From a virus, in the UHGV virus genome UHGV-0351052: a DNA stretch of 64,000 nucleotides; one strand, given 5' to 3'. Of this stretch, positions 1 through 64,000 are shown piece by piece. Numbering within the stretch: position 1 is the first letter of the stretch; every line of letters starts with the position of its first letter. Made by a program: the position numbers and the translations under genes. Below the pieces are notes generated by a model that did no database searches, had not been told where the DNA came from, and saw only the letters and a list, made by a program, of their open reading frames with translations.

Positions 1-49
1 TGTTATCATCAAGAGCCTTCAGCTCTGCAATATAATCTTTATCTATCAT
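1..49 (-). CDS. hypothetical protein, N-terminal 16 codons only (gene runs off window start)
   Basis: ATG at 49 on minus strand preceded by GAGGAAA Shine-Dalgarno; reading frame open to window edge. Confidence 0.3.
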   Translation of the reverse strand, partial: MIDKDYIAELKALDDN

Positions 50-62
50 AATATTTCCTCAG

Positions 63-70
63 TATAAATA
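63..70 (+). promoter_or_regulatory. T4-type late promoter (TATAAATA) upstream of uvsW
   Basis: exact TATAAATA 30 nt upstream of uvsW ATG. Confidence 0.5.
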
Positions 71-99
71 TAGATATATTTATTACATGGTATTTAGAC

Positions 100-1611
100 A
101 TGACTGACATTAAAGTACATTTTTATGATTTTAGTCACGTGAGAATTGATTGTGAAGAAAGTACATTTCATGAACTCCGTGATTTCTTTAGCTTTGAAGC
201 TGATGGGTATCGTTTTAATCCGAAATACAGATATGGCCACTGGGATGGACGAATCCGTCTTTTAGATTATAATCGTCTTCTTCCATTCGGCTTAGTCGGG
301 CAAATTAAAAAGTTCTGTGATAACTTTGGCTATAAAGCCTGGATTGACCCACAAATTAACGAAAAAGAAGAATTATCAAGAAAAGATTTTGATGAATGGC
401 TTTCTAAGTTAGAAATCTATTCAGGAAATAAAAGAATTGAACCACACTGGTATCAAAAAGATGCAGTGTTCGAAGGATTAGTTAATCGTCGTAGAATTCT
501 TAATCTTCCAACATCCGCTGGTAAATCGTTAATTCAAGCTTTGCTTGCGCGATATTATTTGGAAAATTATGAAGGTAAAATTCTTATCATTGTTCCAACA
601 ACTGCTCTGACAACTCAGATGGCTGATGACTTTGTTGACTATCGTTTATTCAGTCATGCAATGATAAAGAAAATCGGTGGCGGAGCATCAAAAGATGATA
701 AATATAAAAATGATGCACCAGTCGTTGTTGGTACATGGCAAACTGTAGTTAAACAACCGAAAGAATGGTTCTCACAGTTTGGAATGATGATGAATGATGA
801 ATGTCATCTTGCTACAGGAAAAAGTATTTCATCTATCATATCAGGTTTAAATAACTGCATGTTTAAATTTGGTTTGTCTGGTTCATTACGTGATGGCAAA
901 GCTAATATCATGCAGTATGTTGGAATGTTCGGTGAAATATTTAAGCCAGTAACGACTTCTAAATTAATGGAAGATGGACAAGTAACTGAGCTAAAAATTA
1001 ATAGTATTTTTCTTCGCTATCCAGATGAGTTCACTACTAAATTAAAGGGAAAAACTTATCAAGAAGAAATAAAAATTATTACTGGGCTCAGTAAAAGAAA
1101 TAAATGGATCGCTAAATTAGCTATTAAGCTTGCGCAAAAAGATGAAAACGCTTTTGTCATGTTTAAACATGTATCGCATGGTAAAGCTATTTTCGATTTA
1201 ATTAAAAATGAATACGATAAAGTTTATTACGTATCAGGGGAAGTTGATACCGAAACCCGCAACGTAATGAAAACCTTAGCTGAAAATGGTAAAGGAATAA
1301 TTATAGTAGCGAGTTATGGTGTATTTTCTACTGGTATTTCAGTTAAAAATCTGCATCATGTTGTTTTAGCGCACGGCGTTAAATCAAAAATCATTGTATT
1401 ACAAACAATCGGTCGTGTATTACGTAAGCATGGTTCTAAAACAGTCGCAACAGTCTGGGACCTCATAGATGATTGTGGCGTTAAGCCAAAATCTGCTAAT
1501 ACGAAAAAGAAATATGTCCATTTGAACTATCTTTTAAAACACGGCATTGATCGTATTCAGCGCTACGCAGATGAAAAATTTAATTACGTAATGAAAACAG
1601 TTAATTTATAA
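100..1611 (+). CDS. uvsW: UvsW SF2 helicase (RNA-DNA and DNA-DNA helicase)
   Basis: 503 aa ORF; Walker A PTSAGKS and DECH box; matches T4 UvsW as recalled. Confidence 0.95.
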   Translation: MTDIKVHFYDFSHVRIDCEESTFHELRDFFSFEADGYRFNPKYRYGHWDGRIRLLDYNRLLPFGLVGQIKKFCDNFGYKAWIDPQINEKEELSRKDFDEWLSKLEIYSGNKRIEPHWYQKDAVFEGLVNRRRILNLPTSAGKSLIQALLARYYLENYEGKILIIVPTTALTTQMADDFVDYRLFSHAMIKKIGGGASKDDKYKNDAPVVVGTWQTVVKQPKEWFSQFGMMMNDECHLATGKSISSIISGLNNCMFKFGLSGSLRDGKANIMQYVGMFGEIFKPVTTSKLMEDGQVTELKINSIFLRYPDEFTTKLKGKTYQEEIKIITGLSKRNKWIAKLAIKLAQKDENAFVMFKHVSHGKAIFDLIKNEYDKVYYVSGEVDTETRNVMKTLAENGKGIIIVASYGVFSTGISVKNLHHVVLAHGVKSKIIVLQTIGRVLRKHGSKTVATVWDLIDDCGVKPKSANTKKKYVHLNYLLKHGIDRIQRYADEKFNYVMKTVNL

Positions 1612-1624
1612 GGGCTTCGGCCCT
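1611..1624 (+). other. GC stem-loop with UUCG tetraloop between uvsW and uvsW.1
   Basis: AGGGC-TTCG-GCCCT immediately after uvsW stop; weak T-tract, so not a confident terminator. Confidence 0.35.
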
Positions 1625-1636
1625 TTGGAGAAAAAG

Positions 1637-1867
1637 ATGTTACTAGGATTTAAACAATTTCTTTATGAAGCTTCTATTGATGAATTTATGGGTAAAATTG
1701 CCTCTTGCCAAACATTAGAAGGTCTAGAAGAACTTGAAGCTTATTATAAGAAAAGAGTCAAAGAAACTGAATTAAAAGATACTGATGACATCTCTGTGAG
1801 AGATGCTTTGGCAGGAAAAAGAGCTGAATTAGAAGATTCAGACGATGAAGTAGAAGAAAGCTTTTAA
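1637..1867 (+). CDS. uvsW.1: UvsW.1 small acidic protein
   Basis: ATG at 1637 with GGAG SD (track ORF begins at upstream TTG 1625); 76 aa. Confidence 0.75.
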   Translation: MLLGFKQFLYEASIDEFMGKIASCQTLEGLEELEAYYKKRVKETELKDTDDISVRDALAGKRAELEDSDDEVEESF

Positions 1868-1922
1868 ATTAAAAAAGGCCCAACCAAAAAGGAAGGGCCA
1901 AAACTATAGACTAAAGGTCACA

Positions 1923-2090
1923 CTATAGCAAAAGTTGTGTTTCATTTAATTGTTCTTCCGAACTTTCTGAAACTGGTAGTTCTTTAATGTAATTATAGCA
2001 AGGCCCAGGATGTACAGGACCTTTGTCTGTTTCAACAACCAATGCAGAATCGATTGGAGTTTTACAGACAACACAAATCTTATCTGACAT
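1923..2090 (-). CDS. small cysteine-motif protein (55 aa, CxxC...C)
   Basis: hand-translated ORF MSDKICVVCKTP...; below track size cut-off; lies downstream of late promoter at 2116-2123. Confidence 0.4.
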   Translation of the reverse strand: MSDKICVVCKTPIDSALVVETDKGPVHPGPCYNYIKELPVSESSEEQLNETQLLL

Positions 2091-2115
2091 GATTGTCTCC
2101 TCTGAATTATATATC

Positions 2116-2123
2116 TATTTATA
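2116..2123 (-). promoter_or_regulatory. T4-type late promoter (TATAAATA on minus strand)
   Basis: plus-strand TATTTATA 26 nt upstream of minus-strand ATG at 2090. Confidence 0.4.
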
Positions 2124-2343
2124 CAACTCTCATATGCATATCAATGCCCATATCTTTAGAATAAAAATATTCATCAAGATATCCAGCAAATTTTCCTTTA
2201 ACATAAAGTACATCTTCACCGCATGGGTGGTCGGCCAGGATACGAATATCCTGACGCTTGAGATTATACTTTTTCATTAAGAATTGAATTTCCGTTTCGA
2301 ATTCTTCTTCATAATTAAAAGCATCATCAATGCTATATCTCAT
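2119..2343 (-). CDS. hypothetical protein (74 aa) immediately downstream of uvsY
   Basis: ORF start overlaps uvsY stop (ATGA); T4-like synteny. Confidence 0.6.
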   Translation of the reverse strand: MRYSIDDAFNYEEEFETEIQFLMKKYNLKRQDIRILADHPCGEDVLYVKGKFAGYLDEYFYSKDMGIDMHMRVV

Positions 2344-2756
2344 TATTTTCCAGCCTCAAATGCTCGCATGTCTTGAATATGCTTAATGGCAAATCCACGT
2401 GATTTAATAGCATCAAGAGCTCCGCTACAGAAATCCAATAAAATCCCCCAATACTGTAACGAGGTATCAACCTTTAAAACATCCTTATCAGCTGATAGAA
2501 CTGTCTTCATTTCTGATTTCTCGTAACGATCCATACTAAATTCATCACCATCTCCTCGTCCCGAGTAGTAGTCTAATCTAGCTTTAAGAGCAACTTTTTT
2601 CTGTGCGTCAATTCTAAGCATTTCCTTTTTAATACTTGAATGCTTATTAAGCCATTTACTATATAACATCACATTATTAGCTGCTTCATACTGTAATTTA
2701 GTCGAATCTATAAACACATCTTTCTTCAATTCTTCTTGAAGATCTTCTAATCTCAT
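2343..2756 (-). CDS. uvsY: UvsY recombination mediator protein
   Basis: 137 aa; matches T4 UvsY as recalled. Confidence 0.95.
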   Translation of the reverse strand: MRLEDLQEELKKDVFIDSTKLQYEAANNVMLYSKWLNKHSSIKKEMLRIDAQKKVALKARLDYYSGRGDGDEFSMDRYEKSEMKTVLSADKDVLKVDTSLQYWGILLDFCSGALDAIKSRGFAIKHIQDMRAFEAGK

Positions 2757-2822
2757 ATTGTTCTCTATTCAATTGTTATTGGATGGACTTAGATTCATTA
2801 TACCACGTTTTAACGTGAAGCA

Positions 2823-3221
2823 TTATACCCTATTACTCGAAGCCAGTTGCAGTTTTATCTGCTCAATATCATCAGGGTTATCGATGACCGAAAAGCGTAT
2901 TTCTACTATCAGAGTATAATCATCATAAACTGGTATCACATTAACTGATAATTTATCAATACGTGGCTCATAGTTTCTTACTGCGCTTTCAATATTGCGC
3001 TCAACTGTGTCAGCAGTAAGAGGAGTCATATTTTCAAAAAGCTGGTCTGATAAATCACATCCAAATTCAGGGTCAAACGGTCTTGAACCTTTTCTTGTTG
3101 TAATAATTCCCAAAAGACTGTTTTTAATTGACCTTAATCCAAGTGATCTGGAAACATCTTTGTTCCAATCCATTTTCATTTCCGGGTCAATATCAGAATA
3201 AAGCTTATTAATATTTGCCAT
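2823..3221 (-). CDS. 25: baseplate wedge protein gp25
   Basis: 132 aa; T4 gp25 length and sequence. Confidence 0.95.
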   Translation of the reverse strand: MANINKLYSDIDPEMKMDWNKDVSRSLGLRSIKNSLLGIITTRKGSRPFDPEFGCDLSDQLFENMTPLTADTVERNIESAVRNYEPRIDKLSVNVIPVYDDYTLIVEIRFSVIDNPDDIEQIKLQLASSNRV

Positions 3222-3847
3222 TATAGTAACTCAAAGAACTCTTTGAGGCCTCTTATTACATGAGCATGGGTTTTTCCACACTCTGGACATTTAATTGGAA
3301 CAGCCAAATAAACGGTAGGTTTTAAAAGCATATCTTTTATAGCTACAATATCTGACTCTGTGATGATAGAATATAAATCTTCTAGTTCCTTTTCATTTAA
3401 GTCTTCAACTGGAATGCTTTCCCCGTTAGCATGAATCGTTTCTATGCATGATACTATCATGTGGGCTATATTTTTATCATCAAAAATTTTAGGGTATCGG
3501 AATTTAATTTTAATGTCACCCAGTGTATACCAGAGGTCTTCTGGTGCATCTATTTGTGTATGTAATAGATTTATATGGGTTGGTATTTCAGTTCCACAGG
3601 TGCACTTCCAGGAGTTTTCGTGATTAACTTCGCCGAGAGAATGTGCCCATAAATGAATCAGCAGTAGTTCTGATTCTTGGCGGTTTAAATCTTTTGCATT
3701 TGTGCAGTCTTTGATTAGCTTTTTAACAATTACTTCTACAGAACCATTATTTTTGGCAGTAATAAGTTCTAGATATTCTTTAAGCGTGAATGCGCGACAA
3801 TTGATTATTTTAGAACCAACTCTCACATCAAATTTGTATTCATACAT
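3221..3847 (-). CDS. 26: baseplate hub protein gp26
   Basis: 208 aa; synteny 25-26-51-27. Confidence 0.9.
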
Positions 3848-3868
3848 ATTTAGCTCCTTTATTTATCA

Positions 3869-3876
3869 TATTTATA
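3869..3876 (-). promoter_or_regulatory. late promoter TATAAATA (minus strand) for genes 26/25
   Basis: plus-strand TATTTATA 22 nt upstream of gene 26 start; overlaps divergent promoter. Confidence 0.5.
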
Positions 3877-3880
3877 AATA
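3873..3880 (+). promoter_or_regulatory. late promoter TATAAATA for gene 51
   Basis: TATAAATA 18 nt upstream of gene 51 ATG; shares palindrome TATTTATAAATA with minus-strand promoter. Confidence 0.5.
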
Positions 3881-3897
3881 GAATAAAAGGAGCATCT

Positions 3898-4647
3898 ATG
3901 GCAAACATTATTCGTTGTAAATTACCAGATGGTGTTCATCGTTTTAAACCATTTACGGTAGAAGATTATCGAGATTTTTTGTTAGTTCGAAACGATATAG
4001 AACATCGGTCACCACAAGAACAAAAAGAAATAATTACTGATTTAATTGATGATTATTTTGGAGACTATCCGAAGACTTGGCAACCATTTATATTTTTGCA
4101 GGTATTTGTAGGGTCAATAGGTAAAACTAAAGTACCGGTCACATTTGTATGTCCAAAATGTAAAAAAGAAAAGACAGTTCCATTTGAAATATATCAAAAA
4201 GAATTAAAGGAACCTGTTTTTGATGTAGCTAATGTTAAAATTAAATTAAAGTTTCCTTCTGAGTTTTATGAAAATAAAGCAAAGATGATTACTGAAAATA
4301 TTCATTCTGTTCAAGTAGATGAAACTTGGTATGATTGGAAGGAAATTAGTGAATCAAGCCAAATAGAACTTGTTGATGCCATCGAGATAGAAACATTAGA
4401 AAAAATTCTCGATGCAATGAATCCTATTAATTTAACTCTACATATGTCATGCTGTAATAAGTACATTAAAAAATACACTGATATAGTAGACGTGTTTAAG
4501 CTATTAGTTAACCCAGATGAGATATTTACTTTTTATCAAATTAATCACACACTCGTAAAAAGTAATTATAGCTTAAATTCAATAATGAAAATGATTCCTG
4601 CTGAACGTGGATTCGTATTAAAACTGATTGAGAAGGATAAACAATAA
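3898..4647 (+). CDS. 51: baseplate hub assembly protein gp51
   Basis: 249 aa; synteny. Confidence 0.9.
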
Positions 4648-5822
4648 TGAGTATGTTGCAACGCCCCGGATATCCAAATCTCAGCGTTAAATTATTTGAT
4701 AGCTACGACGCTTGGAGTAATAATAGATTTGTTGAATTAGCTGCTACTATTACCACATTAACTATGCGGGATTCTCTTTATGGACGAAATGAAGGAATGC
4801 TGCAGTTTTATGATTCTAAAAACATCCATACAAAAATGGATGGAAATGAAATAATTCAGATTTCTGTAGCTAATGCAAATGATATTAATAATGTTAAAAC
4901 ACGAATTTATGGATGTAAGCATTTTTCCGTGTCAGTAGATTCAAAAGGTGATAACATCATTGCTATTGAATTGGGAACTATTCATTCTATAGAAAATCTT
5001 AAATTTGGTAGACCATTTTTCCCTGATGCAGGTGAATCTATAAAAGAAATGCTTGGTGTCATTTATCAGGATCGCACATTATTAACTCCAGCAATAAATG
5101 CTATAAATGCTTATGTTCCTGATATTCCATGGACTAGCACATTTGAAAACTATTTGTCATATGTAAGAGAAGTTGCTCTAGCTGTAGGAAGCGACAAATT
5201 TGTATTTGTGTGGCAAGACATCATGGGAGTTAACATGATGGACTATGATATGATGATAAATCAAGAACCATATCCAATGATTGTCGGTGAGCCATCTTTA
5301 ATAGGTCAATTCATCCAAGAATTAAAATATCCATTAGCATATGATTTTGTTTGGTTGACTAAATCGAATCCTCACAAACGTGACCCAATGAAAAATGCTA
5401 CTATCTATGCTCATTCATTTTTAGATTCTTCATTGCCAATGATTACTACAGGAAAGGGCGAAAACTCTATTGTAGTGTCAAGGTCAGGTGCTTATTCTGA
5501 AATGACTTATAGGAATGGATATGAAGAAGCTATTCGTCTTCAAACTATGGCACAATATGACGGTTATGCTAAATGTTCTACTGTCGGTAATTTTAACTTG
5601 ACTCCTGGTGTTAAAATTATTTTTAATGATAGTAAAAACCAATTTAAAACAGAATTTTACGTTGATGAAGTTATCCATGAATTATCCAATAATAATTCAG
5701 TAACTCATCTATATATGTTCACTAATGCAACGAAACTGGAAACAATAGACCCAGTTAAGGTTAAAAATGAATTTAAATCTGATACTACCACTGAAGAAAG
5801 TAGTTCTTCCAATAAGCAATAA
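4647..5822 (+). CDS. 27: baseplate hub protein gp27
   Basis: 391 aa; T4 gp27 length. Confidence 0.95.
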
Positions 5823-6300
5823 AGAAGTTTCTATTCCTAAAATGGGTCTTAAACATTATAACATTTTAAAGGATGTTAAAGGTCCTGATGAAAATTTAAA
5901 ACTTCTTATTGATTCTATTTGTCCGAATTTATCACCAGCAGAAGTTGATTTCGTTTCTATTCATTTATTGGAATTTAATGGAAAGATTAAATCTCGTAAA
6001 GAAATAGATGGCTATACTTATGACATTAACGATGTTTATGTATGCCAAAGATTAGAATTTCAATACCAAGGAAATACATTTTATTTTAGACCTCCTGGAA
6101 AATTTGAACAATTTTTAACAGTGAGCGATATGTTATCTAAATGCTTGCTTAAGGTCAACGATGAAGTTAAAGAAATTAATTTTCTTGAGATGCCAGCATT
6201 CGTTTTAAAATGGGCAAATGATATTTTTACAACTTTAGCAATTCCTGGCCCTAATGGTCCAATAACTGGAATTGGCAATATTATTGGATTATTTGAATGA
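5767..6300 (+). CDS. 28: baseplate hub distal protein gp28
   Basis: 177 aa; ATG start overlaps 3' end of gene 27 by 56 nt. Confidence 0.8.
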
Positions 6301-8069
6301 AAAAGCCACAAGAAATGCAAACGATGCGTAGAAAAGTTATTTCAGATAATAAACCAACACAGGAAGCGGCTAAATCCGCTTCCAACACTTTATCTGGACT
6401 TAATGATATATCTACGAAATTGGATGATGCTCAAGCTGCTTCTGAATTAATTGCTCAAACTGTCGAAGAAAAATCGAATGAAATAGTTGGAGCAATTGGT
6501 AACGTAGAAAGCGCAGTGAGTGATACTACTGCCGGTTCTGAGTTAATTGCTGAAACTGTCGAAATTGGCAATAATATTAATAAAGAAATCGGTGAATCAC
6601 TCGGAAGCAAATTAGATAAATTAACGAGTTTATTAGAACAAAAAATTCAGACAGCTGGAATTCAACAAACAGGAACCAGTTTAGCCACAGTTGAAAGCGC
6701 TATTCCTGTTAAAGTCGTTGAGGATGATACTGCTGAATCTGTGGGTCCTTTATTACCGGCTCCCAAAGCAGTTAATAATGATCCTGACGCTGATTTTTTC
6801 CCTACCCCTCAGCCAGTTGAACCCAAACAAGAATCACCAGAAGAAAAACAGAAAAAAGAAGCATTTAACTTAAAATTATCTCAAGCTTTAGATAAATTAA
6901 CAAAGACTGTTGATTTTGGATTTAAGAAATCCATTTCAATTAGTGATAAAATATCAAGCATGCTATTTAAGTACACCGTCAGTGCTGCTATTGAAGCCGC
7001 TAAAATGACTGCAATGATATTGGCTGTTGTTGTTGGAATAGATCTTCTGATGGTTCACTTTAAATATTGGTCAGATAAATTTTCGCAGGCTTGGGATTTG
7101 TTTAATACTGACTTTACTAAATTCTCTAGCGAAACCGGAACATGGGGTCCTTTATTACAGAGCATCTTTAGTTCTATTGATGAAATTAAAAAGTTCTGGG
7201 AAGCAGGAGATTGGGGTGGATTAACAGTAGCTATTGTTGAAGGGCTTGGAAAGGTTCTTTTTAATTTAGGAGAGCTTATTCAATTAGGTATGGCTAAATT
7301 ATCTGCGGCAATTCTTCGAGTTATTCCTGGCATGAAGGATACTGCTGATGAAGTAGAAGGAAGAGCATTAGAAAATTTCCAAAATTCTACTGGAGCATCT
7401 CTCAATAAAGAAGACCAAGAAAAAGTAGCAAATTATCAAGATAAACGAATGAATGACGATCTTGGTCCAATAGCAAAAGGATTAGATAAAATTGCTAATT
7501 GGAAAACCCGTGCATCTAACTGGATTCGTGGTGTTGATAATAAAGAAGCATTGACAACCGATGAAGAACGCGCAGCAGAAGAAGAAAAATTAAAGCAACT
7601 TTCACCAGAAGAAAGAAAAAACGCTTTAATGAAGGCTAATGAAGCTCGTGCTGCGATGATTCGTTTTGAAAAATATGCCGATTCAGCTGATATGAGTAAA
7701 GACTCAACAGTTAAATCAATTGAAGCCGCTCATGAAGACCTTAAAAAACGGATGAATGACCCGGATTTAAATAATTCACCTGCAGTTAAAAAGGAGCTTG
7801 CTTCTAGATTTGCTAAAATTGATGCTACTTATCAAGAGCTTAAGAAAAATCAACCTGAGGCCAAACCTGAAACTTCTGCTAAATCGCCAGAAGCAAAACA
7901 AGTCCAGGTAATAGAAAAGAACAAAGCGCAACAAGCTCCTGTTCAACAAGCATCTCCTTCAATCAATAATACTAATAATGTTATTAAGAAAAATACTGTC
8001 GTTCATAATATGACACCTGTTACGAGTACAACTGCTCCTGGTGTATTTGGCGCGACTGGAGTTAATTAA
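6297..8069 (+). CDS. 29: baseplate hub / tail-length determining protein gp29
   Basis: 590 aa; ATGA overlap with gene 28. Confidence 0.9.
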   Translation: MKKPQEMQTMRRKVISDNKPTQEAAKSASNTLSGLNDISTKLDDAQAASELIAQTVEEKSNEIVGAIGNVESAVSDTTAGSELIAETVEIGNNINKEIGESLGSKLDKLTSLLEQKIQTAGIQQTGTSLATVESAIPVKVVEDDTAESVGPLLPAPKAVNNDPDADFFPTPQPVEPKQESPEEKQKKEAFNLKLSQALDKLTKTVDFGFKKSISISDKISSMLFKYTVSAAIEAAKMTAMILAVVVGIDLLMVHFKYWSDKFSQAWDLFNTDFTKFSSETGTWGPLLQSIFSSIDEIKKFWEAGDWGGLTVAIVEGLGKVLFNLGELIQLGMAKLSAAILRVIPGMKDTADEVEGRALENFQNSTGASLNKEDQEKVANYQDKRMNDDLGPIAKGLDKIANWKTRASNWIRGVDNKEALTTDEERAAEEEKLKQLSPEERKNALMKANEARAAMIRFEKYADSADMSKDSTVKSIEAAHEDLKKRMNDPDLNNSPAVKKELASRFAKIDATYQELKKNQPEAKPETSAKSPEAKQVQVIEKNKAQQAPVQQASPSINNTNNVIKKNTVVHNMTPVTSTTAPGVFGATGVN

Positions 8070-8077
8070 GGAATAAT

Positions 8078-9172
8078 ATGGCAATTGTTAAAGAAATAAC
8101 TGCTGATTTAATTAAAAAGTCTGGCGAGACAATTTCAGCTGGACAGAGTACTAAATCAGAAGTAGGAACTAAAACATACACAGCCCAGTTTCCAACTGGG
8201 CGTGCTAGTGGGAATGACACTACAGGGGACTTCCAGGTAACAGATCTATATAAGAATGGATTATTATTTACTGCATACAATATGTCATCTAGGGATTCTG
8301 GAAGTCTCAGAACGATGAGATCTAACTACTCTTCTTCATCTTCTAGTATTTTACGTACAGCCAGAAACACTATCAGTAATACAGTATCAAAACTGTCAAA
8401 TGGATTAATATCAGATAATAATTCAGGAACAATAAGTAAAGTTCCTGTTGCAAATATTCTTTTACCGAGATCTAAATCCGATGTTGATACATCATCACAT
8501 AGATTTAACGATGTTCAAGATAGTCTTATTACAAAAGGTGGAGGTACTGCTACTGGTGTGTTAAGCAATATGGCTTCAACTGCAGTATTTGGAGCACTGG
8601 AAAGTATAACACAAGGTATAATGGCTGATAATAATGAACAGATTTATACGACAGCCAGAAGTATGTATGGTGGTGCTGAGAATAGAACTAAAGTGTTCAC
8701 TTGGGATTTGACTCCGCGTTCCACGGAAGATTTAATGGCTATTATTAATATCTATCAATATTTTAACTATTTTTCTTATGGTGAAACGGGTAAATCTCAA
8801 TATGCTGCTGAAATAAAAGGATATCTAGATGAGTGGTATCGCTCTACTTTTATTGAGCCATTAACTCCAGAAGATGCAGTTAAAAATAAGACGTTATTTG
8901 AGAAAATGACATCGAGTTTAACTAACGTTCTTGTAGTTTCAAACCCGACAATTTGGATGGTTAAAAACTTTGGCGCAACTTCTAAATTTGACGGAAAAAC
9001 AGAAGTGTTTGGACCGTGTCAAATTCAAAGTATTAGATTTGATAAAACTCCGAATGGTAATTTTAACGGATTAGCTATTGCTCCTAACCTTCCAAGTTCT
9101 TTTACACTCGAGATTACTATGAGAGAGATTATCACGTTAAACCGTGCTTCTTTATATACGGGGACTTTCTAA
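8078..9172 (+). CDS. 48: baseplate tail-tube junction protein gp48
   Basis: 364 aa; synteny. Confidence 0.9.
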   Translation: MAIVKEITADLIKKSGETISAGQSTKSEVGTKTYTAQFPTGRASGNDTTGDFQVTDLYKNGLLFTAYNMSSRDSGSLRTMRSNYSSSSSSILRTARNTISNTVSKLSNGLISDNNSGTISKVPVANILLPRSKSDVDTSSHRFNDVQDSLITKGGGTATGVLSNMASTAVFGALESITQGIMADNNEQIYTTARSMYGGAENRTKVFTWDLTPRSTEDLMAIINIYQYFNYFSYGETGKSQYAAEIKGYLDEWYRSTFIEPLTPEDAVKNKTLFEKMTSSLTNVLVVSNPTIWMVKNFGATSKFDGKTEVFGPCQIQSIRFDKTPNGNFNGLAIAPNLPSSFTLEITMREIITLNRASLYTGTF

Positions 9173-10137
9173 TGTATTCTTTAGAGGAATTTAATAACCA
9201 AGCAATAAACGCAGACTTCCAACGTAATAATATGTTTAGCTGCGTTTTTGCAACAACTCCATCAACTAAAAGCTCTTCGTTGATAAGTTCAATTAGCAAC
9301 TTTTCTTATAATAACTTGGGCCTAAATTCAAATTGGTTAGGATTAACTCAAGGTGATATTAATCAGGGAATTACCACGCTAATTACAGCTGGCACACAAA
9401 AACTGATAAGAAAATCAGGGGTTAGTAAATATCTTATTGGTGCCATGAGTCAACGTACAGTTCAAAGTTTATTAGGCTCATTCACAGTTGGTACATATTT
9501 AATTGACTTCTTTAACATGGCATATAACTCATCTGGATTGATGATATATTCTGTAAAAATGCCAGAGAACAGATTATCCTATGAAACTGACTGGAACTAT
9601 AATTCTCCTAATATTCGTATAACCGGAAGAGAATTAGATCCTTTGGTTATTTCATTTAGAATGGATTCAGAAGCTTGTAACTATCGTGCAATGCAAGACT
9701 GGGTTAACGCTGTTCAAGACCCAGTAACTGGACTGCGTGCTTTGCCACAAGATGTCGAGGCAGATATTCAGGTTAATCTTCATGCTCGTAATGGATTACC
9801 TCATACTGCAGTGATGTTCACCGGATGCATTCCAATGTCAGTGAGCGCTCCTGAGTTATCATATGATGGAGATAACCAAATAACTACGTTTGATGTTACT
9901 TTTGCGTATAGAGTCATGCAGGCTGGAGCAGTTGATAGACAAGCTGCGCTTGAGTGGCTTGAATCTGCTGCTATAAATGGCATTCAAAGCGTTCTCGGAA
10001 ATAGTGGAGGTGTTACTGGATTATCTAATTCGCTTTCACGACTTAGTAGATTAGGTGGAACTGCTGGAAGCATTTCAAACATTAATACTATGACGGGAAT
10101 TGTCAATTCGCAAAGTAAAATATTAGGAGCAATATAA
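9172..10137 (+). CDS. 54: baseplate tail-tube initiator gp54
   Basis: 321 aa; synteny. Confidence 0.9.
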   Translation: MYSLEEFNNQAINADFQRNNMFSCVFATTPSTKSSSLISSISNFSYNNLGLNSNWLGLTQGDINQGITTLITAGTQKLIRKSGVSKYLIGAMSQRTVQSLLGSFTVGTYLIDFFNMAYNSSGLMIYSVKMPENRLSYETDWNYNSPNIRITGRELDPLVISFRMDSEACNYRAMQDWVNAVQDPVTGLRALPQDVEADIQVNLHARNGLPHTAVMFTGCIPMSVSAPELSYDGDNQITTFDVTFAYRVMQAGAVDRQAALEWLESAAINGIQSVLGNSGGVTGLSNSLSRLSRLGGTAGSISNINTMTGIVNSQSKILGAI

Positions 10138-10141
10138 CAAT

Positions 10142-10170
10142 GGGGACCGAAAGGTCCCCATATTTTTATT
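10142..10170 (+). terminator. rho-independent terminator after gene 54
   Basis: GGGGACC-GAAA-GGTCCCC hairpin followed by ATATTTTTATTT. Confidence 0.6.
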
Positions 10171-10456
10171 TGCGGAATGAAATGAAAGCAGAAACTGAAG
10201 CAACTAAACTATCTTCAATATAAACTTCAATTTTTACCGGAGCTTCTGACTCAAATTTACCTGTTACTACACCCTGAAAAATACTTTCAGTCTGTTCTGG
10301 CTTTGAAAAATTTTCAGAAGGAAAAATTCCAAACTTTTTATCTGTTCCGAAAATTTTGATAAATTCATCATAAACTGCTTCATTAAAAGCATTATCAGCA
10401 GGAATAACGCCTTCAACTACAAGTTCTTGACCTAAAAAGCGTAAAGAAGATTTCAT
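10166..10456 (-). CDS. hypothetical protein (96 aa)
   Basis: ORF with GAGGAA SD; driven by duplicated early promoter cassette. Confidence 0.6.
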   Translation of the reverse strand: MKSSLRFLGQELVVEGVIPADNAFNEAVYDEFIKIFGTDKKFGIFPSENFSKPEQTESIFQGVVTGKFESEAPVKIEVYIEDSLVASVSAFISFRK

Positions 10457-10487
10457 TTTGTGTTCCTCATGTTATGTCAGTAAGACT

Positions 10488-10517
10488 ACTATAACACAAC
10501 ACGAGGGACTTGTAAAC
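10488..10517 (-). promoter_or_regulatory. sigma70-type early promoter (-35 GTTTACA, 17-bp spacer, -10 TATAGT)
   Basis: motif on minus strand; part of 54-bp cassette identical to 25900-25953. Confidence 0.5.
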
Positions 10518-12574
10518 TACATTTTGAACTTTTTAGACATTCCATTGATGTTAACCAAAGAAGCTAAGATTTGAGAAACTTCATTTTCCTCTTCTTTTGA
10601 TTCTTCTACAAGGAATTGATTAAATCCAGCCATTGGACGAACTTCACCAGTTTCCATTAGATGGTCGCCATCATATACTGATTCTTCTAATTGTTCAGAA
10701 GGAGGAACGATTGTACCTTCGATTAGATACTTGTTATAAGCAGTTTCTTTCATAAAGTACGTACTTACTTTATTAATCTTCAGTAAAATTCCACGCGGTA
10801 GAATAACTTCAGCTTCTGATGGAAATCCTGATAAATGACCTGGAACGATAACTTTGATTCGCTCAGCTCCTTTAATTACCATACCCACGCTAGTTTCAGC
10901 ATCTTCATTAGCATATGTAGAATGACTACCCATATGCATCAAATCTTCTGCATCAACAGAACCTTCTCCTTCGCCAGAAAATACTGCACCGGAATCATCT
11001 AGAGCCATATAGTTTTTACCATGCTCACCGAAGATATTTGGTTTAAGCGATGTGGATACGAAGTTCTTGAAATAGAACATTTTGTTTTCAATGTTATGAC
11101 GCAAAGTTTTAAAGGTAACTTCTTGTCCACGATAAAGCGTAGTTCCTGGAGGAAGAACTGAACCTTTAGCGAATGCAGAATCCAACGTCTCGATGTGCTT
11201 AATGGCACGTTCCATATATTCTTCACGGGTAGAATCTGGTTTACCCAAGAGGAACGAGTTCATTTCAACATATGAATCTGCACAATAATCTTCAATTACA
11301 TCAGACTCAGCCTGAGTCAGTCCTTTTGGAGTTACTTCGGTGCTTGCGTATTCATATGCCTGAGCAGCAGATTCATTAATCAATTTATAAATGCCATTCA
11401 TGACAAATTGAATAATAGCTACCTTTTCGTCTGGTGTGGCTTTAGAACCTTTAACTAAATCATTGATAATTTTCTTAATAACATCAAAGCTATTAGAAAT
11501 ATTAATGTCAGCGAGATCGCTTAAAATTTTATCGGTTTTATAATCAAAGAATTCTTTATTCTTTAAATATTCTTGAGAACCTTGATGTGTTATATCGCTC
11601 TGCAGCCTGATAGACGGATCACGTAAACGCGCATGGGCCAATGCAATATGATTTCGGAAGCTTTCTAGTTCATAATCGTTAGATTTAAAACGAGAGGCAC
11701 TTCTCATACCACCGATAGCTCCTTTGCCGAAGTTTGAACCAATCTGGATAACGCCAGAATTCATTGGTCCTTCTGCTTTATATACCGGAACTTTAGATTC
11801 AAACTCTTGATATTTCTTGGCAGCGAAGCTATCACCCTGAAGTGAAGCATCGACAGTAGAATATTGAGCTTGTGCTGCTAATCGACGACTAATTTTAGTT
11901 TTCTGAATAACCGCTTGGTCAGTACGTTTATCATTTTCTAAAGCAATAGAAGCAGCAACAGCGACAGCTTTAGGAACAGCATTACCTGTTTTAACGTCTA
12001 CATAAACATCACCGACCTTCGATTCAACTTTTGTGAATAACTCAGTTGAAATAGGAGGTACACCTGGAATGTCTTCTAAATTGGCATTTTTACGGTAAAC
12101 CATAATATATGCATACTTTTTATCATAGTCCCAGATTTCCTTTAAAAGAACATAACGACCTGCTCCTTTAGTACGTACTAAACGGTCAGCAATAACTTGC
12201 ATTTGACGAGCAGCTCCATTTGTTTTACTTTTTAGTACGCGGAATAAGCATGCGTCAATTTTATACTGTTTCATTGTTTGAAGAGCAGTATCAAAAACCG
12301 CATTAATGACACCAATTGGATTTCCACCCAAGTTTTTAAGTTTAACTAATGATAGTTTCTCATTAACACCTATCATTACGATATGCATCATTTTATCGCC
12401 TGGCTTAACGTTTTTATTTGTATCACCGCCAGAGGTGTATGTACAAAATCTAAATCCAGGAAGCACGCTTTCTTCACCGGCTTGAATAGCAAAAATTTGA
12501 GGTATTTTATGCTTAGGATTTAAGTTAACAACCGGCGCCGAAGCGCCGTCAAATAATTCTGTAATAAGTTCCAT
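10517..12574 (-). CDS. Alt-like ADP-ribosyltransferase paralog (685 aa)
   Basis: N-terminus MELITELFD and first ~230 aa similar to adjacent Alt; ART motifs R (TTLYRGQ), STS (FVSTSL), ExE (EAEVILPRG); divergent central region. Confidence 0.85.
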   Translation of the reverse strand: MELITELFDGASAPVVNLNPKHKIPQIFAIQAGEESVLPGFRFCTYTSGGDTNKNVKPGDKMMHIVMIGVNEKLSLVKLKNLGGNPIGVINAVFDTALQTMKQYKIDACLFRVLKSKTNGAARQMQVIADRLVRTKGAGRYVLLKEIWDYDKKYAYIMVYRKNANLEDIPGVPPISTELFTKVESKVGDVYVDVKTGNAVPKAVAVAASIALENDKRTDQAVIQKTKISRRLAAQAQYSTVDASLQGDSFAAKKYQEFESKVPVYKAEGPMNSGVIQIGSNFGKGAIGGMRSASRFKSNDYELESFRNHIALAHARLRDPSIRLQSDITHQGSQEYLKNKEFFDYKTDKILSDLADINISNSFDVIKKIINDLVKGSKATPDEKVAIIQFVMNGIYKLINESAAQAYEYASTEVTPKGLTQAESDVIEDYCADSYVEMNSFLLGKPDSTREEYMERAIKHIETLDSAFAKGSVLPPGTTLYRGQEVTFKTLRHNIENKMFYFKNFVSTSLKPNIFGEHGKNYMALDDSGAVFSGEGEGSVDAEDLMHMGSHSTYANEDAETSVGMVIKGAERIKVIVPGHLSGFPSEAEVILPRGILLKINKVSTYFMKETAYNKYLIEGTIVPPSEQLEESVYDGDHLMETGEVRPMAGFNQFLVEESKEEENEVSQILASLVNINGMSKKFKM

Positions 12575-12577
12575 GAT

Positions 12578-14635
12578 TTATCCTTGAACGAACTTGTAAG
12601 GCATGTTTGCAATATCTATGCAAGATGCAATAATTCCAAGAGATGATTCTACTTTTTGTTTAACATTTGATGAAACAAATGATGCAAAATCAACTCTGTC
12701 TTCTATTTCAATATCACCTGTCATTGCAACTACTTCACCGGTTTCCATTAGACGGTCACCGTCATAAATTACTGATTCGGTGAGTTCTTCTGTAGTCATA
12801 ACTTCAGCTTGAATAAGCTTGTTGTTAGTTTTAGCTGTTCCATCATTGTAAGATGCGTCGGTTATTTTATTGACTTTGACCATCAATCCACGCGGCAAAA
12901 TGACTTCCATTTCATTTGAAGGCGCTAAACTTCCACCTGGTAAAACAACGTTGACTTTATCAGCCCCAGTAATAACCCATCCAATTCCAACTAAATTATC
13001 GCTAGAATTAACAAGTCCTTCATCGTTTTTATCGATAGAAATGTTTAGACGCTTTTCGTCTGGTAAAACACCCACAGCTGAATCAGTCATCCAAGTACCA
13101 AAAATGTTTGGATATAATGATGTTGATACAAAATTTCTAAAATAAAAAACTCGATTTTTTACCAATGCTTCATATATTGAAGGTAACATTCGCTGTGAAC
13201 GATATAAAGTAATACCTTTTGGCAGTCGATCACCATTTTTAAAGGCTGAATCTAAATTATCGATGGCTTGTTCTATTTCTGGTGCTGTTAAAATACTTGT
13301 ACGCTCATCTGGATTATATAATCCCAAAAGAGCATTATTCATGTCTACATATCCTGAACCTACGTATTCACGAATTCCGCGTTTTTGTGCCGGTGTGTAT
13401 TTAGATGAATCTTTATTTTCGACTATAGAATGCAATGACCATCCAACGGTAAGAGCATATCCACGTAATTCTCTTCGAATAATCTTTGTTTTTATTGCGT
13501 TCCAAGAATTTTGCACTAACTCATTCGCAGCATCTTGATTTAAATGCGAATGCTTGTTAATATTTCTTTCTAACCAAGCACCTTTATATTTTTCTAAAGT
13601 ATCATCAACTATAGAAGCAATAGTTTCTAAAGTTTTTATTGAAGTAATAGATTCTTTTCGTAATCTTTCTAAAGCTTTATTTTTTATTTCTGCATTAACA
13701 TCAGATTCTTTATCTTCAGGAATTATAGAAGCTTCTCTGAATGCCATTCCAGCTGTAACACTATTAAGAGCATTCTCTAATGCAAATCCTGAAGTAGAAA
13801 TAACAGTTAATTCGTTAGCATCAGAAATTAAAGGCGCGTCAGCGGGTTTATTTAATTCTGCTGCTGAAGCCTCAAATTTTTGAAACATTGGTGTTTCAAA
13901 TCTAGAAGATTCTAACGATTGACTTTGTGCAATTGCTCTACGGGAAATTTTAACTTTAACGATTACAGCTTGGTCAGAACGTTTATCATTTTCTTGCGCA
14001 ATAGATGCTGCAATTGCCTCGTTTTTAGTTACTTGAGCTCCAGTATCTTTATTGATATAAACATCACCGACCTTCGATTCAACCTTAGTAAAGAGCTCGG
14101 TACTAATTTCCGGAACTCCTGGAATGTCTTCTAGTGATACATTTTTGCGATGTATAAGAATATATGCATACTTTTTATCATAATCCCAGAGTTCCTTAAG
14201 AAGGACGTATCTGCCACCTGAACGACTACGGATAAGTCTATCAGCAATAACTTGAATCTGTCGAGCTTGACCAGCGGTTTTAGACTTAAGAATACGGAGC
14301 ATACAGGCATCAATTTTATACTGACGCATTGTTTGCATTGCAACAGTAAAAACTGAATTGATATAATTAATTGGGCTTGGACCGAGACCTTTTAATTTAG
14401 CAATTGAACCTTTAGCAGTTAATGTAAAAGGAACAATATGCATCATTTTATCGCCCATCTTTAAATCACGATTAGTATCACCTCCAGATGTATAGGTACA
14501 TAAACGAAAGCCTGGTTGTTCAATTGCGTCATCAACATGAACTGAAAAAATTTGCGGTATTTTCTTCTTTGGATTTAAGTTTGTAATTGGAAGAGTAGTA
14601 TCTTCGTCAAATAGTTCTGTAATTAGTTCCATCAT
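12578..14635 (-). CDS. alt: Alt ADP-ribosyltransferase (685 aa)
   Basis: matches T4 Alt as recalled; ART motifs R (ITLYRSQ), STS, ExE (EMEVILPRG). Confidence 0.9.
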   Translation of the reverse strand: MMELITELFDEDTTLPITNLNPKKKIPQIFSVHVDDAIEQPGFRLCTYTSGGDTNRDLKMGDKMMHIVPFTLTAKGSIAKLKGLGPSPINYINSVFTVAMQTMRQYKIDACMLRILKSKTAGQARQIQVIADRLIRSRSGGRYVLLKELWDYDKKYAYILIHRKNVSLEDIPGVPEISTELFTKVESKVGDVYINKDTGAQVTKNEAIAASIAQENDKRSDQAVIVKVKISRRAIAQSQSLESSRFETPMFQKFEASAAELNKPADAPLISDANELTVISTSGFALENALNSVTAGMAFREASIIPEDKESDVNAEIKNKALERLRKESITSIKTLETIASIVDDTLEKYKGAWLERNINKHSHLNQDAANELVQNSWNAIKTKIIRRELRGYALTVGWSLHSIVENKDSSKYTPAQKRGIREYVGSGYVDMNNALLGLYNPDERTSILTAPEIEQAIDNLDSAFKNGDRLPKGITLYRSQRMLPSIYEALVKNRVFYFRNFVSTSLYPNIFGTWMTDSAVGVLPDEKRLNISIDKNDEGLVNSSDNLVGIGWVITGADKVNVVLPGGSLAPSNEMEVILPRGLMVKVNKITDASYNDGTAKTNNKLIQAEVMTTEELTESVIYDGDRLMETGEVVAMTGDIEIEDRVDFASFVSSNVKQKVESSLGIIASCIDIANMPYKFVQG

Positions 14636-14655
14636 ATCCTCTCTAGTGTTTATTC

Positions 14656-14663
14656 TATTTATA
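14656..14663 (-). promoter_or_regulatory. late promoter TATAAATA (minus strand) upstream of alt
   Basis: plus-strand TATTTATA 21 nt upstream of alt ATG. Confidence 0.45.
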
Positions 14664-14668
14664 AAATT

Positions 14669-14686
14669 AAAGGCCCGAAGGCCTTT
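14669..14686 (-). terminator. stem-loop AAAGGCC-CGAA-GGCCTTT, putative terminator
   Basis: perfect 7-bp GC-rich stem with GNRA-like loop between upstream small ORF and alt promoter. Confidence 0.4.
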
Positions 14687-14873
14687 AGTAATCTAGTGGT
14701 AAGAGAGTACGATATATTTCAAACTTTGGACCTTTTTCATAGGCATCAAATGTTTCTGTGAATTTATTATAAGCATATGCATCTACAAATTCGAGAATGA
14801 CTTGTGATACAGAAGTAGAAACATCTCCACCTTCTTTTTGAGCAATGACAATTGTTTCTAAGTAAGCTTTCAT
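14685..14873 (-). CDS. hypothetical protein (62 aa)
   Basis: ORF overlapping ligase stop (ATGA). Confidence 0.55.
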   Translation of the reverse strand: MKAYLETIVIAQKEGGDVSTSVSQVILEFVDAYAYNKFTETFDAYEKGPKFEIYRTLLPLDY

Positions 14874-16333
14874 AAACCAGTTACCTCATGAAAATCACCA
14901 AATACATCTTCGAACGTATTAGCTTTAGTTTTATCTTCGCGTAAACGAATCGCAATCGGAAGAAATAATTTAACGTAATCAGTGCGGCCATCAGATTTTA
15001 ACCAACCGTTGCATTCGCACTCTAGAATTTTTCCAATATAATAATTTTGGTTTTCCATAATGCGAGTACGGTCAAGTTCATGCGATTTTACACCGGCTTT
15101 ATCTTTTAAGCCTGAACCAGCATTTACTTTAATTTTTCCACATTCTGATTCAAGAATAAATCCACCCGCTTTAGTAGGGTCTTTGCGGTGAGGATAAATT
15201 CCTACAATTTTTAAATCAACATCAATTACTTCTTTAAATTTATAGAGATTTTTTGAACGAGCATTTTCCCATAATCCATCGATATTTTTGAGAATAATAC
15301 CTTCAAGACCTTGGTCAATATACTTTTTATAAATTACCTTAGCTTCATCTAGGTTATTTACTACCTGGTTTTCAATTAAAATTACTTTATCATATCCTGA
15401 TGTCATTTGTTCTAGTTTAGAAAAACGTACATCATATTTTAAACGAAACGCTGGAAGACCGTATATTTCTACCAACGGGACATAATCCCAGACCTGAAAC
15501 TTCATGCATTGAGCTTCTTTTTCAGAAATGGTTCCCTTTAAAGATTTATTGGCGATTCCATTAGAAGTAGTACGAGATTCCGCTACTTCGGCGAATTCTT
15601 TAGCTTTACTAATTTCAGGATAAGCATCAAAAAGAAAATCTAGGCCTTCTGGTTCCTTTTTAACTTGCTCATGGTATACCAATTCGCCATCAATTAACAC
15701 ACCTTCTGGATGAATCTGGCGGGCTTCAGCAGTCATTTTGATTAATTCTTCCTTAAGAAGATCTAATCCTAGATATTCATTACCAGCTCGTGATAAAAGA
15801 CGAACATCATCTAATTCATCGCCTCGGACTTCAGCAAAACACCGGGCTCCATCTGCTTTTAACTGTGCAAAGGCTGGAAATTTGATATTCTTACTAATGC
15901 CTTTTTCATCATAAGAACTTGCCAGCATTTGAGGTTGTTCAGGAATTAAACCTGGCCAAACTTTGTTTGCAATAGATACTGAAGCACCGCATTCAAGATC
16001 TCGCATCATCACTCGACGCAAAACTTCAACATCATCCTTTTTACCATCAGTGATATATCCAGTTAATTCCTCAATTGCAGCATTTCCAGTCAATTTCCGA
16101 GTAGCTAACGTGAATTCAATGAAGTCAAGCATATCGGTAATAGTCAGCATTCCAAAACTCTGGGTAGCAATACCAGGTTTAGGCCATTTCTTGATATAAT
16201 ACTGCAACCCACGAGAATAAGTTAGACGATATACTCGTTTAAGCAATTCATTATCTTTATTCTTTTCAAGAATTGCTTGCTTCTGCTTAGTTGAACCAAT
16301 AGATGCTATTTCGTTCAGAATTTTAAGAATCAT
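14870..16333 (-). CDS. 30: ATP-dependent DNA ligase
   Basis: 487 aa; adenylation motif KADGAR; matches T4 DNA ligase as recalled. Confidence 0.97.
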   Translation of the reverse strand: MILKILNEIASIGSTKQKQAILEKNKDNELLKRVYRLTYSRGLQYYIKKWPKPGIATQSFGMLTITDMLDFIEFTLATRKLTGNAAIEELTGYITDGKKDDVEVLRRVMMRDLECGASVSIANKVWPGLIPEQPQMLASSYDEKGISKNIKFPAFAQLKADGARCFAEVRGDELDDVRLLSRAGNEYLGLDLLKEELIKMTAEARQIHPEGVLIDGELVYHEQVKKEPEGLDFLFDAYPEISKAKEFAEVAESRTTSNGIANKSLKGTISEKEAQCMKFQVWDYVPLVEIYGLPAFRLKYDVRFSKLEQMTSGYDKVILIENQVVNNLDEAKVIYKKYIDQGLEGIILKNIDGLWENARSKNLYKFKEVIDVDLKIVGIYPHRKDPTKAGGFILESECGKIKVNAGSGLKDKAGVKSHELDRTRIMENQNYYIGKILECECNGWLKSDGRTDYVKLFLPIAIRLREDKTKANTFEDVFGDFHEVTGL

Positions 16334-16599
16334 TATTCATCCTTCAGAGTTTGGTTTACAGCTCTATTATAAATCAATTCATCATTAAGCTCAGTCAAAG
16401 ACTTATGATATGTGGTTCTAACTTTATTTCCTTGCATCCAGTGCTTGATATAAATGAAACCTTGCTCTACACATTTTTTAAAAATTCGTTCATCTTTTTG
16501 AGCTCGGAATTCTGGATTGCATCTAAAAAATTGATTTACGTGACCGTAATCACGTGTAGTATTACCTTCATTTTCATAAATAGTGTGAACGACAAACAT
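16333..16599 (-). CDS. hypothetical protein (88 aa)
   Basis: ORF in gene 30 downstream cluster. Confidence 0.6.
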   Translation of the reverse strand: MFVVHTIYENEGNTTRDYGHVNQFFRCNPEFRAQKDERIFKKCVEQGFIYIKHWMQGNKVRTTYHKSLTELNDELIYNRAVNQTLKDE

Positions 16600-17438
16600 T
16601 AGAATGCTCCTTGGAAAATATTATTAGCACCAGTAGGTCTATTATACAAATACTCTATGCCACCGGGTTTAATATAGTTCCATGTCTGAAACGGATGCGT
16701 CTGATATGGATGATATAGATGATTATAAGGATTAAATCCAGGAGTTCTCCAGGTAGTGTTCCAAGGAAAAGAATTGTTTTTGATCATCTTTTCAATTACA
16801 TCTTTTATAGCTTTTTCACTATCAAAACTTTCTTTATTTTCCTTCGATGGAAAAAGCTTATTCTCTACATCGTTCCATGTATAAACTCGCTGAGCAGTTT
16901 TTGGAATACTGTCACGTTCCCCTCGAGCCATCCAATAAACAGGAACACTTAATATTTCACTCGCGTGATCGCAGTGGTGAGCGAGATCGTCAATATAACA
17001 AATTACGTTATATTTCTCTTTTGCCTTTTTGAACAACTCTTCTTTTGAAGAATCATGACCACACATCATTACTTCTGAGAAGGCACCAGGAAAAAGAGCA
17101 TTCAAATTAAATTGACGATTCAACAGAGCGTCAATAGAATCACCCAATGCTGTAACAGCAACAAAATTATAATCTTCTTTTAATTTGTTAATTACACATA
17201 GAGCATCTTTATACGGAGACAAGTAACGAATAAAATCTGAACGATTGTATTTTTCAATTAACTTGACGCCAAGTTCTTCATCACAATTAAAGAGTTTACC
17301 AGGAGAAATAAATTTCTCATCTTGGATCATTTTTAAAATATGTTCTAATGGAAGATTATATTTCTGAGCAAAATAAGGAAGGCCTGATTGCCAGCTTAAA
17401 CATACTCCATCAATATCAGTTAAAATAGTAGGCTTCAT
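16599..17438 (-). CDS. hypothetical protein with HAD-phosphatase-like N-terminal motif (279 aa)
   Basis: N-terminal LTDIDGV (DxDG) motif typical of HAD / 5'-nucleotidase fold. Confidence 0.6.
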   Translation of the reverse strand: MKPTILTDIDGVCLSWQSGLPYFAQKYNLPLEHILKMIQDEKFISPGKLFNCDEELGVKLIEKYNRSDFIRYLSPYKDALCVINKLKEDYNFVAVTALGDSIDALLNRQFNLNALFPGAFSEVMMCGHDSSKEELFKKAKEKYNVICYIDDLAHHCDHASEILSVPVYWMARGERDSIPKTAQRVYTWNDVENKLFPSKENKESFDSEKAIKDVIEKMIKNNSFPWNTTWRTPGFNPYNHLYHPYQTHPFQTWNYIKPGGIEYLYNRPTGANNIFQGAF

Positions 17439-17899
17439 AGAGAGTCTCTTAATAGGTTTAACACATCAATAAATTCAGCTTCGGTTAGTATTGTATCATC
17501 TTTTGTTAGACCACTAGCCATGCTGTGCTTCAAAACTTTTCCTTTCGAGGCTTGTAATGCATCACGAAAGCCCTTGTTTTGGATCGCTGCTTCAAAATAT
17601 GCATTTGTGTATAATTCTTTCCACGCCGGGGAGTATCTTGAAAACGGAACTCCAAGCCAGAAGAGGGTCCCACGGTCCTGAGCTCTAGCATAAGACCTTC
17701 CAGCTTGTTGGGCGGCAATCCCGGATAACCCAAATATACGACGTTGTTGTTCAGCATTTTTCACCTTACATCCTTGAAGGAATCCTTCGAGACCTCCAAA
17801 TTGGATACCATCCATAACGAAAGGCCATTGGGCGAAATTGCTTAATGCACATGATGGCCATCTAAAATTGCTTCTTATTTCTAGCTCAGACATTTTCAA
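17435..17899 (-). CDS. hypothetical protein (154 aa)
   Basis: ORF, stop/start overlap with neighbours. Confidence 0.6.
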   Translation of the reverse strand: MKMSELEIRSNFRWPSCALSNFAQWPFVMDGIQFGGLEGFLQGCKVKNAEQQRRIFGLSGIAAQQAGRSYARAQDRGTLFWLGVPFSRYSPAWKELYTNAYFEAAIQNKGFRDALQASKGKVLKHSMASGLTKDDTILTEAEFIDVLNLLRDSL

Positions 17900-18092
17900 T
17901 ACTTATAATTTCAACATCAGCCCAATGACCATAGCAAGGAAGACGAAATTCAACTGGCCAGTTAGGGTCCTTTTCTAATATAATAGACTTAACTTGTGGT
18001 TCTTCATGTTCATCGGTATATGGATTTTTATCTGTTACTTTATATGTGACCTTAATGTACTGAATTCCAAAAATCTTATTAATTATATTCAT
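17886..18092 (-). CDS. hypothetical protein (68 aa)
   Basis: ORF in compact operon. Confidence 0.5.
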   Translation of the reverse strand: MNIINKIFGIQYIKVTYKVTDKNPYTDEHEEPQVKSIILEKDPNWPVEFRLPCYGHWADVEIISIENV

Positions 18093-18286
18093 ACTAATTC
18101 CTTTAATCCGTAGATAGGAGATAATTCATCACCCATACGAAGGTCTTCATTTCCATCTACCCAGGAAACAATATAAGCCTCTTTTATTTGAATACCACTC
18201 CATTTAAATGGAGGTAGAACCTTAGAAATTAATCCAGGTATACCAACTCCCTTTAATTCAACAGTTTGACCTAAAAAGAATTTCAT
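18089..18286 (-). CDS. hypothetical protein (65 aa)
   Basis: ORF in compact operon. Confidence 0.5.
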   Translation of the reverse strand: MKFFLGQTVELKGVGIPGLISKVLPPFKWSGIQIKEAYIVSWVDGNEDLRMGDELSPIYGLKELV

Positions 18287-18573
18287 TAGAACCTCATCTG
18301 AAAACCGTGCGATTTAACATTACCGCCGCCAATATCAGAAATGTTAATTTCACGCGCAATTGAAGGGTCAATGTCAATTTCGCGATTGAGTTTAGTGATA
18401 GCTAAAGTATCACGCCCATTTACAGTACGAAACTCTAAAGGACAAACCACATCAACGTAGTTTTTAATCGATTCGCTAGTAGGTTGCAAATGTGCAGGAA
18501 GGTCTTTAGGCGACTTTGAGAAAACTACTTCGCAGAAGTTTTTACGGGTATCAAAATAAGTAGTCATAAACAT
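18286..18573 (-). CDS. hypothetical protein (95 aa)
   Basis: ORF in compact operon. Confidence 0.55.
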   Translation of the reverse strand: MFMTTYFDTRKNFCEVVFSKSPKDLPAHLQPTSESIKNYVDVVCPLEFRTVNGRDTLAITKLNREIDIDPSIAREINISDIGGGNVKSHGFQMRF

Positions 18574-18614
18574 AACATTTTCCTCAGTAAGGGGCCAAAG
18601 CCCCTCATTTTATT

Positions 18615-18980
18615 TTAAATATCAAATTCATTAAGAACTACATCAAAGATTGCTTCAAGATGCTCAGGTTTGGCTTTGTTACTCAGAATATGACGAATCC
18701 AAGTTTTAACTAAGAGTTTACGATTAACACCATTCCAGCAAGGATGAGTCCCTAAATCGCGTTGACGAAAATCATCATCCAGAGCGATTTTAAAGTTGGA
18801 ACCTTCCATCGTGATTGAAACCGTGATGCCATTTTCAAATCGCATATAAACGTAATTAGGAGTCATATACTGTTCAATTTCGCATACTGATCCATTTTGA
18901 TGTTTCCAAAGGCAAATAGTATCAATAGAACCTGCAATACCATTAGAAACATATTTACGTTCAAAGTTGATGTAGTTCAT
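18615..18980 (-). CDS. hypothetical protein (121 aa)
   Basis: ORF. Confidence 0.6.
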   Translation of the reverse strand: MNYINFERKYVSNGIAGSIDTICLWKHQNGSVCEIEQYMTPNYVYMRFENGITVSITMEGSNFKIALDDDFRQRDLGTHPCWNGVNRKLLVKTWIRHILSNKAKPEHLEAIFDVVLNEFDI

Positions 18981-19048
18981 TTTTATTCTCCGGGATGTTT
19001 AATTGCGGTACAGGTATATAATATCATATTCTGTACCAAAGTAAACAA

Positions 19049-19381
19049 TTATTTTACTACTTTCCAGTGCTTCATGTCAAGTTTACCAACTTTTTTCATC
19101 TTCTCAATTAAGCGTTCGGCACGTTGGCGAGCTGTAACATAATGCCATTCACCTAATTCATTTTGTTCAATTTTTCCAACGATTACTGTATTCAATTCAT
19201 AAATCCAACCAGTAAAGAAATTATGAACTTGAATTGTAAAGGTGAAATCTGTTCCCATACCTTCTGCTGTTTCTACTTCAATAATATCACCTTCAACTGC
19301 CATTAAGAACCACATAGTTTCATCATATTTACCATTGAAGCATTTAGTTTTAACTGTAGCGTTCAGATTAATCGTTTTCAT
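19049..19381 (-). CDS. hypothetical protein (110 aa)
   Basis: ORF. Confidence 0.6.
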   Translation of the reverse strand: MKTINLNATVKTKCFNGKYDETMWFLMAVEGDIIEVETAEGMGTDFTFTIQVHNFFTGWIYELNTVIVGKIEQNELGEWHYVTARQRAERLIEKMKKVGKLDMKHWKVVK

Positions 19382-19459
19382 TTTATTCTCCTTTGTTTGT
19401 GTAAGATAATACTATCACAAAGGAACCATACTGTAAACAACTTTGTGCAATCTTTGGAA

Positions 19460-19487
19460 AATAAAAAAGGACTCCCGAAGGAGTCCT
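19460..19487 (-). terminator. rho-independent terminator (minus strand)
   Basis: AGGACTCC-CGAA-GGAGTCCT hairpin followed on minus strand by TTTTTTATTTT. Confidence 0.55.
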
Positions 19488-19491
19488 CAAC

Positions 19492-19668
19492 TTATGCTTT
19501 CTGCTTACCAAAACGAGAAGCATCATCTCGAAGAACCGCACGTGCTCGGCGCATGATCTTCTCAACAGTTTGATTGATACGAGAGTTCGACCCACGCTTG
19601 TAACCAGCGCGTTTAGAATCACCAACTTTCTTTTCAACTGCTTTCTTTGCTTTAGCTTGTTTTGCCAT
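19492..19668 (-). CDS. small highly basic protein (58 aa, MAKQAKAKK...)
   Basis: ATG at 19668 with SD; track ORF extends upstream to an alternative start. Confidence 0.5.
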   Translation of the reverse strand: MAKQAKAKKAVEKKVGDSKRAGYKRGSNSRINQTVEKIMRRARAVLRDDASRFGKQKA

Positions 19669-19912
19669 TATAAATTCTCTTTTAAATGAAAATGCAGGAC
19701 TTATTGGCATTGCCTGCGCAAGCCCTCAAGGGGAACATAGGTTTTTGGATATTTAACGACCAGGATAACCATAAACCCGTCATCATTCACATTCAAGAGG
19801 TACACCGTAAAACTGCCGGGGTCTTAAAACTATAATGATTCGCAAATCATTAATCAGACAGTTCGACGGCTCCTCGATTTAGCTCACACTAAGGCAGTGA
19901 ATCTCCAATGAA

Positions 19913-20161
19913 TTACTTCAGTGTTACCACAAAGTGACGAACTGCTTTTCGTGCAGCAGAAGCCAGAGGCTTAGCATATTTAAGTTCATCTTTTTCCTGA
20001 AGCTCAGCAGCTAATGCAGTTTGAGCAGGATTCAGATGTTTGAAATAACGCAGGATTTCAAGAGCTTCGGCTTCAACATCAATAGATGCGCCATAGTTTT
20101 CGTGACCATTATTCCATGCGTTTCGTTGCAGTTCAAGAGCGTGTTGTAATTGTTTAATCAT
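19913..20161 (-). CDS. rIII: rIII lysis inhibition accessory protein
   Basis: 82 aa; matches T4 rIII as recalled. Confidence 0.9.
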   Translation of the reverse strand: MIKQLQHALELQRNAWNNGHENYGASIDVEAEALEILRYFKHLNPAQTALAAELQEKDELKYAKPLASAARKAVRHFVVTLK

Positions 20162-20308
20162 TTAAAAATTCTCGTTAGAGATTAAAACTCGGTAGTCACG
20201 TTCTTCTGAATTTCATCTTCTTTCGACAGATCTCTCAGTTGTAGACTACCACGTAGAATTGTTCGGTTAACTTATTATTCCGACACCCAATTCATATTAT
20301 TATTTATA

Positions 20309-20644
20309 TCACTTATAAAGACACGGAATAGCTTTATAGTGACAGGTAACAAATTTTTGTTTAATTTCTTTTGGCTGCTTAAGACCCAGAGCTACAAAAG
20401 GATGCGGAACGTTTCGAATTTGACCAACTGGAAGAGAAGTCAAATCACCAACTTCGCAAAAACCTTCAGGAACATCAGGACCGACAGAGTGAACTACACA
20501 CAGTTCAGGAACTTCACCTTGAACACGTTTACCGATAATAAGTCCTGATTCTGTGACTTCTTCATCACCAGCCTGTGCAGGTTCAGAAACTAAAATAACA
20601 TATTCACCGACAGCACGAATTGGTAGCTGTTGTACTTCAGACAT
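20309..20644 (-). CDS. 31: gp31 co-chaperonin (GroES analogue)
   Basis: 111 aa; matches T4 gp31. Confidence 0.95.
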
Positions 20645-20700
20645 CGTTTTTCCTTTTTGTTAACAGATGAATTAATAATAACAAATAATTCTTAAAGCAT

Positions 20701-21009
20701 TTATTTACCAATAAATTGAAGCAAATGCTCAACTTTCATACCATTAACGGAAATCAATTTGTCAATAGAAAAACCTCGCCATGCACCAAGCTCAACATCA
20801 AATACTGGAATCATATCCGTAGATTCTTTCCGAGTAGATTCAGTCAATTTACCAGTTTGCATGGTTGGCATAAAGTCTGCATCACGAGTACCTTTCATAA
20901 CACGAATAGTACCATCAGACTTTTCAAAAACTACGTTTGAAACACCCATGGACAATTTAGTTTTCAAAATTTCGCGAATTGCTACTTTTTGTTCAGTCGT
21001 CAGTTTCAT
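20701..21009 (-). CDS. hypothetical protein (102 aa)
   Basis: ORF. Confidence 0.6.
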   Translation of the reverse strand: MKLTTEQKVAIREILKTKLSMGVSNVVFEKSDGTIRVMKGTRDADFMPTMQTGKLTESTRKESTDMIPVFDVELGAWRGFSIDKLISVNGMKVEHLLQFIGK

Positions 21010-21246
21010 TTATTTACCTATTACAGTTTTAATATGAGTTGTTCCACGTTCTTTAAGGGTGGAAAGTAATTTTTGGCATTTTTCTAAATCAGATTTCCAA
21101 CTATATGGTCTATCAATACTAGTCCAACCAGTTTTATAATACTGTTTCCATTTAGAGAAAAAATATTTCTTATACTCTACAGCAAATGAGATGTTCTCGT
21201 TAGAATAAGAACTAATTGCTGTGAGCTTTACCAAACGAAATTTCAT
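21010..21246 (-). CDS. hypothetical protein (78 aa)
   Basis: ORF. Confidence 0.55.
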   Translation of the reverse strand: MKFRLVKLTAISSYSNENISFAVEYKKYFFSKWKQYYKTGWTSIDRPYSWKSDLEKCQKLLSTLKERGTTHIKTVIGK

Positions 21247-21827
21247 TATTCACCGCAGAATTCGTTGATATTTTTCCAGTTTAACTTATTCAAGTTTTTC
21301 TTAGGAACATTAAACACTTCAATACCTGCATTTCGCAGAATATCATCCCAACCAGGTTTATTTTTGTCGTATGTTTCACAATAAACCAGCTTTTTAATAC
21401 CAGATTGAGCTATCGCTTTTGCACAATCTGGGCAAGGAGAAAGTGTTACATACATAGTAGCACCTTCAATAGAAGAACCATTTCGTGCAGCAAACAAAAT
21501 TGCATTTAGTTCAGCATGAATTTCATTTTTAGACGACCATTCAGAGTGAGCGCTCCGGTGTTCTTTTGCCAAGACAAAACGATCAGTTGAACCAAATGAT
21601 ATGCATTCAGGCTTATGACTTTGAATGATAGTATGTTTAGGCTTATTCAACAACCAACCTTGCTCAGCAGCATAATCACAACAGTTCACACCCCCTGCGG
21701 GTGAACCATTATACCCAGTAGAAATAATACGTCCATTCTTTTCAATTACTGCTCCTACCTTCCAGGAGCAACACTTTGATTCTTGTGATACTAAATACGC
21801 AATTTGAAGTACTGTACTCGCTTTCAT
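21246..21827 (-). CDS. cd: dCMP deaminase
   Basis: 193 aa; zinc motifs HAE...PCPDC. Confidence 0.95.
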   Translation of the reverse strand: MKASTVLQIAYLVSQESKCCSWKVGAVIEKNGRIISTGYNGSPAGGVNCCDYAAEQGWLLNKPKHTIIQSHKPECISFGSTDRFVLAKEHRSAHSEWSSKNEIHAELNAILFAARNGSSIEGATMYVTLSPCPDCAKAIAQSGIKKLVYCETYDKNKPGWDDILRNAGIEVFNVPKKNLNKLNWKNINEFCGE

Positions 21828-22162
21828 TTCATAATCACCAGATAAGCAGATTTAGCAGTTTCAACACGATAAATTTCGTGACGAAGTTTAGTTATACTTT
21901 TAACAACAGAAGTAATTATATTCAGCCCATCTTTAAAGCGGTTTTTCTTATCAATAAAAACTGCGCCAGTCATCTTTTTGTGAAGCTCAACTGGATACTT
22001 CGTCACAATAATAGCATCATACACAGAAGGATGAATACTATTCACCAGAGTATCATTCATTAAAGTTATTCTAATGAACTTTGCTGTTTCAGAGTCAAGC
22101 GCTCTATGATCACCAGTATCGTTTTCAAGACAATTATCAATTATATCAGTTAAATTCATCAT
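21824..22162 (-). CDS. hypothetical protein (112 aa)
   Basis: ORF. Confidence 0.6.
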   Translation of the reverse strand: MMNLTDIIDNCLENDTGDHRALDSETAKFIRITLMNDTLVNSIHPSVYDAIIVTKYPVELHKKMTGAVFIDKKNRFKDGLNIITSVVKSITKLRHEIYRVETAKSAYLVIMK

Positions 22163-22395
22163 AGTACGCCATACACCCTTTGTGCTTCAACTAATCCATC
22201 AAAATCCAATTTGAGATGTGTTATTTGATCGCCATCACCTGGATTCACAATTACTAATACTGAACGAGAAGTTTCGGTAATAACACGAACCGATGTTTCA
22301 GGAAATCGTTCAGAAACCTTATTTACCAATTCCTGAGCAAATAGTTTAACTTTTTCTTGGAATTCTTTAACAGTAATTGGTTTTTCGCTTAGCAT
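22159..22395 (-). CDS. hypothetical protein (78 aa)
   Basis: ORF. Confidence 0.55.
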   Translation of the reverse strand: MLSEKPITVKEFQEKVKLFAQELVNKVSERFPETSVRVITETSRSVLVIVNPGDGDQITHLKLDFDGLVEAQRVYGVL

Positions 22396-22559
22396 GTTGA
22401 TCCTAGCTCCTTACTTTCAACATTTTTAACTAATTTGACAGAAACTAATTCAGCATCTTGAGTAATCATTACCGGACCTTCTTCATACTCTTCAAGATAT
22501 TCTAGAGCTTTCTTTTTAGCTTCTTCCTTCGTATCAGTTTGAGCATAGATATAAAACAT
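22389..22559 (-). CDS. hypothetical protein (56 aa)
   Basis: hand-translated ORF MFYIYAQTDTKEE... filling gap between track ORFs; below track size cut-off. Confidence 0.4.
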   Translation of the reverse strand: MFYIYAQTDTKEEAKKKALEYLEEYEEGPVMITQDAELVSVKLVKNVESKELGSTC

Positions 22560-22576
22560 ACAACCAGTAATACCTA

Positions 22577-22918
22577 CTACTTTCCACTTAATTTCTTTAT
22601 CAGTTTTAATTTCAAATTTACTGACAGAATCATCTTTTTGAACTTCTTCGAAAAAAGAATATATTCTAACATATAAGCAATTGAAAATAACGGGCTATCT
22701 TTATAGGATTCGCCCATTACATCAATAGCTTTATACCAGCAGTCATCAATTTCGCGTTTAATGCTAATAACATTTTTCGCAGGATCTATTTTTACTTTAA
22801 ATGAATTTTCCCCAATAAACTGGGTGATTCGTTTATTAGCCCCGCAAGTTTCATTAAAAATATCTTTATATCCAGTTTTAAAGCGATAAACCTTATCTTC
22901 TTCAAACCATTCGCTCAT
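22577..22918 (-). CDS. hypothetical protein (113 aa)
   Basis: ORF preceded by early promoter-like motif. Confidence 0.6.
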   Translation of the reverse strand: MSEWFEEDKVYRFKTGYKDIFNETCGANKRITQFIGENSFKVKIDPAKNVISIKREIDDCWYKAIDVMGESYKDSPLFSIAYMLEYILFSKKFKKMILSVNLKLKLIKKLSGK

Positions 22919-22980
22919 TTCAATTTCCTCACTTGTTTTGGTAGAGCTATAATATCACAACTCTACCGTAAAGTAAACTA

Positions 22981-23256
22981 TTAAATCGCTTTGAATTCCG
23001 CAGTTTGAGATTCAAAACGAATGTCGCCTTTGATAACTAGCTCAGCATCAAGACCGAATACGACAATGATATGCGCTGACCCAGGATACAGTTGAATAAC
23101 AACAGAATCCACCTGGTCTGGAAGCAAAGTGTTTAATACATGAGTCACTTGAGCATGGATTCGAAGTTCGGCTGCGTTATCAAGCTTTTCAAACATATTA
23201 TTAGCGATAATTTGACTAAACACTACTTCTACGATTTTAGAATAAGTCGGAAACAT
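22981..23256 (-). CDS. hypothetical protein (91 aa)
   Basis: ORF. Confidence 0.6.
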   Translation of the reverse strand: MFPTYSKIVEVVFSQIIANNMFEKLDNAAELRIHAQVTHVLNTLLPDQVDSVVIQLYPGSAHIIVVFGLDAELVIKGDIRFESQTAEFKAI

Positions 23257-23320
23257 ATTTACCTCACATAATTTTCTTCAAGCCAATTAATAATATCCCA
23301 AGTTTCATGATGCTACGCCA

Positions 23321-24521
<1,201 letters not shown>

Positions 24522-24525
<4 letters not shown>

Positions 24526-24752
24526 TTATTTTTCTCAACCAATGATTGAATATAATCATGCAAGTCTTTAGATGCTTTACCCCACTTATTTTGATATTCA
24601 TTTTTGAGATTAGCACGTGATTGAGCTAATAAAACATCATTAGTTGGAGGTAAAGATTCTAACCGCTGAATCTGGCGTCCATAAATCATTGCAGCCATCT
24701 CGGATTCATAAATCAATCCTTTGAGATGTTCAAATTGATGCCATGAAATCAT
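24522..24752 (-). CDS. hypothetical protein (76 aa)
   Basis: ORF. Confidence 0.55.
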
Positions 24753-25048
24753 TTACATTTATCCTCTTTTAACTCTTGACGATAATAACATATCATAGTT
24801 TTCTGGTCATGTACATATCGTTTTACATCATTAAGCCAAATACGAAATTCCTGGGAATCTTCAAATGGCATACCGACCCAAGCTTTACCATCGATAACTT
24901 TAACTTGCCAAGATAGTTTAGCTTCATCATATGACTTTATTTGTACAGGCCAATTAGGATGAACTGTTTCTTTCTTTACTTCTAGAGGCTTTGTCGAACA
25001 ACCAACTAAAAGACCAATAGATAATATTACTGCTGATAGTTTAATCAT
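24749..25048 (-). CDS. o-spanin-like outer-membrane lipoprotein (Rz1 equivalent)
   Basis: lipobox LLVGC after signal peptide; C-terminal cysteine; immediately downstream of i-spanin-like gene. Confidence 0.6.
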   Translation of the reverse strand: MIKLSAVILSIGLLVGCSTKPLEVKKETVHPNWPVQIKSYDEAKLSWQVKVIDGKAWVGMPFEDSQEFRIWLNDVKRYVHDQKTMICYYRQELKEDKCK

Positions 25049-25398
25049 TTAGAAAGGTCCTGGATGTCTTCTGCGAACTTGTTGAAGGAGTTGTTGATTT
25101 GTTTTTCAACCAATCCTGGCTTATGAGCCACCACATCCGCCTTCTTTGCATCTTTGCGCAGTTTTTCATTTTCACGCTCAATAGCAGCAATTGCCTCACG
25201 ATTTTTATTATTCATCGCATCAATATAATTATACTGAATTCGCAAATTATTTAATGCTAAAGCGTTTTCATTGGCTGTTTTTGTAATTTCAGTAACTGAT
25301 GTTTCTAGTCTTTCTACCTTATTTTTTAAAATAATAGATGTTCCGCCAAATGCTATTACAAGTAATAGCAATCCAGCTGTAAAATTACTTACATGCAT
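25045..25398 (-). CDS. i-spanin-like protein (Rz equivalent)
   Basis: N-terminal transmembrane helix followed by coiled-coil-prone charged region; paired with lipoprotein gene. Confidence 0.6.
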   Translation of the reverse strand: MHVSNFTAGLLLLVIAFGGTSIILKNKVERLETSVTEITKTANENALALNNLRIQYNYIDAMNNKNREAIAAIERENEKLRKDAKKADVVAHKPGLVEKQINNSFNKFAEDIQDLSK

Positions 25399-25895
25399 AA
25401 AGTTTTAATAACCTCTATAATATCGTCTTGAGAAAGACCGTTAATTAAAATATGATGTTCAGCTGGAGATTTAGAAATTTTAAAGCATGCCTCAACATCT
25501 TCTGCCATATCCGATGCACTACGATTTGGATTACTAATACCAAGGCGGTGTTTTCCCGTCAAAGGATTAACGATGATATAGCATTTGCAGCTATTGATAT
25601 GAACATTAGGTTGAGTCTGATTAATGAACACTTCACAATCATACTTAGCGAGTTGATTTTCTAAAAAGACTTTCATCTCTTCAACCGCATCAGGAAGCAT
25701 ATCACGGGCTTTCTCAAGACGACGATTTCGATATTCTTTAATGGTCGTTTTCCGCTTGACTTGCTTAGCTAAATCTTTCTTAAGATCGGTGATATATCCA
25801 ACTCGACGATTTCCTTTGAATACAGAAATCCCATCTGTAGTATCACCGTATGCTTCAACGACCATTTCAGTAGTAATAAGTTGTAAATCCATCAT
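25389..25895 (-). CDS. alc: Alc transcription termination factor (host transcription shut-off)
   Basis: 168 aa; matches T4 Alc as recalled. Confidence 0.9.
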   Translation of the reverse strand: MMDLQLITTEMVVEAYGDTTDGISVFKGNRRVGYITDLKKDLAKQVKRKTTIKEYRNRRLEKARDMLPDAVEEMKVFLENQLAKYDCEVFINQTQPNVHINSCKCYIIVNPLTGKHRLGISNPNRSASDMAEDVEACFKISKSPAEHHILINGLSQDDIIEVIKTLCM

Positions 25896-25923
25896 AAAGT
25901 CCTCATGTTATGTCAGTAAGACT

Positions 25924-25953
25924 ACTATAACACAACACGAGGGACTTGTAAAC
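25924..25953 (-). promoter_or_regulatory. sigma70-type early promoter (-35 GTTTACA, -10 TATAGT) upstream of alc
   Basis: second copy of the 54-bp promoter/leader cassette. Confidence 0.5.
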
Positions 25954-25956
25954 AGC

Positions 25957-27544
<1,588 letters not shown>

Positions 27545-27571
27545 AATAAAATGGGCCTTGCGGCCCACTCC

Positions 27572-28074
27572 TTAAAAGTATTTTTTAAAACTCATCATAA
27601 CTTTATCATCAACATCATTATCAATCTGTGCAACAAGGTAAGATGACAGTTCTACTTCTTGTGGCGCGGATTGAACATTATCAGAATTAAGATATTCACG
27701 AATCCAAGGATACGGATGTTTAACCGGAGCATCGGTAATTGGGCATGGAAGACCACACTGTTTCATACGAGATACAGTTAAGTAATCAATAAAGCTCCAC
27801 ATGCTATTTGTATTTAATCCAGGAACATCGCCATCTTTAAATAAATGAACTGCCCAATCTTTTTCTTGGCGGTTAACTTCCATGAAAATATCAACTGCTT
27901 CTTGTTCACACTCTTGAGCAATTTTAACCCATTCATCACCATCAGTGCCAAGTTGAAGTTGACGAATAATATATTGAGTGCCTTTAAGGTGAAGCTGCTC
28001 ATCACGTGCAATGAACTTCATAATCTTGGCATTACCTTCCATGATTTCCATGTTCTTATGGAAGTTAAAGGTAC
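27572..28074 (-). CDS. nrdB: ribonucleotide reductase small subunit NrdB, exon 2
   Basis: frame continues upstream of track ATG to ...TFNFHKNMEIMEGNAK; conserved R2 motif MEGNAK; boundary approximate. Confidence 0.8.
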
Positions 28075-28668
28075 CGTTATGTTCAATTGAGCTCGCTAAT
28101 TCTCAACCCGTTCTCTTATGAACTGCTACATATTACTATGCAGACCAGACTATATCACAATCCCAGAGGGATTCTCCCCATTTCGAGTCGCTTGACCCTA
28201 CGTCCGAAGACTAGTCGTTGAACCTTGCTTTGCAATTGTCGCCGTGCCATCGTTTATATGTTGATGGTGATAAATCTTTCTTATCACAATATGGACAATT
28301 CAATTGAATTCTATTTGGATTTAATTTGCATCTGTCATTATGTTTTAAATAAAATCCAGGACCTTTACCAATGTGACCGCAGAAATCACATGTGATTTCT
28401 TTTTGTGCAGGATGGGTCCCGTTCTTAACCATTTCTAATGTTTTTGCTGATGTTCTTTTCTTATGGTCTTCCATCAGAATCTTTAGGTATAGGTCCGTTA
28501 GCATCTATCCAAATTTTTCTATAGTTCAATTGTGCATCCTCTTAAAAGTATAATCATATTATACTAATTAAAGGTGCAAGCAAAACCTTGGCTGCTAGTT
28601 TTCCTATAAAGGACTTTCCAGCAATTAAAGGAGTTTTCGATAAACGTTACCGTTTAAAGGCGCATTTT
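28075..28668 (-). mobile_element. group I self-splicing intron in nrdB (about 594 nt)
   Basis: exon 1 frame terminates after YVSFA; intron splits a Cys codon (T|GT); shares core elements (CAGACTATATC..., CGAGTC-CTTGACCCTAC, GTCGTT) with td intron; ends in G. Confidence 0.75.
28211..28504 (-). pseudogene. truncated intron endonuclease ORF (I-TevIII-like zinc-finger remnant, 97 aa)
   Basis: ORF inside nrdB intron with CxxC/CxxC zinc-finger motifs but no HNH catalytic motif. Confidence 0.6.
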
Positions 28669-29344
28669 ACGCAAAAGATACATAAAAACGAATAGCTTCT
28701 AAGGCATTAATAACGTGCAAACAGAGGTAAAGAGATTTCATTAAAGCACGTTTAGCTTCGGCTTCTTGTTTAATAGCTCGGTTTAAACGAAAGACAGCAT
28801 CAGGAGATTCTTTAGCTAGTTCTACAAATTCTTTAGCATTTTCCCATTCACGGGTTTTAATCAGAACATCATCATAATAGCGTCCAATAGATTCGGCTCG
28901 TTTCATGATTGCTTCATCTAATACAATCTCATCAAATACCTTTGACGGATCAGTATAAAGATTTCGCATGATATGTGTATATGAACGGCTGTGAATAGTT
29001 TCACTAAAAGTCCACGTAGCAACCCATGTATCAAGGCTTGGGTCTGAAATTAATGACATAAGTACAGCAGACGGCGCACGACCCTGAATGCTATCCAAAA
29101 GTGATTGATACTTCAGATTATTAGTAAAAATATTTTGCTGATACTGAGGAAGCTTATTAAACTGTGCAGCATCCATCATTAAGTTTACTTCTTCGGGACG
29201 CCAGAAAAAACTGATCTGTCGCTCAATGAGTTCTTCAAATACTCGATGTCGTTGAATATCATATCGAGCTAAACCTAATCCAGAACCAAAGAACATCGGT
29301 TCATTCAAAACATCAACTGGATTTGTATTAAAAACTGTGCTCAT
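28669..29344 (-). CDS. nrdB: ribonucleotide reductase small subunit NrdB, exon 1
   Basis: 225-codon frame ending ...AIRFYVSFA followed by in-frame stop at intron start. Confidence 0.85.
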
Positions 29345-29395
29345 AATTTTTCCTCTTAGTTAATAGATAGTGACTCGTCCGTGAGTCAAATTATA

Positions 29396-31660
29396 TCATA
29401 ATTTACAGGATGAACAGTCTTCAGCTTTTGGAGTTTCTATTTCATAATCATCAGTACCAGAACCATCACGGGTATTATGATAATAGAAATTTTTAATGCC
29501 ATAATACCATCCGTATAGCATGTCATCAATCATTATTGACATTGGAACCTTTCCTTTTGGAAAAATCTGCGGGTCATAATATGTATTCGCTGAAGCCGAT
29601 TGACATATCCATTTCAGCATAATAGCTACCTGCGTAAGATAAGGTTTATTACCTTTCTTAGCTAATTTCCATGTATAATCATAGAGGTCTATGTTATGCT
29701 CAATATTGGGCACGACTTGATTAAAGGAGCCCTCTTTTGATTCTTTAACAGAGACTGGTCCACGTGGAGGCTCGATACCGTTTGTACTGTTAGAAACTTG
29801 GGAAGATGACTCACACGGCATAAGTGCTGATAATGTGCTATTACGGATGCCAAAGAGCTTAAGGTCTTCCCGCAGCGACGACCAGTCACAAACGTATTTT
29901 GGAGCTGCGATTTGGTCAATCTTTTTATTGTACCAGTCGATAGGTAATTCGCCTCGAGACCAACGAGTGTCTGAATAATATTCGCAAGGTCCTTTTTCTT
30001 TGGCGAGCTTAATGGATGCTTTAATGAGTCCATACTGTAATCTCTCAAATAGTTCATGTGTTAAATCGTTAGCATCTTCATAAGAAGCAAAGTTACTTGC
30101 CAGCCAAGCTGCATAGTTAGTAACACCTACACCAAGGTTACGACGCTTTTTAGCTTTTTCTGCTTCAGGAACTGGATATCCTTGGTAATCCAAAAGATTA
30201 TCAAGAGCACGAACCTGGACTTCTGCCAATTCATTAATTTTATCTTGGTCTTGCCAGTCAAAATTATCCAGTACGAAGGCAGAGAGAGTACAGAGCCCAA
30301 TTTCAGCATCAGGACTATTCACATCATTTGTTGGAATAGCAATTTCACAGCACAAGTTACTCTGACGAATAGGTGCCTTTTCACGAATAAACGGAGTATA
30401 GTTATTCGTATTATCAATGAACTGCACATAAATCCTTGCTGTTCCTGAACGTTCAGTCATGAGCAATTCAAATAGTTCACGGGCTTTAATACGCTTTTTA
30501 CGAATATTAGGGTCTTTTTCTGCTGCTTCGTATAATTCACGGAAACGGTCTTGGTCTTTAAAATAAGAATAATAAAGCTCTCCGCCCATTTCATGGGGAC
30601 TGAACAAAGTAATGTAATCGTTCTTTCCAAAACGTTCCATCATCAAATCATTCAGTTGAACACCATAATCCATATGACGAATGCGGTTTTCTTCTACGCC
30701 TTTGTTATTTTTCAAAACAAGAAGATTTTCAACTTCCAAATGCCAAATAGGATAATAAGCAGTAGCAGCGCCGCCACGAATTCCACCCTGTGAGCATGAT
30801 TTAACAGCAGTCTGAAAATGTTTCCAAAAAGGAATAACACCAGTATGGCGTACTTCACCCATGCCAATCTTAGAACCTTCGGCACGAATCATACCAACGT
30901 TAATACCGATTCCAGCTCGTTTGGAAATATATTCAACAATTGAAGCAGAAGCCTTATTGATAGACTTCAGTGAATCGCCTGCCTCAATAACAACGCATGA
31001 ACTAAACTGCCGAGTTGGAGTACGGCAACCAGCCATAATAGGAGTTGGTAATGAAATCTGTCGAGTAGATACTGCTTCATAAAAACGGATAACATGTTTT
31101 AATCTATCAACAGGTTCATCTTGATGCAGTGCCATTCCAATAGCCATAAATGCAAACTGTGGAGTTTCATAAATTTGACCAGTGGTTTTATCTTTAACTA
31201 AATATTTTTCTTTTAATTGCATCGCCCCGGAATAAGTAAATTCCATATCCCGTTCGTGCTTAATTTTTGATTCTAAAAATGTAATTTCTTCTGCTGAATA
31301 TTTTGACAATAATTCAGGGTCATATTTACCTTCATTTACACAGTAAGAAATATGGTCAATAAATGAACGTGGTTCATACTGCCCATAAACATGCTTACGA
31401 AGAGCGAACATTAAACAGCGTGCAGCTACATATTGATAATCAGGTTCTTCAACCGAAATAGAATTCGCAGCGGCCTTAATGACAATAGTCTGAATATCAT
31501 CAGTTGTCATTCCATCACGGAGATAAGATTTAATATTTTCATATAATTCATAAGGATCTACTGATGTTCCTTCAGCTGCCCAAGATAAAACTTTAATAAT
31601 TTTTTGTGGGTCAAAGCTCTGAGAAACACCACTACTTTTGATAACATTAATTAATTGCAT
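29396..31660 (-). CDS. nrdA: ribonucleotide reductase large subunit NrdA
   Basis: 754 aa from MQLINVIKSSG (ATG 31660 with GAGGA SD); track ORF extends 32 codons upstream. Confidence 0.95.
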   Translation of the reverse strand: MQLINVIKSSGVSQSFDPQKIIKVLSWAAEGTSVDPYELYENIKSYLRDGMTTDDIQTIVIKAAANSISVEEPDYQYVAARCLMFALRKHVYGQYEPRSFIDHISYCVNEGKYDPELLSKYSAEEITFLESKIKHERDMEFTYSGAMQLKEKYLVKDKTTGQIYETPQFAFMAIGMALHQDEPVDRLKHVIRFYEAVSTRQISLPTPIMAGCRTPTRQFSSCVVIEAGDSLKSINKASASIVEYISKRAGIGINVGMIRAEGSKIGMGEVRHTGVIPFWKHFQTAVKSCSQGGIRGGAATAYYPIWHLEVENLLVLKNNKGVEENRIRHMDYGVQLNDLMMERFGKNDYITLFSPHEMGGELYYSYFKDQDRFRELYEAAEKDPNIRKKRIKARELFELLMTERSGTARIYVQFIDNTNNYTPFIREKAPIRQSNLCCEIAIPTNDVNSPDAEIGLCTLSAFVLDNFDWQDQDKINELAEVQVRALDNLLDYQGYPVPEAEKAKKRRNLGVGVTNYAAWLASNFASYEDANDLTHELFERLQYGLIKASIKLAKEKGPCEYYSDTRWSRGELPIDWYNKKIDQIAAPKYVCDWSSLREDLKLFGIRNSTLSALMPCESSSQVSNSTNGIEPPRGPVSVKESKEGSFNQVVPNIEHNIDLYDYTWKLAKKGNKPYLTQVAIMLKWICQSASANTYYDPQIFPKGKVPMSIMIDDMLYGWYYGIKNFYYHNTRDGSGTDDYEIETPKAEDCSSCKL

Positions 31661-31685
31661 AAGTCCTCTGTAGTAAGTTACCCCA

Positions 31686-31693
31686 TATAAATA
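31686..31693 (+). promoter_or_regulatory. late promoter TATAAATA for free-standing GIY-YIG endonuclease
   Basis: exact TATAAATA 23 nt upstream of ATG 31716; AGGAGA SD between. Confidence 0.5.
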
Positions 31694-31715
31694 TAATTTT
31701 ATATAGGAGAATATA

Positions 31716-32447
31716 ATGAAATCTGGAATATATGCTATTATAAACACTAAAACCAATAAGCACTATATAGGAAGTGCAATTAATTTTGAAGAACGATGGA
31801 AACGACACTTTAAAGATTTAGATAATGGAAATCATCATTCAATAAAGCTGCAGCGTTCTTATAATAAGCATGGGAAAGATGCTTTCGTATGTAAAATCAT
31901 AGAAGAACTTCCATACGAAAAATCTATCATTATTGAACGTGAAAATTATTGGATACATGAATATGACTCAAAGGAAAATGGGTATAATATAGCAGACGCA
32001 TCGTTTGGGGATACCTTATCTCATCACCCAAGAAAGCAAGAAATCCTTAATAAAATTTCAAATGCAATTAAAAATAATAATTCAAAATTATCACCAGAAG
32101 AACTTAAGCAAAAACATGGTAGACCTAAAGATATCAAAGGTAAAACTATAGAAGAACACTATGGGTTAGATCGTGCTATAGAACTAAGCAAAAAGTTCCA
32201 AGAAAGAAACGCTGCGCTTAATATGAAAGGCATCAATAATCCATATTATGGACAGACACATACCAATGAAGTTAGAAAACGAATTTCTGACTCACAAAGA
32301 GGTAAAAAGAAACCCCATCTAAGAGTAAGTATAGATGGGGTAGAATATCCAACAATAGCAGAAGCTGTGCGTCAAACCGGAATAAGCAGAAAACTTATAT
32401 CTAAAAGATGTGCTCTAGATTGTTGGGAATCATATTTATACTGCTAA
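31716..32447 (+). CDS. free-standing GIY-YIG homing endonuclease, I-TevI paralog (243 aa)
   Basis: N-terminal ~100 aa about 70% identical to I-TevI catalytic domain (GIY...YIG, RWKRHFK, NGYNIAD); divergent C-terminal domain; opposite strand to flanking nrdA and td. Confidence 0.85.
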
Positions 32448-32681
32448 AGTTCTACATTCTTCATATTGTTTTTCCGTTAAAACAGTAATATCATAATAAC
32501 AGTCAGAAGAAGTTTTAACTGTAGAAATTTTATTATCAAAATACTCACGAGTCATTTTATGAGTATAATATTTTTTGCCATAAATGATAATAGGCTGATT
32601 TGGTCCTGGAACTTCTAACTCGCTTGGGTTAGGAAGTGTAAAAAGAACTACACCAGAAGTATCTTTAAATCGTAAAATCAT
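32436..32681 (-). CDS. hypothetical protein (81 aa) downstream of td
   Basis: ORF; 3' end overlaps convergent endonuclease gene by 12 nt. Confidence 0.5.
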
Positions 32682-32989
32682 ATTGCCATTTTCCCTTTAA
32701 TTGCTGGATGCGATTCATAATTTTCAAGGATAAAATCTTTCGGTTTCATGTATTCAGTTAACCAGTAAAGCTGTGTTTCGGTGTCACAATTTCCAAACTC
32801 TATAGGCCAATCAATTTTAAGTTCACACAGTTCTTTAGGCTCACGACGTAAAATTTCTTTACATTGCTCAGTATGATTCATATAGATGTGAGTATTACCG
32901 CCAGAAAATATCAAATCTCCTGGGATAAGATTACACATCTTAGCTACAATATGAACTAACGCAGCGTATGATGCAATATTAAATGGTAG
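32678..32989 (-). CDS. td: thymidylate synthase, exon 2
   Basis: starts LPFNIASY directly after intron-terminal ATG; exon 1 + exon 2 = 286 aa. Confidence 0.9.
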
Positions 32990-33435
32990 CATTATGTTCA
33001 GATAAGGTCGTTAATCTTACCCCGGAATTATATCCAGCTGCATGTCACCATGCAGATCAGACTATATCTCCAACTTGTTAAAGCAAGTTGTCTATCGTTT
33101 CGAGTCACTTGACCCTACTCCCCAAAGGGATAGTCGTTAGGCATTTATGTAGAACCAATTCCATTTATCAGATTTTACACGATAAGTAACTAATCCAGAC
33201 GAAATTTTAAAATGCCTCTTCCATCTCTTTTCAAAATCTTTAGCACTTCCTACATATACTTTATTGTTTAAAGTATTTTTAATCTGATAAATTCCGCTTT
33301 TCATAAATACCTCTTTAAATATAGAAGTATTTATGAAAGGGCAGTCCTACAATTTAGCACGGGATTGTCTACTAGAGAGGTTCCCCGTTTAGATAGATTA
33401 CAAGTATAAGTCACCTTATACTCAGGCCTCAATTA
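32990..33435 (-). mobile_element. group I self-splicing intron in td (446 nt) with deleted endonuclease ORF
   Basis: exon 1 ends ...VDVFLG before in-frame TAA; intron 5' TAATTGAGGCCTGAGTATAAGGTG and 3' ...ATG match T4 td intron as recalled; 446 = 1016 - 570. Confidence 0.85.
33137..33304 (-). pseudogene. I-TevI remnant (55 codons; in-frame internal deletion)
   Basis: hand translation MKSGIYQIKNTLNNKVYVGSAKDFEKRWKRHFK|ISSGLVTYRVKSDKWNWFYINA: I-TevI N-terminal 33 aa fused to C-terminal 22 aa at an RHFK repeat. Confidence 0.75.
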
Positions 33436-34807
<1,372 letters not shown>

Positions 34808-34817
34808 ATTATTTTCC

Positions 34818-35117
34818 TTAAACAGACTTTTTCACAATTTTCCAATCAGCTTTAAACTGTTCAACGTCAGAATGGTAAATCCAGAATCCTGCGCTTTCTC
34901 CGTCTTCATAAAGCGGACACCCATCGCATTCATCTTCCCATCCCATGCCACGTAAAAGGTGTTCAGCTTTTTCAACAAGTTCAGAATCTTTACCGATGAT
35001 ATTAAAATACCATTTACCTCTAACTTCCGAATCTTTGATGCTCTGACGTTGTAATCTCATTTTATTCTCCTTAGTTGATAAGGCTATAGTATCACTACCA
35101 TAGCCTGTTGTAAACAA
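34818..35117 (-). CDS. hypothetical protein (99 aa)
   Basis: ORF with early promoter-like motif upstream. Confidence 0.6.
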   Translation of the reverse strand: MFTTGYGSDTIALSTKENKMRLQRQSIKDSEVRGKWYFNIIGKDSELVEKAEHLLRGMGWEDECDGCPLYEDGESAGFWIYHSDVEQFKADWKIVKKSV

Positions 35118-35411
35118 TTATTTTTGAATTTTATCGAGCCACTTACCGAGCTTAATCATTTCTTTAGTAGCCTTTTCCATACTTCTGAACTTAACCAATA
35201 GAGGATAGGTATCGACACCCATAACTAAATTGGTTACAAGACTGTGTTCACCCACAAGCCATAACGAATACGTTTGAATATCGAGCCCGTAATTTCTGTC
35301 TTTATGGACCCGTACACCCATCACTTCAAATTTCTCACTAGCTTTTTCTACCGCATCCAGGAAATCATCTTTAGTCATATTAGGCCTTAAAAGTTTTTCG
35401 CAAAAGTTCAA
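35118..35411 (-). CDS. hypothetical protein (97 aa)
   Basis: ORF. Confidence 0.6.
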   Translation of the reverse strand: MNFCEKLLRPNMTKDDFLDAVEKASEKFEVMGVRVHKDRNYGLDIQTYSLWLVGEHSLVTNLVMGVDTYPLLVKFRSMEKATKEMIKLGKWLDKIQK

Positions 35412-35766
35412 TGATTTCGTCTACATTGTTTTCATCTACAATGCAGTGAATTTTTGTTACGCCAGAAACTATACCTTCATTAGCGGATTGAGGCTTTTCT
35501 AAAGTTACCTCAGTAAAGTATTTGAATTCTTCAGGGTAAATCTCAAAATACGTCTCAAGTGGGCCACCCGCCATGTATTCAGTGCCATCTTCCATAGTTA
35601 CACGTACCACACATTCACCAGCACAATCATCACTTTCCATTTCATCTACAACAAAACTAGGTCCATGCTTCTCTATTAAATTTAGCATCATCACATTGCA
35701 ACGGCACTCGTTAGCAAAGTCATTTTTAAATAAAGGGTTAATGATATAAGTTTTTCCGATTTTCAT
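35380..35766 (-). CDS. hypothetical protein (128 aa)
   Basis: ORF. Confidence 0.6.
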   Translation of the reverse strand: MKIGKTYIINPLFKNDFANECRCNVMMLNLIEKHGPSFVVDEMESDDCAGECVVRVTMEDGTEYMAGGPLETYFEIYPEEFKYFTEVTLEKPQSANEGIVSGVTKIHCIVDENNVDEIIELLRKTFKA

Positions 35767-35810
35767 TTATTTTCTCTCATTTTGATAGGGGCTTAATAGC
35801 CCCTTGATAA

Positions 35811-36038
35811 TTATTGTTCAATCAGTCCCATGTAAAATTCTGCGTCTTCAGAATCCATGCCATCACAATATTCATTAGCCATAAAGCGGGTAAGGTCTTC
35901 AAGAGGACCTTCAATAACGATTTGAATACTCCAAAACTTAGAATCTTGCACGCTTGTGATACTAAGTTCAGGATAACGATTACGAATAATCTCTTCAATA
36001 TATTCAAAATCAACGATGTCAATATCAACTTTAGCCAT
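35811..36038 (-). CDS. hypothetical protein (75 aa)
   Basis: ATG 36038 with GAGAGGAAA SD; track ORF start lies upstream of the promoter, so the shorter form is used. Confidence 0.5.
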
Positions 36039-36081
36039 ATTATTTTCCTCTCTAATCATCAGCAGTATTGCCGATAGTTGT

Positions 36082-36111
36082 ATAGTACCATGGAAGAACA
36101 AGGATGTAAAC
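36082..36111 (-). promoter_or_regulatory. sigma70-type early promoter (-35 GTTTACA, 17 bp, -10 TACTAT)
   Basis: member of repeated promoter family with shared leader ACAACTATC. Confidence 0.5.
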
Positions 36112-36120
36112 AGTTTTGTG

Positions 36121-36161
36121 AAAAAATTTTTGAAATAAAAAAGGGGACCTCTAGGGTCCCC
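36121..36161 (-). terminator. rho-independent terminator downstream of gene 32
   Basis: GGGGACC-loop-GGTCCCC hairpin followed on minus strand by TTTTTTATTTC. Confidence 0.6.
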
Positions 36162-36183
36162 AATTAATTAGTAATATAATCTA

Positions 36184-37092
36184 TTAAAGGTCATTCAAAA
36201 GGTCATCCAGGTCCGTGTCATCAGCACTAGATGAACTGCCAGAGCTTGAGCTCATAAAATCATCTTCAGTTTTTGTTTTGAAGTCATCAACATTGAATGC
36301 ATCCAAATCATCAGCAACTTTATCAGCTTTCTTAGCAGCAGTCGCTGCGGCACCACCCATAGCAGCAGTTCCCATAACTTGACTGAACTTAGTGCTCAGT
36401 TCTTCAAATGATTTGAATTTATCTTTAGAAGTCATTTCAGAAAGGTCAACCATTTGTTCGAACAGTTCTTTCTGGAAAGATTCATCATCAATGTTTGGAA
36501 TCGCAGATTGATTCAGGAATTTAGATTCATCGTAGTTACTAAATCCAGAAACCTGTTTAACTTTCAGTACAAAGTTAGCACCTTCCCACGGACAAGTTAC
36601 ATCAACCGGAGTTTCACCCATTTCAACATCAACTGCAATCATTGCATTGATTTTATCCCAGATTTTCTTACCGAAACGATATTTAAATACTTTACCTTCG
36701 TTTTCTGGAGCAGCTGGGTCTTTTACTACAAGAATGTTAGCCCAATAAGAAGTTTTACGTTTAACAAGACTGTACTCTTTATTGTCAGTGTTGTACAGAT
36801 CATTTTTACTGATGTACTGACATACTGGACAAGAATCGTAATCACCGTGGGTAGATGAACAGTTTTCAATATACCATTTACCATTTTTCTTGAAGCCGTG
36901 ATTTACAAGAATTGCGAATGGTGCTTGTTCATCATTTTTAGACGGAAGAAAACGAATTACTGCTTGACCGTTACCCGCATTATCGAGTTTCAGTTTCCAC
37001 TCGCCTTTATCTTCAGAAGAAAAACCACCTTTATTTCCAGCCAGTTTAGCCATTTGTGCAGCGAGTTCAGCAGTAGATTTACGTTTAAACAT
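36184..37092 (-). CDS. 32: gp32 single-stranded DNA-binding protein
   Basis: 302 aa; matches T4 gp32 incl. acidic C-terminal tail. Confidence 0.97.
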
Positions 37093-37175
37093 TTTTATTT
37101 CCTTTTTAATTTAATTTAATTTAATTTAATTAACAGTTGGTGCTATGACGATGTATGACCTCATAGCTGGTCAGT
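37093..37175 (-). promoter_or_regulatory. gene 32 translational operator (5' leader with AU-rich pentamer repeats)
   Basis: (TAATT)n / mRNA UUAAAUUAAAUUAAA repeats directly upstream of gene 32 ATG, preceded by structured region. Confidence 0.6.
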
Positions 37176-37190
37176 GAGATAATTATAATC

Positions 37191-37198
37191 TATTTATA
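37191..37198 (-). promoter_or_regulatory. late promoter TATAAATA (minus strand) upstream of gene 32
   Basis: plus-strand TATTTATA about 100 nt upstream of gene 32 ATG. Confidence 0.4.
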
Positions 37199-37206
37199 AT
37201 AAGCAA

Positions 37207-37860
37207 TTAATATTTGCAAGATTTCACAGTTTCAATGAAAACATTTTTAGCTTTCTGTGAATCAATATTTAAAATTTTTCTATAAGCCTTTAACTTTATA
37301 GAATAATTATTCCAGACTAAATTATCAGTCTGTTCATCATGTTTATCAATTATATTTAAAAACGAATCAAGCAAGATAAACGTCTCAAACGAAATTATGT
37401 TCGATTGCAGAAGTTTAAAAATATAACTTGACTGAACCTTTGGATTATATTCAAAGATTTCTTTAAAAGCAGAAACTTCAACTTTCTTACTAAAATAATA
37501 AATGTTGCGAATATCTTCTTCAAACTTAAATTTAATTTGCTTTAAGCGTCCGATATATTCACGATAAAACACAAGTGCATCAGCGTCAGAGATGTCACCA
37601 ATCCAAGCATCTTGGTTAGCAACCAAATTGCTTATAAAGATTAAAGCAAGTTCCTTTAATTTATATTTTTCTGATAACTTCTGGAAAAAATACTTATCCC
37701 TTCGCTTTTGATAAGCGGCATCAGACACCCGCATGCACCAATTATACTTAATAACATCATACTTTCCATTCATATGTTGTTTTATCATTAAGTATAATTT
37801 ATAAACTGATTTACCATCAATGTATCTTTCACCACCAGCAGGCATGCGGAGTTTAATCAT
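37207..37860 (-). CDS. 59: gp59 helicase loader
   Basis: 217 aa; synteny. Confidence 0.9.
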   Translation of the reverse strand: MIKLRMPAGGERYIDGKSVYKLYLMIKQHMNGKYDVIKYNWCMRVSDAAYQKRRDKYFFQKLSEKYKLKELALIFISNLVANQDAWIGDISDADALVFYREYIGRLKQIKFKFEEDIRNIYYFSKKVEVSAFKEIFEYNPKVQSSYIFKLLQSNIISFETFILLDSFLNIIDKHDEQTDNLVWNNYSIKLKAYRKILNIDSQKAKNVFIETVKSCKY

Positions 37861-38195
37861 AGCAGAAAATCTAATGTATTAGTTTTTTCACAACGAACAA
37901 CAGAAGGACGTAAAAGATTTTCGTCAATGGCTTCTGACTGAATTTTTTCAATTATACCCGAAGGAATAAATTTAGCAAATTGAGTTTCAGGAATAGAATT
38001 TTCTTCTAAGAATGCTGTTGTAGCTTCAAGATAACTCATTCCAAACTCTTCTACCATTTTTTCAATAATAAATCCATTTTCTTGACGATCAAGAAGCTTT
38101 GCTATTTCATCCTTTTCTTTCTTAATTGAAAGTTCTTTTTCTGAAAGACCGGTCTCATCGACCGGACGAATATCATTTAGAGAAAACTGTGTCAT
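37857..38195 (-). CDS. 33: gp33 late transcription co-activator
   Basis: 112 aa from MTQFSLN (track ORF starts 3 codons upstream). Confidence 0.8.
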   Translation of the reverse strand: MTQFSLNDIRPVDETGLSEKELSIKKEKDEIAKLLDRQENGFIIEKMVEEFGMSYLEATTAFLEENSIPETQFAKFIPSGIIEKIQSEAIDENLLRPSVVRCEKTNTLDFLL

Positions 38196-38442
38196 AAAGT
38201 TCAACTACCTCTTCAGTTTCAGCTTCAAACACATCACGGTTATCTTTATGATACAAAGCTAATAGACGATTAAACATCTTACCATCAACGCCAAGTTCAT
38301 CTTTGGCACGAATTCGAATATCTTTAATCAGTTCATTATAACCGGAAATTTTCAGTTTATGATCAGATGCTTCTTTAATAAATTTAGCCAAGTCTTCGCC
38401 ATGGATAGCTTCATCAAATTCAACCATTTCTTTTTTAGCCAT
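38173..38442 (-). CDS. dsbA: DsbA double-stranded DNA-binding protein
   Basis: 89 aa; synteny. Confidence 0.8.
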   Translation of the reverse strand: MAKKEMVEFDEAIHGEDLAKFIKEASDHKLKISGYNELIKDIRIRAKDELGVDGKMFNRLLALYHKDNRDVFEAETEEVVELYDTVFSK

Positions 38443-38450
38443 TATTCACC

Positions 38451-39368
38451 TCAAAATTCATTAATGCTATTAGTTAATTTAGAAAGACCCGCTTTTACAA
38501 AATATGAATAAATTTTGCCACGCGGTGGTAATTTATATGAATTATAGTAATTCACAATGTTTGAAGCAATATTATCAGGAATATAATCAAAATCAATTAG
38601 AACTAAATTTTCTTTATAACGATTATATTCAGATTCAGTGAGAAGCACCTTAGCTTGCTCACGGTCATTAGCAATAGCTTCAACGATTGAAGTTTTCATT
38701 GAAGGAGTTCGTTCACCTTCAACTCTGGTAAACCAAAAGTCAGATCGTACTTTAACTGAAGCAACGTTATCCTTTTTGTCGCCTTTAAGGATTTTAGTCA
38801 TACAGTCAATTTCAGCAGAACCGCTTTTAATTTTAACCCATTTCTTGTGCATCGGTGACCATTGCTTAACATTTGGGTATTTGTGAAGCTGTGTAAAGTC
38901 ACCATCCGACGAAATGATTAAAATTTTATGTCCTTCTAAAGAGAACTTTTTAACAAGAACAGCAATGTGGTCATCTGCTTCATACTTATCAATATCCATA
39001 ACAATGTATGGCATATAAGCTTTCAATTCATCTATAACTTTATGACTGGATTCAAAATAACCTTCCCAGTCCCAAGTAGATTCTTCTCGTGCTTTTCCGC
39101 GGTTTTTCTTGTAATAGTAAGCAAAATCACGACGCCAATATCCAGATTTCGCGTTATCAATACACAGCACAATTTTAGTGTATCCAAGCGTTTTTGCTTT
39201 TTTGACATTAAACTTAATTGAGTTCAATATCAAATGACGAACCATTGATAAATTAATTTTTTCTTTATCTGGGAAGTTTACTAAAGCAGTTGAAAGCGCG
39301 ATTTGACTAAAGTCAATTAAGCAGATTCCTTCTTTGTAATCTTCATCCAACATCATTTCTAAATCCAT
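38451..39368 (-). CDS. rnh: RNase H (5'-3' exonuclease, FEN family)
   Basis: 305 aa from MDLEMM (track ORF starts 5 codons upstream). Confidence 0.9.
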   Translation of the reverse strand: MDLEMMLDEDYKEGICLIDFSQIALSTALVNFPDKEKINLSMVRHLILNSIKFNVKKAKTLGYTKIVLCIDNAKSGYWRRDFAYYYKKNRGKAREESTWDWEGYFESSHKVIDELKAYMPYIVMDIDKYEADDHIAVLVKKFSLEGHKILIISSDGDFTQLHKYPNVKQWSPMHKKWVKIKSGSAEIDCMTKILKGDKKDNVASVKVRSDFWFTRVEGERTPSMKTSIVEAIANDREQAKVLLTESEYNRYKENLVLIDFDYIPDNIASNIVNYYNSYKLPPRGKIYSYFVKAGLSKLTNSINEF

Positions 39369-39428
39369 ATGAACCTCGTTCAATTAGTGAGATTTCTATT
39401 ATACCATCCAAATCTTAAAGTAAATAAG

Positions 39429-39436
39429 TATAAATA
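39429..39436 (+). promoter_or_regulatory. late promoter TATAAATA for gene 34
   Basis: exact TATAAATA 35 nt upstream of gene 34 ATG. Confidence 0.5.
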
Positions 39437-39470
39437 CTTATTATTGAAAACACAATAGGAGCCCGGGAGA

Positions 39471-42400
39471 ATGGCCGAGATTAAAAGAAAGTTCAGAGCA
39501 GAAGATGGTCTGGACGCAGGTGGTGATAAAATAATCAACGTAGCTTTAGCTGATCGTACCGTAGGAACTGACGGTGTTAACGTTGATTACTTAATTCAAG
39601 AAAACACAGTTCAACAATATGATCCAACTCGTGGATATTTAAAAGATTTTGTAATCATTTATAATAATCGTTTTTGGGCAGCAACGGATGATATTCCAAA
39701 ACCTGCTGGAAATTTTAATAGAATTCGTTGGAAAGCATTACGTACTGATGCTGTATATACAACCGTATCATCTGGACCATATCAATTAAAATCCGGAGAA
39801 GCAATTTCAGTAGATACATCAGTTGGCAATGACATTGAGTTTAATTTACCACCTTCTCCTCTTGATGGAGAAACCGTAATAATTCAAGATATTGGTGGAA
39901 AACCTGGTATAAATCAGGTTAAAATAAATTCTTCAAATCAGAGTATTGTTAATTTTAGAGGTGAACAGGTACGTTCAGTTCTAATGACTCATCCAAAGTC
40001 ACAAATGATATTCATTTTTAATAATCGTTTGTGGCAAATGTATGTTGCTGATTATAGCAGAGAAGCTGCGATTGTTACTCCATCGACTGCATATCAAGCA
40101 CAATCTAATGATTTTATCGTGCGTAGATTTACTTCTGCTTCAGCAATTAATATTAAACTTCCAAGATTTGCTAATCATGGCGATATTATTAATTTCGTTG
40201 ATTTGGATAAATTAAATCCTCTTTATCACACAATTGTTACTACATATGATGAAACAACTTCAGTACAAGAAGTTGGAACTCATTCCATTGAAGGTCGTAC
40301 ATCGATTGACGGTTTCTTGATGTTTGATGATAATGAGAAATTGTGGAGATTGTTTGACGGGGATAGTAAAGCACGTTTACGCATTATAACAACTAATTCT
40401 AATATTCGTCCAAATGAAGAAGTCATGGTGTTTGGTGCGAATAATGGAGCAACCCAAACAATTGAACTTCAGCTTCCGACTGATATTTCTGTTGGTGATA
40501 CTGTTAAAATTTCTATGAATTACATGAGAAAAGGACAAACAGTTAAAATCAAAGCTGCAGGTGAAGATAAAATTGCTTCCTCAGTTCAATTGCTGCAATT
40601 CCCAAAACGTTCAGAATATCCACCTGAAGCTGAGTGGGTTACAGTTCAAGAATTAGTTTTTAACGGTGAAACTAATTATGTTCCAGTTTTGGAGCTTGCT
40701 TATATAGAAGATTCTGATGGAAAATATTGGGTTGTACAGCAAAACGTTCCAACCGTAGAAAGAGTAGATTCTTTAAATGATTCTACTAGAGCAAGATTAG
40801 GCGTAATTGCTTTAGCTACACAAGCTCAAGCTAACGTCGATTTAGAAAATTCTCCACAAAAAGAATTAGCAATTACTCCAGAAACATTAGCTAACCGTAC
40901 TGCTACAGAAACTCGTAGAGGTATCGCAAGAATAGCAACTACTGCTCAAGTAAATCAGAACACTACATTCTCTTTTGCTGATGACCTTATCATCACTCCT
41001 AAAAAACTGAATGAAAGAACTGCCACAGAAACTCGTAGAGGCGTTGCTGAAATTGCCACACAGCAAGAAACTAACGCAGGTACTGATGATACTGCAATCA
41101 TCACTCCTAAAAAGCTTCAAGCTCGACAAGGTTCTGAATCATTATCGGGTATTGTAACCTTTGTATCTACCGCAGGAGCTACTCCAGCTTCTAGTCGTGA
41201 ATTAAATGGTACAAACGTTTATAATAAAAACACTAATAATTTAGTTGTTTCGCCTAAAGCTCTGGATCAGTATAAAGCTACTCCAACACAACAAGGTGCA
41301 GTAATTTTAGCAGTTGAAAGTGAAGTAATTGCTGGGCAAAGCCAAGAAGGATGGGCAAATGCGGTTGTAACGCCAGAAACGTTACATAAAAAGACATCAA
41401 CTGATGGAAGAATTGGTTTAATTGAAATTGCTACGCAAAGTGAAGTTAATACAGGAACTGATTACACTCGTGCAGTCACTCCGAAAACTTTAAATGACCG
41501 TATAGCAACTGAAAGTTTAAGTGGTATAGCTGAAATTGCTACACAAGTTGAATTCGACGCAGGCGTCGACGATACTCGTATCTCTACACCATTAAAAATT
41601 AAAACCAGATTTAATAGTACTGATCGTACTTCTGTTGTTGCTCTATCTGGATTAGTTGAATCAGGAACTCTCTGGGACCATTATACCCTTAATATTCTTG
41701 AAGCAAACGAGGCACAACGTGGTACACTTCGTGTAGCTACACAAGTTGAAGCTGCTGCAGGAACATTAGATAATGTTTTGATAACTCCTAAAAAGCTTTT
41801 AGGTACTAAATCTACTGAAGCACAAGAAGGTGTTATTAAAGTTGCAACTCAGTCTGAAACTGTGACTGGAACGTCAGCAAATACTGCTGTATCTCCAAAA
41901 AATTTAAAATGGATTGTGCAGAGTGAACCTACTTGGGCAGCAACTACTCTGATAAGAGGGTTTGTTAAAACTTCATCTGGTTCAATTACATTCGTTGGTA
42001 ATGATACCGTTGGTTCAACGCAGTCATTAGAATTATACGAGAAAAATGGTTATGCAGTATCACCATATGAATTAAATCGCGTATTAGCAAATTATTTGCC
42101 ATTAAAAGCAAAAGCTGTAGATAGTAATTTATTAGATGGTCTAGATTCGCTCCAGTTCATTCGTAGGGACATTGCACAAACAGTTAATGGTTCACTAACC
42201 TTAACCCAACAAACGAATCTGAGTGCCCCTCTTGTATCATCTAGTACTGCTACATTCGGTGGATCAGTTTCAGCAAATAGTACATTAACTATTTCTAATA
42301 CTGGAACGGCAACTCGTCTGATTTTTGAGAAAGGACCTCAAACTGGAACAAACCCGGCTCAAACGATGACTGTCAGAGTGTGGGGAAATCAATTTAGTGG

Positions 42401-43340
42401 GGAATCAGACACAACACGTTCTACCGTATTTGAAGTTAGTGATGAAACGTCTAGTCATTTTTATTCTCAGCGTAATAAAGCTGGAAATATAACATTTAAT
42501 ATCAACGGTACAGTAACACCGATAAATGTTAATGCTTCAGGAACATTGAATGCAAATGGTGTAGCAACATTTGGTAATTCAGTCACTGCAACTGGTGAAA
42601 TTATTTCTCGAAGCGCAAATGCTTTCCGTGCTATTAACGGAAATTATGGTTTCATTATTCGTAATGACGGGTCAGTAACGAATTTTATGCTTACTGCATC
42701 AGGCAATCAAACTGGTGGATTTAATGGATTACGTCCATTGTCCATTAATAATCAATCTGGGCAGGTCACAATTGGTGAAAGCTTGATCATTGCTAAAGGT
42801 GCTACTATAAATTCAGGTGGTTTAACTGTTAACTCGAGAATTCGTTCTCAAGGTGTTAAAACATCTGATTTATATACTCGTGCGCCGACATCTGATACTG
42901 TAGGATTCTGGTCAATCGATATTAATGATTCAGCCACTTATAACCAGTTCCCGGGTTATTTTAAAATGGTTGAAAAAACTAATGAAGTTACTGGACTTCC
43001 ATACTTAGAACGTGGCGAAGAAGTTAAATCTCCTGGTACATTGACTCAGTTTGGTAACACACTTGATTCACTTTACCAAGATTGGATTACTTATCCAACG
43101 ACTCCAGAAGCACGTACCACTCGCTGGACACGTACATGGCAAAAAACTAAAAACTCTTGGTCAAGTTTTGTTCAGGTATTTGATGGAGGTAACCCTCCTC
43201 AACCTTCGGATATAGGAGCAATCCCATCTGATAATGGAATAATAGGTAATCTTACTATTCGTGATTTCTTACGAATTGGTAATGTTCGCATTATTCCTGA
43301 CCCAGTGAATAAAACTGTTAAATTTGAATGGGTTGAATAA
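39471..43340 (+). CDS. 34: long tail fibre proximal subunit gp34
   Basis: 1289 aa; repeated TPK(T/K)L...T motifs; synteny. Confidence 0.95.
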   Translation: MAEIKRKFRAEDGLDAGGDKIINVALADRTVGTDGVNVDYLIQENTVQQYDPTRGYLKDFVIIYNNRFWAATDDIPKPAGNFNRIRWKALRTDAVYTTVSSGPYQLKSGEAISVDTSVGNDIEFNLPPSPLDGETVIIQDIGGKPGINQVKINSSNQSIVNFRGEQVRSVLMTHPKSQMIFIFNNRLWQMYVADYSREAAIVTPSTAYQAQSNDFIVRRFTSASAINIKLPRFANHGDIINFVDLDKLNPLYHTIVTTYDETTSVQEVGTHSIEGRTSIDGFLMFDDNEKLWRLFDGDSKARLRIITTNSNIRPNEEVMVFGANNGATQTIELQLPTDISVGDTVKISMNYMRKGQTVKIKAAGEDKIASSVQLLQFPKRSEYPPEAEWVTVQELVFNGETNYVPVLELAYIEDSDGKYWVVQQNVPTVERVDSLNDSTRARLGVIALATQAQANVDLENSPQKELAITPETLANRTATETRRGIARIATTAQVNQNTTFSFADDLIITPKKLNERTATETRRGVAEIATQQETNAGTDDTAIITPKKLQARQGSESLSGIVTFVSTAGATPASSRELNGTNVYNKNTNNLVVSPKALDQYKATPTQQGAVILAVESEVIAGQSQEGWANAVVTPETLHKKTSTDGRIGLIEIATQSEVNTGTDYTRAVTPKTLNDRIATESLSGIAEIATQVEFDAGVDDTRISTPLKIKTRFNSTDRTSVVALSGLVESGTLWDHYTLNILEANEAQRGTLRVATQVEAAAGTLDNVLITPKKLLGTKSTEAQEGVIKVATQSETVTGTSANTAVSPKNLKWIVQSEPTWAATTLIRGFVKTSSGSITFVGNDTVGSTQSLELYEKNGYAVSPYELNRVLANYLPLKAKAVDSNLLDGLDSLQFIRRDIAQTVNGSLTLTQQTNLSAPLVSSSTATFGGSVSANSTLTISNTGTATRLIFEKGPQTGTNPAQTMTVRVWGNQFSGESDTTRSTVFEVSDETSSHFYSQRNKAGNITFNINGTVTPINVNASGTLNANGVATFGNSVTATGEIISRSANAFRAINGNYGFIIRNDGSVTNFMLTASGNQTGGFNGLRPLSINNQSGQVTIGESLIIAKGATINSGGLTVNSRIRSQGVKTSDLYTRAPTSDTVGFWSIDINDSATYNQFPGYFKMVEKTNEVTGLPYLERGEEVKSPGTLTQFGNTLDSLYQDWITYPTTPEARTTRWTRTWQKTKNSWSSFVQVFDGGNPPQPSDIGAIPSDNGIIGNLTIRDFLRIGNVRIIPDPVNKTVKFEWVE

Positions 43341-43351
43341 GAGGAGATATT

Positions 43352-44467
43352 ATGGAAAAATTTATGGCAGAGTTTGGACAGGGATATGTCCAAACGCCAT
43401 TTTTATCGGAAAGCAATTCAGTAAGATATAAAATAAGCATAGCGGGCTCTTGCCCGCTTTCTACTGCAGGGCCATATGTTAAATTTCAGGATAATCCCGT
43501 TGGAAATCAAACATTTAGTGCAGGTCTTCATTTAAGAGTTTTTGACCCTTCTACGGGAGCATTAGTTGATAGTAAGTCATATGCTTTTTCTGCTTCAAAC
43601 AATACAACATCTGCCGCTTTTGTCAGTTTCATGAATTCTTTGTCAAACAATAAACTTGTTGCTATATTAACTAGCGGAAAGGTTAATTTTCCTCCTGAAG
43701 TGGTATCTTGGTTAAGGAGAGCAGGAACTTCAGTTTTTCCATCAGATTCAGTATTGTCAAGATTTGACGTATCATATGCTGCTTTTTATACTTCTTCTAA
43801 AAGAGCTATCGCATTAGAGCATGTTAAACTAAGTAATAGAAAAAGCACAGATGACTATCAAACTATGCTAGATGTTGTATTTGATAGTTTAGAAGACGTT
43901 GGAGCGACAGGATTTCCAAAAAGAACTTATGAAAGCGTTGAACAATTTATGTCTGCGGTTGGAGGAACTAATAATGAAATTGCGCGATTGCCAACTTCAG
44001 CTGCTATAAGTAAACTTTCTGACTACAATTTAATTCCTGGTGATGTTCTTTATCTTAAAGCACAGTTATATGCTGATGCTGATTTACTTGATCTTGGAAC
44101 TGCAAATATATCTATTCGTTTTTATGATGCATCAAATGGATATATTTCCTCGACCCAAGCTGAGTTTACTGGGCAAGCTGGGTCTTGGGAATTAAAAGAA
44201 GATTATGTAGTTGTTCCTGAAAATGCAGTAGGATTTACGATATATGCACAAAGAACTGCCCAAGCAGGTCAAGGCGGCATGAGAAATTTAAGCTTTTCTG
44301 AAGTATCAAGAAATGGCGGAATTTCGAAACCTGCTGAATTTGGTGTCAATGGTATTCGTGTTAATTATATCGGTGAATCCTCTTCACCTCCAGATATAAT
44401 GGTACTTCCTACACAGGCATCGTCTAAAACTGGTAAAGTGTTTGGACAGGAATTTAGAGAAGTTTAA
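43352..44467 (+). CDS. 35: long tail fibre hinge protein gp35
   Basis: 371 aa; synteny. Confidence 0.9.
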   Translation: MEKFMAEFGQGYVQTPFLSESNSVRYKISIAGSCPLSTAGPYVKFQDNPVGNQTFSAGLHLRVFDPSTGALVDSKSYAFSASNNTTSAAFVSFMNSLSNNKLVAILTSGKVNFPPEVVSWLRRAGTSVFPSDSVLSRFDVSYAAFYTSSKRAIALEHVKLSNRKSTDDYQTMLDVVFDSLEDVGATGFPKRTYESVEQFMSAVGGTNNEIARLPTSAAISKLSDYNLIPGDVLYLKAQLYADADLLDLGTANISIRFYDASNGYISSTQAEFTGQAGSWELKEDYVVVPENAVGFTIYAQRTAQAGQGGMRNLSFSEVSRNGGISKPAEFGVNGIRVNYIGESSSPPDIMVLPTQASSKTGKVFGQEFREV

Positions 44468-44473
44468 ACTGAG

Positions 44474-44495
44474 GGAGCCTTCGGGTTCCTTTTTT
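44474..44495 (+). terminator. rho-independent terminator after gene 35
   Basis: GGAGCC-TTCG-GGTTCC hairpin followed by TTTTTT. Confidence 0.55.
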
Positions 44496-44498
44496 CTT

Positions 44499-44506
44499 TA
44501 TAAATA
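44499..44506 (+). promoter_or_regulatory. late promoter TATAAATA for gene 36
   Basis: exact TATAAATA 24 nt upstream of gene 36 ATG. Confidence 0.5.
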
Positions 44507-44529
44507 ATATTAAAATAAAGGGGCATACA

Positions 44530-45180
44530 ATGGCTGATTTAAAAGTAGGTTCAACTGTAGGTGGATCTGTCATTTGGCATCAAGGAAATTTTCCGTTGAA
44601 TTCAGCCGGTGACGATGTACTCTACAAATCATTTAAAATATATTCAGAATATAATAAACCACAGGCATCTGATAATGATTTCGTTTCTAAATCTACTGGT
44701 GGTACTTACACTGGTCCAATTACTATTAATTACGGGGTAAATAGTTATCTTCAATTAAGTAATAATGAAACCCCAATTCGAATTCGTTCCGGTGGCGGTA
44801 CCGGTAATACTCTTGTAATTGGCGGCTCTTCTGGCGGTATTAGTTTTAGACCTGCGGGTAGTGAAATCACTACTGGACAAATTACTATTACGCCAGAAGG
44901 TTTGACAACATTTACTAGGGCTGTAACGGCTCCATCTGTAACTGTTACATCTACTCCTTCCGCAGCATCAGATGCTACTCGTAAAGATTATGTTGATGGA
45001 GCAATAAATACTGTTACAGCAAATGCAAACTCTAGGGTATTACGCTCTGGAGACACTATGACAGGAAATTTAACTGCGCCAAACCTTTTTTCACAGAATC
45101 CTGCATCTCAACCTTCACACGTTCCACGATTTGACCAAATCGTAATTAAGGATTCTGTTCAAGATTTCGGCTATTATTAA
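44530..45180 (+). CDS. 36: long tail fibre distal connector gp36
   Basis: 216 aa; synteny. Confidence 0.85.
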
Positions 45181-45188
45181 GAGGACTT

Positions 45189-48100
45189 ATGGCTACTTTA
45201 AAACAAATACAATTTAAAAGAAGCAAAACTGCAGGTCAACTTCCTGCTGCTTCAGTATTAGCCGAAGGTGAATTGGCTATTAATTTAAAAGATAAAACAA
45301 TTTTCACAAAAGATGACTCAGGCAATGTTATAGAATTAGGTTTAAAATATGGAGGAACAATTGATGGTTCTTTAACTGTTAATGGAAATATAATTGGAAA
45401 TTTAACAGGTAACGCTGCAACTGCAACGAAATTAAAAACAGCACGAAAAATTAATGGTATATCCTTTGATGGGTCAAAGGATATCACGCTAACTCCATCT
45501 GACATAAATGTCAATAGCACAACATTTATAAAAAATAATGGCGAATTACCTGTTGATGCTAATTTAGATGAGTATGGGCCTGTTGAAGAATATCTTGGAG
45601 TTTGGTCGAAAGCAACTTCAACCAACGCTCAACCAGCAAATAAATTTCCAGAACAAAATGCTGTAGGTGTGCTAGAAGTATTTGTGGCCGGTCAATTTGC
45701 TGGTACTCAGAGATATACAACTAGATACGGAAATGTTTATATTCGTTCCTTGACTGCTACATGGAACGGAGTAAATGGTCCGTGGAGTGTGTGGCGAAAT
45801 ATTCAATCCGGTACTCGTTCACTGTCAACAACAATTGATCTTAATGATCTAGGAGGCGCTGAACACTTGGGTTTGTGGCGAAATAGTTCAAATTCCATTG
45901 CTACCTTTGACAGAAATTTCCCAGAAGAAGGATCGTCAGCTCAAGGACTTTTAGAAGTATATGAAGGTGGAAACTATTCTCGCACACAGAGATATACGAC
46001 CAGATTTGGTGTTGTTTATACTCGCTGTCTTACTGCTGCGTGGGATGCTTCTGCGCCTAAATGGGGACCGTGGCAACAAGTCGGTAATGTCACACCAGCG
46101 ACTTTTTATGATGGAGATCTGAATGATTTTAAAACTCCTGGGTTATATAATATTTTAGGCACTGATGCCGTTATTAACTGTCCTACAGGTGAAGGTTTGC
46201 CGACTGTTATTGTTGGTTTGCTGGAAGTTAAACAGCGTGCTTCTGGCGGTGCTATTTTCCAAAAATTTACTACTGCCGGAACGGGTTCAACTACTCGCGA
46301 TCGTATTTTTGAGCGCGCATATACCGGCGGTGTTTGGGGTACATGGAACGAAGTATACACATCCTATTCTCTACCAATTACTTTGGGTATGGGCGGTATT
46401 AAATCTAACTTAGCTGAGTTAGACTGGCAAACCTTTGATTTTGTCCCTGGTAGTATGTTTAGTGTTCCTTTGAACAAAATAAAGAATATGCCAGCAAATA
46501 TGGATTGGGGTACGATTGACGGAAACTTGGTTATGTTTTCTGTCGGTCCTAGCGAACACACTAGCACAGGGCGTACTGTTCAGGTTTGGCGTGGTACTGT
46601 ATCCCAGACAAACTACCGTTATTTTGTCGTTCGTGTGTTCGGTAATTCTGGAAATAGAACTTGTACAGTTCGACGCGTTGTTCTTGAAGATGGTCGCCAC
46701 AAATGGACAGCGCAACAAGATTTTAATGGTGCAGTTAACTTCGGTGCTCCTACCAATTTTAACTCTACTGTTAACCTTAATAACACTACCACATTTAAAA
46801 CAGAAGTTAAATTCCGCTCATTGAATGCATTTAAAATGTATGGTGGTAATTTTGGTACAATTTTCCGTAATGATGGTGAAAGTCTTTATATTCTTTCCAC
46901 CAACGAAAATGATCAAGATGGAAACTTTAACACCAATAGACCTTTCCGGTATCAGTTTAGAACTGGTGATGTTACTTTGGGTGGAACTAGTGGTGCTAAT
47001 ATTTTAAGATTAAAAAGTAGTTCTCTTGCTGCTACCTTTGGTGGTGATGTTAACTTAAGTAAAGGTACATTGACGTTTGAGGCGGGTGGTAAGCAATCAC
47101 GAGATTACTTCCGGTTTAACCATTGGGGTGATAGCAATAACGCTCGTGATAACATTATTCAGTTAGAAGACAGCAAAGGCGCTCATTTTTCCACTGAACG
47201 TACTTTAGCGACAGGTGCAATTAAAACTCGTTTCTTTGGCGAAACATTCACTGATGGTACATTATACCTAAATCAGATGAATAATAGCTCTGAACGATTC
47301 TCTATCAACAATTGGGGAAATTCAGAAGCTGGACGCGCGGCAGTATTGGAAGTCGGCGATTCCAAAGGTTATCACTTCTATACGGAACGCAGGACAGATA
47401 ACAGTTTGATGTTTGATGTTGCTGGCGCTTTTACTGTGCATGGACCTTCCGGGATTACTATCAAAAACTCAGCTGGCGCACGCCATATCTGGTTTAGAGA
47501 TGATAGCGATGCAGAAAAGGCTGTTATCTGGGCTACAGATGATGGTCTTTTACATATACGAAATAATAATGGGGGTTCATTTAGTCATCACTTCCAGGGT
47601 GCAATGATTAAAGTGGGAGAGCGTGTTCCTTATGCCGGAGATCGAGGGCTTATTCGCGGTGAAGTTTCTGGTGGTGCTTATGTGGATTGGAGAGGCCGCC
47701 CTGCTGGTTTGTTGCTTGACTGTCAACAAAGCGTTAATAGTGCTCATGCTATTTGGAAAGCGGTTGATTGGGGGCGTAACTACATCGCTGCTCTGGACGT
47801 TCATTGTCCCGGCGATAGTAATAATACTGCAGCAGCGGTTCTCCATGTTCAGTCTGCTGATTATCAATTCCATGCAAATGGGAGCTTTGATGCCAGTGGC
47901 AACGGAAACTTTAACGATGTTTATATTCGATCAGACCGTCGCCTTAAAGACAATATAGAAGATTATACCGGAAATGCGTTAAGTTTGATTGGTAAACTGA
48001 AAGTGAAAACTTACGATAAAGTTAAATCTCTTAAGGACCGTGAAATTATCGGTCATGAGATCGGCATTATCGCACAGGATTTACAAGAAATATTACCAGA

Positions 48101-48284
48101 AGCGATTAATATTTCGAAAATTGGCAATCTTGATAAACCAGACGAAGTTCTGACAATTTCTAACTCTGCTGTGAATGCTCTTTTAATTAAGGCCATTCAG
48201 GAAATGAGTGAAGAAATTAAAGAATTGAAAACGCCTTTCTTCACTAAAATTGCTCGCAAAATTGGTAAATATTTTAAATTCTAA
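45189..48284 (+). CDS. 37: long tail fibre distal subunit gp37 with C-terminal intramolecular-chaperone-like domain
   Basis: 1031 aa; C-terminal ~110 aa (..[13 protein letters not shown]..) resembles autocleaving IMC domains. Confidence 0.95.
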
Positions 48285-48288
48285 CAAC

Positions 48289-48308
48289 AAGGGGGAAATT
48301 TCCCCCTT
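48289..48308 (+). other. perfect 20-bp palindrome AAGGGGGAAATTTCCCCCTT between genes 37 and 38
   Basis: hairpin-forming palindrome; short T-tract only. Confidence 0.4.
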
Positions 48309-48321
48309 TGGAGTATAAATT

Positions 48322-49104
48322 ATGGCAGTAGTTGGAGTTCCTGGCTGGATTGGAAGTTCAGCCGTAAATGAAACGGGACAGCGCTGGATGAGTCAAGCGG
48401 CTGGTCAACTAAGATTGGGTGTTCCTTGCTGGATGAGTCAATTTTCAGGTCGCTCGCGAGAAATTATTCATACACTTGGCGCAGACCATAACTTCAATGG
48501 TCAATGGTTCCGTGATAGATGCTTTGAGGCGGGTAGTACACCTATAGTGTTTAATATTACAGGTGATTTAGTATCATATTCTAAAGATGTTCCTTTATTC
48601 TTCATGTACGGGGATACACCTAATGAATATGTTCAGTTAAATATACACGGCGTAACGATGTATGGTCGTGGTGGTAATGGCGGTAGCAATGGTCCTGGCT
48701 CATCTGGTGGTCATTGTATTCAAAATGATATTGGTGGAAGACTAAGAATTAATAATGGAGGTGCTATCGCAGGCGGTGGCGGTGGTGGCGGTGGTGGGTA
48801 TTATTCTCCCACGAAACCAATGAAATTAACCTTTGGTGGTGGTGGCGGTCGTCCGTTTGGTGCTGCTGGTGGATCTGCCAACATGCAATCAGGCGCAACT
48901 GCTGGTACTCTTTATGCGCCTGGCGCAGGGTCTGTAAACGGTGTCTATAGCGGCGGTGGCGGTGGTGAGGTAGGCGCCGCAGGAGGTAGATGCAATATTC
49001 GCGGTCAAGGATCTGAATATAATGGCGGCGCTGCTGGTTATGCTGTCATAGGGTCCGCTCCAACATGGCAAAATGTTGGAGCAATATATGGTCCAAGAGT
49101 ATAA
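48322..49104 (+). CDS. 38: T2-type gp38 receptor-binding adhesin with glycine-rich motifs
   Basis: 260 aa; conserved N-terminus [15 protein letters not shown]; poly-Gly tracts GGGGGGGGG separating variable segments. Confidence 0.85.
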
Positions 49105-49134
49105 TTTGAATAAATATCCTTAAAAGGAGGGTCT

Positions 49135-49791
49135 ATGGCAGCACCTAGAATATCATTTTCGCCCTCTGATATTCTGTTGGGTGTTCTAGATCGCTTGTTC
49201 AAAGATAATGCTACCGGGAAAGTTCTTGCTTCCCGGGTAGCTGTCGTAATTCTTTTGTTTATAATGGCGATTGTTTGGTATAGGGGAGATAGTTTCTTTG
49301 AGTACTATAAGCAATCAAAGTATGAAACATACCGTGAAATTGTTGAAAAGGAAAGAAATGCACGCTTTGAATCTGTCGCCCTGGAACAACTCCAGATAGT
49401 TCATATATCATCTGAGGCAGACTTTAGTGCGGTGTATTCTTTCCGCCCTAAAAACTTAAACTATTTTGTTGATATTATAGCATATGAAGGAAGATTACCT
49501 TCAACAATAACTGAAAAATCACTTGGAGGATATCCTGTTGATAAAACTATGGATGAATATACAGTTCATTTAAATGGACGCCATTATTATTCCAACTCAA
49601 AATTTGCTTTTTTACCAACTAAAAAGCCTACTCCCGAAATAAACTACATGTACAGTTGTCCATATTTTAATTTGGATAATATCTATGCTGGAACAATAAC
49701 TATGTACTGGTATAGAAATGATCATATAAGTAATGACCGCCTTGAATCAATATGTGCTCAGGCGGCCAGAATATTAGGAAGGGCTAAATAA
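49135..49791 (+). CDS. t: holin T
   Basis: 218 aa; matches T4 holin as recalled. Confidence 0.95.
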   Translation: MAAPRISFSPSDILLGVLDRLFKDNATGKVLASRVAVVILLFIMAIVWYRGDSFFEYYKQSKYETYREIVEKERNARFESVALEQLQIVHISSEADFSAVYSFRPKNLNYFVDIIAYEGRLPSTITEKSLGGYPVDKTMDEYTVHLNGRHYYSNSKFAFLPTKKPTPEINYMYSCPYFNLDNIYAGTITMYWYRNDHISNDRLESICAQAARILGRAK

Positions 49792-50064
49792 TTATTTGTT
49801 CGTATACATCTCTAGATACCGATATACACCCTCAAAACCCTCGTTGAATTCGTCGATGAGGGTTTTCTTATCTTCTTGAGTTAATTCAGAAACAATTTTA
49901 CGGAATGAATTCTGATTTAACTTTCTACCTTCATGCGTTACTCCAATCTCATTCAGAAATGCAATAAAATTAGCACGATTCTCAACAATATCTTCTCTGG
50001 AAAATTTAATCAAAATAGACGCAACAGTAATAATTTCACGAACTGTATCAATATTTTTATTCAT
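49792..50064 (-). CDS. asiA: AsiA anti-sigma70 factor
   Basis: 90 aa; matches T4 AsiA as recalled. Confidence 0.95.
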   Translation of the reverse strand: MNKNIDTVREIITVASILIKFSREDIVENRANFIAFLNEIGVTHEGRKLNQNSFRKIVSELTQEDKKTLIDEFNEGFEGVYRYLEMYTNK

Positions 50065-50076
50065 TAACTATACCAC

Positions 50077-50229
50077 TCAATTAGTTGACTTTGTTATAAT
50101 ATCATCAGACGCTTGATTTGTAAACTGGTCTGTGTTATTTTCTTCAAAAATTTTTTCTACGAATTCCTTGAACGATTCACGTTCCTGAGCTACATTATGC
50201 TCGATTACTTTTTCAAGATTATGACTCAT
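50077..50229 (-). CDS. hypothetical small acidic protein (50 aa)
   Basis: hand-translated ORF MSHNLEKVIEHN...; ATGA overlap with upstream gene; below track size cut-off. Confidence 0.35.
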   Translation of the reverse strand: MSHNLEKVIEHNVAQERESFKEFVEKIFEENNTDQFTNQASDDIITKSTN

Positions 50230-50504
50230 TCGAAATAATCTTCAATTTCATAATCATGGACATAAATCATTATAGTTTTTAATACATCATCAATACTTTT
50301 TCCTGGAGCTGGAATTACGTAGAAATGTCCCGCCTTTGAGCTATCTTTATAAGTTCCAATCAAGAAATCATTATTCTCGCGATGCAGTTCTTCAACTAAT
50401 TCATTAACAATTGAGTGGTATAAATTTGGTAGAAACTTATATAGCTTTTCTAGAATATCAATTTTGATTGTGTATTGAACCACAGATTGAGAATTAATAA
50501 TCAT
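50226..50504 (-). CDS. arn: Arn anti-restriction nuclease (McrBC inhibitor)-like protein
   Basis: 92 aa; position between asiA and motA as in T4. Confidence 0.65.
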   Translation of the reverse strand: MIINSQSVVQYTIKIDILEKLYKFLPNLYHSIVNELVEELHRENNDFLIGTYKDSSKAGHFYVIPAPGKSIDDVLKTIMIYVHDYEIEDYFE

Positions 50505-50587
50505 AGACCTTCCCCTTATGTTTCTGTTTGCGATTAGATTCTTTAAACGCTTTCTTTTTATCTTTATGGACAGAAGCTTTATTAAAA

Positions 50588-50806
50588 TTATGTTTTGCGA
50601 CTAAATTGTTCATAGTGCTGAATTACCTCTCTTAAACATTTGCATGTGAATGAAAACTTTTTAGCTACACCACATTCAAATATATGTTCTCTTAAATCGC
50701 GTGTGTCAGTATATCCCATCTCAACAATAAAATGTCGTATTAGATTTTTATCTTTATCATTGAGAGAATTAAAATAATCGGATTTTGAATTAATTTCCCT
50801 GGCCAA
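50588..50806 (-). CDS. hypothetical protein (72 aa)
   Basis: ORF. Confidence 0.55.
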   Translation of the reverse strand: MAREINSKSDYFNSLNDKDKNLIRHFIVEMGYTDTRDLREHIFECGVAKKFSFTCKCLREVIQHYEQFSRKT

Positions 50807-51086
50807 ATTGAATAACCTTTAGTTGACGTTTTAGTTCTTTTATCATTTCTTCGTTCATCGCAATATAAAGATCGCGTAAAGCAGGTTTTAGCATTCCATT
50901 TACTGGAGAACTAAATGGGCACACATAATCTTTTCCTACGAGCTTTTTAGTGAATTCCATATTACAGAACTGAAATGCCGGTTCATTGACATAAATTCCC
51001 CATTTTGTTGACATCATTTTATTGGCATATTCCAGTGCCTTAATTTGATTCGTAATTCCGTCAATTTGAAACTTTTTAATATTCAT
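50790..51086 (-). CDS. hypothetical protein (98 aa)
   Basis: ORF. Confidence 0.55.
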   Translation of the reverse strand: MNIKKFQIDGITNQIKALEYANKMMSTKWGIYVNEPAFQFCNMEFTKKLVGKDYVCPFSSPVNGMLKPALRDLYIAMNEEMIKELKRQLKVIQFGQGN

Positions 51087-51547
51087 TAGTAAAGGTCCTC
51101 AGAGTAAAGTTCTTTTTCACTACCACCGCGTTCAATACGTACTTGTCCAGCATAAGTTGCAATAATCATTGCTTCTTCGCGTGTCCAATAATTACTATAT
51201 TGGTCAATAAACCCTTGGTCATCATCACAAACTTGCTGAGTAACTAATTGAGGTTTAACTACATCTAAAACTTCTGCCATATCTTTAGAATAATGACGAG
51301 CACCTGGAATAATAAGAGTTCGTCCATCTTTTAATTTAAAACGGTTGGCTGCGCAGACAATTCGTCGTTGATACTTTTGGTTTTCATCCCAATACGCAGT
51401 CTGCCAACAGATTTCAGGAACTTCTTTCAGAATATCTTCTTCTGTGCATTTATAACCATGTGCTTTAAATTTTTCAACAAGACTTTCTGGAGTTTCACGA
51501 GATAAAGGAACATTCAGCATTTTTAAACGATTAATAAATGGGTTCAT
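51086..51547 (-). CDS. hypothetical protein (153 aa)
   Basis: ORF. Confidence 0.6.
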
Positions 51548-51888
51548 TTAAACCATCCTTTAATACGCTGCCACAAAGTTTTCTGTTGAGCTTTGTTAAC
51601 ACCAATTGAGCGAATAACTGGTTGAGATTCCTGGAATTCTTTATAATCAGCAAGGTAAATTTCGTAAGCCGATTGAACAAAGGTACTAATCGCTGCCATG
51701 AAGTTTTTACGTACACCGCCAGGAGCTACTCCGTTAGGTAATTCAGAATTTTCACGAATAATTAAATATAGCCCAGTTCTAACTTTAACAATAGTTCCAA
51801 GATAAGCTCCGTGGTACCAGATGTCCCACCCCTCTTGAGTGGGTTCTGCACAACGACGAAGTTCATTGATAATTTCTAACTTGTTCAT
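51544..51888 (-). CDS. hypothetical protein (114 aa)
   Basis: ORF. Confidence 0.6.
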
Positions 51889-51898
51889 TATTTATTCC

Positions 51899-52534
51899 TC
51901 ACAGTTCAGACGCTACGGTGATTACTGCTTCAATGTTTTCTGCCGAGCGTTTAATGTCAAGATACACATTACCGTTTTTAGCGATTTTACATGACATTCC
52001 GATGTCAGTAAATTTCTGAATATGATGTTCCATCATTTTGTATCCAAAAATTCGCATATTTCCATTGTTGTTAATTTCAAAATTGCGAATTCCGTGAGTG
52101 CGTTTTTCTAAAATAGCAAGATAGTTACTACGATAAGTTTCAACCTTTTTAAGAACAAATCCATTTTCATCTAAAAGTTTTAACATGAAGTCTTTATCTT
52201 CTTCCATATCGGAAGTAATCTCGCGAGCTTTACGAGTTGCTCGTTTTTTCAGCAGTTCCGGAGCATTTTCCTGTGCGTATAAAGTTGCTGCATTTGAAAT
52301 AATATCCTGAGCTTCACCAGTAATGATTAATCCATCACCAGATTTCTCCACCAGGCCTTTTTTAATCAATACCCCAATATTACTATTAACTACTGCATTA
52401 CCTAAATCTGGATGCACCTCACGAACTTCTGCAGCTGTAATGAAATCTTTCTTAGCAATAGTAATTAAAATCGCAGCAGTTTTTTCGTTCAGAACATCGT
52501 TAGAAGCTTTGATGATGTAAGTTACTTTAGACAT
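51899..52534 (-). CDS. motA: MotA middle-transcription activator
   Basis: 211 aa; matches T4 MotA as recalled. Confidence 0.95.
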   Translation of the reverse strand: MSKVTYIIKASNDVLNEKTAAILITIAKKDFITAAEVREVHPDLGNAVVNSNIGVLIKKGLVEKSGDGLIITGEAQDIISNAATLYAQENAPELLKKRATRKAREITSDMEEDKDFMLKLLDENGFVLKKVETYRSNYLAILEKRTHGIRNFEINNNGNMRIFGYKMMEHHIQKFTDIGMSCKIAKNGNVYLDIKRSAENIEAVITVASEL

Positions 52535-52575
52535 TTTCTAATCTCCGTAATTCTGTATCAGTAGTTGATAGTTGT

Positions 52576-52605
52576 ATAGTACCACAGTATGCTTTGGTTG
52601 TAAAC
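52576..52605 (-). promoter_or_regulatory. sigma70-type early promoter upstream of motA (-35 GTTTACA, 17 bp, -10 TACTAT)
   Basis: repeated promoter family; shared leader ACAACTATCAAC. Confidence 0.55.
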
Positions 52606-52626
52606 CGTTTTGTGAAAAAATTTTGA

Positions 52627-52656
52627 AATAAAAAAGGGAGAGCCTCGGCTCTCCCT
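52627..52656 (-). terminator. rho-independent terminator (minus strand)
   Basis: GGGAGAGCC-TCG-GGCTCTCCC hairpin followed on minus strand by TTTTTTATTTC. Confidence 0.55.
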
Positions 52657-52660
52657 AAAA

Positions 52661-52864
52661 TTACTTCTCGATCGCGATAACTATCGTGATAATACGTTGA
52701 ATTCCGAACGCAAGAAGACCTCCTGCTACGGCTGAAACAACACCTAAACCCGCCAGTAAAATGCCACCAGATACTAATGCAGCGCTTGTAATACCTATGA
52801 ATGGACTCATTTGATTTCCTCTAAATCTTTGGTGTATTCTGTAACTACACCAGTAGTTTTCCAA
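52661..52864 (-). CDS. small membrane protein (Gly/Ala-rich TM segment)
   Basis: track ORF starts at TTG; likely true start is internal ATG (MSPFIGITSAAL...) overlapping gene 52 stop. Confidence 0.45.
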   Translation of the reverse strand: MENYWCSYRIHQRFRGNQMSPFIGITSAALVSGGILLAGLGVVSAVAGGLLAFGIQRIITIVIAIEK

Positions 52865-54135
52865 TATTCGTTTTCTTCTTTTTTAGCTTTAGCTTCTTCA
52901 GCAAGTTTCTTTGCTTCATCGGAGGTCATATGAAAAATATTCATTCCAACTAATTTATCAACATAAGAAGAATACATATCGATTTTCGAAAGTTCTTCGG
53001 TCAGTTCTTTACGAGTTTTACCCTGTACAACAATTTCACCTGAAATTACTTTCTTAATGAAATGTGCCTTGGCAAAGGCTAAACGAAAAGCTGACTCAGT
53101 TTCTTTAATTTTGTTATCAATTCGTTTTTGGACATAAGTTTTACGAACTTCAACGAAGTCTTTAATTAAATCAACTACGTTATCGTAAACTTGTAGCTTT
53201 CCTTTCTCATTAATGACAGTAATATTCTGAGAACGACGCTCAATCAGTCCGAAGTCTTTCATAATTTTTGCATGGCGTTCTTCTTCATTATCGCTCAAAG
53301 AGTATTCTTTTCGGAATTTAACTTTGAATCCAAAACCATGCTCACCACAAGCATCATCCCATGTAATGAAGCCTTTATCTTCAAGCGGGTCTAAGATTTT
53401 ACTCACATAAGTTTCACGATCATACTTATATGGAATCTCGGTGATATGCATTTGAGTTCGTGAAGTAAACTTATATGTTCCACGAATTTCATATTGCCCA
53501 TCAATTTCAACGACTTCACCACGAAATTCTGGGAATTCTACCTTCGGTTTAGTTACTTTCTTTCCTTGAAGAGCTTGCAATACAGCTTTCTTAACAGAAG
53601 AAACACTATGAGGAAGAATGTAAGTTGCATAACCAGTTGCAATACCGGAAACGCCATTAAGAAGAACAGTAGGAATAACAGGCAAATAGAAAGCAGGCGG
53701 AATGTGTTCTTTATCTTGATGTACCGGAGCATATTCAGTATCTTTATATACGTTATAGAAATTTTTACTTACACGAGCAAAAATATAACGACTTGCCGCT
53801 GCCTTTTGGACAGTACGAGAACCAAAGTTTCCTTGACCATCTAACAGAGGAAAGTTATTATTCCAAGTGTTCGCCATCAAAGCACCCGCATCTTGTGCAG
53901 AGTTTTCACCATGGTGATATCCAAGGTCCGCTACACCACCTGCGATAGAAGCGAGCTTATGAAACTTATCTTTATTTCCTCGTGCCAAATCAAGAGCTCG
54001 AGCAATAACAAATCGTTGAACTGGCTTAAATCCATCAATCATATTTGGAATGGCACGATTTTCAACCGTGTACATAGCATAAGCCAATGCTTCATTATCA
54101 ATGATACTTTTTAAATCACGATTATTCAGTTGCAT
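52807..54135 (-). CDS. 52: DNA topoisomerase II medium subunit gp52
   Basis: 442 aa; GyrA-like breakage-reunion domain; synteny. Confidence 0.95.
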   Translation of the reverse strand: MQLNNRDLKSIIDNEALAYAMYTVENRAIPNMIDGFKPVQRFVIARALDLARGNKDKFHKLASIAGGVADLGYHHGENSAQDAGALMANTWNNNFPLLDGQGNFGSRTVQKAAASRYIFARVSKNFYNVYKDTEYAPVHQDKEHIPPAFYLPVIPTVLLNGVSGIATGYATYILPHSVSSVKKAVLQALQGKKVTKPKVEFPEFRGEVVEIDGQYEIRGTYKFTSRTQMHITEIPYKYDRETYVSKILDPLEDKGFITWDDACGEHGFGFKVKFRKEYSLSDNEEERHAKIMKDFGLIERRSQNITVINEKGKLQVYDNVVDLIKDFVEVRKTYVQKRIDNKIKETESAFRLAFAKAHFIKKVISGEIVVQGKTRKELTEELSKIDMYSSYVDKLVGMNIFHMTSDEAKKLAEEAKAKKEENEYWKTTGVVTEYTKDLEEIK

Positions 54136-54139
54136 AAAT

Positions 54140-54280
54140 TTACCATACTAGTGAATGTAGTGCCATAATAACATCAGAAATGAAAAGCACGACTTGAATT
54201 AATCCGAACATTATTCCGTAATATAATGCTATCAATAAAATAGCAAGGGCTAATGAATAGCCCAAGATTTTCTTAATCAT
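54140..54280 (-). CDS. small hydrophobic membrane protein (46 aa)
   Basis: hand-translated ORF MIKKILGYSLALAILLIALYYG...; position of T4 ac region. Confidence 0.4.
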   Translation of the reverse strand: MIKKILGYSLALAILLIALYYGIMFGLIQVVLFISDVIMALHSLVW

Positions 54281-54431
54281 TAGTAGATAACAACACAAAT
54301 GTTAAACATGCACACATACCCTGGGCTAAAGCCTGTGAAAACACACTGCTAGAATCGATACAGATAGTTAAAACACATGCTACTATCCAACAAATAAATG
54401 AAATAACTCCTAATAATTTTGCGATATTCAT
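54273..54431 (-). CDS. small hydrophobic membrane protein (52 aa)
   Basis: hand-translated ORF MNIAKLLGVISFICWIVACVL...; candidate ac homolog. Confidence 0.4.
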   Translation of the reverse strand: MNIAKLLGVISFICWIVACVLTICIDSSSVFSQALAQGMCACLTFVLLSTND

Positions 54432-54438
54432 ATTTTCC

Positions 54439-54519
54439 TCACTGGCGTCCGAAGACGCCTTTGGTTTTAAGATTGTTACGATAGAACTGCATCACATGTT
54501 CGTTATGGAAATTACTCAT
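54439..54519 (-). CDS. stp: Stp peptide (26 aa), host anticodon-nuclease/restriction modulator
   Basis: hand translation [26 protein letters not shown] matches T4 Stp as recalled; start overlaps ndd stop. Confidence 0.75.
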
Positions 54520-54971
54520 TAATATGCCTGCAAAACAAATTTAAAGTTATCAGCCAACATACGGTTCATTTCTTCAAGTGTTTGATACTCAGAATGATGA
54601 TTACGAGTAAATGCCAAAGCTAACTGACCTTTACCAAATCCCGTCGTCAGAGGTTTCATCTTAGAAGCAGGCAAATAAAATACTGCGTATGGAACATTAT
54701 TATTTGCAATAGTGCGCGCGAGCTGAGACCGACGTTGACGAATATGACTTAGAACTGCACTGAATCCTTGTTTAGAACGCTGATTACCTACATAAAATCG
54801 TGCAGATACGCATGAACCATATGAACCATCGAATTCACTTACTAAAAAGTAAAATCCAGGTTTAGATAAAATATCTTTGTGTGGAGTTCCCAAAAACCAC
54901 TCACCACCCTTGATTGTACCAATAACAGTAGCGCCTGCGTTGTTCAGATCAGTAACAGTCATATATTTCAT
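54519..54971 (-). CDS. ndd: Ndd nucleoid disruption protein
   Basis: 150 aa from [13 protein letters not shown] (track ORF extends 16 codons upstream); matches T4 Ndd as recalled. Confidence 0.9.
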
Positions 54972-55031
54972 ATTAATTTCCTCTAAATTATTTTCTACTC
55001 CAAGGCCGCATGAATACACACGGCCATTAAA

Positions 55032-55247
55032 TTAATCGTCGCAGTCGACGCTCAATTCCCAAAACTCTTCTACAGTATAAGTTTCAGTATCATTTTCAAT
55101 ACAGAAACGTTCATTACTATTATTTTCTAAAGTAGCGTTAACTGTCGGTTTCTCGCTAGTGCTCTTAAGAGGTGAAATACGAATTAACTGATCACCGTTA
55201 TCTAAACAGAAAATTTCACCAACTTTTACATCTTTAAAAATTTTCAT
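55032..55247 (-). CDS. hypothetical protein (71 aa)
   Basis: ORF. Confidence 0.55.
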   Translation of the reverse strand: MKIFKDVKVGEIFCLDNGDQLIRISPLKSTSEKPTVNATLENNSNERFCIENDTETYTVEEFWELSVDCDD

Positions 55248-55362
55248 AATTCACCTCAAGGAGTATAAAATCCGAATGCAGTTGTTGACCATCCCATCCA
55301 ATATGGAAAATTTGCACCAATGTAAAACATAAGAATATAAAACCAACCGCTCAGCAAATTCA

Positions 55363-55581
55363 TCATTTTACACCGTTCCAAATTGTTTCAACCACGGGTT
55401 TTAAACCATTTTGATGAATATCCATTCCGACTACTGCCATCAAATAGATTCCAACTACAACTGAACCTAAGGCAAAAATCAGCATGAAAATGAATAAAGC
55501 CGGAAAAATATTATCGAAAAACCATTCAATAAATGTAAAAGCACTGCGTTTACGCTTCATATTTTCCTCACATAAATCCAA
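55363..55581 (-). CDS. small membrane protein
   Basis: track ORF from TTG; probable ATG start at 55560; two predicted TM helices. Confidence 0.45.
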   Translation of the reverse strand: MDLCEENMKRKRSAFTFIEWFFDNIFPALFIFMLIFALGSVVVGIYLMAVVGMDIHQNGLKPVVETIWNGVK

Positions 55582-55816
55582 AGTAAACGTTTAATACATC
55601 AATCATTAAAACGATTGGGAATATACTCAAAACTATTAGTATTATAACTACATTCCATATAGCTTTAACAATCTTTTTCATTTTCTGTTCCTCCGTAGTT
55701 GATAGTTGTATAGTACCACAGAAGAACAGTCTTGTAAACAACTTTTTTAAAAATATTCGTAATAAATGTGAATACCAACTACTACCGCTGAAACCTGTGC
55801 AACCCACCACGCACAA
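55568..55816 (-). CDS. small membrane protein (true start probably internal MKKIVK)
   Basis: track ORF spans an early promoter, so only the distal ~37 codons are likely translated. Confidence 0.35.
   Translation of the reverse strand: MCVVGCTGFSGSSWYSHLLRIFLKKLFTRLFFCGTIQLSTTEEQKMKKIVKAIWNVVIILIVLSIFPIVLMIDVLNVYFGFM
55710..55739 (-). promoter_or_regulatory. sigma70-type early promoter (-35 GTTTACA, 17 bp, -10 TACTAT)
   Basis: repeated promoter family. Confidence 0.5.
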
Positions 55817-55985
55817 GCAATAAGTACAGAATTCAAAATTTTCATAATAACCTCATCACAAAAGTAAATGTTAAACAAATTACTGGAATACTAATTAACC
55901 AAACAAAACACCACCATAATGAACTCATAGCTCAATCTCAGCGATTTTCATTTTATTCTCCAAATCCGTATCAGTTGATAGTTGT

Positions 55986-56015
55986 ATAGTACCACGGTCC
56001 TTGTGGTATGTAAAC
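55986..56015 (-). promoter_or_regulatory. sigma70-type early promoter (-35 GTTTACA, 17 bp, -10 TACTAT)
   Basis: repeated promoter family, immediately downstream of denB. Confidence 0.5.
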
Positions 56016-56031
56016 TGTTTTGTGAATTTTT

Positions 56032-56589
56032 TTAAATGGAAAGATACCATCCGTTGTAGTTGCTTTTTCTTACAACCTTACGAAGGTCTTCTCTGTCACC
56101 GATGAACTTCGGAGTGTACTGGATGACACCTGGATGAATTTCTTTAGTGTTGAATATAATTATACAGTCAGCGACCTGATGATTCAGAATGGGTCCTAGA
56201 TTTATTCCAGAACCATATGGATACTCTCCGCTGCATCCTGTTGTTACAGAAATCCAACGTGAGTCAGTTTGATGTGTCTTAACTTCTACACGAAGCCCGC
56301 AGTATTTTGGATGTGCTAAAACATCCCATGCATACGTGTACGGATCATCGACATCTTCTTGACCTTTGTTAACATAGCCGCTCAACCAATCTGCTACAAA
56401 AAACTCTGCGTACACCGCGATACGGCATCTTTCGATAACTTCTGCTTTATCCTGGTTCGGGTTTTGTTTTAAAGAGTATCTTGCTGTATCAGCAATTTTG
56501 ACCTTCATTTCACTAGTTAAGTCACTGTTCGATAGGGTAAATGTCGGAATCTGAAATAGTCTCTGTAAACCCGGATTCGTTTTCTGCAT
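56032..56589 (-). CDS. denB: endonuclease IV
   Basis: 185 aa; position between ndd and rIIB as in T4. Confidence 0.8.
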   Translation of the reverse strand: MQKTNPGLQRLFQIPTFTLSNSDLTSEMKVKIADTARYSLKQNPNQDKAEVIERCRIAVYAEFFVADWLSGYVNKGQEDVDDPYTYAWDVLAHPKYCGLRVEVKTHQTDSRWISVTTGCSGEYPYGSGINLGPILNHQVADCIIIFNTKEIHPGVIQYTPKFIGDREDLRKVVRKSNYNGWYLSI

Positions 56590-56851
56590 TTAAACTTTCC
56601 TTTTTACCGCTGAGATAGGCGTTATATACTTTAAGAGTGCCATAATAAATTCGATCATTTTCATCTAAAGAATTACGATCAAGTTCATCGAGATTCTTTT
56701 TGTCCATGACTATAACATCATTGCAGTAAAGAACTCCAAGTTTTTCATGCCCAAATTCGAATTTATTGCAGTACACAATATTAGCATAATGATTACCATG
56801 TAGAGAAATTTCTTTAATTCCGGGATCACCAACATTCATAAAGTGAATCAT
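56522..56851 (-). CDS. hypothetical protein (109 aa)
   Basis: ORF overlapping denB start. Confidence 0.5.
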   Translation of the reverse strand: MIHFMNVGDPGIKEISLHGNHYANIVYCNKFEFGHEKLGVLYCNDVIVMDKKNLDELDRNSLDENDRIYYGTLKVYNAYLSGKKESLNAENESGFTETISDSDIYPIEQ

Positions 56852-56887
56852 AATTTCCTCTTAAAACAAAAGGGCCGAAGCCCTTAT

Positions 56888-57082
56888 TTATTTAAATTGT
56901 GCAATTCTTTTCTCTAAACAGTCAGCATAAGATTTCATTGAGATGAACTGTGAAAGTAGCAGTTCTTGCTCAACTGCACTAACCGTTAGAAACTTTGCGC
57001 TTTCTAAAAATTTGCTCAGTGCATTAATTTTGAGCATTAATTGATCGTATTCTTCTTTTACTCGTGCTTGATAACCTAACAT
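56888..57082 (-). CDS. hypothetical protein (64 aa)
   Basis: ORF flanked by GC hairpins. Confidence 0.5.
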   Translation of the reverse strand: MLGYQARVKEEYDQLMLKINALSKFLESAKFLTVSAVEQELLLSQFISMKSYADCLEKRIAQFK

Positions 57083-57110
57083 AATTTTCCTTAGTTAAGG
57101 GTCGAAGCCC

Positions 57111-58049
57111 TTATTTAAATTGTTCAGTAACGTCTTCAACTACTTCGTATTGGCAGGTACGCATTTTAGCATCGTTGTAATCAATCGGAATTGATACTAC
57201 ATCGCGAGGATGTACTTTAACTTTTACAACTCGACTAGTTGAACTGCCAAAGTGACGAATATAAGATTTAGAACACACATGCAGACCATGAGAACAAGTT
57301 TGTGTATCATCGTCATTCACACGAGTACGTGGCATTTTAACTACTTTACCCGGACTGTTATCAAAGGTGTTTGAGTGACAGTCAAAGTAGTTGTCACGAA
57401 CTACTTTCCAAGCATAGAAGTAACCATCTTCTGTAATTTCAATATCATTTGCTACCAAGAAATCAAAGAGTCGAGATACCGCTTTTTGGCTTGGGTTTTC
57501 CAACAGATTTTCCAAGAACGGAAAATAAAATTCAAAGTTTTCGCCTTTTTCCATCGAGTCAAGAATACGATCAACCAAACCAGACCGCAATTCAATATTT
57601 TGATAGAACAAGCTTCCACCTTCAATTCGAACATCGCCGGAAATATATTTTTCAACAGCGCGACGAACATTAATTTTTTGCGCAGCTTCTTCCAGCTTAT
57701 CCGCTACAAGCAGATTAAGAATTTCCTGGAAGTTTGAATGAGTATTAGGAGTTGCGTTATAAGTTACACCGTCAACAGTAATTGAAATGAATTTTTTAGA
57801 AGCATTCCAAATAATATCAGATTTAGCAACTGGAGCAATAGCTACATCGCTATTAACTTTAACTGTAATATCACCGCTAATAGTAACTTTAGGATGTTTA
57901 GCTTCTTCAGCATTTTTCAAAACACGACGGATTGTGTCAACCGATACACCTTGCCAATCAGCCAATTCCTGCTGGGTGTAATTACCACTTGAATACAGTT
58001 TAACAATTTCAGCTTGTTCGTTTTTGGTCAGGCATTTAATATTGTACAT
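57111..58049 (-). CDS. rIIB: rIIB membrane-associated protein
   Basis: 312 aa; synteny with rIIA. Confidence 0.9.
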   Translation of the reverse strand: MYNIKCLTKNEQAEIVKLYSSGNYTQQELADWQGVSVDTIRRVLKNAEEAKHPKVTISGDITVKVNSDVAIAPVAKSDIIWNASKKFISITVDGVTYNATPNTHSNFQEILNLLVADKLEEAAQKINVRRAVEKYISGDVRIEGGSLFYQNIELRSGLVDRILDSMEKGENFEFYFPFLENLLENPSQKAVSRLFDFLVANDIEITEDGYFYAWKVVRDNYFDCHSNTFDNSPGKVVKMPRTRVNDDDTQTCSHGLHVCSKSYIRHFGSSTSRVVKVKVHPRDVVSIPIDYNDAKMRTCQYEVVEDVTEQFK

Positions 58050-58060
58050 AATTTTCCTTA

Positions 58061-60238
58061 TTAGGCCGCAAGGGCCTTCATAGTTTTAGCGATTTGGGAA
58101 ACTTCATCATCACTTAAAGAGCTGCGATAACCGATGAAGTCAGAAACAATACGGAATTTCTTGGTAAACTCAGCAACCATTTTATCACTGTTTTTTGAAG
58201 CATTATTTGATAATACATCAAAAAGATTAGTTACTGTCCAGATGTCATGACCGATGGTATCTCTTCCACCATTAAAATATACACCCTGTAATGAACTAAC
58301 CATATTAGCAAGTCGTGTATATTCTTCAGAAACTTCATCTACACTGAAGTACTTCATCATAAAATCTAACTCAGGATACTTGATAATTTTATCAATATAT
58401 CGTTTAGCTGAACTTGAATAACCTACATACTTATCATAATCTACATCATCAAAAGCATCTACATATAAATCACGCAAAGCTTCAAAAATACATTGGCACT
58501 GACCGAGTTCTTTTATCTTTTTCTGCAAAAGCGGACGAATAACATAAAATTCATTAATGCCAATAAGATTAGCCATACGAATCAAAATATTCATAGATGG
58601 ATGACAAAGAGATGTAGTACCATCCATAGAGAAAATATCAGAACGATGCATATACGCTACATAACCAGTAATTTCATCTGCTTCTGATGTGAGCGTAAAT
58701 AATTCCTCTTTTTCCCAGCGCCCGTCTTTAATTTCAAACTTAAATGCTGTAGCAGCTTTAGGACGAGGAGCTTTACTTTTAACTACCTTTGGAATATAGC
58801 TTTTAACTAAAGCTTCAATTTCTGACAAATAATGAATGTTAACTTCATCACTTTCAAACATCGCCATAATATCAGGGAGTAAATCAATTTGCGATTCTAC
58901 TTCTGGATTAATAAACAGAAGGCGTTCGTTGTGATGAATATTCAAAGTGTTATTAAATTCACTATCATCTAACGCATGTGCTAATCCACGGACAATATTA
59001 ACACGATTTTTAATATTATCAATAACGATATTAATTTTTGTTGTATTAATACCAAACAGACGATAGCTTGATGCAACGGCTGAAGTTTCATGACTTTGCT
59101 TAATGCGCTTCAGTCGAGGGTCAAGATTTACTTCATACACAACCCCTGCATTACATAACTTACTGTCAGGTTCAAACATGCTCTGCATCTTTTTATATGA
59201 CAGATTTTTAGTCGTGAATTTGACTGAATTACTAATCATATAATCTCGAGCAGAATACCCCATCTTCATCAATTCACGATATGTGTGACGAGGAGATGTA
59301 GATTCTTTAAATCGTTTTACATCTTCATTAAATGCTTTCTCACTAAGCTCTTTAACTCGTTCAATAATATTTTTACGAGTACGATCATCCAGTGAAAGAG
59401 CCTCGCGAGATGGAGCAATATCAAGTGAACCCATTGGAAACTTAATGTAATTCACTTCATTGCGAATGCTTAGCCAGTTACGATCTCTAATAACACCATC
59501 GATAGGATAAACAATACCGCCATAGATAGCATATAATCCACCACGATCAGGCCAGTATCTTTCTGGATTTACGCCATAATAATCATCAAAATCCGGAAAA
59601 TAATCAATTTCGCGGTCAAGACCATTAATGATAGCCAAATCTTTGAATGGTCGCATGATATAAGAAACTTCATAAGCAAAGTTTCTAAAGTCTTTTTCTT
59701 CAACTGGAACTACGATTTCAATACCAGTTTTATCATCTGGACCCATTTCTTTTACGAATGTAGGTTTAATCTGTGGACCATCACCATCCATGTAAGCTAC
59801 ATAACCACGAATTTCACCTTTATGATACGAAGTAATACTAAACGTATCAGTATAACTAAATGGAGATTTAGAACCTAAACCAAATCCGCCAATGAAATCG
59901 TTAGATTCAGCCTTAGATGAACTGAAGTATGAATTATACAGACCAGGAGAATTATCATCACCCTGAATATCAAAATCACTCATACCCGGACCAAAATCTC
60001 GACAAACAAATCGCGGGTCTAAACGTCCTGGAACTTGTATGATAAATTTTTCAGGATTTCCATTGAGAGCATGGGCATCAATCATGTTAGTAATCAATTC
60101 ACGGACTACTGCGCGAATCTTGTTTGTATACAAATCAGATGACAGAATTTTAAATACTTTAGGAGATGCAGTAATACTAAATGCTTTTGATTTAGAACCA
60201 TTACCAAGAATTGTTTCTTTTTCAGTGGTGATAATCAT
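58061..60238 (-). CDS. rIIA: rIIA protein
   Basis: 725 aa; synteny. Confidence 0.9.
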
Positions 60239-60248
60239 AATTTCCTCA

Positions 60249-60452
60249 TTAATTCATATTACGCTTAATAACTTCAGCAACTTCTAGTAGCTCATCTTTA
60301 GTTGCGGTGTCGGATTGAATTTTATCTCTAATATCTTTAAAGCGGTTTTTAAATTCTTCGGCTTCTCCCATATCGAAAAAGCGTTGAATGATTCTATATT
60401 CTCGATGAACTGCTTTATCAAAAAGTTCTAAATTTACTTTATATGATTTCAT
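60249..60452 (-). CDS. hypothetical protein (67 aa)
   Basis: ORF with early promoter upstream. Confidence 0.55.
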
Positions 60453-60477
60453 TTCAATATCCTCATTTGCCCAATTA

Positions 60478-60507
60478 ATTATACCACATCCTTGTGGTAA
60501 AGTAAAC
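60478..60507 (-). promoter_or_regulatory. sigma70-type early promoter (-35 GTTTACT, 17 bp, -10 TATAAT)
   Basis: consensus -10; overlaps 3' end of gene 60. Confidence 0.5.
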
Positions 60508-60851
60508 TACTGACTCATCCATTCTTTACGAAGGTCAGCATTATCTCCCATGAGCATTTCAAAAAGCTCTTTCCAGTTCTCAGGAAGTTTAACAACATCA
60601 TATACTGGATTTTGAATCATCTCACGATATTCAGATTTTTCCAAAGAGCCAAGTCCTTTAATATAACGGATGCTATGTTTAGGTAGAGCATCTTTGGCAC
60701 TCTCATATTCAGCGACTGTATAAAACCATTCTTGTTTTTTACCGACCTGAGCGATGATTACAGGAGTTTTGACAAAGCGAATTCGTCCTTGCTCAAACAA
60801 TTCTGGCCAATTACTAAAAAACCCGAGCAGAGAAGGATAAATAGAACCTAA
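60507..60851 (-). CDS. 60: topoisomerase II subunit gp60, codons 47-160 (after translational bypass)
   Basis: frame LGSIYPSLLGFFSNWPELFEQGRIRF... continues from landing site; matches T4 gp60 as recalled. Confidence 0.85.
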   Translation of the reverse strand, partial: LGSIYPSLLGFFSNWPELFEQGRIRFVKTPVIIAQVGKKQEWFYTVAEYESAKDALPKHSIRYIKGLGSLEKSEYREMIQNPVYDVVKLPENWKELFEMLMGDNADLRKEWMSQ

Positions 60852-60901
60852 TCCAATAATCTCTTAATTATGAGGTATTTCTATAGATAGCCCGAAGGCT
60901 A
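60852..60901 (-). promoter_or_regulatory. 50-nt translational bypass (coding gap) element of gene 60
   Basis: take-off GGA, in-frame UAG, hairpin UAGCCUUCGGGCUA, 50-nt gap ending in landing GGA. Confidence 0.8.
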
Positions 60902-61039
60902 TCCATCGTGATCTGCGTCTGTCATAATAGCGACATTCGCATAGTTCATTGAAGAGGATTTAATAGAACGACGAACATTGTTCTGCAATTTATATTTTTT
61001 CATATCAACGCTAGAAGAATCAATTTTTACAAATTTCAT
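60902..61039 (-). CDS. 60: topoisomerase II subunit gp60, codons 1-46 (before bypass)
   Basis: MKFVKIDSSSVDMKKYKLQNNVRRSIKSSSMNYANVAIMTDADHDG then UAG. Confidence 0.85.
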
Positions 61040-61838
61040 TATACACCTCATAGAACTTTTCATCAGGAATCCAACCGCGTTTAAATTCATTAAATGCTCG
61101 GCCGAATAATTTTGAATTCACAGTTATATTATTAACTGATTTCCATTTAGCAACTCCCGTTCGTTTATAATGATCGGGGTCATATTTCGTGACGTACCAT
61201 TCATATAAATTTGGTATTAATTTTACAGCCTCTGGATTTGTCGCTGATTTATTATACCATGGTTTCGCTTTTTCAAGTTCAGCTGCTTTTGCAGTAGCAG
61301 CAACAGTATTTCCAATACCAACTAATTTTTCAGCTTTAATGCGTGGATCATTAACATGAAGACGAAAAACTTCGCCTTTTTCATTTTTAAAGCATGTCAT
61401 GCCTTTAATTCCAGGAAGCTTAACACCTTTATTAACACCGCACCATTCCTTTGGGTTAAATGATCCTTTAATTAATAAGGCGCATTTACCCGATTTAATA
61501 CTTCTCATTAAAACTTTATCTTTCATAAAGTTTTTTGACCATTCAGATACTGCTCTTTGATGGTAAATTCTAGCAATTTCATATAATTTACTAGAACGTA
61601 AATATTTTTCAGTGTTTAACATTCTATTCATCGCATATGCCATTTCACGATTACGATGAATTTTATATAGTAGAAAATGTGCTAAAAAGTGTTCACGAAA
61701 AGTCAGTTTCACCAAATTTTCTTTATCATCAGAACCTCCCATTGATCTTGGAAGGATATGATGAATTTCACCCTTAAATTTAGAAACGCGGGTTTTACCC
61801 CGCACTATTAAGTCATTATAGATTTTTTCGTAATTCAC
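61020..61838 (-). CDS. mobA: HNH homing endonuclease (mobA-like)
   Basis: 272 aa; HNH motif EIHHILPRSMGGSDDKENLVKLTFREH; inserted between genes 39 and 60, overlapping both. Confidence 0.8.
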   Translation of the reverse strand: MNYEKIYNDLIVRGKTRVSKFKGEIHHILPRSMGGSDDKENLVKLTFREHFLAHFLLYKIHRNREMAYAMNRMLNTEKYLRSSKLYEIARIYHQRAVSEWSKNFMKDKVLMRSIKSGKCALLIKGSFNPKEWCGVNKGVKLPGIKGMTCFKNEKGEVFRLHVNDPRIKAEKLVGIGNTVAATAKAAELEKAKPWYNKSATNPEAVKLIPNLYEWYVTKYDPDHYKRTGVAKWKSVNNITVNSKLFGRAFNEFKRGWIPDEKFYEVYNEICKN

Positions 61839-63366
61839 CTACTGTTATCCATTTACCATTAATCTGTACCTCATCATTTTCATTTACGATAATTGTATCG
61901 CCATTTAGTTCGAAAGTAAACCACTCGCCATCTTCTTTTTCTTCAAACGCCTTTTCACCAAGAACTAGACCAGTGATTGCGCAAATATCAAATAGTTCTT
62001 TGTTTTTAAGCATATCTGCATAAGACATACCCCAACTGTTGAGAACTTTACCACGCAATGGATAACCACCATGAAGTTCTTTATCGCGAACATCAATAAG
62101 ATATCCGATAGCAGAATCACCCTCAGTCAAGAAAAGAGTAGTATCAGCATCTTTACCACAAAGGTTCGCTTTGATATGTTTATGAACCTTAGCTTTAGAA
62201 GCCTTTTTAGCTGCTTTAGTTTCTGCTGCTTTTTCTGCCGCCAATTTACGAGCTAATGCTGCTTCAATGATTGGCATCAGAATTGCTTCATTATTTAGAA
62301 TAGCACGTGAAATCTTTTTAGCGTCAAGTTGAATATGACTACGAATTTCGCCAAATGGAGAAGTCAAACGCTCTTTAGTCTGAGAATCAAATCGCATGTT
62401 TTTCATATCACGAACAAACATAACGATAGTCAAACATTCTTTGACACGTGCTTTAGTCACATCAATTTTGAACTTACGTTTGATTTGTGGAATAAGGTCT
62501 TCACAAATATCATCCATAACACAGTCAATGTGATGGCCACCATTCTTAGTATGAATGTTATTAACGTATGTTAATTGACGAAAACCATCCGGTGAACGAC
62601 CAACTGCAATAGAACAATTTTCTTGTTCTTGAACAATAGCATGCTCATCATATTGGCGTGCATATTTCTTAAAATTGCCCTGAACCTTTTTACCATTAAA
62701 GGTAAATTGAATATCAGGATAAACTACTGCAAGTGTCTGGAGACGATCTAGTGTAATGTCAAGATAAACTTGGGACAGCTCATTAGTTTCAAATGACATA
62801 AAATCAGGAATGAAAGTAACACGAGTTCCTTTCCATTTTCCAGGAATATCTTCCCATGATTTATTTTCCATGCCATTTGAACAACGAACTACAATATTAT
62901 TTTGACCATCGCCAGTTTCACCAACAAACATCACAGAAAAAATGTTTGTCAAACTAGAACCAACACCATTCATACCGCCAGTGACGCGTTCTTTATCATC
63001 ACCAAAGTTACCACCTGCTTTTGGAATAGTCCAGGCAGCAACAGGACCAGGAATTTCTTCACCGGTAGGTGTTTTAACCATCGCTTGTGGAATACCGCGA
63101 CCGTTATCTTCAACTGTTACTTGATTGTTTTTAATAGTAACATTAATTTTATTTGCGAATTTAAACTTAGTACGAATACCTTCATCTACTGAGTTATCGA
63201 TAATTTCATCAATAAGCTTAACAAGACCAGGTACATACTGAACACTTTCCCATTTACCAAACAGAAAGCGCTCATGCATTTCATTAGCGGAAGAGCCAAT
63301 GTACATGCCGCTACGCTTTTTGATATGTTCAATATCGCTCAGAATTTTAATTTCATTCTTAATCAT
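61816..63366 (-). CDS. 39: DNA topoisomerase II large subunit gp39 (GyrB-like ATPase)
   Basis: 516 aa; ATPase N-box EIIDNSVDE and G-loop GGMNGVG. Confidence 0.95.
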   Translation of the reverse strand: MIKNEIKILSDIEHIKKRSGMYIGSSANEMHERFLFGKWESVQYVPGLVKLIDEIIDNSVDEGIRTKFKFANKINVTIKNNQVTVEDNGRGIPQAMVKTPTGEEIPGPVAAWTIPKAGGNFGDDKERVTGGMNGVGSSLTNIFSVMFVGETGDGQNNIVVRCSNGMENKSWEDIPGKWKGTRVTFIPDFMSFETNELSQVYLDITLDRLQTLAVVYPDIQFTFNGKKVQGNFKKYARQYDEHAIVQEQENCSIAVGRSPDGFRQLTYVNNIHTKNGGHHIDCVMDDICEDLIPQIKRKFKIDVTKARVKECLTIVMFVRDMKNMRFDSQTKERLTSPFGEIRSHIQLDAKKISRAILNNEAILMPIIEAALARKLAAEKAAETKAAKKASKAKVHKHIKANLCGKDADTTLFLTEGDSAIGYLIDVRDKELHGGYPLRGKVLNSWGMSYADMLKNKELFDICAITGLVLGEKAFEEKEDGEWFTFELNGDTIIVNENDEVQINGKWITVGELRKNL

Positions 63367-63435
63367 CACTTATCCTCGTTTGGTTTCGGGAATATTATAC
63401 TCCGGTAATCATAAAGCTAAAGGCCCGAAGGCCTT

Positions 63436-63696
63436 TTATTTAAAACGAATAGTCGAATCCTTGAAGAATAGTCCAGAACATACTGTTCCTTCTACTTTCT
63501 GTCCAGTAGGTCCAATAGCACGAAATCCAGTATGCTGGAAATCATTTTCAGAGCAACCGAACCAGTTATATCCAGTGATTTCAATATTAGTAAAACCACT
63601 TGAAGACAAAACTTTGGTTGCATTATCAGCATCAGTACATCCTATTAAAGACACTGCTAATACTAATGCTGCAATAGAACGATTAACATATTTCAT
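63436..63696 (-). CDS. putative lipoprotein (86 aa)
   Basis: signal peptide with lipobox LIGC. Confidence 0.55.
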   Translation of the reverse strand: MKYVNRSIAALVLAVSLIGCTDADNATKVLSSSGFTNIEITGYNWFGCSENDFQHTGFRAIGPTGQKVEGTVCSGLFFKDSTIRFK

Positions 63697-63698
63697 AA

Positions 63699-63875
63699 TT
63701 ACCCTTTAAGCAAGTCGTAAAATCCACCGTTCACATGCTTAGGAGCGGAAACTAACCGAATAGCAATCCGATGACAATCAGGACATACATCAGTATCCCT
63801 TTCAGAAATTTTCTTGATTTTTTCGTATTCTTTTGCACAGTCTTTGGATTGACATTTATAATCATAAAGAGGCAT
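63699..63875 (-). CDS. zinc-ribbon protein (58 aa, CxxC...CxxC)
   Basis: hand-translated ORF MPLYDYKCQSKDCAKEYE...VCPDCHRIAIRL; below track size cut-off. Confidence 0.45.
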   Translation of the reverse strand: MPLYDYKCQSKDCAKEYEKIKKISERDTDVCPDCHRIAIRLVSAPKHVNGGFYDLLKG

Positions 63876-63877
63876 AA

Positions 63878-64000
63878 TTATTCCTTAAAGTGAGCTTTCA
63901 ACATCTGATACAAGGACCATGCCTGTTCATTATTTTCAATAGTAACTTTCATTACCGGGAATTCTGTGAAATCTTCTATTTGTTCTTGCTCTTGCTCTTC
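63878..64000 (-). CDS. hypothetical protein, C-terminal 40 codons only (gene runs off window end)
   Basis: open frame on minus strand from window edge to TAA at 63878-63880. Confidence 0.3.

Follow-up and report, generated by a model that had tools for sequence, protein, structure and literature searches.

Two identical 54-bp cassettes in the stretch of viral DNA analysed here (genome UHGV-0351052, 64,000 nucleotides, hereafter the window) each combine an early promoter with a predicted RNA hairpin that would bury the Shine-Dalgarno sequence (SD) of the following gene, and we hold with somewhat better than even confidence that they act as gates, admitting a transcript to translation according to the promoter from which it originates. 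On this model, whose start site, translation block and direction of copying are all predicted, the two genes served, alt.-3 and alc, are probably translated only from transcripts begun at their own promoters. The window belongs to a Tequatrovirus, and across both loci is 97.5–98.5% identical to RB3, RB32, T6 and T4. The features on which the argument depends are these:

10464..10517, minus strand: cassette copy A, 54 bp, filling the alt.-2/alt.-3 intergenic space
10511..10517, minus strand: -35 GTTTACA of copy A, from the promoter consensus scan
10488..10493, minus strand: -10 TATAGT with upstream TG of copy A, from the same scan; start predicted at about 10481
10487..10506, minus strand: 5' arm of the copy A hairpin (spacer and -10, with anti-SD CCCTC), upstream of the predicted start
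10465..10482, minus strand: 3' arm of the copy A hairpin (leader and GAGG of the SD GAGGA)
10464-10468, minus strand: SD GAGGA of copy A, 7 nt before the alt.-3 ATG
10166..10456, minus strand: alt.-3, 96 aa, DUF5498, served by copy A
10517..12574, minus strand: full-length Alt paralog in the alt.-2 position, the upstream gene reading into copy A
14656..14663, minus strand: late promoter TATAAATA just upstream of alt, with a terminator hairpin before it; source of late read-through towards alt.-3
10140..10161, no strand assigned: bidirectional intrinsic terminator between alt.-3 and gene 54, closing the alt.-3 unit
25900..25953, minus strand: cassette copy B, 54 bp, in the rnlA/alc intergenic space, starting 3 nt past the rnlA stop codon
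25947..25953, minus strand: -35 GTTTACA of copy B, from the promoter consensus scan
25924..25929, minus strand: -10 TATAGT with upstream TG of copy B, from the same scan; start predicted at about 25917
25923..25942, minus strand: 5' arm of the copy B hairpin, its stem extended by pairing of AGT 25944-25946 with ACT 25897-25899
25901..25918, minus strand: 3' arm of the copy B hairpin (leader and GAGG of the SD GAGGA)
25900-25904, minus strand: SD GAGGA of copy B, 7 nt before the T4-annotated (second) alc ATG
25389..25895, minus strand: alc, inhibitor of host transcription, served by copy B; the start annotated in T4 is the second ATG, at 25892
25957..27081, minus strand: rnlA (RNA ligase 1, gene 63), the upstream gene reading into copy B

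Sequence search and repeat finding across the window established that the repeat is direct and exact, with the copies 15,436 bp apart. It reads TCCTCATGTTATGTCAGTAAGACTACTATAACACAACACGAGGGACTTGTAAAC on the plus strand, occurs exactly twice, and its identity ends sharply at either edge (10463 T against 25899 G; 10518 T against 25954 A). This self-search bears out the preliminary description, which had reported an identical 54-bp cassette present twice some 15 kb apart; its coordinates, which span 54 bp, were right, but the string it gave was 53 nt long and lacked the leading T. Each copy amounts to nearly the entire intergenic region, from the upstream stop codon (0–3 nt away) to the SD, and in copy A the G of GTTTACA is itself the final base of the alt.-2 stop codon. 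No match to the repeat arose in 100 dinucleotide-preserving shuffles, and when the window was scanned with up to nine mismatches allowed, nothing beyond the two copies came to light. Similarity among the window's other early promoters (repeat family D1) is only 63–81%, so that the pair stands well above the general similarity expected of a promoter consensus; the shuffles and this comparison between them rule out chance or generic promoter similarity as the source of the repeat. Family D1 itself comprises five early promoters, 63–81% alike, at 36069-36122, 50083-50136, 52563-52616, 55697-55750 and 55973-56026, in which a leader, ACAACTATCAACT on the minus strand, is conserved in addition to the -35 and -10.

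On the minus strand both copies read GTTTACA-N17-TATAGT, followed by a short leader and GAGGA, and the consensus scan recognised each as TTTACA-17-TATAGT with 10 of 12 matches and a TG-extended -10. The -35, the spacer of 17±1 bp, the TAnnnT hexamer and the TG that together characterise a T4-type early sigma-70 promoter were thus found at both loci, and in public records the copies bear the annotation of promoter or 'predicted early promoter'. From promoter geometry, transcription is predicted to begin about 7 nt past TATAGT, at about cassette position 37. The earlier assignment of a promoter, leader and ribosome-binding site to the minus strand was accordingly upheld, with GAGGA lying 7 nt before each ATG, and the genes that it named as served, a 96-aa gene and alc, proved to be those encoding Alt.-3 (DUF5498) and Alc. 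Both cassettes lie directly upstream of genes that are classed in T4 omics tables as 'early RNA, early protein' (PMC9697503 supplements), a classification that fits the suggestion in the preliminary description that the two genes are co-regulated. Alt.-3 is non-essential, and versions of it extended at the C terminus let T4 escape the CmdTAC defence (PMC11618068).

The same 54 nucleotides encode a strong hairpin, missed in the preliminary description, in which positions 12–31 (the spacer, with the anti-SD CCCTC a few bases past the -35, and the -10) pair with positions 36–53 (the leader and GAGG of the SD). Its computed free energy is about -22 kcal/mol for the 54-mer alone; folded within 81 nt of its surroundings it reaches -23 to -27 kcal/mol (z-scores from -4.0 to -4.5). 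The 40-nt leader from the -10 hexamer onwards, in which the greater part of the 5' arm is missing, is no more stable than shuffled sequences. Because the 5' arm in its entirety precedes the predicted start, RNA made from the cassette's own promoter should be unable to form the hairpin, and both arms are present only in transcripts reading through from upstream. The computed energy required to open the SD, a calculated and not a probed quantity, is 11.1 and 9.8 kcal/mol in read-through RNA and 4.0 and 1.1 kcal/mol in own-promoter RNA; the 4.0 kcal/mol is for the own-promoter alt.-3 transcript, in which some pairing of the SD with coding sequence persists. The hairpin would also explain why identity persists across those parts of the repeat that are unconstrained in an ordinary promoter. 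An intrinsic (rho-independent) terminator was considered and rejected at these sites, since the stem runs on into ACACAAAATG or CTTTATGATG, no U-tract lies 3' of the stem in any lineage, and a terminator scan makes no call at either cassette. A search of the whole window against Rfam at gathering thresholds returned no family.

At both loci an early gene lies downstream, and on the same strand, of a gene with a later expression profile, which is the setting in which a gate by promoter of origin would be useful. The T4 omics data class rnlA as 'early RNA, late protein' and alt.-1/alt.-2 as 'middle' (PMC9697503 supplements), and no terminator was seen between alt, the Alt paralog and alt.-3. The neighbourhood has other features of note. 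The two Alt-type ADP-ribosyltransferase genes, each of 685 aa and full-length, stand in tandem (10517-12574 and 12578-14635, minus strand) and, where they repeat one another at an offset of 2055 bp (families D2 and D3), are about 71–73% identical as DNA; in T4, only the fragments alt.-1 and alt.-2 remain of the second Alt copy. A GC-rich, terminator-like stem-loop, AAAGGCCC-GAAG-GGCCTTT, at 14656-14686 is followed directly by the alt late promoter TATAAATA on the minus strand, giving a terminator/late-promoter composite, and similar stem-loops occur at 56856-56886 and 63406-63436. Elsewhere, nrdB (ribonucleotide reductase small chain; 27572-29344, minus strand) matches Pfam in two separate pieces, 28667-29344 and 27572-28051, and the roughly 615 nt between them contain a 97-aa ORF without Pfam match; the split resembles that made by the group I intron of T4 nrdB, yet no Rfam family passes the gathering thresholds in the window.

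It is proposed that each copy constitutes a complete module of early sigma-70 promoter, 5' leader and SD, which at the same time encodes an RNA hairpin. RNA initiated at the cassette, about 7 nt after TATAGT, would lack the 5' arm, so that its SD would be open and it could be translated right after infection. RNA that enters from upstream, late alt transcripts at alt.-3 and rnlA transcripts at alc, would by comparison contain both arms and fold into the hairpin of about -22 kcal/mol, with the SD buried. Neither Alc nor Alt.-3 would then be translated from read-through RNA, and both would be made only while the early promoters fire. The copies may be kept identical, or nearly so, by the joint constraints of promoter and helix together with occasional exchange between the loci. 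A possible weakness of such masking is that the stem might be opened in part by ribosomes finishing the upstream gene, whose stop codon lies 8–14 nt before the anti-SD. Neither alc nor alt.-3 is named in the DksA RNA-seq paper, and a literature search for cassette sequence strings yielded chance matches only.

The same design is met again elsewhere in the window. The SD is masked at four of the 13 GTTTAC-type promoter candidates that have a downstream ORF, namely the two cassette copies and the candidates at 55739 and 19438, and the spacer pairs with the downstream SD in only two of the 11 candidates other than the cassettes. The early promoter at 55739 (minus strand, 37-aa ORF) has a spacer that pairs with the SD in a 15-bp helix, and that at 19438 (minus strand) does so in a 9-bp helix ahead of a 110-aa ORF (19049-19381) whose size matches that of gp30.8. 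At the promoters at 22978, 35115 and 19046, hairpins cover the spacer, -10 and leader, and do not reach the SD.

Comparison across T4-like phages lends support to the pairing at alc. The gap between rnlA and alc has the same architecture, built from other sequence, in Gelderlandvirus, Karamvirus, Dhakavirus, Bragavirus and a Klebsiella phage of unclassified genus, and SD masking was found in 29 of 38 usable alc loci from IMG/VR. In the masking loci an anti-SD (TCTCC, TCCTC, ACCTCTC and the like) follows directly after GTTTACA and pairs with the SD (GGAGA, GAGGA, GAGAGGT and the like); the helices run for 9–18 bp and end on the SD, while in shuffled sequences the longest helix averages 5.6 bp and only 2.8% reach 9 bp. 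Covariation was assessed in a promoter-anchored alignment with one fitted register per sequence, using shuffles and displaced pairing partners as controls. Standard pairs are formed by 84.4% of cells in the proposed structure, against 40–49% when the partner is slid by 1–3 columns; cells changed on both sides number 82 against 9–21; and the covariation score is 0.51 against at most 0.16. In this register-fitted alignment compensatory changes, on both sides of the helix, occur in 10 of the 15 pairs. No consensus structure emerged when RNAalifold was run on a plain MAFFT alignment of 26 alc leaders, since the register of the arms shifts from one lineage to the next.

Masking at alc is nonetheless dispensable, since Mosigvirus, Tegunavirus and some other lineages are without it. 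The alc locus of a Mosigvirus-like phage has only a mini-hairpin within the spacer, that of Tegunavirus has a hairpin ending short of the SD, and that of an Acinetobacter phage has no hairpin. Gaprivervirus-like alc loci carry an extra small ORF between rnlA and alc and have no GTTTACA promoter; even so, another local hairpin (GGTTCCATCA...TGATGAGGACC) buries the alc SD there.

At alt.-3 the picture is different. In Gaprivervirus, Dhakavirus, Mosigvirus, Marfavirus and Karamvirus an early promoter lies directly upstream of alt.-3, but it leaves the SD unmasked and bears no sequence relation to the alc promoter of the genus concerned; among the genera compared, only Tequatrovirus has the SD-masking cassette in this position. 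Masking thus occurs across lineages at alc and in Tequatrovirus alone at alt.-3, a distribution which suggests that alc is the ancestral site of the SD-masking module and that alt.-3 received a copy of it from alc in the Tequatrovirus ancestor. The early promoters of the same five genera have in common a short mini-hairpin, and nothing longer at alt.-3, in the spacer, for example CACCACAAGGATGTGG or ACACATGGATGTGT, with an AAGGA or TGGA loop. Elements termed PeSLs (promoter-early stem-loops) have been described as composite intergenic units, repeated within a genome, in which a sigma-70-like early promoter carries a stem-loop, either in the spacer from -35 to -10 or across the -10 itself, and the 3' end supplies an SD and ATG (Arbiol 2010, Comeau 2014; PMC2839356, PMC4122927), and the spacer mini-hairpins may be PeSLs of the 'between -35 and -10' class.

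The preliminary description had seen in the identity of the copies a sign of recent copying or recombination, and had proposed a comparison with related phages; that comparison, once made, spoke against recency. A BLAST search with the 54-mer placed the repeat in all 500 Tequatrovirus records among the matches listed, at 999 places, so that essentially every one of these genomes has two copies. T4 has both, with one mismatch between them, at a loop base. At least one copy is identical to the common form in 258 of the 500 Tequatrovirus records listed, and both copies in the window keep that form. Pattern scans of IMG/VR and of metagenomes contributed only 8 and 6 Tequatrovirus stretches, and exchange between copies was sampled in six genomes chosen for their divergence, within which the two copies differ at 0–6 positions. 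The duplication is, on the sequences compared, old and genus-wide and not recent. In PP01 both copies are identical and carry a derived two-base haplotype (A29, A32), which in phage P8 is found at the alt.-3 locus only, a distribution more in keeping with occasional exchange between the loci than with constant homogenisation. Within Tequatrovirus the pair C15-G50 is seen also as U-G and then as U-A, and five single substitutions break a pair of the hairpin.

An alternative drawn from the work on PeSLs would have the stem-loop attenuate or terminate upstream transcription and the repeat serve as a patch of homology for modular recombination and gene shuffling. The anatomy of the cassette matches the published description, one public record labels the alt.-3 copy a terminator, the region upstream of alt.-3 is variable (the alt.-1/alt.-2 remnants of T4 as against the full Alt paralog here), and the derived haplotype common to both loci in PP01 suggests exchange. 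We regard this alternative as unlikely all the same: neither a U-tract in any lineage nor a terminator call supports it, and in 29 of the 38 IMG/VR loci the 3' arm ends exactly on the SD, for which a terminator would have no need. As for recombination, the T4 deletion falls within the Alt paralog, with its breakpoints away from the cassette border, rnlA-alc synteny is conserved across genera, and a deletion from one copy to the other, 15.4 kb in length, would take with it gene 30 (DNA ligase), gene 31 and other genes. SD-masking hairpins are also a classic arrangement for translational coupling, by which initiation at alc and alt.-3 on long transcripts would be tied to ribosomes finishing the upstream gene, without silencing. 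The upstream stop codons do lie 0–3 nt before the -35, near the stem, but the anti-SD starts 11–14 nt past the stop codon here, and 12–16 nt past it in other genera, which is at or past the usual reach of a terminating ribosome; moreover, in T4 the rnlA protein is late but Alc is early, which argues against coupled output and leaves coupling, to our minds, distinctly improbable.

Equally hard to accept is the plainer proposition that a promoter was duplicated, its identity reflecting the copy event and promoter constraint, with the hairpin incidental. Although both copies match the early-promoter consensus and some substitutions in relatives break pairs, this proposition does not account for covariation across genera at alc, for fold z-scores of about -4, or for identity that runs through the spacer and leader, which are free to differ in the promoters of family D1. 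It might finally be supposed that a perfectly conserved 54-mer at two loci is a binding site, that is, a shared operator for a phage or host regulator (RegA, for example, or a DNA-binding protein) or a RegB cleavage site, through which both genes are co-regulated; early mRNAs are known targets of RegA and RegB. We consider this very improbable indeed, as RegA sites are AU-rich and overlap the AUG, whereas the repeat ends before it, and as it is the pairing and not the sequence that is conserved across genera. A RegB site in particular was rejected, the SD being GAGGA and the cassette containing no GGAG motif.

Returning to a promoter-of-origin gate formed by early promoter and SD-masking hairpin, it is tempting to extend the argument to the wider group. 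The anti-SD in the alc spacer would be kept by compensatory changes in many T4-like lineages and would confine Alc synthesis to the first minutes of infection; the module would then have been copied to alt.-3, and many 'PeSL' stem-loops would be translational insulators and not terminators. To this broader statement we give about even chances. If the gate is confirmed, it would explain how closely packed genes of different temporal classes on the same strand (late alt and early alt.-3; rnlA and alc) can be insulated without terminators, and it would supply a functional reason for the promoter-overlapping stem-loops (PeSLs) of T4-like genomes. The cassette is also a compact natural part, in which promoter, insulator and ribosome-binding site occupy about 54 bp, with a possible use in phage engineering.

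Set beside known systems, the cassettes resemble T4 early promoters of the GTTTAC-N17-TAnnnT class in -35, spacer, extended -10 and position before early genes; they differ in that typical early promoters in the window share consensus positions only, whereas the cassettes are alike throughout. They also fit the anatomy of PeSLs, having an early promoter, a stem-loop over the -10, an SD and ATG, and an intergenic location. PeSL stems have, however, been interpreted as recombination sites and as elements that terminate or attenuate transcription, not as a means of masking the SD (PMC2839356, PMC4122927), while the cassette has the SD itself in its 3' arm, lacks a U-tract and shows no rearrangement mapping to its borders. 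The closest parallel is with the T4 genes e, soc, 49 and I-TevI, in which a promoter in the region of the 5' strand gives rise to translatable RNA and longer RNAs mask the SD (PMC3014915). The cassettes have the same geometry and computed energetics, with the SD sequestered on read-through RNA, and what marks out a masking hairpin is found in them by computation: an SD in a stable helix, own transcripts predicted to lack the 5' strand, and covariation in relatives. Neither alc nor alt.-3 appears among the masking-hairpin cases in the T4 reviews examined (PMC3014915 among them). The promoters of e, soc, 49 and I-TevI are late (gp55) and restrict translation to late infection; neither cassette contains the late promoter TATAAATA, and their early sigma-70 promoter is predicted to impose early restriction. 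The finding leaves the general picture of T4 biology fundamentally unchanged, as a new example of a known T4 trick and not a new kind of element. T4 is well known to conceal ribosome-binding sites in hairpins that form on some of its transcripts and not on others; if true, the finding would extend that strategy to an early promoter, and the cassette would be the early-promoter mirror image of the late-promoter hairpins.

Follow-up and report, generated by a model that had tools for sequence, protein, structure and literature searches.

Tandem alt genes at a Tequatrovirus locus encode two Alt-type ADP-ribosyltransferase paralogues with unrelated middle regions

Within the window analysed here (the whole 64,000-nt stretch, one strand of virus genome UHGV-0351052), a Tequatrovirus locus carries two adjacent minus-strand ORFs, A1 and A2, that encode paralogous members of the Alt family. 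The family consists of a fixed frame (N-domain, ADP-ribosyltransferase (ART) core and processed ends) that surrounds a swappable helical middle, and most relatives of T4 normally carry both genes in tandem. Taken as a whole, we consider it probable that this is an ancestral two-gene alt operon, both products of which would be packaged, processed and injected and would act on different ranges of substrates.

The two ORFs are flanked by DNA ligase (gene 30)/alt.1 on one side and alt.-3/gene 54 on the other, a map slot that is syntenic with T4, T2, RB68 and JS98. Directly 3' of alt.1, a terminator scan and inspection of the sequence revealed a G+C-rich hairpin, AAAGGCCTTCGGGCCTTT, with a T-run (14668..14687, minus strand); it is kept upstream of the alt operon in 10 Tequatrovirus loci and JS98, is terminator-like, and may insulate the operon from early transcription upstream. 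A pattern search placed a late promoter consensus of the T4 type, TATAAATA, at 14656..14663 (minus strand), 31 nt 5' of the A1 start, and the same position is occupied in T4, T2, RB68, pSs-1, PST and others. Neither A1 nor A2 of this window contains a further TATAAATA. Both the late promoter and the terminators are to be read as consensus matches only, and TATAAATA occurs 12 times in the window versus 8.9 expected by chance. Three nucleotides separate the A1 stop codon TAA (12578-12580) from the A2 ATG (12572-12574), and the Shine-Dalgarno sequence of A2, AAGGA (12581..12585, minus strand), lies within the final A1 codons. The same 3-nt spacing was observed in seven other Tequatrovirus loci and in T4 (alt/alt.-1), and the alta/altb gap of JS98 is 0 nt. 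A late-promoter consensus just upstream of A1 and a start of A2 3 nt behind A1 are thus confirmed; an earlier note on this DNA had pointed out such a promoter and spacing. On the coding strand, the terminator scan found no terminator-like site before the end of alt.-3. A sigma-70-like promoter (TTTACA - 17 nt - TATAGT with TG; 10488..10516, minus strand; consensus scan only) lies directly 3' of the A2 stop and precedes alt.-3, a DUF5498 protein of 96 aa (10166..10456, minus strand; PF17602, 213 bits; T4 annotation), which is a downstream neighbour outside the ART pair. The first terminator-like site 3' of the operon is a bidirectional hairpin between alt.-3 and gene 54 (10140..10161; terminator scan), which is annotated as a terminator in phage G50. 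A1 and A2 therefore form one apparent late operon, in which a single late promoter behind the terminator hairpin would drive A1 and then the translationally coupled A2.

In the ORF list, A1 has 685 aa (12578..14635, minus strand, start MMELITELFDED), and the earlier note had spoken of two tandem 685-aa Alt paralogs. The pair and its family hold, but A1 almost certainly starts at the second ATG and is a 684-aa protein (12578..14632, minus strand), because the T4 annotation agrees and two related phages have AAC in place of the first ATG. The spacing of its Shine-Dalgarno sequence, GAGAGG (14638..14643, minus strand), also fits the ATG at 14632 and not that at 14635. A1 is the orthologue of T4 alt and carries the T4-type allele, with 659/682 residues identical to T4 Alt (96.6%). 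A1 occurs as a T4-type and a T2-type allele, between which residues 1-238 and the C-terminal tail do not differ, whereas the middle/ART block has diverged, as it has between A1 and A2. A1 matches PF03496 (ADPrib_exo_Tox) with 117.9 bits (cut-off 23.4) and phrog_802 with 876.7 bits (residues 1-683; profile positions 2-674/674). On the minus strand, its gp21-type sites are ITE-6 (14615-14617) and LTE-619 (12776-12778), and its catalytic motifs are R478 (13199-13201), S503-T-S505 (13118-13126) and E574-M-E576 (12905-12913).

A2 (10517..12574, minus strand, start MELITELFDGAS) has 685 aa; it is known as alt.-2 in RB phages and is the counterpart of JS98 altb. It matches PF03496 with 71.5 bits against the same cut-off of 23.4, and phrog_802 with 852.3 bits (residues 1-685; profile positions 2-674/674). 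PHROG 802 is described as 'Alt-like RNA polymerase ADP-ribosyltransferase', and both proteins are matched by it end to end. Residues 1-238 of A2 (11861..12574) comprise the propeptide MELITE, with a gp21-type site at ITE-6 (12557-12559), and an alpha/beta N-domain (alignments; AF2 pLDDT 85), which is supported by a precomputed PF26846 match on homologues beside the identity with A1. Residues 239-430 (11285..11860) form an all-helical variable middle cassette according to the alignments and the model. The catalytic ART domain, supported by Pfam, invariant columns and Foldseek, occupies residues 431-631 (10682..11284) and contains R482 (11129-11131), S507-T-S509 (11048-11056) and E587-A-E589 (10808-10816). 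It ends at a predicted gp21 site, LEE-631 (10682-10684), behind which residues 632-685 (10520..10681) make up a predicted disordered C-terminal propeptide, as judged by pLDDT and by analogy to T4 Alt. All of these A2 features lie on the minus strand. The AF2 model has a pLDDT of 75.7, falling below 50 from residue 629 onward.

The two proteins, which BLASTP aligns along their whole length with 42% identity (E = 5e-158), have a common four-part build: a short propeptide to ITE-6 followed by the conserved alpha/beta N-domain, a lineage-specific helical middle of ~190 residues, an R-S-E ART domain with an arginine-type E-x-E, and a C-terminal tail behind an L-x-E site. The first nine residues (MELITELFD) are identical, their codons differing by two synonymous changes, and residues 1-238 share 16-24 of 30 residues in each 30-residue block (68-70% overall). 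The identity drops to 3-7/30 per block over residues ~239-430, returns to 11-16/30 over residues ~430-520, falls again in the insert after S-T-S and rises around E-x-E. The R, S-T-S and E-x-E residues of both proteins are invariant in the 19-sequence family alignment; the catalytic residues of both paralogues are intact. The common start, the conserved N-terminal third and the triad in both proteins are therefore as the earlier note described them. Its placement of the divergent region at roughly residues 230-470 is about right, if slightly generous on the C-terminal side, and its statement that the central regions differ is correct but understated, as no similarity between the two middles could be detected (BLASTP E = 4.5; hhalign probability 1.6%) over a central stretch of about 175-190 residues.

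These observations bear on the choice of host targets. Once injected, A1 and A2 would mono-ADP-ribosylate arginines of host proteins, using NAD+, and the unrelated middle cassettes, together with the divergent insert after S-T-S, may give them different substrate ranges. Different host targets are plausible because the middles are unrelated, each is under strong purifying selection, and the post-S-T-S insert is divergent. The divergence of the two A1 alleles within the middle/ART block also points this way. More tentatively, A2 (AltB) may be a second injected enzyme with host targets of its own, with the middle cassette as its target-recognition module. If this is true, those targets might include a defence, translation or stress-response protein untouched by Alt, T4 would be a natural altB-null mutant, and A2 would account for some of the known ways in which T4 departs from T2/T6, be it in taking over the host or in how sensitive it is to defence systems. 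Alternatively, A2 could be a redundant or back-up Alt that acts on the same main target (Arg265 of RNA polymerase alpha) and raises the enzyme dose or buffers its loss. This would agree with the shared catalytic motif, including the arginine-type E-x-E, and with the common overall architecture and length of the two proteins; moreover, T4 Alt and ModA both modify the one Arg265 (PMC2988021), and phages get by without A2 (T4) or with both genes fused (PST). We think it rather unlikely, however, since the A1 and A2 lineages have been separate since before the Tequatrovirus/Dhakavirus split, their middles are unrelated with that of A2 under purifying selection (omega 0.084), and one would expect copies that only raise the dose to become homogeneous or to decay.

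The reading with different substrate ranges further supposes that both enzymes reach the host with the phage DNA. T4 Alt is a head-core protein of ~40 copies that is injected with the DNA (PMC9958956), and the gp21 protease cuts it at ITE-6 and LTE-619 (PMC5694885). Sites ITE-6 and LEE-631 of A2 align with these gp21 sites, and E6 and E631 are invariant. Directly after the predicted cleavage site, A2 contains a conserved SxYDGDxLMETGE block, in which Y634, D635, G636, D637, E641, G643 and E644 are likewise invariant in the family alignment. By analogy with T4 Alt, the tail is predicted to be a processed propeptide, and the N-domain (dN/dS 0.011) is presumed to be the module for association with the head core. 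A1 and A2 would thus be made late, built into the prohead core through their shared N-terminal part, trimmed at both ends by the gp21 protease and injected together. The earlier proposal that both proteins are packaged is supported by the nine identical first residues that include ITE-6, the conserved N-domain, the aligned L-x-E and the predicted disordered tail, and the presence of A2 in the virion is plausible on these features. It is unlikely, in our view, that A2 is an active ART that stays unpackaged and acts late in the cell that makes it, or enters the virion in negligible amounts only. The capsid-targeting determinant of Alt is unmapped, and literature searches yielded no proteomic study of virions, no expression data and no enzymology on A2 from whichever phage; nor did they yield direct evidence of A2 in virions. 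Against this reading, the N-terminal propeptide, the N-domain and the C-terminal L-x-E with its flanking block have all been kept, their counterparts in T4 Alt are processed inside the prohead (PMC5694885), and protease sites would have no obvious purpose in a cytoplasmic enzyme.

It appears improbable, too, that A2 serves chiefly to build the head core or modifies a non-protein substrate (ADP-ribosylation of RNA or DNA, or RNAylation as by ModB). Its substrate class is not fixed by any sequence feature. E-x-E is the motif of arginine-specific R-S-E ARTs, which speaks against such substrates. A purely structural role is at odds with the invariant catalytic residues, the low omega of the ART domain (0.033) and the normal assembly of T4 heads without A2. 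The published E577 of T4 Alt presumably lies in the E-x-E motif (E574/E576 in the 682-aa T4 numbering). Replacement of this Glu by Ala (published as E577A) abolishes activity (PMC11404850). In favour of a structural role or a non-protein substrate, Alt is described as belonging to the core besides being an enzyme (PMC11404850), and the relative ModB attaches RNA chains.

Judged from its sequence, A2 is a functional gene, because dN/dS is ~0.04 across nine orthologues (dS ~0.2; protein identity 97.8-99.7%) and ~400 of ~500 records of related phages, with T2, T6 and the RB phages among them, have the gene intact. Omega is below 0.09 in every region, and the 685-codon ORF is intact in all nine orthologues examined. 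A2-specific DNA at ≥93% identity was found in 402 phage records (including T2, T6, RB6, RB33 and RB68), and the protein cluster of A2 has 772 member sequences. A decaying duplicate without function, a pseudogene in the making, is effectively refuted by this selection analysis and by the ~400 records that keep the gene, although A2 is broken in T4 and ~18% of its relatives and independent partial deletions appear to have occurred in KAW1E185 and NIC06P2. T4 and 91 records without A2 are fully viable, and any function of A2 must therefore be accessory. In phage PST, both alt genes are fused into one chimera, which shows that having just one Alt is tolerated. In nature A2 is of benefit, but in the laboratory it is dispensable, the latter because T4 and ~18% of sequenced relatives hold a remnant left by deletion.

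As a by-product, the T4 genes alt.-1/alt.-2 can be re-read as the deletion remnant of a full-length gene. They correspond to the 5' 350 nt of A2 (>95% DNA identity): the reading frame is lost at about codon 54, where an A-run has suffered a -1 frameshift, and 1,699 bp between 9-nt repeats are missing, as the BLASTN break points and the sequences show. In the window, these direct repeats, ACTTTTTAG in the + strand reading, lie at 12227..12235 and, near the 3' end of A2, at 10528..10536. The GenBank note of T4 calls alt.-1/alt.-2 'an old duplication of the first part of gene alt'; a partial duplication of alt was rejected, as the full-length A2 copies show a deletion remnant. It is worth noting that nearly all knowledge of 'alteration' comes from T4, a phage without the second enzyme.

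Whether the second copy had already been described, which the earlier note left uncertain, can be answered in the affirmative: it is annotated in hundreds of genomes and has also been published. It is named alt.-2 in RB14, RB32, RB51 and RB68 and 'Alt-like ... (x2)' in RefSeq; Dhakavirus JS98 (2007) has the syntenic pair alta/altb; paralogous alt duplications were noted by Nolan in 2006 (PMC1524935); and a 2026 paper describes the same gene pair (43% identity) and proposes functional divergence (PMC13600099). The significance of the pair is accordingly modest, being the normal T-even state and already in print. The Alt family lends itself well to the question of how injected ARTs select their targets, because a fixed frame surrounds a swappable middle, which comes in at least three types in closely related phages.

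Among known systems, the C3-like and binary-toxin ARTs (C3bot, Vis, Certhrax, CDTa, VIP2 and iota) share with A2 the catalytic fold and the R-S-E motif: in Foldseek, the ART core of the predicted A2 model matches Vis, C3bot, Certhrax, CDTa and VIP2 (probability 1.0, TM ~0.63; for the group TM ~0.6, 13-20% identity). Unlike A2, these are exotoxins of bacteria that use other domains for delivery, and their relation to A2 is confined to the ART core. T4 ModA and ModB resemble A2 in belonging to the R-S-E clade of ARTs and to the same group of phages; they modify host proteins, but are ~200 aa long, early-expressed and unpackaged, and lack the Alt N-domain and middle. T4 Alt (gpAlt, NP_049811), the orthologue of A1, is a head-packaged NAD+:protein-arginine mono-ADP-ribosyltransferase that modifies Arg265 of RNA polymerase alpha and other host proteins (PMC2988021). 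A2 is like it in architecture, the first nine residues, R/STS/ExE, operon, map position, ~70% identity over residues 1-238 and both gp21-type sites, and differs from it in overall identity (42%), in the ~190-residue helical middle, unrelated by sequence, and in the insert after S-T-S. AltB of the Dhakavirus phages JS98 and JS10 and 'alt.-2' (RB32ORF194c) of the RB phages are the same gene as A2. The middle cassette is 94-100% identical among Tequatrovirus copies and 44-46% identical to that of Dhakavirus AltB, which occupies the slot downstream of alta, whereas AltB-type proteins share only 17-24% with the A1 middle. The A2 of this window is one more allele of this gene, with 99.7% protein identity to that of Shigella phage pSs-1.

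A1, the T4 Alt orthologue (12578-14632, minus strand), and A2, the second Alt-type paralogue (10517-12574, minus strand), were aligned over their full length by BLASTP with 42% identity (E = 5e-158). Both proteins pass PF03496 and match the Alt PHROG end to end, which bears out the claim of the earlier note that two tandem Alt-type ADP-ribosyltransferase (ART) paralogues lie here. NCBIfam had no model matching either protein, and a PDB sequence search with A2 returned no matches. A1 is the orthologue of T4 Alt, with which it shares 659 of 682 residues. The catalytic triad that had been proposed for both genes was also found: R478, S503-T-S505 and E574-M-E576 in A1, and R482, S507-T-S509 and E587-A-E589 in A2, all of them invariant across an alignment of 19 family members. 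We take the published E577 of T4 Alt to be part of this E-x-E motif, assuming an offset to the 682-aa numbering. Replacement of that Glu by Ala (E577A) abolished ADP-ribosylation by T4 Alt (PMC11404850).

Sequence similarity between the two proteins is very uneven. Residues 1-238 are ~70% identical, identity collapses at ~239-430, and similarity recovers in the ART domain except for a long insert after S-T-S. Thus, the divergent centre described previously is real, and the ~230-470 first assigned to it is about right, if slightly too wide towards the C-terminus. No similarity between the two middle regions could be detected by BLASTP (E = 4.5), and hhalign gave a probability of 1.6% with shallow profiles (Neff 1.8). 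Judging from these comparisons, the middles may be products of either extreme divergence or replacement. Recent gene conversion was rejected as the source of the identical N-termini on two grounds: synonymous differences occur at two sites within the first nine codons, and N-domain identity is ~70% rather than ~100%.

The surrounding gene order comprises gp48 (8078-9172, plus strand), gp54 (9172-10137, plus strand), a hairpin, alt.-3/DUF5498 (10166-10456, minus strand), A2, A1, alt.1 (14685-14873, minus strand) and the DNA ligase gene gp30 (14870-16333, minus strand). It is identical in T4, T2, RB68 and pSs-1, and the alt region is part of a T4-like (Tequatrovirus) genome. The top record in the phage collection searched was 96.4% identical to window positions 1-25000 over 25 kb, and this collection has no entry for the Tequatrovirus of the window itself. 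Since no phage record exceeds that value over 25 kb, the window represents a further mosaic Tequatrovirus member. A scan of 10166-10516, between A2 and alt.-3, also revealed a sigma-70-like promoter for alt.-3 (TTTACA, 17 nt, TATAGT, with TG) directly 3' of the A2 stop codon. In T4, C-terminal extensions of Alt.-3 lead to escape from the CmdTAC defence system (PMC11618068).

At its 5' end the A1 ORF has ATGATG (14630-14635), and the raw start at 14635 did not hold up. The second ATG (14632) agrees with the T4 annotation and has the better-fitting SD spacing, and the upstream ATG is AAC in two relatives, phages Ec_O157kw and BECP11. As the upstream ATG is not conserved, the second ATG is almost certainly the true start, and A1 is best read as MELITELFD from 14632, not MMELITELFD from 14635. 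Upstream of it, a terminator-like G+C hairpin with a T-run follows the alt.1 stop codon (14687-14668, minus strand), then comes a match to the T4 late-promoter consensus TATAAATA (14663-14656, minus strand), then GAGAGG and the A1 start. The block of hairpin and late promoter is base-for-base identical in ten Tequatrovirus loci. On the same strand, the A1 stop codon TAA is separated by 3 nt from the A2 ATG, which has AAGGA 6 nt 5' of it. Both the upstream late-promoter consensus and the 3-nt gap had thus been read correctly before. No further TATAAATA occurs within A1 or A2 in the window, so there is no internal late promoter for A2, and a terminator scan found no further coding-strand terminator-like site ahead of the hairpin behind alt.-3. 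Because these operon signals are consensus matches only, we infer late-promoter use from them.

We also compared nine A2 orthologues with 93-98% identity to the window in their A2-specific DNA. An intact 685-codon ORF is present in all nine, and the proteins are 97.8-99.7% identical. With a mean dN of 0.008 and a mean dS of 0.20, omega comes to ~0.04 (N-domain 0.011, middle 0.084, ART domain 0.033, C-terminal tail 0.010). This value rules out a pseudogene, and the codon patterns indicate that A2 is a working gene. In the AF2 model of A2 (pLDDT 75.7), an alpha/beta N-domain (~11-195), an all-helical region (~200-470) and an ART core (~475-625) are predicted, and pLDDT is <50 from residue 629 on. 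The predicted ART core matches Vis, C3bot, Certhrax, CDTa and VIP2. The N-domain modelled alone reached a pLDDT of 85; its PDB neighbours were uninformative.

Alignment and domain searches, the catalytic residues and the operon layout confirm the tandem pair as a whole. However, A2 has already been annotated, named and mentioned in print, and therefore the pair is real but already known. A2 is called alt.-2 or RB32ORF194c in RB-phage records, it carries the label 'Alt-like RNA polymerase ADP-ribosyltransferase (x2)' in RefSeq, and the counterpart in JS98 records is named altb. Nolan et al. (2006) listed alt paralogues in RB49, 44RR and T4 (PMC1524935), and a 2026 paper described exactly this pair, with 43.29% identity, in phages 6phi13 and SHFML-11 and proposed functional divergence (PMC13600099). 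The window and SHFML-11 share 96.7% identity.

The part of A2 missing from T4 was found with ≥93% identity and full coverage in 402 phage records, including T2, RB6, RB33, RB68 and BASEL phages; T6 likewise has it. A total of 384 records cover the 4.8-kb two-gene block in full, and 91 of 500 related records run contiguously across the deletion junction, as T4 does. In T4, alt.-1/alt.-2 corresponds to the 5' end of A2 (T4 locus L001, 3066-3451). A2 was destroyed there by two lesions: an A-run at ~codon 54 has lost 1 nt (-1 frameshift), and 1,699 bp between two 9-nt ACTTTTTAG repeats (window 10528-10536 and 12227-12235) have been deleted. Sequence comparison thus identifies alt.-1/alt.-2 as what is left of a second, full-length alt gene, whereas the T4 GenBank note explains it by duplication of the initial part of alt. 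In its middle, A2 shares ~46% identity with 'altb' from Dhakavirus JS98, JS10 and QL01 (44 records). Since the alta-altb pair of JS98 occupies the same slot and altb has an A2-like middle, the pair is older than the split of these genera.

Yersinia phage PST contains a single chimeric alt gene (L010 3181-5241), in which the first ~300 nt are A1-type (98%) and the remainder is A2 (97-100%), which is what unequal recombination between tandem paralogues, in their conserved 5' parts, would produce. Two metagenomic proteins, P0005 and P0006, seem to be chimeras of this type. A1 itself has two alleles that are 73% identical: a T4-type of 682-684 aa (window, pSs-1, T4) and a T2-type of 697 aa (T2, RB68, wV7, Shfl2 and others; L003-L009 5242-7335). 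Residues 1-238 and the last ~90 residues are the same in both alleles, which have diverged in the middle and in part of the ART domain; A2 varies hardly at all among the phages in which A1 is dimorphic. The T2-type allele (L003, L006) has an internal TATAAATA at nt 1374 of the A1 coding strand, which is absent from the T4-type allele of the window; it could have arisen by chance or serve A2 as an internal late promoter.

As regards the function of A2, literature searches on virion proteomics and biochemistry of a second Alt yielded nothing beyond annotation-level remarks, and a paper on fPS phages, one on injected proteins and one on T-series stocks contained nothing on it. T4 Alt is a prohead-core protein present in ~40 copies (PMC9958956), is trimmed by gp21 at ITE-6 and LTE-619 (PMC5694885), enters the host with the injected DNA (PMC9958956; PMC9026906) and ADP-ribosylates Arg265 of one RNA polymerase alpha subunit and other host proteins (PMC2988021). 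From the features shared with T4 Alt, we infer the packaging, activity and targets of A2 as probable: it would be made late, packaged, processed and injected, and would act as an arginine-specific mono-ART, and its unrelated middle and the divergent insert after S-T-S may confer a different substrate range. Of the earlier interpretation, then, the identification stands, and packaging and target divergence are plausible. A2 shares its first nine residues and N-domain with A1 and T4 Alt, and it has an L-x-E (LEE-631) aligned with the T4 Alt site, followed by a strongly conserved block and disorder beyond. As A2 keeps these features of the T4 Alt route, it is best read as a second packaged, injected ART.

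Follow-up and report, generated by a model that had tools for sequence, protein, structure and literature searches.

A predicted T4-type nrdB group I intron with a nuclease-deleted I-TevIII in a T4-like phage lacking mobE

Introduction

In the 64,000-nt viral DNA analysed here (UHGV-0351052; this whole stretch is called the window), the reading frame of nrdB, the gene for the small subunit of ribonucleotide reductase, breaks off and resumes about 594 nt further on. This arrangement raises the question of what the intervening DNA is, whether the protein could be restored by splicing, and whether the element could still move from one phage to another. The nrdB intron of T4, together with its crippled endonuclease, has belonged to textbook knowledge since 1986-1991. 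The T4 intron self-splices, and its I-TevIII gene carries an inactivating internal deletion, whereas phage RB3 has an intact gene (PMC2790892, PMC1865063, PMC2988022). Guanosine-dependent self-splicing of the T4 allele was reported in work cited by PMC2790892.

Results

Boundaries of the nrdB intron

According to the ORF list and the sequence, the genes around nrdB are read on the minus strand in the order pseT, alc, rnlA, denA, nrdB, nrdA, td, frd, which is also that of phage T4. A 24-kb stretch around the nrdB intron was ~95-96% identical to many Tequatrovirus genomes of the phage collection and identical to none, which identifies the source of the window, as judged by this identity, as a T4-like coliphage (Tequatrovirus) that is itself absent from the collection.

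The nrdB ORF begins with the ATG at 29342-29344, runs to ...EAIRFYVSFA before a stop at 28667-28669; the frame picks up again at TFNFHKNMEIMEGNAK, whose Thr codon lies at 28070-28072. Only one in-frame join restores the conserved Cys, namely ...GCG T to GT ACC..., and this sets the last base of exon 1 at 28669 (U), the first base of exon 2 at 28074 and the intron at 28075-28668. Exon 1 (28669..29344, minus strand) comprises 225 codons to ...RFYVSFA plus the T of the Cys226 codon. The T4-type group I intron of 594 nt (28075..28668, minus strand) starts with AAAAUGCGCC and ends with ...ACAUAACG, its terminal G being at 28075, and exon 2 (27572..28074, minus strand) closes the Cys codon with GT before running on to the stop. 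The earlier note had placed the break after ...YVSFA with a split Cys codon at 28075-28668, and this placement is exact to the base; the codon is divided T/GT, and the join equals that of an intronless allele. The spliced sequence TCTTTTGCGTGTACCTTTAAC aligned without gaps to TCTTTTGCATGTACCTTTAAC from the uninterrupted nrdB of the intronless phage Ec_O157kw; at the nucleotide level the junction reads TCTTTTGCATGTACC in Ec_O157kw and TCTTTTGCGTGTACC in the spliced window, and the restored frame TTTGCGTGTACC aligns with TTTGCATGTACC. Over 393 aligned positions, the spliced NrdB of 392 aa has 384 matches to the Ec_O157kw protein and 371 to that of T4, and a 240-nt spliced query found one ungapped match in many related phages.

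Several GenBank annotations give two separate nrdB CDSs, as would be expected if nrdB were truly split, with halves translated apart and assembled as proteins with no RNA splicing. There is a precedent in the split nrdA of Aeromonas phage Aeh1, whose halves are translated separately and assembled as proteins without RNA splicing. For the nrdB of the window we give this explanation practically no credence: no start codon stands at the junction to open exon 2, whose first ATG falls in a conserved segment and would drop CTFNFHKN; the two halves are separated by a complete group I core; and the literature documents splicing of the T4 intron, which is nearly identical.

The ribozyme core

The 3' strand of P1, carrying the internal guide GCGC (28660..28663, minus strand), can pair with exon bases GCGU at 28669-28672, so that at the 5' splice site the final U of exon 1 would face a guide G as a U.G wobble, and the intron ends with the G at 28075. 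The exon bases at P1 are GCGT in all intron-bearing alleles and GCAT in the one intronless allele examined. The 5' part of the core (P1 to the P6 5' strand; 28545..28668, minus strand) corresponds to positions 1-135 of the Rfam model RF00028, and the intron of phage PD112 aligns alike. On this strand it contains P2, read from the sequence as AAACG-GUAA-CGUUU (28642-28655), the P3 5' strand CUCC (28630-28633), P4 (28618-28623 with 28593-28598) and P5 (28602-28613), after which the P6 5' strand follows. The 3' part, from P6' to the terminal G at 28075 (28075..28229, minus strand), was laid out from the RF00028 alignments and contains the P7 5' strand (28211-28218), P7.1 (28202-28211), P7.2 (28185-28198), the P3 3' strand (28174-28179), P8 (28159-28173), the P7 3' strand (28145-28153), P9 (28126-28143), P9.1 (28110-28123) and P9.2 (28087-28106), all on the minus strand. 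Both extra hairpins that typify the three T4 introns, P7.1 and P7.2, are present here. The P9 stem is CUGCAUG/CAUGCAG in T4 vs CUGCAUA/UAUGUAG in the window, that is, one G-C pair is replaced by a compensated A-U and another by G.U. At one core position (~28085) the window alone has T, every other allele having C; this change might affect splicing, although pairing with G is still possible.

At the gathering score (50 bits), RF00028 gave no match anywhere in the window. We rejected this absence as a sign against an intron, as it was overturned by the search in E-value mode and by the ORF-less PD112 allele. In E-value mode the model aligned to 28126-28362 with 33 bits (E 1.7e-6); only the 3' part of this alignment is genuine (P6', P7, P3', P8 and P9, through model position 253), its 5' half being spurious and forced into the ORF. 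When 28545-28685 was searched alone, it matched model positions 1-135 (P1-P6) with 18.4 bits (E 0.007). The PD112 allele, in which the same core is free of an ORF, scored 68.6 bits against the cut-off of 50 over the full length of the model (positions 1-253), and the PD112 type is the only form of nrdB intron that passes the gathering score. The low score of the window intron is explained by the ORF remnant, which fills the P6 loop with ~320 nt and forces a false 5' alignment; with this insert set aside, the P3-P9 core is present. The Infernal/Rfam check that the earlier note had suggested supports a group I core, seen in two halves. The same note had remarked on core blocks common to the nrdB and td introns, and sequence comparison bears this out for the 3' half, where the long common blocks include GTAGGGTCAAG(C/T)GACTCGAAA and GATATAGTCTG(G/A)TCTGCAT.

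Taken as a whole, these features make it almost certain, as far as sequence can tell, that the nrdB intron of the window is a T4-family group I self-splicing intron with a nuclease-deleted I-TevIII. Once the nrdB transcript had folded into the P1-P9.2 ribozyme core, attack by an external guanosine after the U at 28669 would free the end of exon 1, which would in turn attack after the terminal G at 28075; the T would be joined to GT, restoring Cys226 and the 392-aa NrdB. That the intron splices in this phage is to be expected from published work on the T4 allele, which is 11 substitutions and 8 indel bases away, and on the RB3 allele.

The I-TevIII remnant

The P6 loop of the intron would formerly have housed the HNH homing endonuclease I-TevIII. 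What it holds in the window is a 97-aa ORF (28211..28504, minus strand), which begins at a chance ATG in another frame than the I-TevIII N-terminus; its residues 1-11 are out-of-frame read-through, and residues 12-97 are 100% identical to I-TevIII residues 184-269. The ORF contains the two zinc fingers (CX2CX12-13HX3C) of the C-terminal DNA-binding/dimerisation domain, the first at 28328-28390 (ORF residues 39-59) and the second at 28232-28297 (residues 70-91), both on the minus strand. Pfam found no HNH motif in the 97-aa ORF, only sub-threshold zinc-ribbon matches, and the identity of the ORF was therefore taken from the I-TevIII alignment; in full-length I-TevIII, Pfam placed HNH_3 at residues 4-48 with 48.7 bits. 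The proposal that the ORF is a truncated I-TevIII agrees with this alignment, in which the C-terminal 86 residues match and residues 22-183, with the HNH motif, are gone.

Translation of the full-length gene gives a TTG start and 269 aa. The 5' end of this gene is still found in the window (28461..28543, minus strand), with the Shine-Dalgarno sequence AAGAGG at 28538-28543, the TTG at 28527-28529 and 21 codons LNYRKIWIDANGPIPKDSDGR, followed by P and a stop; the stop comes right after the leftover N-terminus because the deletion shifts the frame. ORF residues 1-11 read through this same DNA out of frame. The description of the ORF in the earlier note as only a zinc-finger remnant is thus right as to the two fingers and the missing HNH motif, but it overlooked that the start of the gene survives too, in another frame, with Shine-Dalgarno sequence, TTG and 21 codons.

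The HNH domain of I-TevIII is catalytic and its minimal DNA-binding fragment starts at residue 166 (Robbins et al. 2007, PMC1865063), while fragment 194C binds two zinc ions and dimerises with no shift of homing-site DNA (PMC1865063). The remnant starts at residue 184, between 166C, which binds DNA, and 194C, which does not, and thus past the start of the minimal DNA-binding domain. Lacking the HNH motif as well, it is predicted to be unable to cut DNA, and it probably binds DNA poorly.

Three plus-strand ORFs in the intron (28087-28221, 28225-28395 and 28392-28553) were rejected as unsupported, being antisense to the conserved intron and its ORF. Their counterparts are annotated as hypothetical proteins in phages FL23, FL18, FL12 and ESh36, whose Phanotate-based annotations show 3-4 small antisense ORFs in the intron and nrdB as two CDSs. 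Both the antisense intron 'proteins' and the two-CDS nrdB of such records are likely annotation artefacts.

The 491-nt deletion and its origin

The 97-aa ORF owes its form to the loss of 491 nt that are present in full-length introns, where they are bordered by the imperfect 10-bp direct repeat GAAGAaCATA ... GAAGAcCATA and encode I-TevIII residues 22-183, HNH included. A single copy of the repeat is left at the junction GAAGACCATA (28462..28471, minus strand). A deletion between the repeats would have taken the HNH nuclease and shifted the frame, as in T4. Alignment of the introns of T4 (598 nt), 215Ecol030PP (591 nt) and e11/2 (1091 nt) showed the same 491 nt to be missing from the window and from T4.

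Compared with T4 (NC_000866), the window has the same insertion site, split codon, ribozyme core, deletion register and ORF length. The introns of T4 (598 nt) and the window (594 nt) differ in length through three indels, one of 6 nt in the P6 loop and two of 1 nt, and there are 11 substitutions in 592 aligned positions, the compensated P9 pair among them. One of the differences lies in the junction repeat, where the window has C (giving EDHKK) and T4 has A (EEHKK). The 97-aa ORF of T4 is annotated as 'defective I-TevIII' in NC_000866 and as 'URF aa 1-97' in the 1986 record X04140, and the T4 allele was reportedly described as a defective I-TevIII by Eddy and Gold in 1991. The truncation to which the earlier note had drawn attention is therefore real but not new, its register being that of the T4 allele described in 1991.

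The intron of the RB3/U5 type is the same intron at the same site and encodes a 269-aa I-TevIII with HNH and two zinc fingers; unlike that of the window, it measures 1083-1091 nt and is mobile, with an active dimeric endonuclease (Robbins et al. 2007, PMC1865063). Residues 22-183 are absent from the window and the frame is shifted, whereas outside the deletion the full-length allele of e11/2 differs at only 3 of 594 positions and its C-terminal 86 residues are identical. A third type, with the same site and core, is found in vB_vPM_PD112 (MH837626) and, by span, in CE1 and BYEP01; PD112 also has a bare 51-nt nrdA-nrdB spacer. The PD112 intron has 304 nt (2623-2926 of the examined segment) and, over the 298 positions shared with the window, a single substitution, but a different, larger deletion between CAATTG repeats has removed its whole ORF. 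In the phage collection, 129 records carry an nrdB intron and 85 have the HNH-coding segment; the remaining ones are of the deletion type or the ORF-less type.

Short alleles were compared across 12 lineages: T4, 215Ecol030PP, FL23, F26, Lv5cm, G8, Manna, LH2, FL18, FL12, ESh36 and the window. The register of the deletion is identical in all 12, yet the junction base takes two forms, A in T4 (GAAGAACATAAG) and C in the window and all other non-T4 short alleles (GAAGACCATAAG), and the haplotypes flanking the deletion are at least two, resembling either T4 or RB3 in their 3' half. Repeated slippage or recombination at the same 10-bp repeat, making the deletion of the window independent of that of T4, might account for both observations. 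We regard such recurrence as unlikely. The 491-nt register is the same throughout; A vs C is explicable by one point change or by patch repair against a full-length allele; and the deletion of PD112 shows that independent events need not reuse this repeat. Furthermore, the 6-nt indel and the 3' haplotype are found around the deletion in every one of the four possible pairings, which implies that recombination inside the intron is frequent and can carry one deletion onto several backgrounds. The alleles are most simply explained by a single deletion in an ancestor, with later recombination and one point change.

The 6-nt indel itself (AATATA; 28552-28566, minus strand) lies upstream of the I-TevIII start and leaves the window without the late-promoter-like TATAAATA, a motif present at this place in T4, e11/2 and Manna. 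We considered its loss as a sign of decay and discarded the idea, since the motif is equally lacking in U5, a phage whose ORF is full-length; this points to a polymorphism and not to clear decay.

Is the remnant kept by selection?

Both zinc fingers are kept in an open, ATG-started frame of 69-97 aa in all 12 short alleles, and both ORF changes specific to the window are synonymous. Five frame-shifting indel events were found, all upstream of the MVKNG methionine; if indels were evenly spread, the probability that all five fall in the first ~105 of ~327 nt would be ~0.003, a value obtained by simple arithmetic on a count of independent events that is itself a reading of the aligned alleles. 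Such a pattern would be expected if the remnant were maintained as a small zinc-binding, dimerising protein, for instance a regulator, or a partner that would poison full-length I-TevIII, and the published zinc binding and dimerisation of 194C (PMC1865063) are in keeping with such a role. Nevertheless, we hold selection on the remnant to be quite improbable. The native I-TevIII start is out of frame, and the start of the open frame varies among alleles. Fragment 194C gave no shift of homing-site DNA, and the minimal binding domain begins at 166, upstream of the remnant's 184. A benefit is not evident either, because intron-bearing genomes are already immune to I-TevIII. The events are few, some of the 1-nt indels lie in A-runs prone to sequencing errors, and the region could be kept free of indels by gene conversion from full-length alleles.

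The nrdA-nrdB spacer and intron mobility

The earlier note was also right that, in contrast to T4, the interval between nrdA and nrdB is free of endonuclease genes. The spacer has 51 nt (29345..29395, minus strand), between the nrdB ATG (29342-29344) and the nrdA stop (29396-29398), and holds neither mobE, nrdB.1 nor hef, nor any other free-standing gene for an endonuclease that targets nrdB; T4 has nrdB.1 and mobE upstream of nrdB. A direct nrdA-nrdB junction like this one is found in 373 of 506 related records, so the absence of mobE is the majority state. Among the short-allele lineages it is nevertheless the exception: mobE or hef adjoins nrdB in 10 of the 12, with mobE in T4 and a gene of the size and position of hef in nine (FL23, F26, Lv5cm, G8, Manna, LH2, FL18, FL12 and ESh36), and neither is present in the window or in 215Ecol030PP. 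The hef-like gene is mostly annotated as 'hypothetical protein'. We had considered this ~530-aa spacer gene as a relative of MobE, but it is unrelated to MobE and corresponds to hef, known from the literature as a separate free-standing endonuclease that has nrdB as a target too. The product of the FL23 gene is 99% identical to U5 Hef, and on this basis the gene of the same size and position was called hef in all nine phages.

The only other genome examined with the arrangement of the window is that of 215Ecol030PP (PP328843), which is 97.2% identical over 1.9 kb and shares the short intron, the 51-nt spacer with neither mobE nor hef, and Arg at nrdB codon 42. Unlike the window, it has a 591-nt intron with a T4-like 3' haplotype and a 1-nt deletion that leaves an open frame of 82 codons.

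MobE nicks nrdB at codon 42 (Wilson & Edgell 2009, PMC2790892). It drives trans homing of the defunct T4 nrdB intron and is needed for its spread; in the phages of that study, codon 42 is Lys (AAG) where mobE is absent and Lys or Arg (CGG/CGA) where mobE is present (PMC2790892). In the window, codon 42 is CGA (Arg; 29219..29221, minus strand), in a T4-type block at the mapped nicking site. It is CGG in 215Ecol030PP and AAG or AAA in full-length, ORF-less and intronless alleles, with Lys (AAG) in PD112. The window thus shares with the trans-homing system both the defunct intron and the T4-type Arg-42 nick-site sequence; the helper is missing, however, so that the route is closed to this phage as a donor. 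Arg at codon 42 was reported by Wilson and Edgell only in mobE-bearing phages (PMC2790892), and the window has Arg and no mobE. We infer that a relative carrying mobE may have passed on both exon 1 of nrdB and the dead intron to this phage, which lacks the helper. On a related reading, it would be a natural 'orphan' that kept the MobE-type nick-site variant and lost the helper gene.

As the 97-aa ORF would not cut DNA, the intron should be unable to home on its own, an immobility suggested by the published work on the T4 and RB3 alleles. With the helper gene absent too, it should persist by vertical descent and ordinary recombination only.

The spacer also contains an inverted repeat, TGACTCACGGACGAGTCA (29371-29388, minus strand), flagged as terminator-like with a T-weak tail; in the study of Wilson and Edgell, phages lacking mobE have no terminator at this spacer (PMC2790892). 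A promoter and terminator scan of 27500-29500 gave counts equal to those of shuffled sequences.

As a separate observation, nrdA of e11/2 (KJ668714; 1-3005 of the examined segment) is annotated in two pieces around an HNH gene labelled MobE. Pfam found an I-HmuI NUMOD-like domain above threshold and HNH below threshold in this 'MobE', and the arrangement recalls the split nrdA of Aeh1.

Discussion

The window phage, which lacks mobE, carries the long-described T4 nrdB intron in its familiar crippled state. The arrangement is present in GenBank in at least one phage, 215Ecol030PP, and has little significance in itself. Its use lies rather in what it shows about detection and annotation: phage introns that contain an ORF escape the Rfam group I model at the default threshold, and several annotation pipelines miscall nrdB as two genes and add spurious antisense ORFs in the intron. 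As a minor evolutionary note, the finding of a dead intron with mobE or hef adjoining in 10 of 12 lineages fits the published idea of trans homing, to which the orphan state of the window phage would be a small footnote.

Two further elements in the window are worth recording. The td intron (32990-33435, minus strand) is a group I intron of 446 nt, against 1016 nt in T4, and scored 40.5 bits with RF00028. Its I-TevI is internally deleted, the N-terminal MKSGIYQIKNTLNNKVYVGSAKDFEKRWKRHFK being joined to a short C-terminal tail, and this form is 100% identical to those of vB_EcoM_F1 and FN, the other matches listed being full-length. With I-TevI deleted in td and I-TevIII deleted in nrdB, both T4-type introns appear to carry dead endonucleases.

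Between nrdA and the td region lies a free-standing GIY-YIG gene (31716-32447, plus strand; 243 aa), whose neighbours are all on the opposite strand. Pfam identified GIY-YIG and NUMOD3 in its product, with the I-TevI DNA-binding domain below threshold, and a late-promoter-like TATAAATA at 31686-31693 precedes it. The full region of this gene is carried by only 9 related records, and a relative occurs in some Klebsiella phages.

Follow-up and report, generated by a model that had tools for sequence, protein, structure and literature searches.

A free-standing GIY-YIG endonuclease gene of the I-TevI family in the place of nrdA.1 between nrdA and td of a T4-like phage

The window analysed here is a stretch of 64,000 nt of viral DNA (UHGV-0351052), in which the interval between nrdA and td harbours an endonuclease gene accompanied by its own upstream signals. 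The features of this region are as follows.

29396 to 31660, minus strand: nrdA, divergent from the endonuclease gene
31669 to 32455, plus strand: endonuclease cassette of 787 bp, delimited by blastn and MAFFT junction mapping against endonuclease-less loci
31686 to 31693, plus strand: TATAAATA, a T4 late-promoter consensus motif, read off the sequence
31705 to 31710, plus strand: AGGAGA ribosome-binding site, 5 nt before the ATG, read off the sequence
31716 to 32447, plus strand: endonuclease coding sequence, 243 aa and a stop codon, with an ATG start
31716 to 32009, plus strand: GIY-YIG catalytic domain, residues 1–98, 70 % identical to I-TevI residues 1–97
32010 to 32225, plus strand: linker and helical middle module, residues 99–170, at the position of the I-TevI zinc finger
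32226 to 32444, plus strand: DNA-binding region, residues 171–243, with a NUMOD3 minor-groove helix and a helix–turn–helix
32436 to 32681, minus strand: nrdA.2 homologue (Pfam DUF5496, E-value 8e-52), convergent with the endonuclease gene
32678 to 32989, minus strand: td exon 2
32990 to 33435, minus strand: td group I intron of 446 nt, adjacent to the element and not necessarily belonging to it
33137 to 33304: I-TevI remnant of 55 codons, inside the td intron
33436 to 33984, minus strand: td exon 1

An initial appraisal made from the sequence alone, hereafter the original prediction, described a 243-aa plus-strand open reading frame amid minus-strand genes, and this is indeed the arrangement, as all neighbours of the gene occupy the minus strand. 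The ATG of nrdA lies 55 bp from that of the endonuclease, its distance inside the left boundary of the cassette being 8 bp, whilst the nrdA.2 homologue overlaps the 3′ end of the endonuclease gene by 12 bp. The last ~6 codons and the stop codon of this homologue come from cassette DNA, and the C-terminus of its product is unlike that of NrdA.2 in T4, T6 and e11/2. The endonuclease gene is not intron-encoded; flanked by nrdA and nrdA.2, both on the other strand, it interrupts no gene.

With regard to family membership, the 243-aa protein matches the Pfam families GIY-YIG (PF01541, E-value 9.6e-16) and NUMOD3 (residues 171–191, E-value 2e-6), and shows a weak match, under the curated cut-off, to I-TevI_DNA-bd at residues 201–238. 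Structures of the I-TevI catalytic domain (1MK0/1LN0) are matched at an E-value of about 4e-40 and that of its DNA-binding domain (1I3J) at 3.7e-7 by phmmer and 3e-4 by Foldseek; comparison of an AlphaFold2 model with 1MK0 returns a TM of 0.88 and an rmsd of 2.7 Å. Alignment with T4 I-TevI reveals 69 of 98 identical residues (70 %) for the catalytic domain, 41 of 143 (29 %) for the remainder and 46 % over 240 residues, with Y6, Y17, R27, H31, H40, E76 and N91 invariant amongst 33 aligned family members. The Pfam and PDB matches and the intact catalytic domain thus uphold the original prediction of a free-standing I-TevI-family GIY-YIG endonuclease gene, including its estimate of some 70 % identity over the first ~100 residues. 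Its description of the C-terminal half as different from that of I-TevI is correct as to divergence, but this half is not unrelated, and is instead a divergent homologue that retains NUMOD3 and a helix–turn–helix without the zinc finger.

Differences from I-TevI are most apparent in the middle of the protein. The first ~25 residues of the linker align with those of the I-TevI linker (13 of 27 identical), and helices are predicted for the middle module at residues 107–123, 127–134 and 145–168. No Cys4 cluster appears in the alignment with I-TevI, indicating that the zinc finger is absent; similarly, PF22635 (I-TevI_ZnF) is recorded for the I-TevI clade and finds no match in the free-standing clade, and residues 131–175 match no Pfam family. 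In I-TevI proper, the zinc finger within the linker is the distance determinant. The predicted helices and the helix–turn–helix fit a two-domain layout, in which a catalytic domain is joined by a long linker to a C-terminal DNA-binding region, and the DNA target is likely to differ from that of I-TevI. Several GenBank records already label the gene ‘homing endonuclease’, ‘GIY-YIG nuclease’ or ‘intron-associated endonuclease 1’; a search of the searchable literature for an earlier description returned none beyond such passing annotations.

A late-promoter motif and a ribosome-binding site belonging to the gene itself had also been put forward, and both are present and conserved in homologues. 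The TATAAATA motif occurs just six times on each of the two strands of the window, and is kept 22–25 nt upstream of the ATG in 9 of 9 homologous loci checked, down to a protein identity of 57 %, with the surrounding bases diverging whilst the motif stays. Immediately upstream of it is a conserved GTTACCCCA block. For the ribosome-binding site, GGAG is kept in most homologues, with GGGGAG in PKO111 and only AGGAA in L018. By analogy with T4, TATAAATA presumably functions as a late promoter. A scan of positions 31300–33500 for sigma-70 promoters and terminators returned counts that did not exceed those of shuffles. On the minus strand, at the 5′ end of the open reading frame, a MotA-box-like motif (TGCTTA and TATAAT, separated by 14 nt) could direct nrdA transcription; it persists solely in closer relatives, coding constraint accounts for it equally well, and patterns of this kind occur at 0.3 per kb.

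Carriers of the gene account for 9 of 522 matching records (about 2 %) in a Tequatrovirus-centred search and 18 of 154 (about 12 %) in a Jiaodavirus-centred search, and both allele types are found amongst Acinetobacter phages. The free-standing genes form a deep clade (NJ bootstrap 100) apart from that of intron-borne I-TevI, with members in Tequatrovirus, Jiaodavirus and uncultured T4-likes, and with Acinetobacter phages as the sister group. Homologues of 51–78 % identity all occupy the nrdA–td interval, antisense to both genes, and the identical protein is encoded on at least 23 metagenome contigs. A recent copy of the resident I-TevI was considered as the source of the gene, and is ruled out by the 46 % identity and the separate clade. 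The N-terminal coding stretches of the endonuclease gene and the I-TevI remnant are 72 % identical over 99 nt in the window, forming a weak inverted repeat.

Comparison of the gene with its surroundings points to independent movement. Between the window and Jiaodavirus, the endonuclease gene displays 90–92 % nucleotide identity (79–84 % at third codon positions), as opposed to only 70–73 % (47–54 % at third positions) for the flanking nrdA and td, and this disparity indicates a recent jump of the gene between Klebsiella and E. coli phages. Similarly, the Tequatrovirus copies are 98.4–99.6 % identical at the nucleotide level in the three carriers compared, whilst the td alleles beside them are only about 80 % identical to one another.

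The gene is also under purifying selection, with dN/dS values of 0.08–0.19 against eight homologues. The strength of this selection, and long-term retention at a single locus, could be read as the mark of a domesticated or weaponised nuclease, serving in transcriptional repression, the exclusion of competing phages or the late degradation of other DNA; I-TevI also acts as an autorepressor, and the conserved GTTACCCCA block could be an operator. We nonetheless judge this improbable, as purifying selection is equally expected of an actively homing gene, and the restriction of the gene to only about 2–12 % of related records, the frameshift in the BRC001 copy and the recent transfer between genera are together typical of a selfish element and not of a beneficial gene. 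The BRC001 clade member, which is split into two open reading frames, might alternatively be taken with the decay seen in many phage homing endonuclease genes (I-TevI and I-TevIII are truncated in the window) as a sign that the gene has lost its activity and is the remnant of an earlier homing endonuclease. Such a conclusion is extremely unlikely to be correct, since the reading frame is full length in all members other than BRC001, the catalytic residues are invariant, dN/dS is about 0.1, the promoter motif and ribosome-binding site are conserved, and the gene has recently passed between genera.

Comparison of the nrdA–td interval across T-even genomes uncovered a polymorphism in which the cassette and nrdA.1 appear as alternatives. 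The 787-bp cassette stands where T4, T6 and e11/2 possess ~300 bp, comprising nrdA.1 and the last ~12 codons of nrdA.2, and its boundaries are identical in all eight other Tequatrovirus carriers. Replacement of nrdA.1 (DUF4326) by the cassette is seen in three genera, and in Acinetobacter phages an 834-bp cassette exactly replaces a 332-bp nrdA.1, with nrdA showing 99.8 % identity between the alleles and no differences within 235 bp of the junction. Across a sample of a few dozen loci, several of which derive from one metagenome project and are not independent, nrdA.1 is absent from every endonuclease-carrying locus examined, and it is present in 6 of the 6 checked loci without this endonuclease clade.

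For a homing endonuclease, the carrier would be expected to differ from its target, and substitutions conferring immunity were therefore sought in the flanks. In a Tequatrovirus alignment of 460 bp of nrdA and about 550 bp of nrdA.2/td (9 carriers, 3 non-carriers), and in the near-identical AbTZA1/Navy71 pair, no base near the junctions separates carriers from non-carriers; likewise, no base in the 3′ half of td consistently tells the two apart in Jiaodavirus. The nrdA.1 gene contains blocks conserved across the three genera, such as the stretch encoding LGCTCKPxxCHGDIIA. Given flanks that are indistinguishable and the replacement of nrdA.1 in three genera, the homing site most likely lies inside nrdA.1, an argument that takes for granted a difference between carrier and target. 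Amongst the free-standing endonucleases of T4, some reportedly discriminate only weakly or by way of DNA modification.

A homing endonuclease could alternatively be directed at a flanking conserved gene or junction; candidate sites are the 5′ end of nrdA with its ribosome-binding-site region, and the 3′ ends of td and nrdA.2. The clade has held its position beside two highly conserved genes in very divergent phages, a fixity typical of endonucleases that target conserved sequence, and its left junction is always at the conserved nrdA ribosome-binding-site sequence, which is TTGCATAAGTCCTC in both Tequatrovirus and Jiaodavirus. In addition, the cassette alters the last codons of td (Jiaodavirus) or nrdA.2 (Tequatrovirus), and the characterised T4 free-standing endonucleases cut neighbouring genes (PMC2988022). 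However, near the junctions the flanks of carriers cannot be told from those of non-carriers in any of three genera, so that a site confined to the flanks would exist in the carrier too; we consider this placement of the target rather unlikely, though a site that spans a junction is conceivable. On its right, the cassette adjoins nrdA.2 in Tequatrovirus, td in Jiaodavirus and a 54-aa open reading frame in AbTZA1; transfer across genera therefore needed at least one non-homologous junction. A search of the region from nrdA to the endonuclease ATG in three genera for an I-TevI-style operator resembling an nrdA.1 site found nothing above chance, with the best 22-mers matching at 14–16 positions where shuffles averaged 14.4–15.2 and reached 17.

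The td intron lies 542 bp from the endonuclease stop codon, and measures 446 nt in the window as opposed to 1016–1017 nt in T4 and T6. Its I-TevI gene retains 55 codons after the clean loss of 570 bp between two 9-bp repeats, CATTTTAAA, in keeping with the expectation of an intron about 550 bp away whose resident endonuclease is deleted. The window thus contains a trio of free-standing gene, crippled intron endonuclease and intact intron, and both I-TevI and I-TevIII are truncated within it.

This proximity lay behind the further suggestion that the protein acts on td and mobilises the ORF-less intron, which fares less well. Under such collaborative homing, the enzyme would cut intronless td at or near the insertion site, mobilising both the intron and itself. 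The protein is paralogous to I-TevI and homologous to it in the DNA-binding region, its clade always adjoins td, precedents exist in F-CphI with psbA and MobE with I-TevIII (PMC2790892), and most of the displayed metagenome contigs that encode the identical protein have the deleted intron, although these contigs stem largely from one project and are not independent. The nine examined carriers of the near-identical gene, however, exhibit four td states: intronless (Ozark, ECO07P5), a full intron with intact I-TevI (TB004, RPN226, sutha, LH2), a roughly 254-nt ORF-less intron (CJY920, N2) and the 446-nt deleted intron of the window, which is also present in the gene-less phages e11/2, F1 and FN. 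Neither the tabulated carriers nor a deletion-junction search revealed consistent co-inheritance of the endonuclease gene with the ORF-less intron. Homologues adjoin an intronless td in most lineages, and intronless carriers (Ozark, ECO07P5, all examined Jiaodavirus carriers, L017, L019, L023, L024 and AbTZA1) would cut their own DNA. In Jiaodavirus, td around the insertion site is identical in carriers and non-carriers and cannot distinguish self from target, which argues against the insertion site as the target; furthermore, the DNA-binding half shares only about 30 % identity with that of I-TevI and is without the zinc finger. Collaborative homing of this kind is, therefore, very unlikely.

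Passive carriage of the intron is a separate matter. Co-conversion in T4 homing events is reported to extend roughly 2 kb (PMC2790892), and at 542 bp from a presumably functional gene the intron is well within this range, and could thus be carried along; passive co-conversion of the td intron with the cassette is accordingly possible. A broader scenario is that the nrdA–td interval has long hosted free-standing I-TevI paralogues in several genera of T4-like phages, that one of these entered the td intron to become I-TevI, and that the free-standing lineage still co-converts ORF-less introns; we offer this only as a speculative and quite unlikely history. The movement of a neighbouring endonuclease into an intron has reportedly been proposed, from the F-CphI/psbA case, as an origin of mobile group I introns.

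Amongst known systems, I-TevI itself is the closest. The two proteins share a catalytic domain of 70 % identity with all catalytic residues, the first part of the linker, the NUMOD3 minor-groove helix and the C-terminal helix–turn–helix, and are of similar size (243 and 245 aa), with TATAAATA upstream of both genes. In contrast to intron-borne I-TevI, the present gene is free-standing on the strand opposite td, belongs to a separate clade (bootstrap 100), encodes a helical module in place of the zinc finger and a DNA-binding half only about 30 % identical, and probably does not have the td insertion site as its target.

The T4 free-standing homing endonucleases comprise the GIY-YIG enzymes SegA–G and the HNH enzymes MobA–E. 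As with these, the gene is free-standing between conserved nucleotide-metabolism genes and polymorphic for presence in T-even phages, with sporadic occurrence at a fixed locus, collinear flanks and movement independent of those flanks. It differs in being closest in sequence to I-TevI (a comparison that did not directly include the Seg proteins), in being oriented against its neighbours and in replacing the resident nrdA.1 instead of occupying an intergenic gap. The pairing of MobE with I-TevIII (PMC2790892) is similar in its location near a group I intron with a crippled endonuclease, within the ~2-kb co-conversion range, and unlike the present case, where genomes show no consistent co-inheritance of gene and intron. 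A free-standing endonuclease gene beside a gene with an endonuclease-less group I intron is also found in F-CphI/psbA of cyanophage S-PM2, an instance of collaborative homing; F-CphI (cited in PMC2790892 and PMC6083498) comes from another family of nucleases and its cleavage falls at the intron insertion site, whilst here the comparative data oppose such cutting and most clade members sit beside an intronless td. Lastly, the Acinetobacter phages PhT2 and Kimel possess a second I-TevI-like lineage at the nrdA–td locus (annotated ‘I-TevI-like homing endonuclease’), which is alike in family, strand and interval, but belongs to another clade, has extra NUMOD3 repeats and abuts td. In PhT2 this second lineage coexists with nrdA.1, and in BRC001 it is in tandem with the decayed member of the clade described here.

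Taken as a whole, the open reading frame is probably a free-standing member of the I-TevI family of homing endonuclease genes, both active and mobile, for which we infer late expression, cleavage activity and a target in nrdA.1. Being antisense to the early nrdA/td transcription unit, the gene would be silent early in infection and would be transcribed late from its own TATAAATA promoter. The C-terminal NUMOD3 helix and helix–turn–helix would anchor the protein at a specific DNA site, and a flexible linker, bearing the helical module in place of a zinc finger, would allow the N-terminal GIY-YIG domain to cleave away from the binding site. During mixed infection the enzyme would cut the gene-less allele of a co-infecting phage, most probably inside nrdA.1, and repair from the carrier genome would replace nrdA.1 with the cassette, co-converting some flanking nrdA, nrdA.2 and td sequence.

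The gene alone is one more phage homing endonuclease, and it is the comparative picture that is the useful part. GIY-YIG engineering relies chiefly on I-TevI (Tev-TALE and Tev-Cas9 nucleases), and the protein described here is a close natural relative that has the same catalytic domain but differs in its DNA-binding module and in its linker, which is devoid of a zinc finger; such natural variants are suited to the study of how spacing and target choice are set. The locus also provides, in three genera of phages, a clean pair of alternative alleles, the endonuclease gene and nrdA.1; as strains with and without the gene can be cultured, homing, co-conversion and transfer across genera are open to direct testing. 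Finally, the recent gene flow documented here between T4-like phages of Klebsiella and E. coli bears on the exchange of DNA by therapeutic phages.

The window covers a T4-like (Tequatrovirus) nucleotide-metabolism region, in which the minus-strand genes run, along transcription, from frd through td exon 1, an intron, td exon 2, a homologue of nrdA.2 and nrdA to a split nrdB. The originally predicted 243-aa plus-strand ORF between nrdA and td is real, and its setting is as follows.

33436..33984, minus strand: td exon 1
32990..33435, minus strand: td group I intron, 446 nt
33137..33304, minus strand: I-TevI remnant of 55 codons, in frame, inside the td intron
32678..32989, minus strand: td exon 2
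32436..32681, minus strand: nrdA.2 homologue (Pfam DUF5496, E 8e-52)
31716..32447, plus strand: endonuclease ORF, 243 aa
31705-31710, plus strand: AGGAGA ribosome-binding site, from the sequence
31686-31693, plus strand: TATAAATA late-promoter motif, from the sequence
29396..31660, minus strand: nrdA

The nrdA gene of the window is uninterrupted, and the gap between nrdA and nrdB is only about 50 bp, such that no mobE is present there. In phages e11/2 and RPN226, and at comparison loci L018 and L028-L037, nrdA is interrupted by an HNH (MobE-like) endonuclease gene that divides it in two, as has been described for Aeromonas phage Aeh1. The gap separating the two nrdB ORFs of the window harbours a 97-aa ORF (28211..28504, minus strand) with no Pfam match, which, from its position and length, is putatively the equivalent of the truncated I-TevIII of the same length annotated in the T4 nrdB intron.

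Assignment of the protein to the I-TevI family, as originally proposed, agrees with a Pfam GIY-YIG domain (E 9.6e-16) and with the similarity of residues 1-98 to the I-TevI catalytic domain in a search against solved structures (1MK0/1LN0, E about 4e-40). A NUMOD3 motif is also found (E 2e-6), alongside a sub-threshold Pfam match to I-TevI_DNA-bd. Identity to T4 I-TevI is 46 % overall and 69/98 in the catalytic domain, so that the predicted figure of about 70 % is correct; it is 13/27 in the linker stretch that follows. The C-terminal half, described beforehand as different, is indeed divergent (41/143 identical over residues 101-243) but still homologous, with residues 165-239 matching the I-TevI DNA-binding domain (1I3J, E 3.7e-7). 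The structure modelled with AlphaFold2 (mean pLDDT 82.5) overlays 1MK0 at a TM of 0.88 and also retrieves 1I3J, and the family catalytic residues Y6, Y17, R27, H31, H40, E76 and N91 (window numbering) are invariant across 33 relatives. Broadly defined, the I-TevI family includes this protein, which is predicted to work as I-TevI does but lacks two features of I-TevI proper, residence in an intron and a zinc finger. The absence of the latter, with a helical segment in its place, is the real architectural difference. In behaviour the gene is similar to the free-standing Seg and Mob endonucleases of T4.

The gene and its short flanks form a 787-bp cassette (31669..32455), whose left end lies 8 bp 5′ of the nrdA start codon and whose right end lies 8 bp beyond the endonuclease stop codon. 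In T4, T6 and e11/2 its place is taken by about 300 bp comprising nrdA.1 (Pfam DUF4326, E 5.5e-22) and the final dozen codons of nrdA.2. Similarly, an 834-bp cassette in Acinetobacter phage AbTZA1 lies in the exact place of a 332-bp nrdA.1 in AB-Navy71. Any homing endonuclease has to avoid cutting the genome that encodes it, and the flanks of carriers and non-carriers are indistinguishable: over 460 bp of nrdA, and likewise in nrdA.2, not one base separates nine Tequatrovirus carriers from three non-carriers; Jiaodavirus carriers and non-carriers have essentially the same sequence in the 3′ half of td, intron insertion site included; and 1.9 kb of nrdA compared between AbTZA1 and AB-Navy71 is 99.8 % identical, the 235 bp nearest the junction matching throughout. 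Conversely, nrdA.1 is missing from every carrier locus examined, present in all six checked loci lacking the window's clade, and the sole sequence of non-carriers absent from carriers in all three genera. Together these observations point, with moderate confidence, to a homing site that would lie inside nrdA.1 or span either of its borders. Some blocks of nrdA.1 are conserved at the nucleotide level across all three genera; the one encoding LGCTCKPxxCHGDIIA stands out.

The original prediction also suggested that the enzyme acts on the td or nrdA region, possibly mobilising an intron that has lost its endonuclease. Such an intron does exist, 542 bp from the gene (about 550 bp had been estimated). 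Two 9-bp direct repeats, CATTTTAAA, which code for HFK, recombined and cleanly removed 570 bp of I-TevI; the 55-codon remnant lacks most of the catalytic domain, and everything outside the deletion is identical to I-TevI of T4/T6. The proposed link to td fares less well. The same deleted allele occurs in e11/2, F1 and FN, all without the free-standing gene, and carriers display four td states: intronless (Ozark, ECO07P5), full intron with intact I-TevI (TB004, RPN226, sutha, LH2), ORF-less intron of 254 nt (CJY920) or about 250 nt (N2), and the 446-nt form of the window. These mixed states, and an insertion site identical in carriers and non-carriers, argue against cutting at the site of intron insertion in td, and against an obligatory partnership of gene and intron. 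The remnant is also found on most of the listed metagenome contigs encoding an identical protein, which are not independent, being largely from one project and all having a mobE-split nrdA. Since the CJY920 and N2 introns are smaller still, natural ORF-less td introns fall into at least two size classes. Passive co-conversion of the intron with the cassette is possible given their proximity: T4 homing events can co-convert as much as about 2 kb, which is how MobE moves a defunct I-TevIII intron (PMC2790892).

Within the phage collection, the cassette occurs in 9 of 522 matching records, or eight distinct Tequatrovirus phages, as Ozark was entered twice (Ozark, TB004, RPN226, ECO07P5, sutha, CJY920, N2 and LH2), all with the same boundaries. 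In Jiaodavirus (Klebsiella phages) a 90-93 % identical protein fills this interval in 18 of 154 matching records, the remainder having an nrdA.1 homologue and a 68-aa ORF there. KP179 (L011, 3264..3494) and PKO111 have an additional 76-aa ORF separating nrdA from the endonuclease gene; it is related to neither nrdA.1 nor nrdA.2 and is absent from KpV477 and the window, and the breakpoint is at a short CTCT repeat. In a protein database search, at least 23 metagenome contigs encoded the identical protein, and a graded series of relatives was also returned. Wherever context was retrieved (relatives at 78, 74, 57, 54 and 54 %, AbTZA1 at 51 % and Kimel at 47 %), the gene is antisense between nrdA and td. 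In a neighbour-joining tree, the window, Klebsiella phages and uncultured relatives form one clade (bootstrap 100) with AbTZA1 as sister (bootstrap 75), and I-TevI proteins encoded within introns group in another (bootstrap 100); PhT2, Kimel and Ac42 make up a separate third lineage, with branching order among the clades unsupported. In Acinetobacter phages this third lineage is a second, distinct I-TevI-like occupant of the nrdA-td interval; in PhT2 (L027, 3531..4316) the gene adjoins td and nrdA.1 is also present. The nrdA-td interval is a hot spot for the I-TevI family.

Against three Jiaodavirus phages, nrdA and td of the window show 70-73 % nucleotide identity (47-54 % at third codon positions), compared with 90-92 % (79-84 %) for the endonuclease gene. 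This far greater likeness indicates passage between the two genera long after their genomes diverged. Spread across genetic backgrounds is likewise evident from cassettes of 98.4-99.6 % nucleotide identity (three Tequatrovirus carriers compared) linked to td alleles differing by about 20 %. The dN/dS against eight homologues is 0.08-0.19, and in Acinetobacter phage BRC001 (L038, 3004..4818) a member of the window's clade has decayed, frameshifted into two ORFs, in tandem with an intact third-lineage gene. This combination of selection, transfer, spread and decay is consistent with a selfish homing element and its life cycle.

Because the gene runs antisense to an early transcription unit comprising frd, td and nrdA, its orientation alone would keep it untranslated early in infection. 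Both predicted expression signals, TATAAATA and AGGAGA, are present. The former, which we take to be a late promoter from established T4 knowledge, is rare (six copies per strand in the 64-kb window), and lies 22-25 nt 5′ of the start codon at every homologous locus checked, down to 57 % protein identity, with the octamer kept as surrounding bases vary. Rarity and conserved position support a functional late promoter, as judged from sequence comparison. Directly 5′ is a block, (A)AGTTACCCCA (31675..31685), kept in the window, Ozark, three Klebsiella phages and loci L017 and L019/L020, not conserved in the 57 % relative (L018), and with no resemblance to nrdA.1. I-TevI is autorepressed, and by analogy this block could be a candidate operator, or merely linked sequence. 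On the nrdA strand, within the first 50 nt of the ORF (about 31736..31761, minus strand), TGCTTA and TATAAT separated by 14 nt resemble a T4 middle promoter of the MotA-dependent type, placed about 100 nt 5′ of nrdA; the pattern is kept only in relatives with at least 74 % identity, and such patterns arise by chance at about 0.3 per kb.

GenBank records already label the gene a homing endonuclease, and a 2014 genome paper gives one sentence to "I-TevI-like" genes in Acinetobacter phages (PMC4177764); our literature search found no paper describing the nrdA-td endonuclease locus, its alleles or its transfer. The gene is of moderate interest, useful mainly as a naturally occurring version of I-TevI whose linker and DNA-binding module differ, and as a tractable two-allele homing system.

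Follow-up and report, generated by a model that had tools for sequence, protein, structure and literature searches.

A T4-type td group I intron whose I-TevI reading frame is reduced to a 55-codon in-frame remnant

The thymidylate synthase gene (td) of the viral genome UHGV-0351052 is interrupted by a T4-type group I intron that has very probably reached the decay stage of the homing-endonuclease life cycle through a deletion between direct repeats and that, defunct as it is, appears to be spreading still. The gene lies in a window of 64,000 nt, the whole stretch of DNA analysed here. Both the minus-strand sequence and the list of open reading frames (ORFs) agree with the initial annotation that a 446-nt intron splits td after VDVFLG and before LPFNIASY (Table 1). 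Once joined, the two exons encode 286 amino acids in an uninterrupted frame. The intron starts at position 33435 with TAATTGAGGCC (in a longer read, TAATTGAGGCCTGAG...), which is the canonical start of the T4 td intron, and terminates at position 32990 with ...AACATAATG (also read as ...CTGAACATAATG). It occupies the canonical td insertion site, after ...TTCTTGGGT and before CTACC..., with U as the last base of exon 1 and G as the last base of the intron; the upstream border reads GTTTTCTTGGGT followed by TAATTGAGG, the downstream border AACATAATG followed by CTACCATTTAAT. The terminal U of exon 1 pairs in P1, and the first codon of the intron is UAA. Alignment with the td region of T4T (HM137666, locus L002), our T4 reference, confirmed that the intron ends are those of the T4 td intron, as had been noted from the sequence; the exons of the window share only about 72–86% identity with T4.

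Table 1 Positions of td, its intron and associated elements in the window
Feature	Position	Strand	Description
td (thymidylate synthase) exon 1	33436..33984	-	183 codons, C-terminal ...VDVFLG
td group I intron	32990..33435	-	446 nt; T4 td intron positions 1–230 and 801–1016
td exon 2	32678..32989	-	103 codons and stop, N-terminal LPFNIASY
I-TevI remnant	33137..33304	-	55 codons and stop; I-TevI residues 1–33 fused to 224–245
Deletion junction	33206..33214	-	sole surviving copy of the 9-nt direct repeat CATTTTAAA; T4 intron positions 222–230 and 792–800
Rfam Intron_gpI (RF00028)	33038..33445	-	full-length alignment, P1 to P9; profile search, E-value mode
Last 20 nt of the ORF (P6a/P6/P7 in T4)	33137..33156	-	identical to T4
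I-TevI regulatory region	33302..33335	-	late-promoter-like CATAAATA (AATAAATA in T4), operator overlap, hairpin over GAGG ribosome-binding site and AUG
Free-standing GIY-YIG homing endonuclease	31716..32447	+	243 aa, intact; I-TevI paralogue, outside the intron

Relative to the 1016-nt T4 td intron, the intron of the window contains a single gap of 570 nt and is otherwise identical at 444 of 446 positions. The alignment bears out that the loss equals exactly 190 codons (1016 − 446) and reveals the remnant ORF to be exactly collinear with I-TevI. Breakpoints were placed by aligning the two intron arms separately, as a global MAFFT alignment against full-length introns misplaced the gap. The two substitutions are A101C (T4 intron numbering; window position 33335) and C949A (window position 33057). 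Position 949 is C in T4 and TuIa, and A in U5, RPN226, one IMG/VR contig and most deleted copies; A949 is the common allele, with T4 and TuIa being the exceptions. [quoted passage not shown]

At the junction, one copy of the direct repeat CATTTTAAA survives where the T4 intron has two (5′ copy in its context, AAGAGGCATTTTAAAGATT; 3′ copy, GCTAGACATTTTAAAATTT; window junction, AAGAGGCATTTTAAAATTT). The repeat is perfect over 9 nt and extends to a match of 11 out of 12 when the preceding AGR (AGG/AGA) is counted, and the crossover point falls within it (window 33214..33206). It specifies the HFK codons of the RHFK motif, which, as had been pointed out, occurs at two places in intact I-TevI (residues 30–33 and 220–223, by our own count on the I-TevI sequence). 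That the endpoints lie within a perfect 9-nt repeat supports the earlier proposal of a deletion between short direct repeats, and the 570-bp segment with I-TevI codons 34–223 was likely removed by replication slippage or short-homology recombination.

The presence of a 9-nt repeat is itself not beyond chance, the T4 intron comprising seven repeated 9-mers vs. 5.3 expected in shuffles. Direct-repeat pairs of at least 9 nt number four in the T4 intron: a 12-nt pair would delete the ribozyme core, two others would remove just 33 or 135 nt, and CATTTTAAA is the only one able to eliminate most of the ORF yet remain in the dispensable P6 loop. HFK is read in one and the same frame from either repeat copy, so the fusion is automatically in frame and requires no selection. 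An assembly artefact could be ruled out, since several laboratories obtained the identical junction in independent assemblies.

The remaining ORF reads MKSGIYQIKNTLNNKVYVGSAKDFEKRWKRHFK followed by ISSGLVTYRVKSDKWNWFYINA (full translation, MKSGIYQIKNTLNNKVYVGSAKDFEKRWKRHFKISSGLVTYRVKSDKWNWFYINA) and consists, as initially described, of the first 33 and the last 22 residues of I-TevI (1–33 and 224–245), with the 190 codons 34–223 absent. GIY, YVG and R27 are retained; E75, N90, the linker, the zinc finger, the minor-groove helix and most of the helix-turn-helix are missing. In line with this, the Pfam GIY-YIG profile was matched in the remnant only over positions 2–51 of 78, leaving the catalytic domain incomplete, and of the 51 positions of I-TevI_DNA-bd (PF20987) just the last 23 (29–51) are kept. 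The zinc-finger linker PF22635, found by Pfam at residues 149–179 of T4 I-TevI, was not found in the remnant. With the catalytic residues E75 and N90 and the zinc-finger linker gone, and almost none of the DNA-binding domain left, we infer that the product can neither cut nor bind DNA. From these features, we conclude that endonuclease and autorepressor functions are most probably gone, with the ribozyme apparently intact; self-homing would have ended, and so would autorepression by I-TevI of its own late promoter.

A profile search aligned the intron end to end with the Rfam group I model (RF00028, model positions 1–253), with 40.5 bits (below the gathering score of 50) and an E-value of 6.8e-9. 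P1, P2, P3, P4–P6, P7, P8 and P9 were all found, the ORF remnant forming a 197-nt insertion in P6. At the gathering threshold, Rfam returned no intron match, either for the region alone or for the whole window. Together with the agreement at 444 of 446 positions with the T4 intron, which has been characterised experimentally, the end-to-end alignment supports the intact-looking RNA core noted in the initial annotation. [quoted passage not shown] As the deletion is confined to the dispensable P6 loop and the 3′-terminal ORF bases needed for P6a, P6 and P7 are retained, the deleted intron should still self-splice and td should still be expressed. The ribozyme would have been spared by virtue of the deletion lying wholly in the P6 loop.

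This expectation of splicing draws on the open 286-aa td frame, on td exons that are intact on both sides of the remnant at 10 of the 10 public loci listed, and on natural td introns of 254–320 nt that contain no ORF whatsoever. Most of the P6-loop ORF has also been removed from the td intron in laboratory ORF-deletion constructs that kept self-splicing; those constructs are engineered and have other endpoints, unlike the natural and apparently repeat-mediated deletion of the window. At the IMG/VR locus L008 (IMGVR_UViG_3300030021_000013, 2352..3513), exon 1 and ~150 nt of the intron are followed by DUF5496 and nrdA, with no exon 2, and Pseudomonas phage PsgM02F (L016, 1201..1780) possesses a truncated td with just intron positions 749–1016 and exon 2. 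Hence, td seems to be dispensable in some relatives, and an open td frame says less about function than the open frame of an essential gene would.

The initial annotation had proposed a search for the same junction in other T-even genomes, and this search was successful, with five GenBank phages and at least 23 public contigs recovered. A 111-nt query spanning the junction gave one uninterrupted match of 99–100% identity in vB_EcoM_F1, vB_EcoM_FN, e11/2 (vB_EcoM_112), vB_EcoM-G28 and FL18, and matched ~220 other GenBank records as two pieces 570 nt apart. The GenBank record of FL18 (L012, PP400780) assigns this phage to the genus Mosigvirus and the other carriers belong to Tequatrovirus, suggesting either a cross-genus transfer or a label to be checked. 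The exact 55-aa sequence was present in 31 blocks of a public collection, of which 23 contigs were read, including assemblies from sewage metagenomes and from SRA, and single-residue variants of the remnant occurred in dozens more contigs. The exact junction pattern was not found in IMG/VR, JGI metagenomes or GTDB genomes; for IMG/VR, this absence says little, as just two contigs with a td intron of any kind exist there.

More generally, the full T4 intron as a query matched 260 records, with coverage of 80% or more in 197, and ORF-less td introns are common. Those of 320 nt (PYps55T (L013), HP3, ESh30 and 235Ecol030PP) go back to an independent deletion of 696 nt, whose 3′ breakpoint lies within ~4 nt of that of the 570-nt deletion. 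Others measure 263 nt (BYEP01 (L014)) or 254 nt (HMD-9 (L015), N2 (L018) and CJY920 (L019)). The existence of these three natural forms implies that the ORF region is dispensable in nature. They share with the window the insertion site, the ribozyme core and the loss of I-TevI, but, unlike the 446-nt form, have lost the promoter, the hairpin and the start codon too. Only in the 446-nt form does an in-frame ORF persist together with its expression signals; consequently, this form looks like an earlier stage of decay. In the 263-nt class and some 254-nt copies (HMD-9, N2), paired changes in P8 (AACTTG...CAAGTT to ATCTTG...CAAGAT) preserve the helix.

The td records of T6, RB3 and U5 deposited with a 2004 survey of T-even introns (Sandegren and Sjoberg, JBC) are 1877 nt long and contain the full 1016-nt intron; the TuIa record of the same survey is a partial cds whose annotated exons likewise leave a full 1016-nt intron. 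A literature search, in which that survey was judged by its td records only, retrieved no paper on a natural I-TevI deletion or on this allele. The deleted allele is already present, uncommented, in public genomes, and degeneration of an intron endonuclease is a known kind of event.

The 14 deleted introns that we aligned have nearly identical arms. They differ by few nucleotides, the bulk of the differences being clustered in a single recombinant copy, that of e11/2, which has a six-site U5-like block in its 3′ arm. All 14, however, carry a private change in the segment that reads AATAAATA in T4, and none has the wild-type sequence there. This 13-nt segment is the late promoter of I-TevI, overlapped by the I-TevI operator, and also provides the 5′ strand of a hairpin by which early and middle transcripts keep their ribosome-binding site inaccessible (PMC2988022, a review of T4 mobile DNA). 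Two variants were observed. A101C, an A-to-C change at promoter position 1, is carried by the window, F1, FN and two metagenome contigs, and a 1-nt deletion at approximately position 104 by e11/2, G28, FL18 and seven other contigs. Among 232 GenBank records covering the segment, full-length 100% matches to either variant were restricted to deleted introns, four records of partial coverage falling outside this check; no intact intron with A101C or the 1-nt deletion was thus encountered as a full-length exact match. In folding predictions, A101C creates one more C-G pair, which involves the G of the AUG, and lowers the hairpin energy both locally (−11.6 to −13.2 kcal/mol) and in a 62-nt context (−16.6 to −22.3 kcal/mol). 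With the 1-nt deletion, the hairpin is less stable (−7.7 kcal/mol) and the promoter match is disrupted.

The two variants define two sub-lineages of deleted introns, and it is possible, if doubtful, that each goes back to a deletion event of its own, the 570 nt having been lost on two or more occasions at the CATTTTAAA pair. Such a repeated origin would account for the different private mutations of the sub-lineages and the lack of an unmutated deleted ancestor among the samples, and would fit with CATTTTAAA being the sole repeat pair of its length to remove most of the ORF without damage to the core, as well as with the nearby 3′ breakpoint of the 320-nt class. However, the lineages are nearly identical outside positions 101 and 104, no intact intron matched either promoter variant exactly over the full segment in the GenBank records covered, and a single origin followed by two mutations is equally parsimonious. 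According to the favoured reading of decay by repeat-mediated deletion, the deleted allele is old enough to have entered circulation; it occurs, as two sub-lineages, in many T4-like phages and on very different exon backgrounds.

The regularity of the promoter changes might also reflect compensatory silencing, an idea that we put forward tentatively and regard as rather improbable. Once the I-TevI autorepressor is missing, an unrepressed internal promoter, or ribosomes that reach the ribozyme core after only 55 codons, could be harmful, and deleted introns would survive just with a second mutation in the promoter, operator or hairpin. Consistent with this, the segment is mutated in every deleted intron aligned, exact matches to the variants are confined to deleted introns in the GenBank records covered, the 320-, 263- and 254-nt classes have dispensed with the segment altogether, and the variants either tighten the hairpin over the AUG (A101C) or corrupt the promoter (1-nt deletion). 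Moreover, the overlap of operator and late promoter is published, and T4 mutants of the ribosome-binding-site hairpin are impaired in td splicing through ribosome occupancy of the core (PMC2988022, PMC3073962). Yet, the pattern comprises two independent events only and was tested post hoc, and the two mutations shift hairpin stability in opposite directions. In addition, a dead ORF frees the segment of constraint, meaning that changes there are equally predicted by neutral decay of a sequence without a job, which is one reading of the data. Should compensatory silencing hold true, loss of the endonuclease would not be a free step, and the regulatory elements of homing endonucleases would be dismantled in a set order.

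Despite their near-identity, the deleted introns reside in divergent td genes. Comparing the window (32678..33984) with loci L001, L002, L004, L005, L010–L012 and L020–L029, we found the flanking exons of near-identical deleted introns to be up to 49 of 300 nt apart in exon 1 (16%) and up to 102 of 300 nt apart in exon 2 (34%), and differences this large occur even inside one sub-lineage. The td gene of the window is itself mosaic: overall it belongs to the U5/Ozark type, but T4-type sequence borders the intron, extending roughly 60–110 nt upstream and, in shorter and mosaic form, roughly 30–60 nt downstream. This patch looks like a co-conversion tract, and the U5-like 3′ arm of the e11/2 intron indicates recombination inside the intron. 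The claim that mobility was lost with I-TevI therefore stands in part. Self-driven homing must be lost, in view of the missing E75, N90, zinc finger and almost entire DNA-binding domain, but the intron still changes its background: near-identical introns in divergent exons imply that the defunct intron moved among td alleles, or that the alleles recombined around it. Judging by the sequences, the simplest and most likely route is homologous recombination during co-infection, which could proceed via the intron arms of ~230 and 216 nt that the deleted form shares with the widespread intact intron, or via the flanking exons.

Homing endonucleases pass through a life cycle of invasion, fixation, degeneration and loss (PMC2988022), and the intron of the window fits the degeneration stage. 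In contrast to simple in-place decay, this degenerate td intron appears to keep switching its exon background by frequent recombination. The nearest parallel is the T4 nrdB intron with its defunct I-TevIII, where, as in the window, an internal deletion killed the endonuclease and the intron persists (PMC2988022), spreading with outside help (PMC2790892). That case involves another gene, another intron and another endonuclease family (HNH vs. GIY-YIG), and trans-mobilisation, demonstrated for nrdB, is conjectural here. The td intron provides a natural snapshot of the best-studied mobile group I intron losing its endonuclease, from in-frame deletion through spread to shrinkage into the 320- and 254-nt forms, and its natural forms make up a series in which the coupling between endonuclease regulation and ribozyme folding could be tested. 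It reveals no new kind of element or mechanism; the regularity in the promoter/hairpin segment is the only part that may be worth experiments.

The window encodes a potential helper in trans. Located between nrdA and the DUF5496 gene, in reverse orientation to these neighbours and 543 bp from the 3′ end of the intron, the free-standing endonuclease is 46% identical to I-TevI overall, mostly in the N-terminal catalytic domain; it lacks the zinc finger and contains equivalents of GIY, YIG, R27, E75 and N90. The same gene (88–99.6% identity) adjoins td in Escherichia Tequatrovirus and Klebsiella Jiaodavirus-type phages. In T4, MobE mobilises the defunct I-TevIII intron in trans, with a co-conversion limit of roughly 2 kb (PMC2790892). 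By analogy, the neighbouring endonuclease might cleave endonuclease-less phages near td/nrdA, and repair would then carry the intron across by co-conversion, a scenario that we consider unlikely. Its intact ORF and catalytic equivalents, a distance well inside the published range and its constant position beside td in Escherichia and Klebsiella T4-like phages are compatible with such a role, as is its pairing with a deleted intron of the other subtype in an SRA contig (L025), in addition to the window, and with the 254-nt ORF-less intron in N2 and CJY920. Conversely, the gene is absent at nine of the ten listed remnant loci, as well as from F1, e11/2, G28 and FL18, and it also sits beside intronless td genes (Ozark, ECO07P5, KP179) and intact introns (RPN226 (L006), sutha). 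Being absent at most deleted-intron loci and present with every td state, the endonuclease shows no consistent association with the deleted intron, and collaborative homing was rejected as the main explanation. As regards the adjacent gene, an inserted HNH or MobE-like endonuclease divides nrdA in RPN226, e11/2 (L010) and L025, leaving an N-terminal part of 477 aa; the nrdA of the window (about 29396..31660, minus strand) is uninterrupted.

That the 55-residue product is a selected, functional small protein, e.g. a regulator or an inhibitor of the I-TevI of co-infecting phages, is very improbable: the ORF is open in all copies, with its start codon, ribosome-binding site and promoter-like sequence kept and both end fragments recognised by Pfam, but the repeat alone yields the in-frame fusion, the fragment is devoid of catalytic and DNA-binding determinants, single-sequence AlphaFold modelling yielded low confidence (pLDDT 68.6, pTM 0.42), the copies are too alike for a test of selection, with non-synonymous variants including S20N, T11I, K33T, V43I and K47N, and the more decayed intron classes have lost the ORF entirely. 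Decay by repeat-mediated deletion, the reading we prefer, is of practical use for annotation, as the 55-aa stub is labelled 'homing endonuclease' in databases; across the carrier genomes, it is variously annotated as 'homing endonuclease', 'endonuclease I-TevI' or 'hypothetical protein'.
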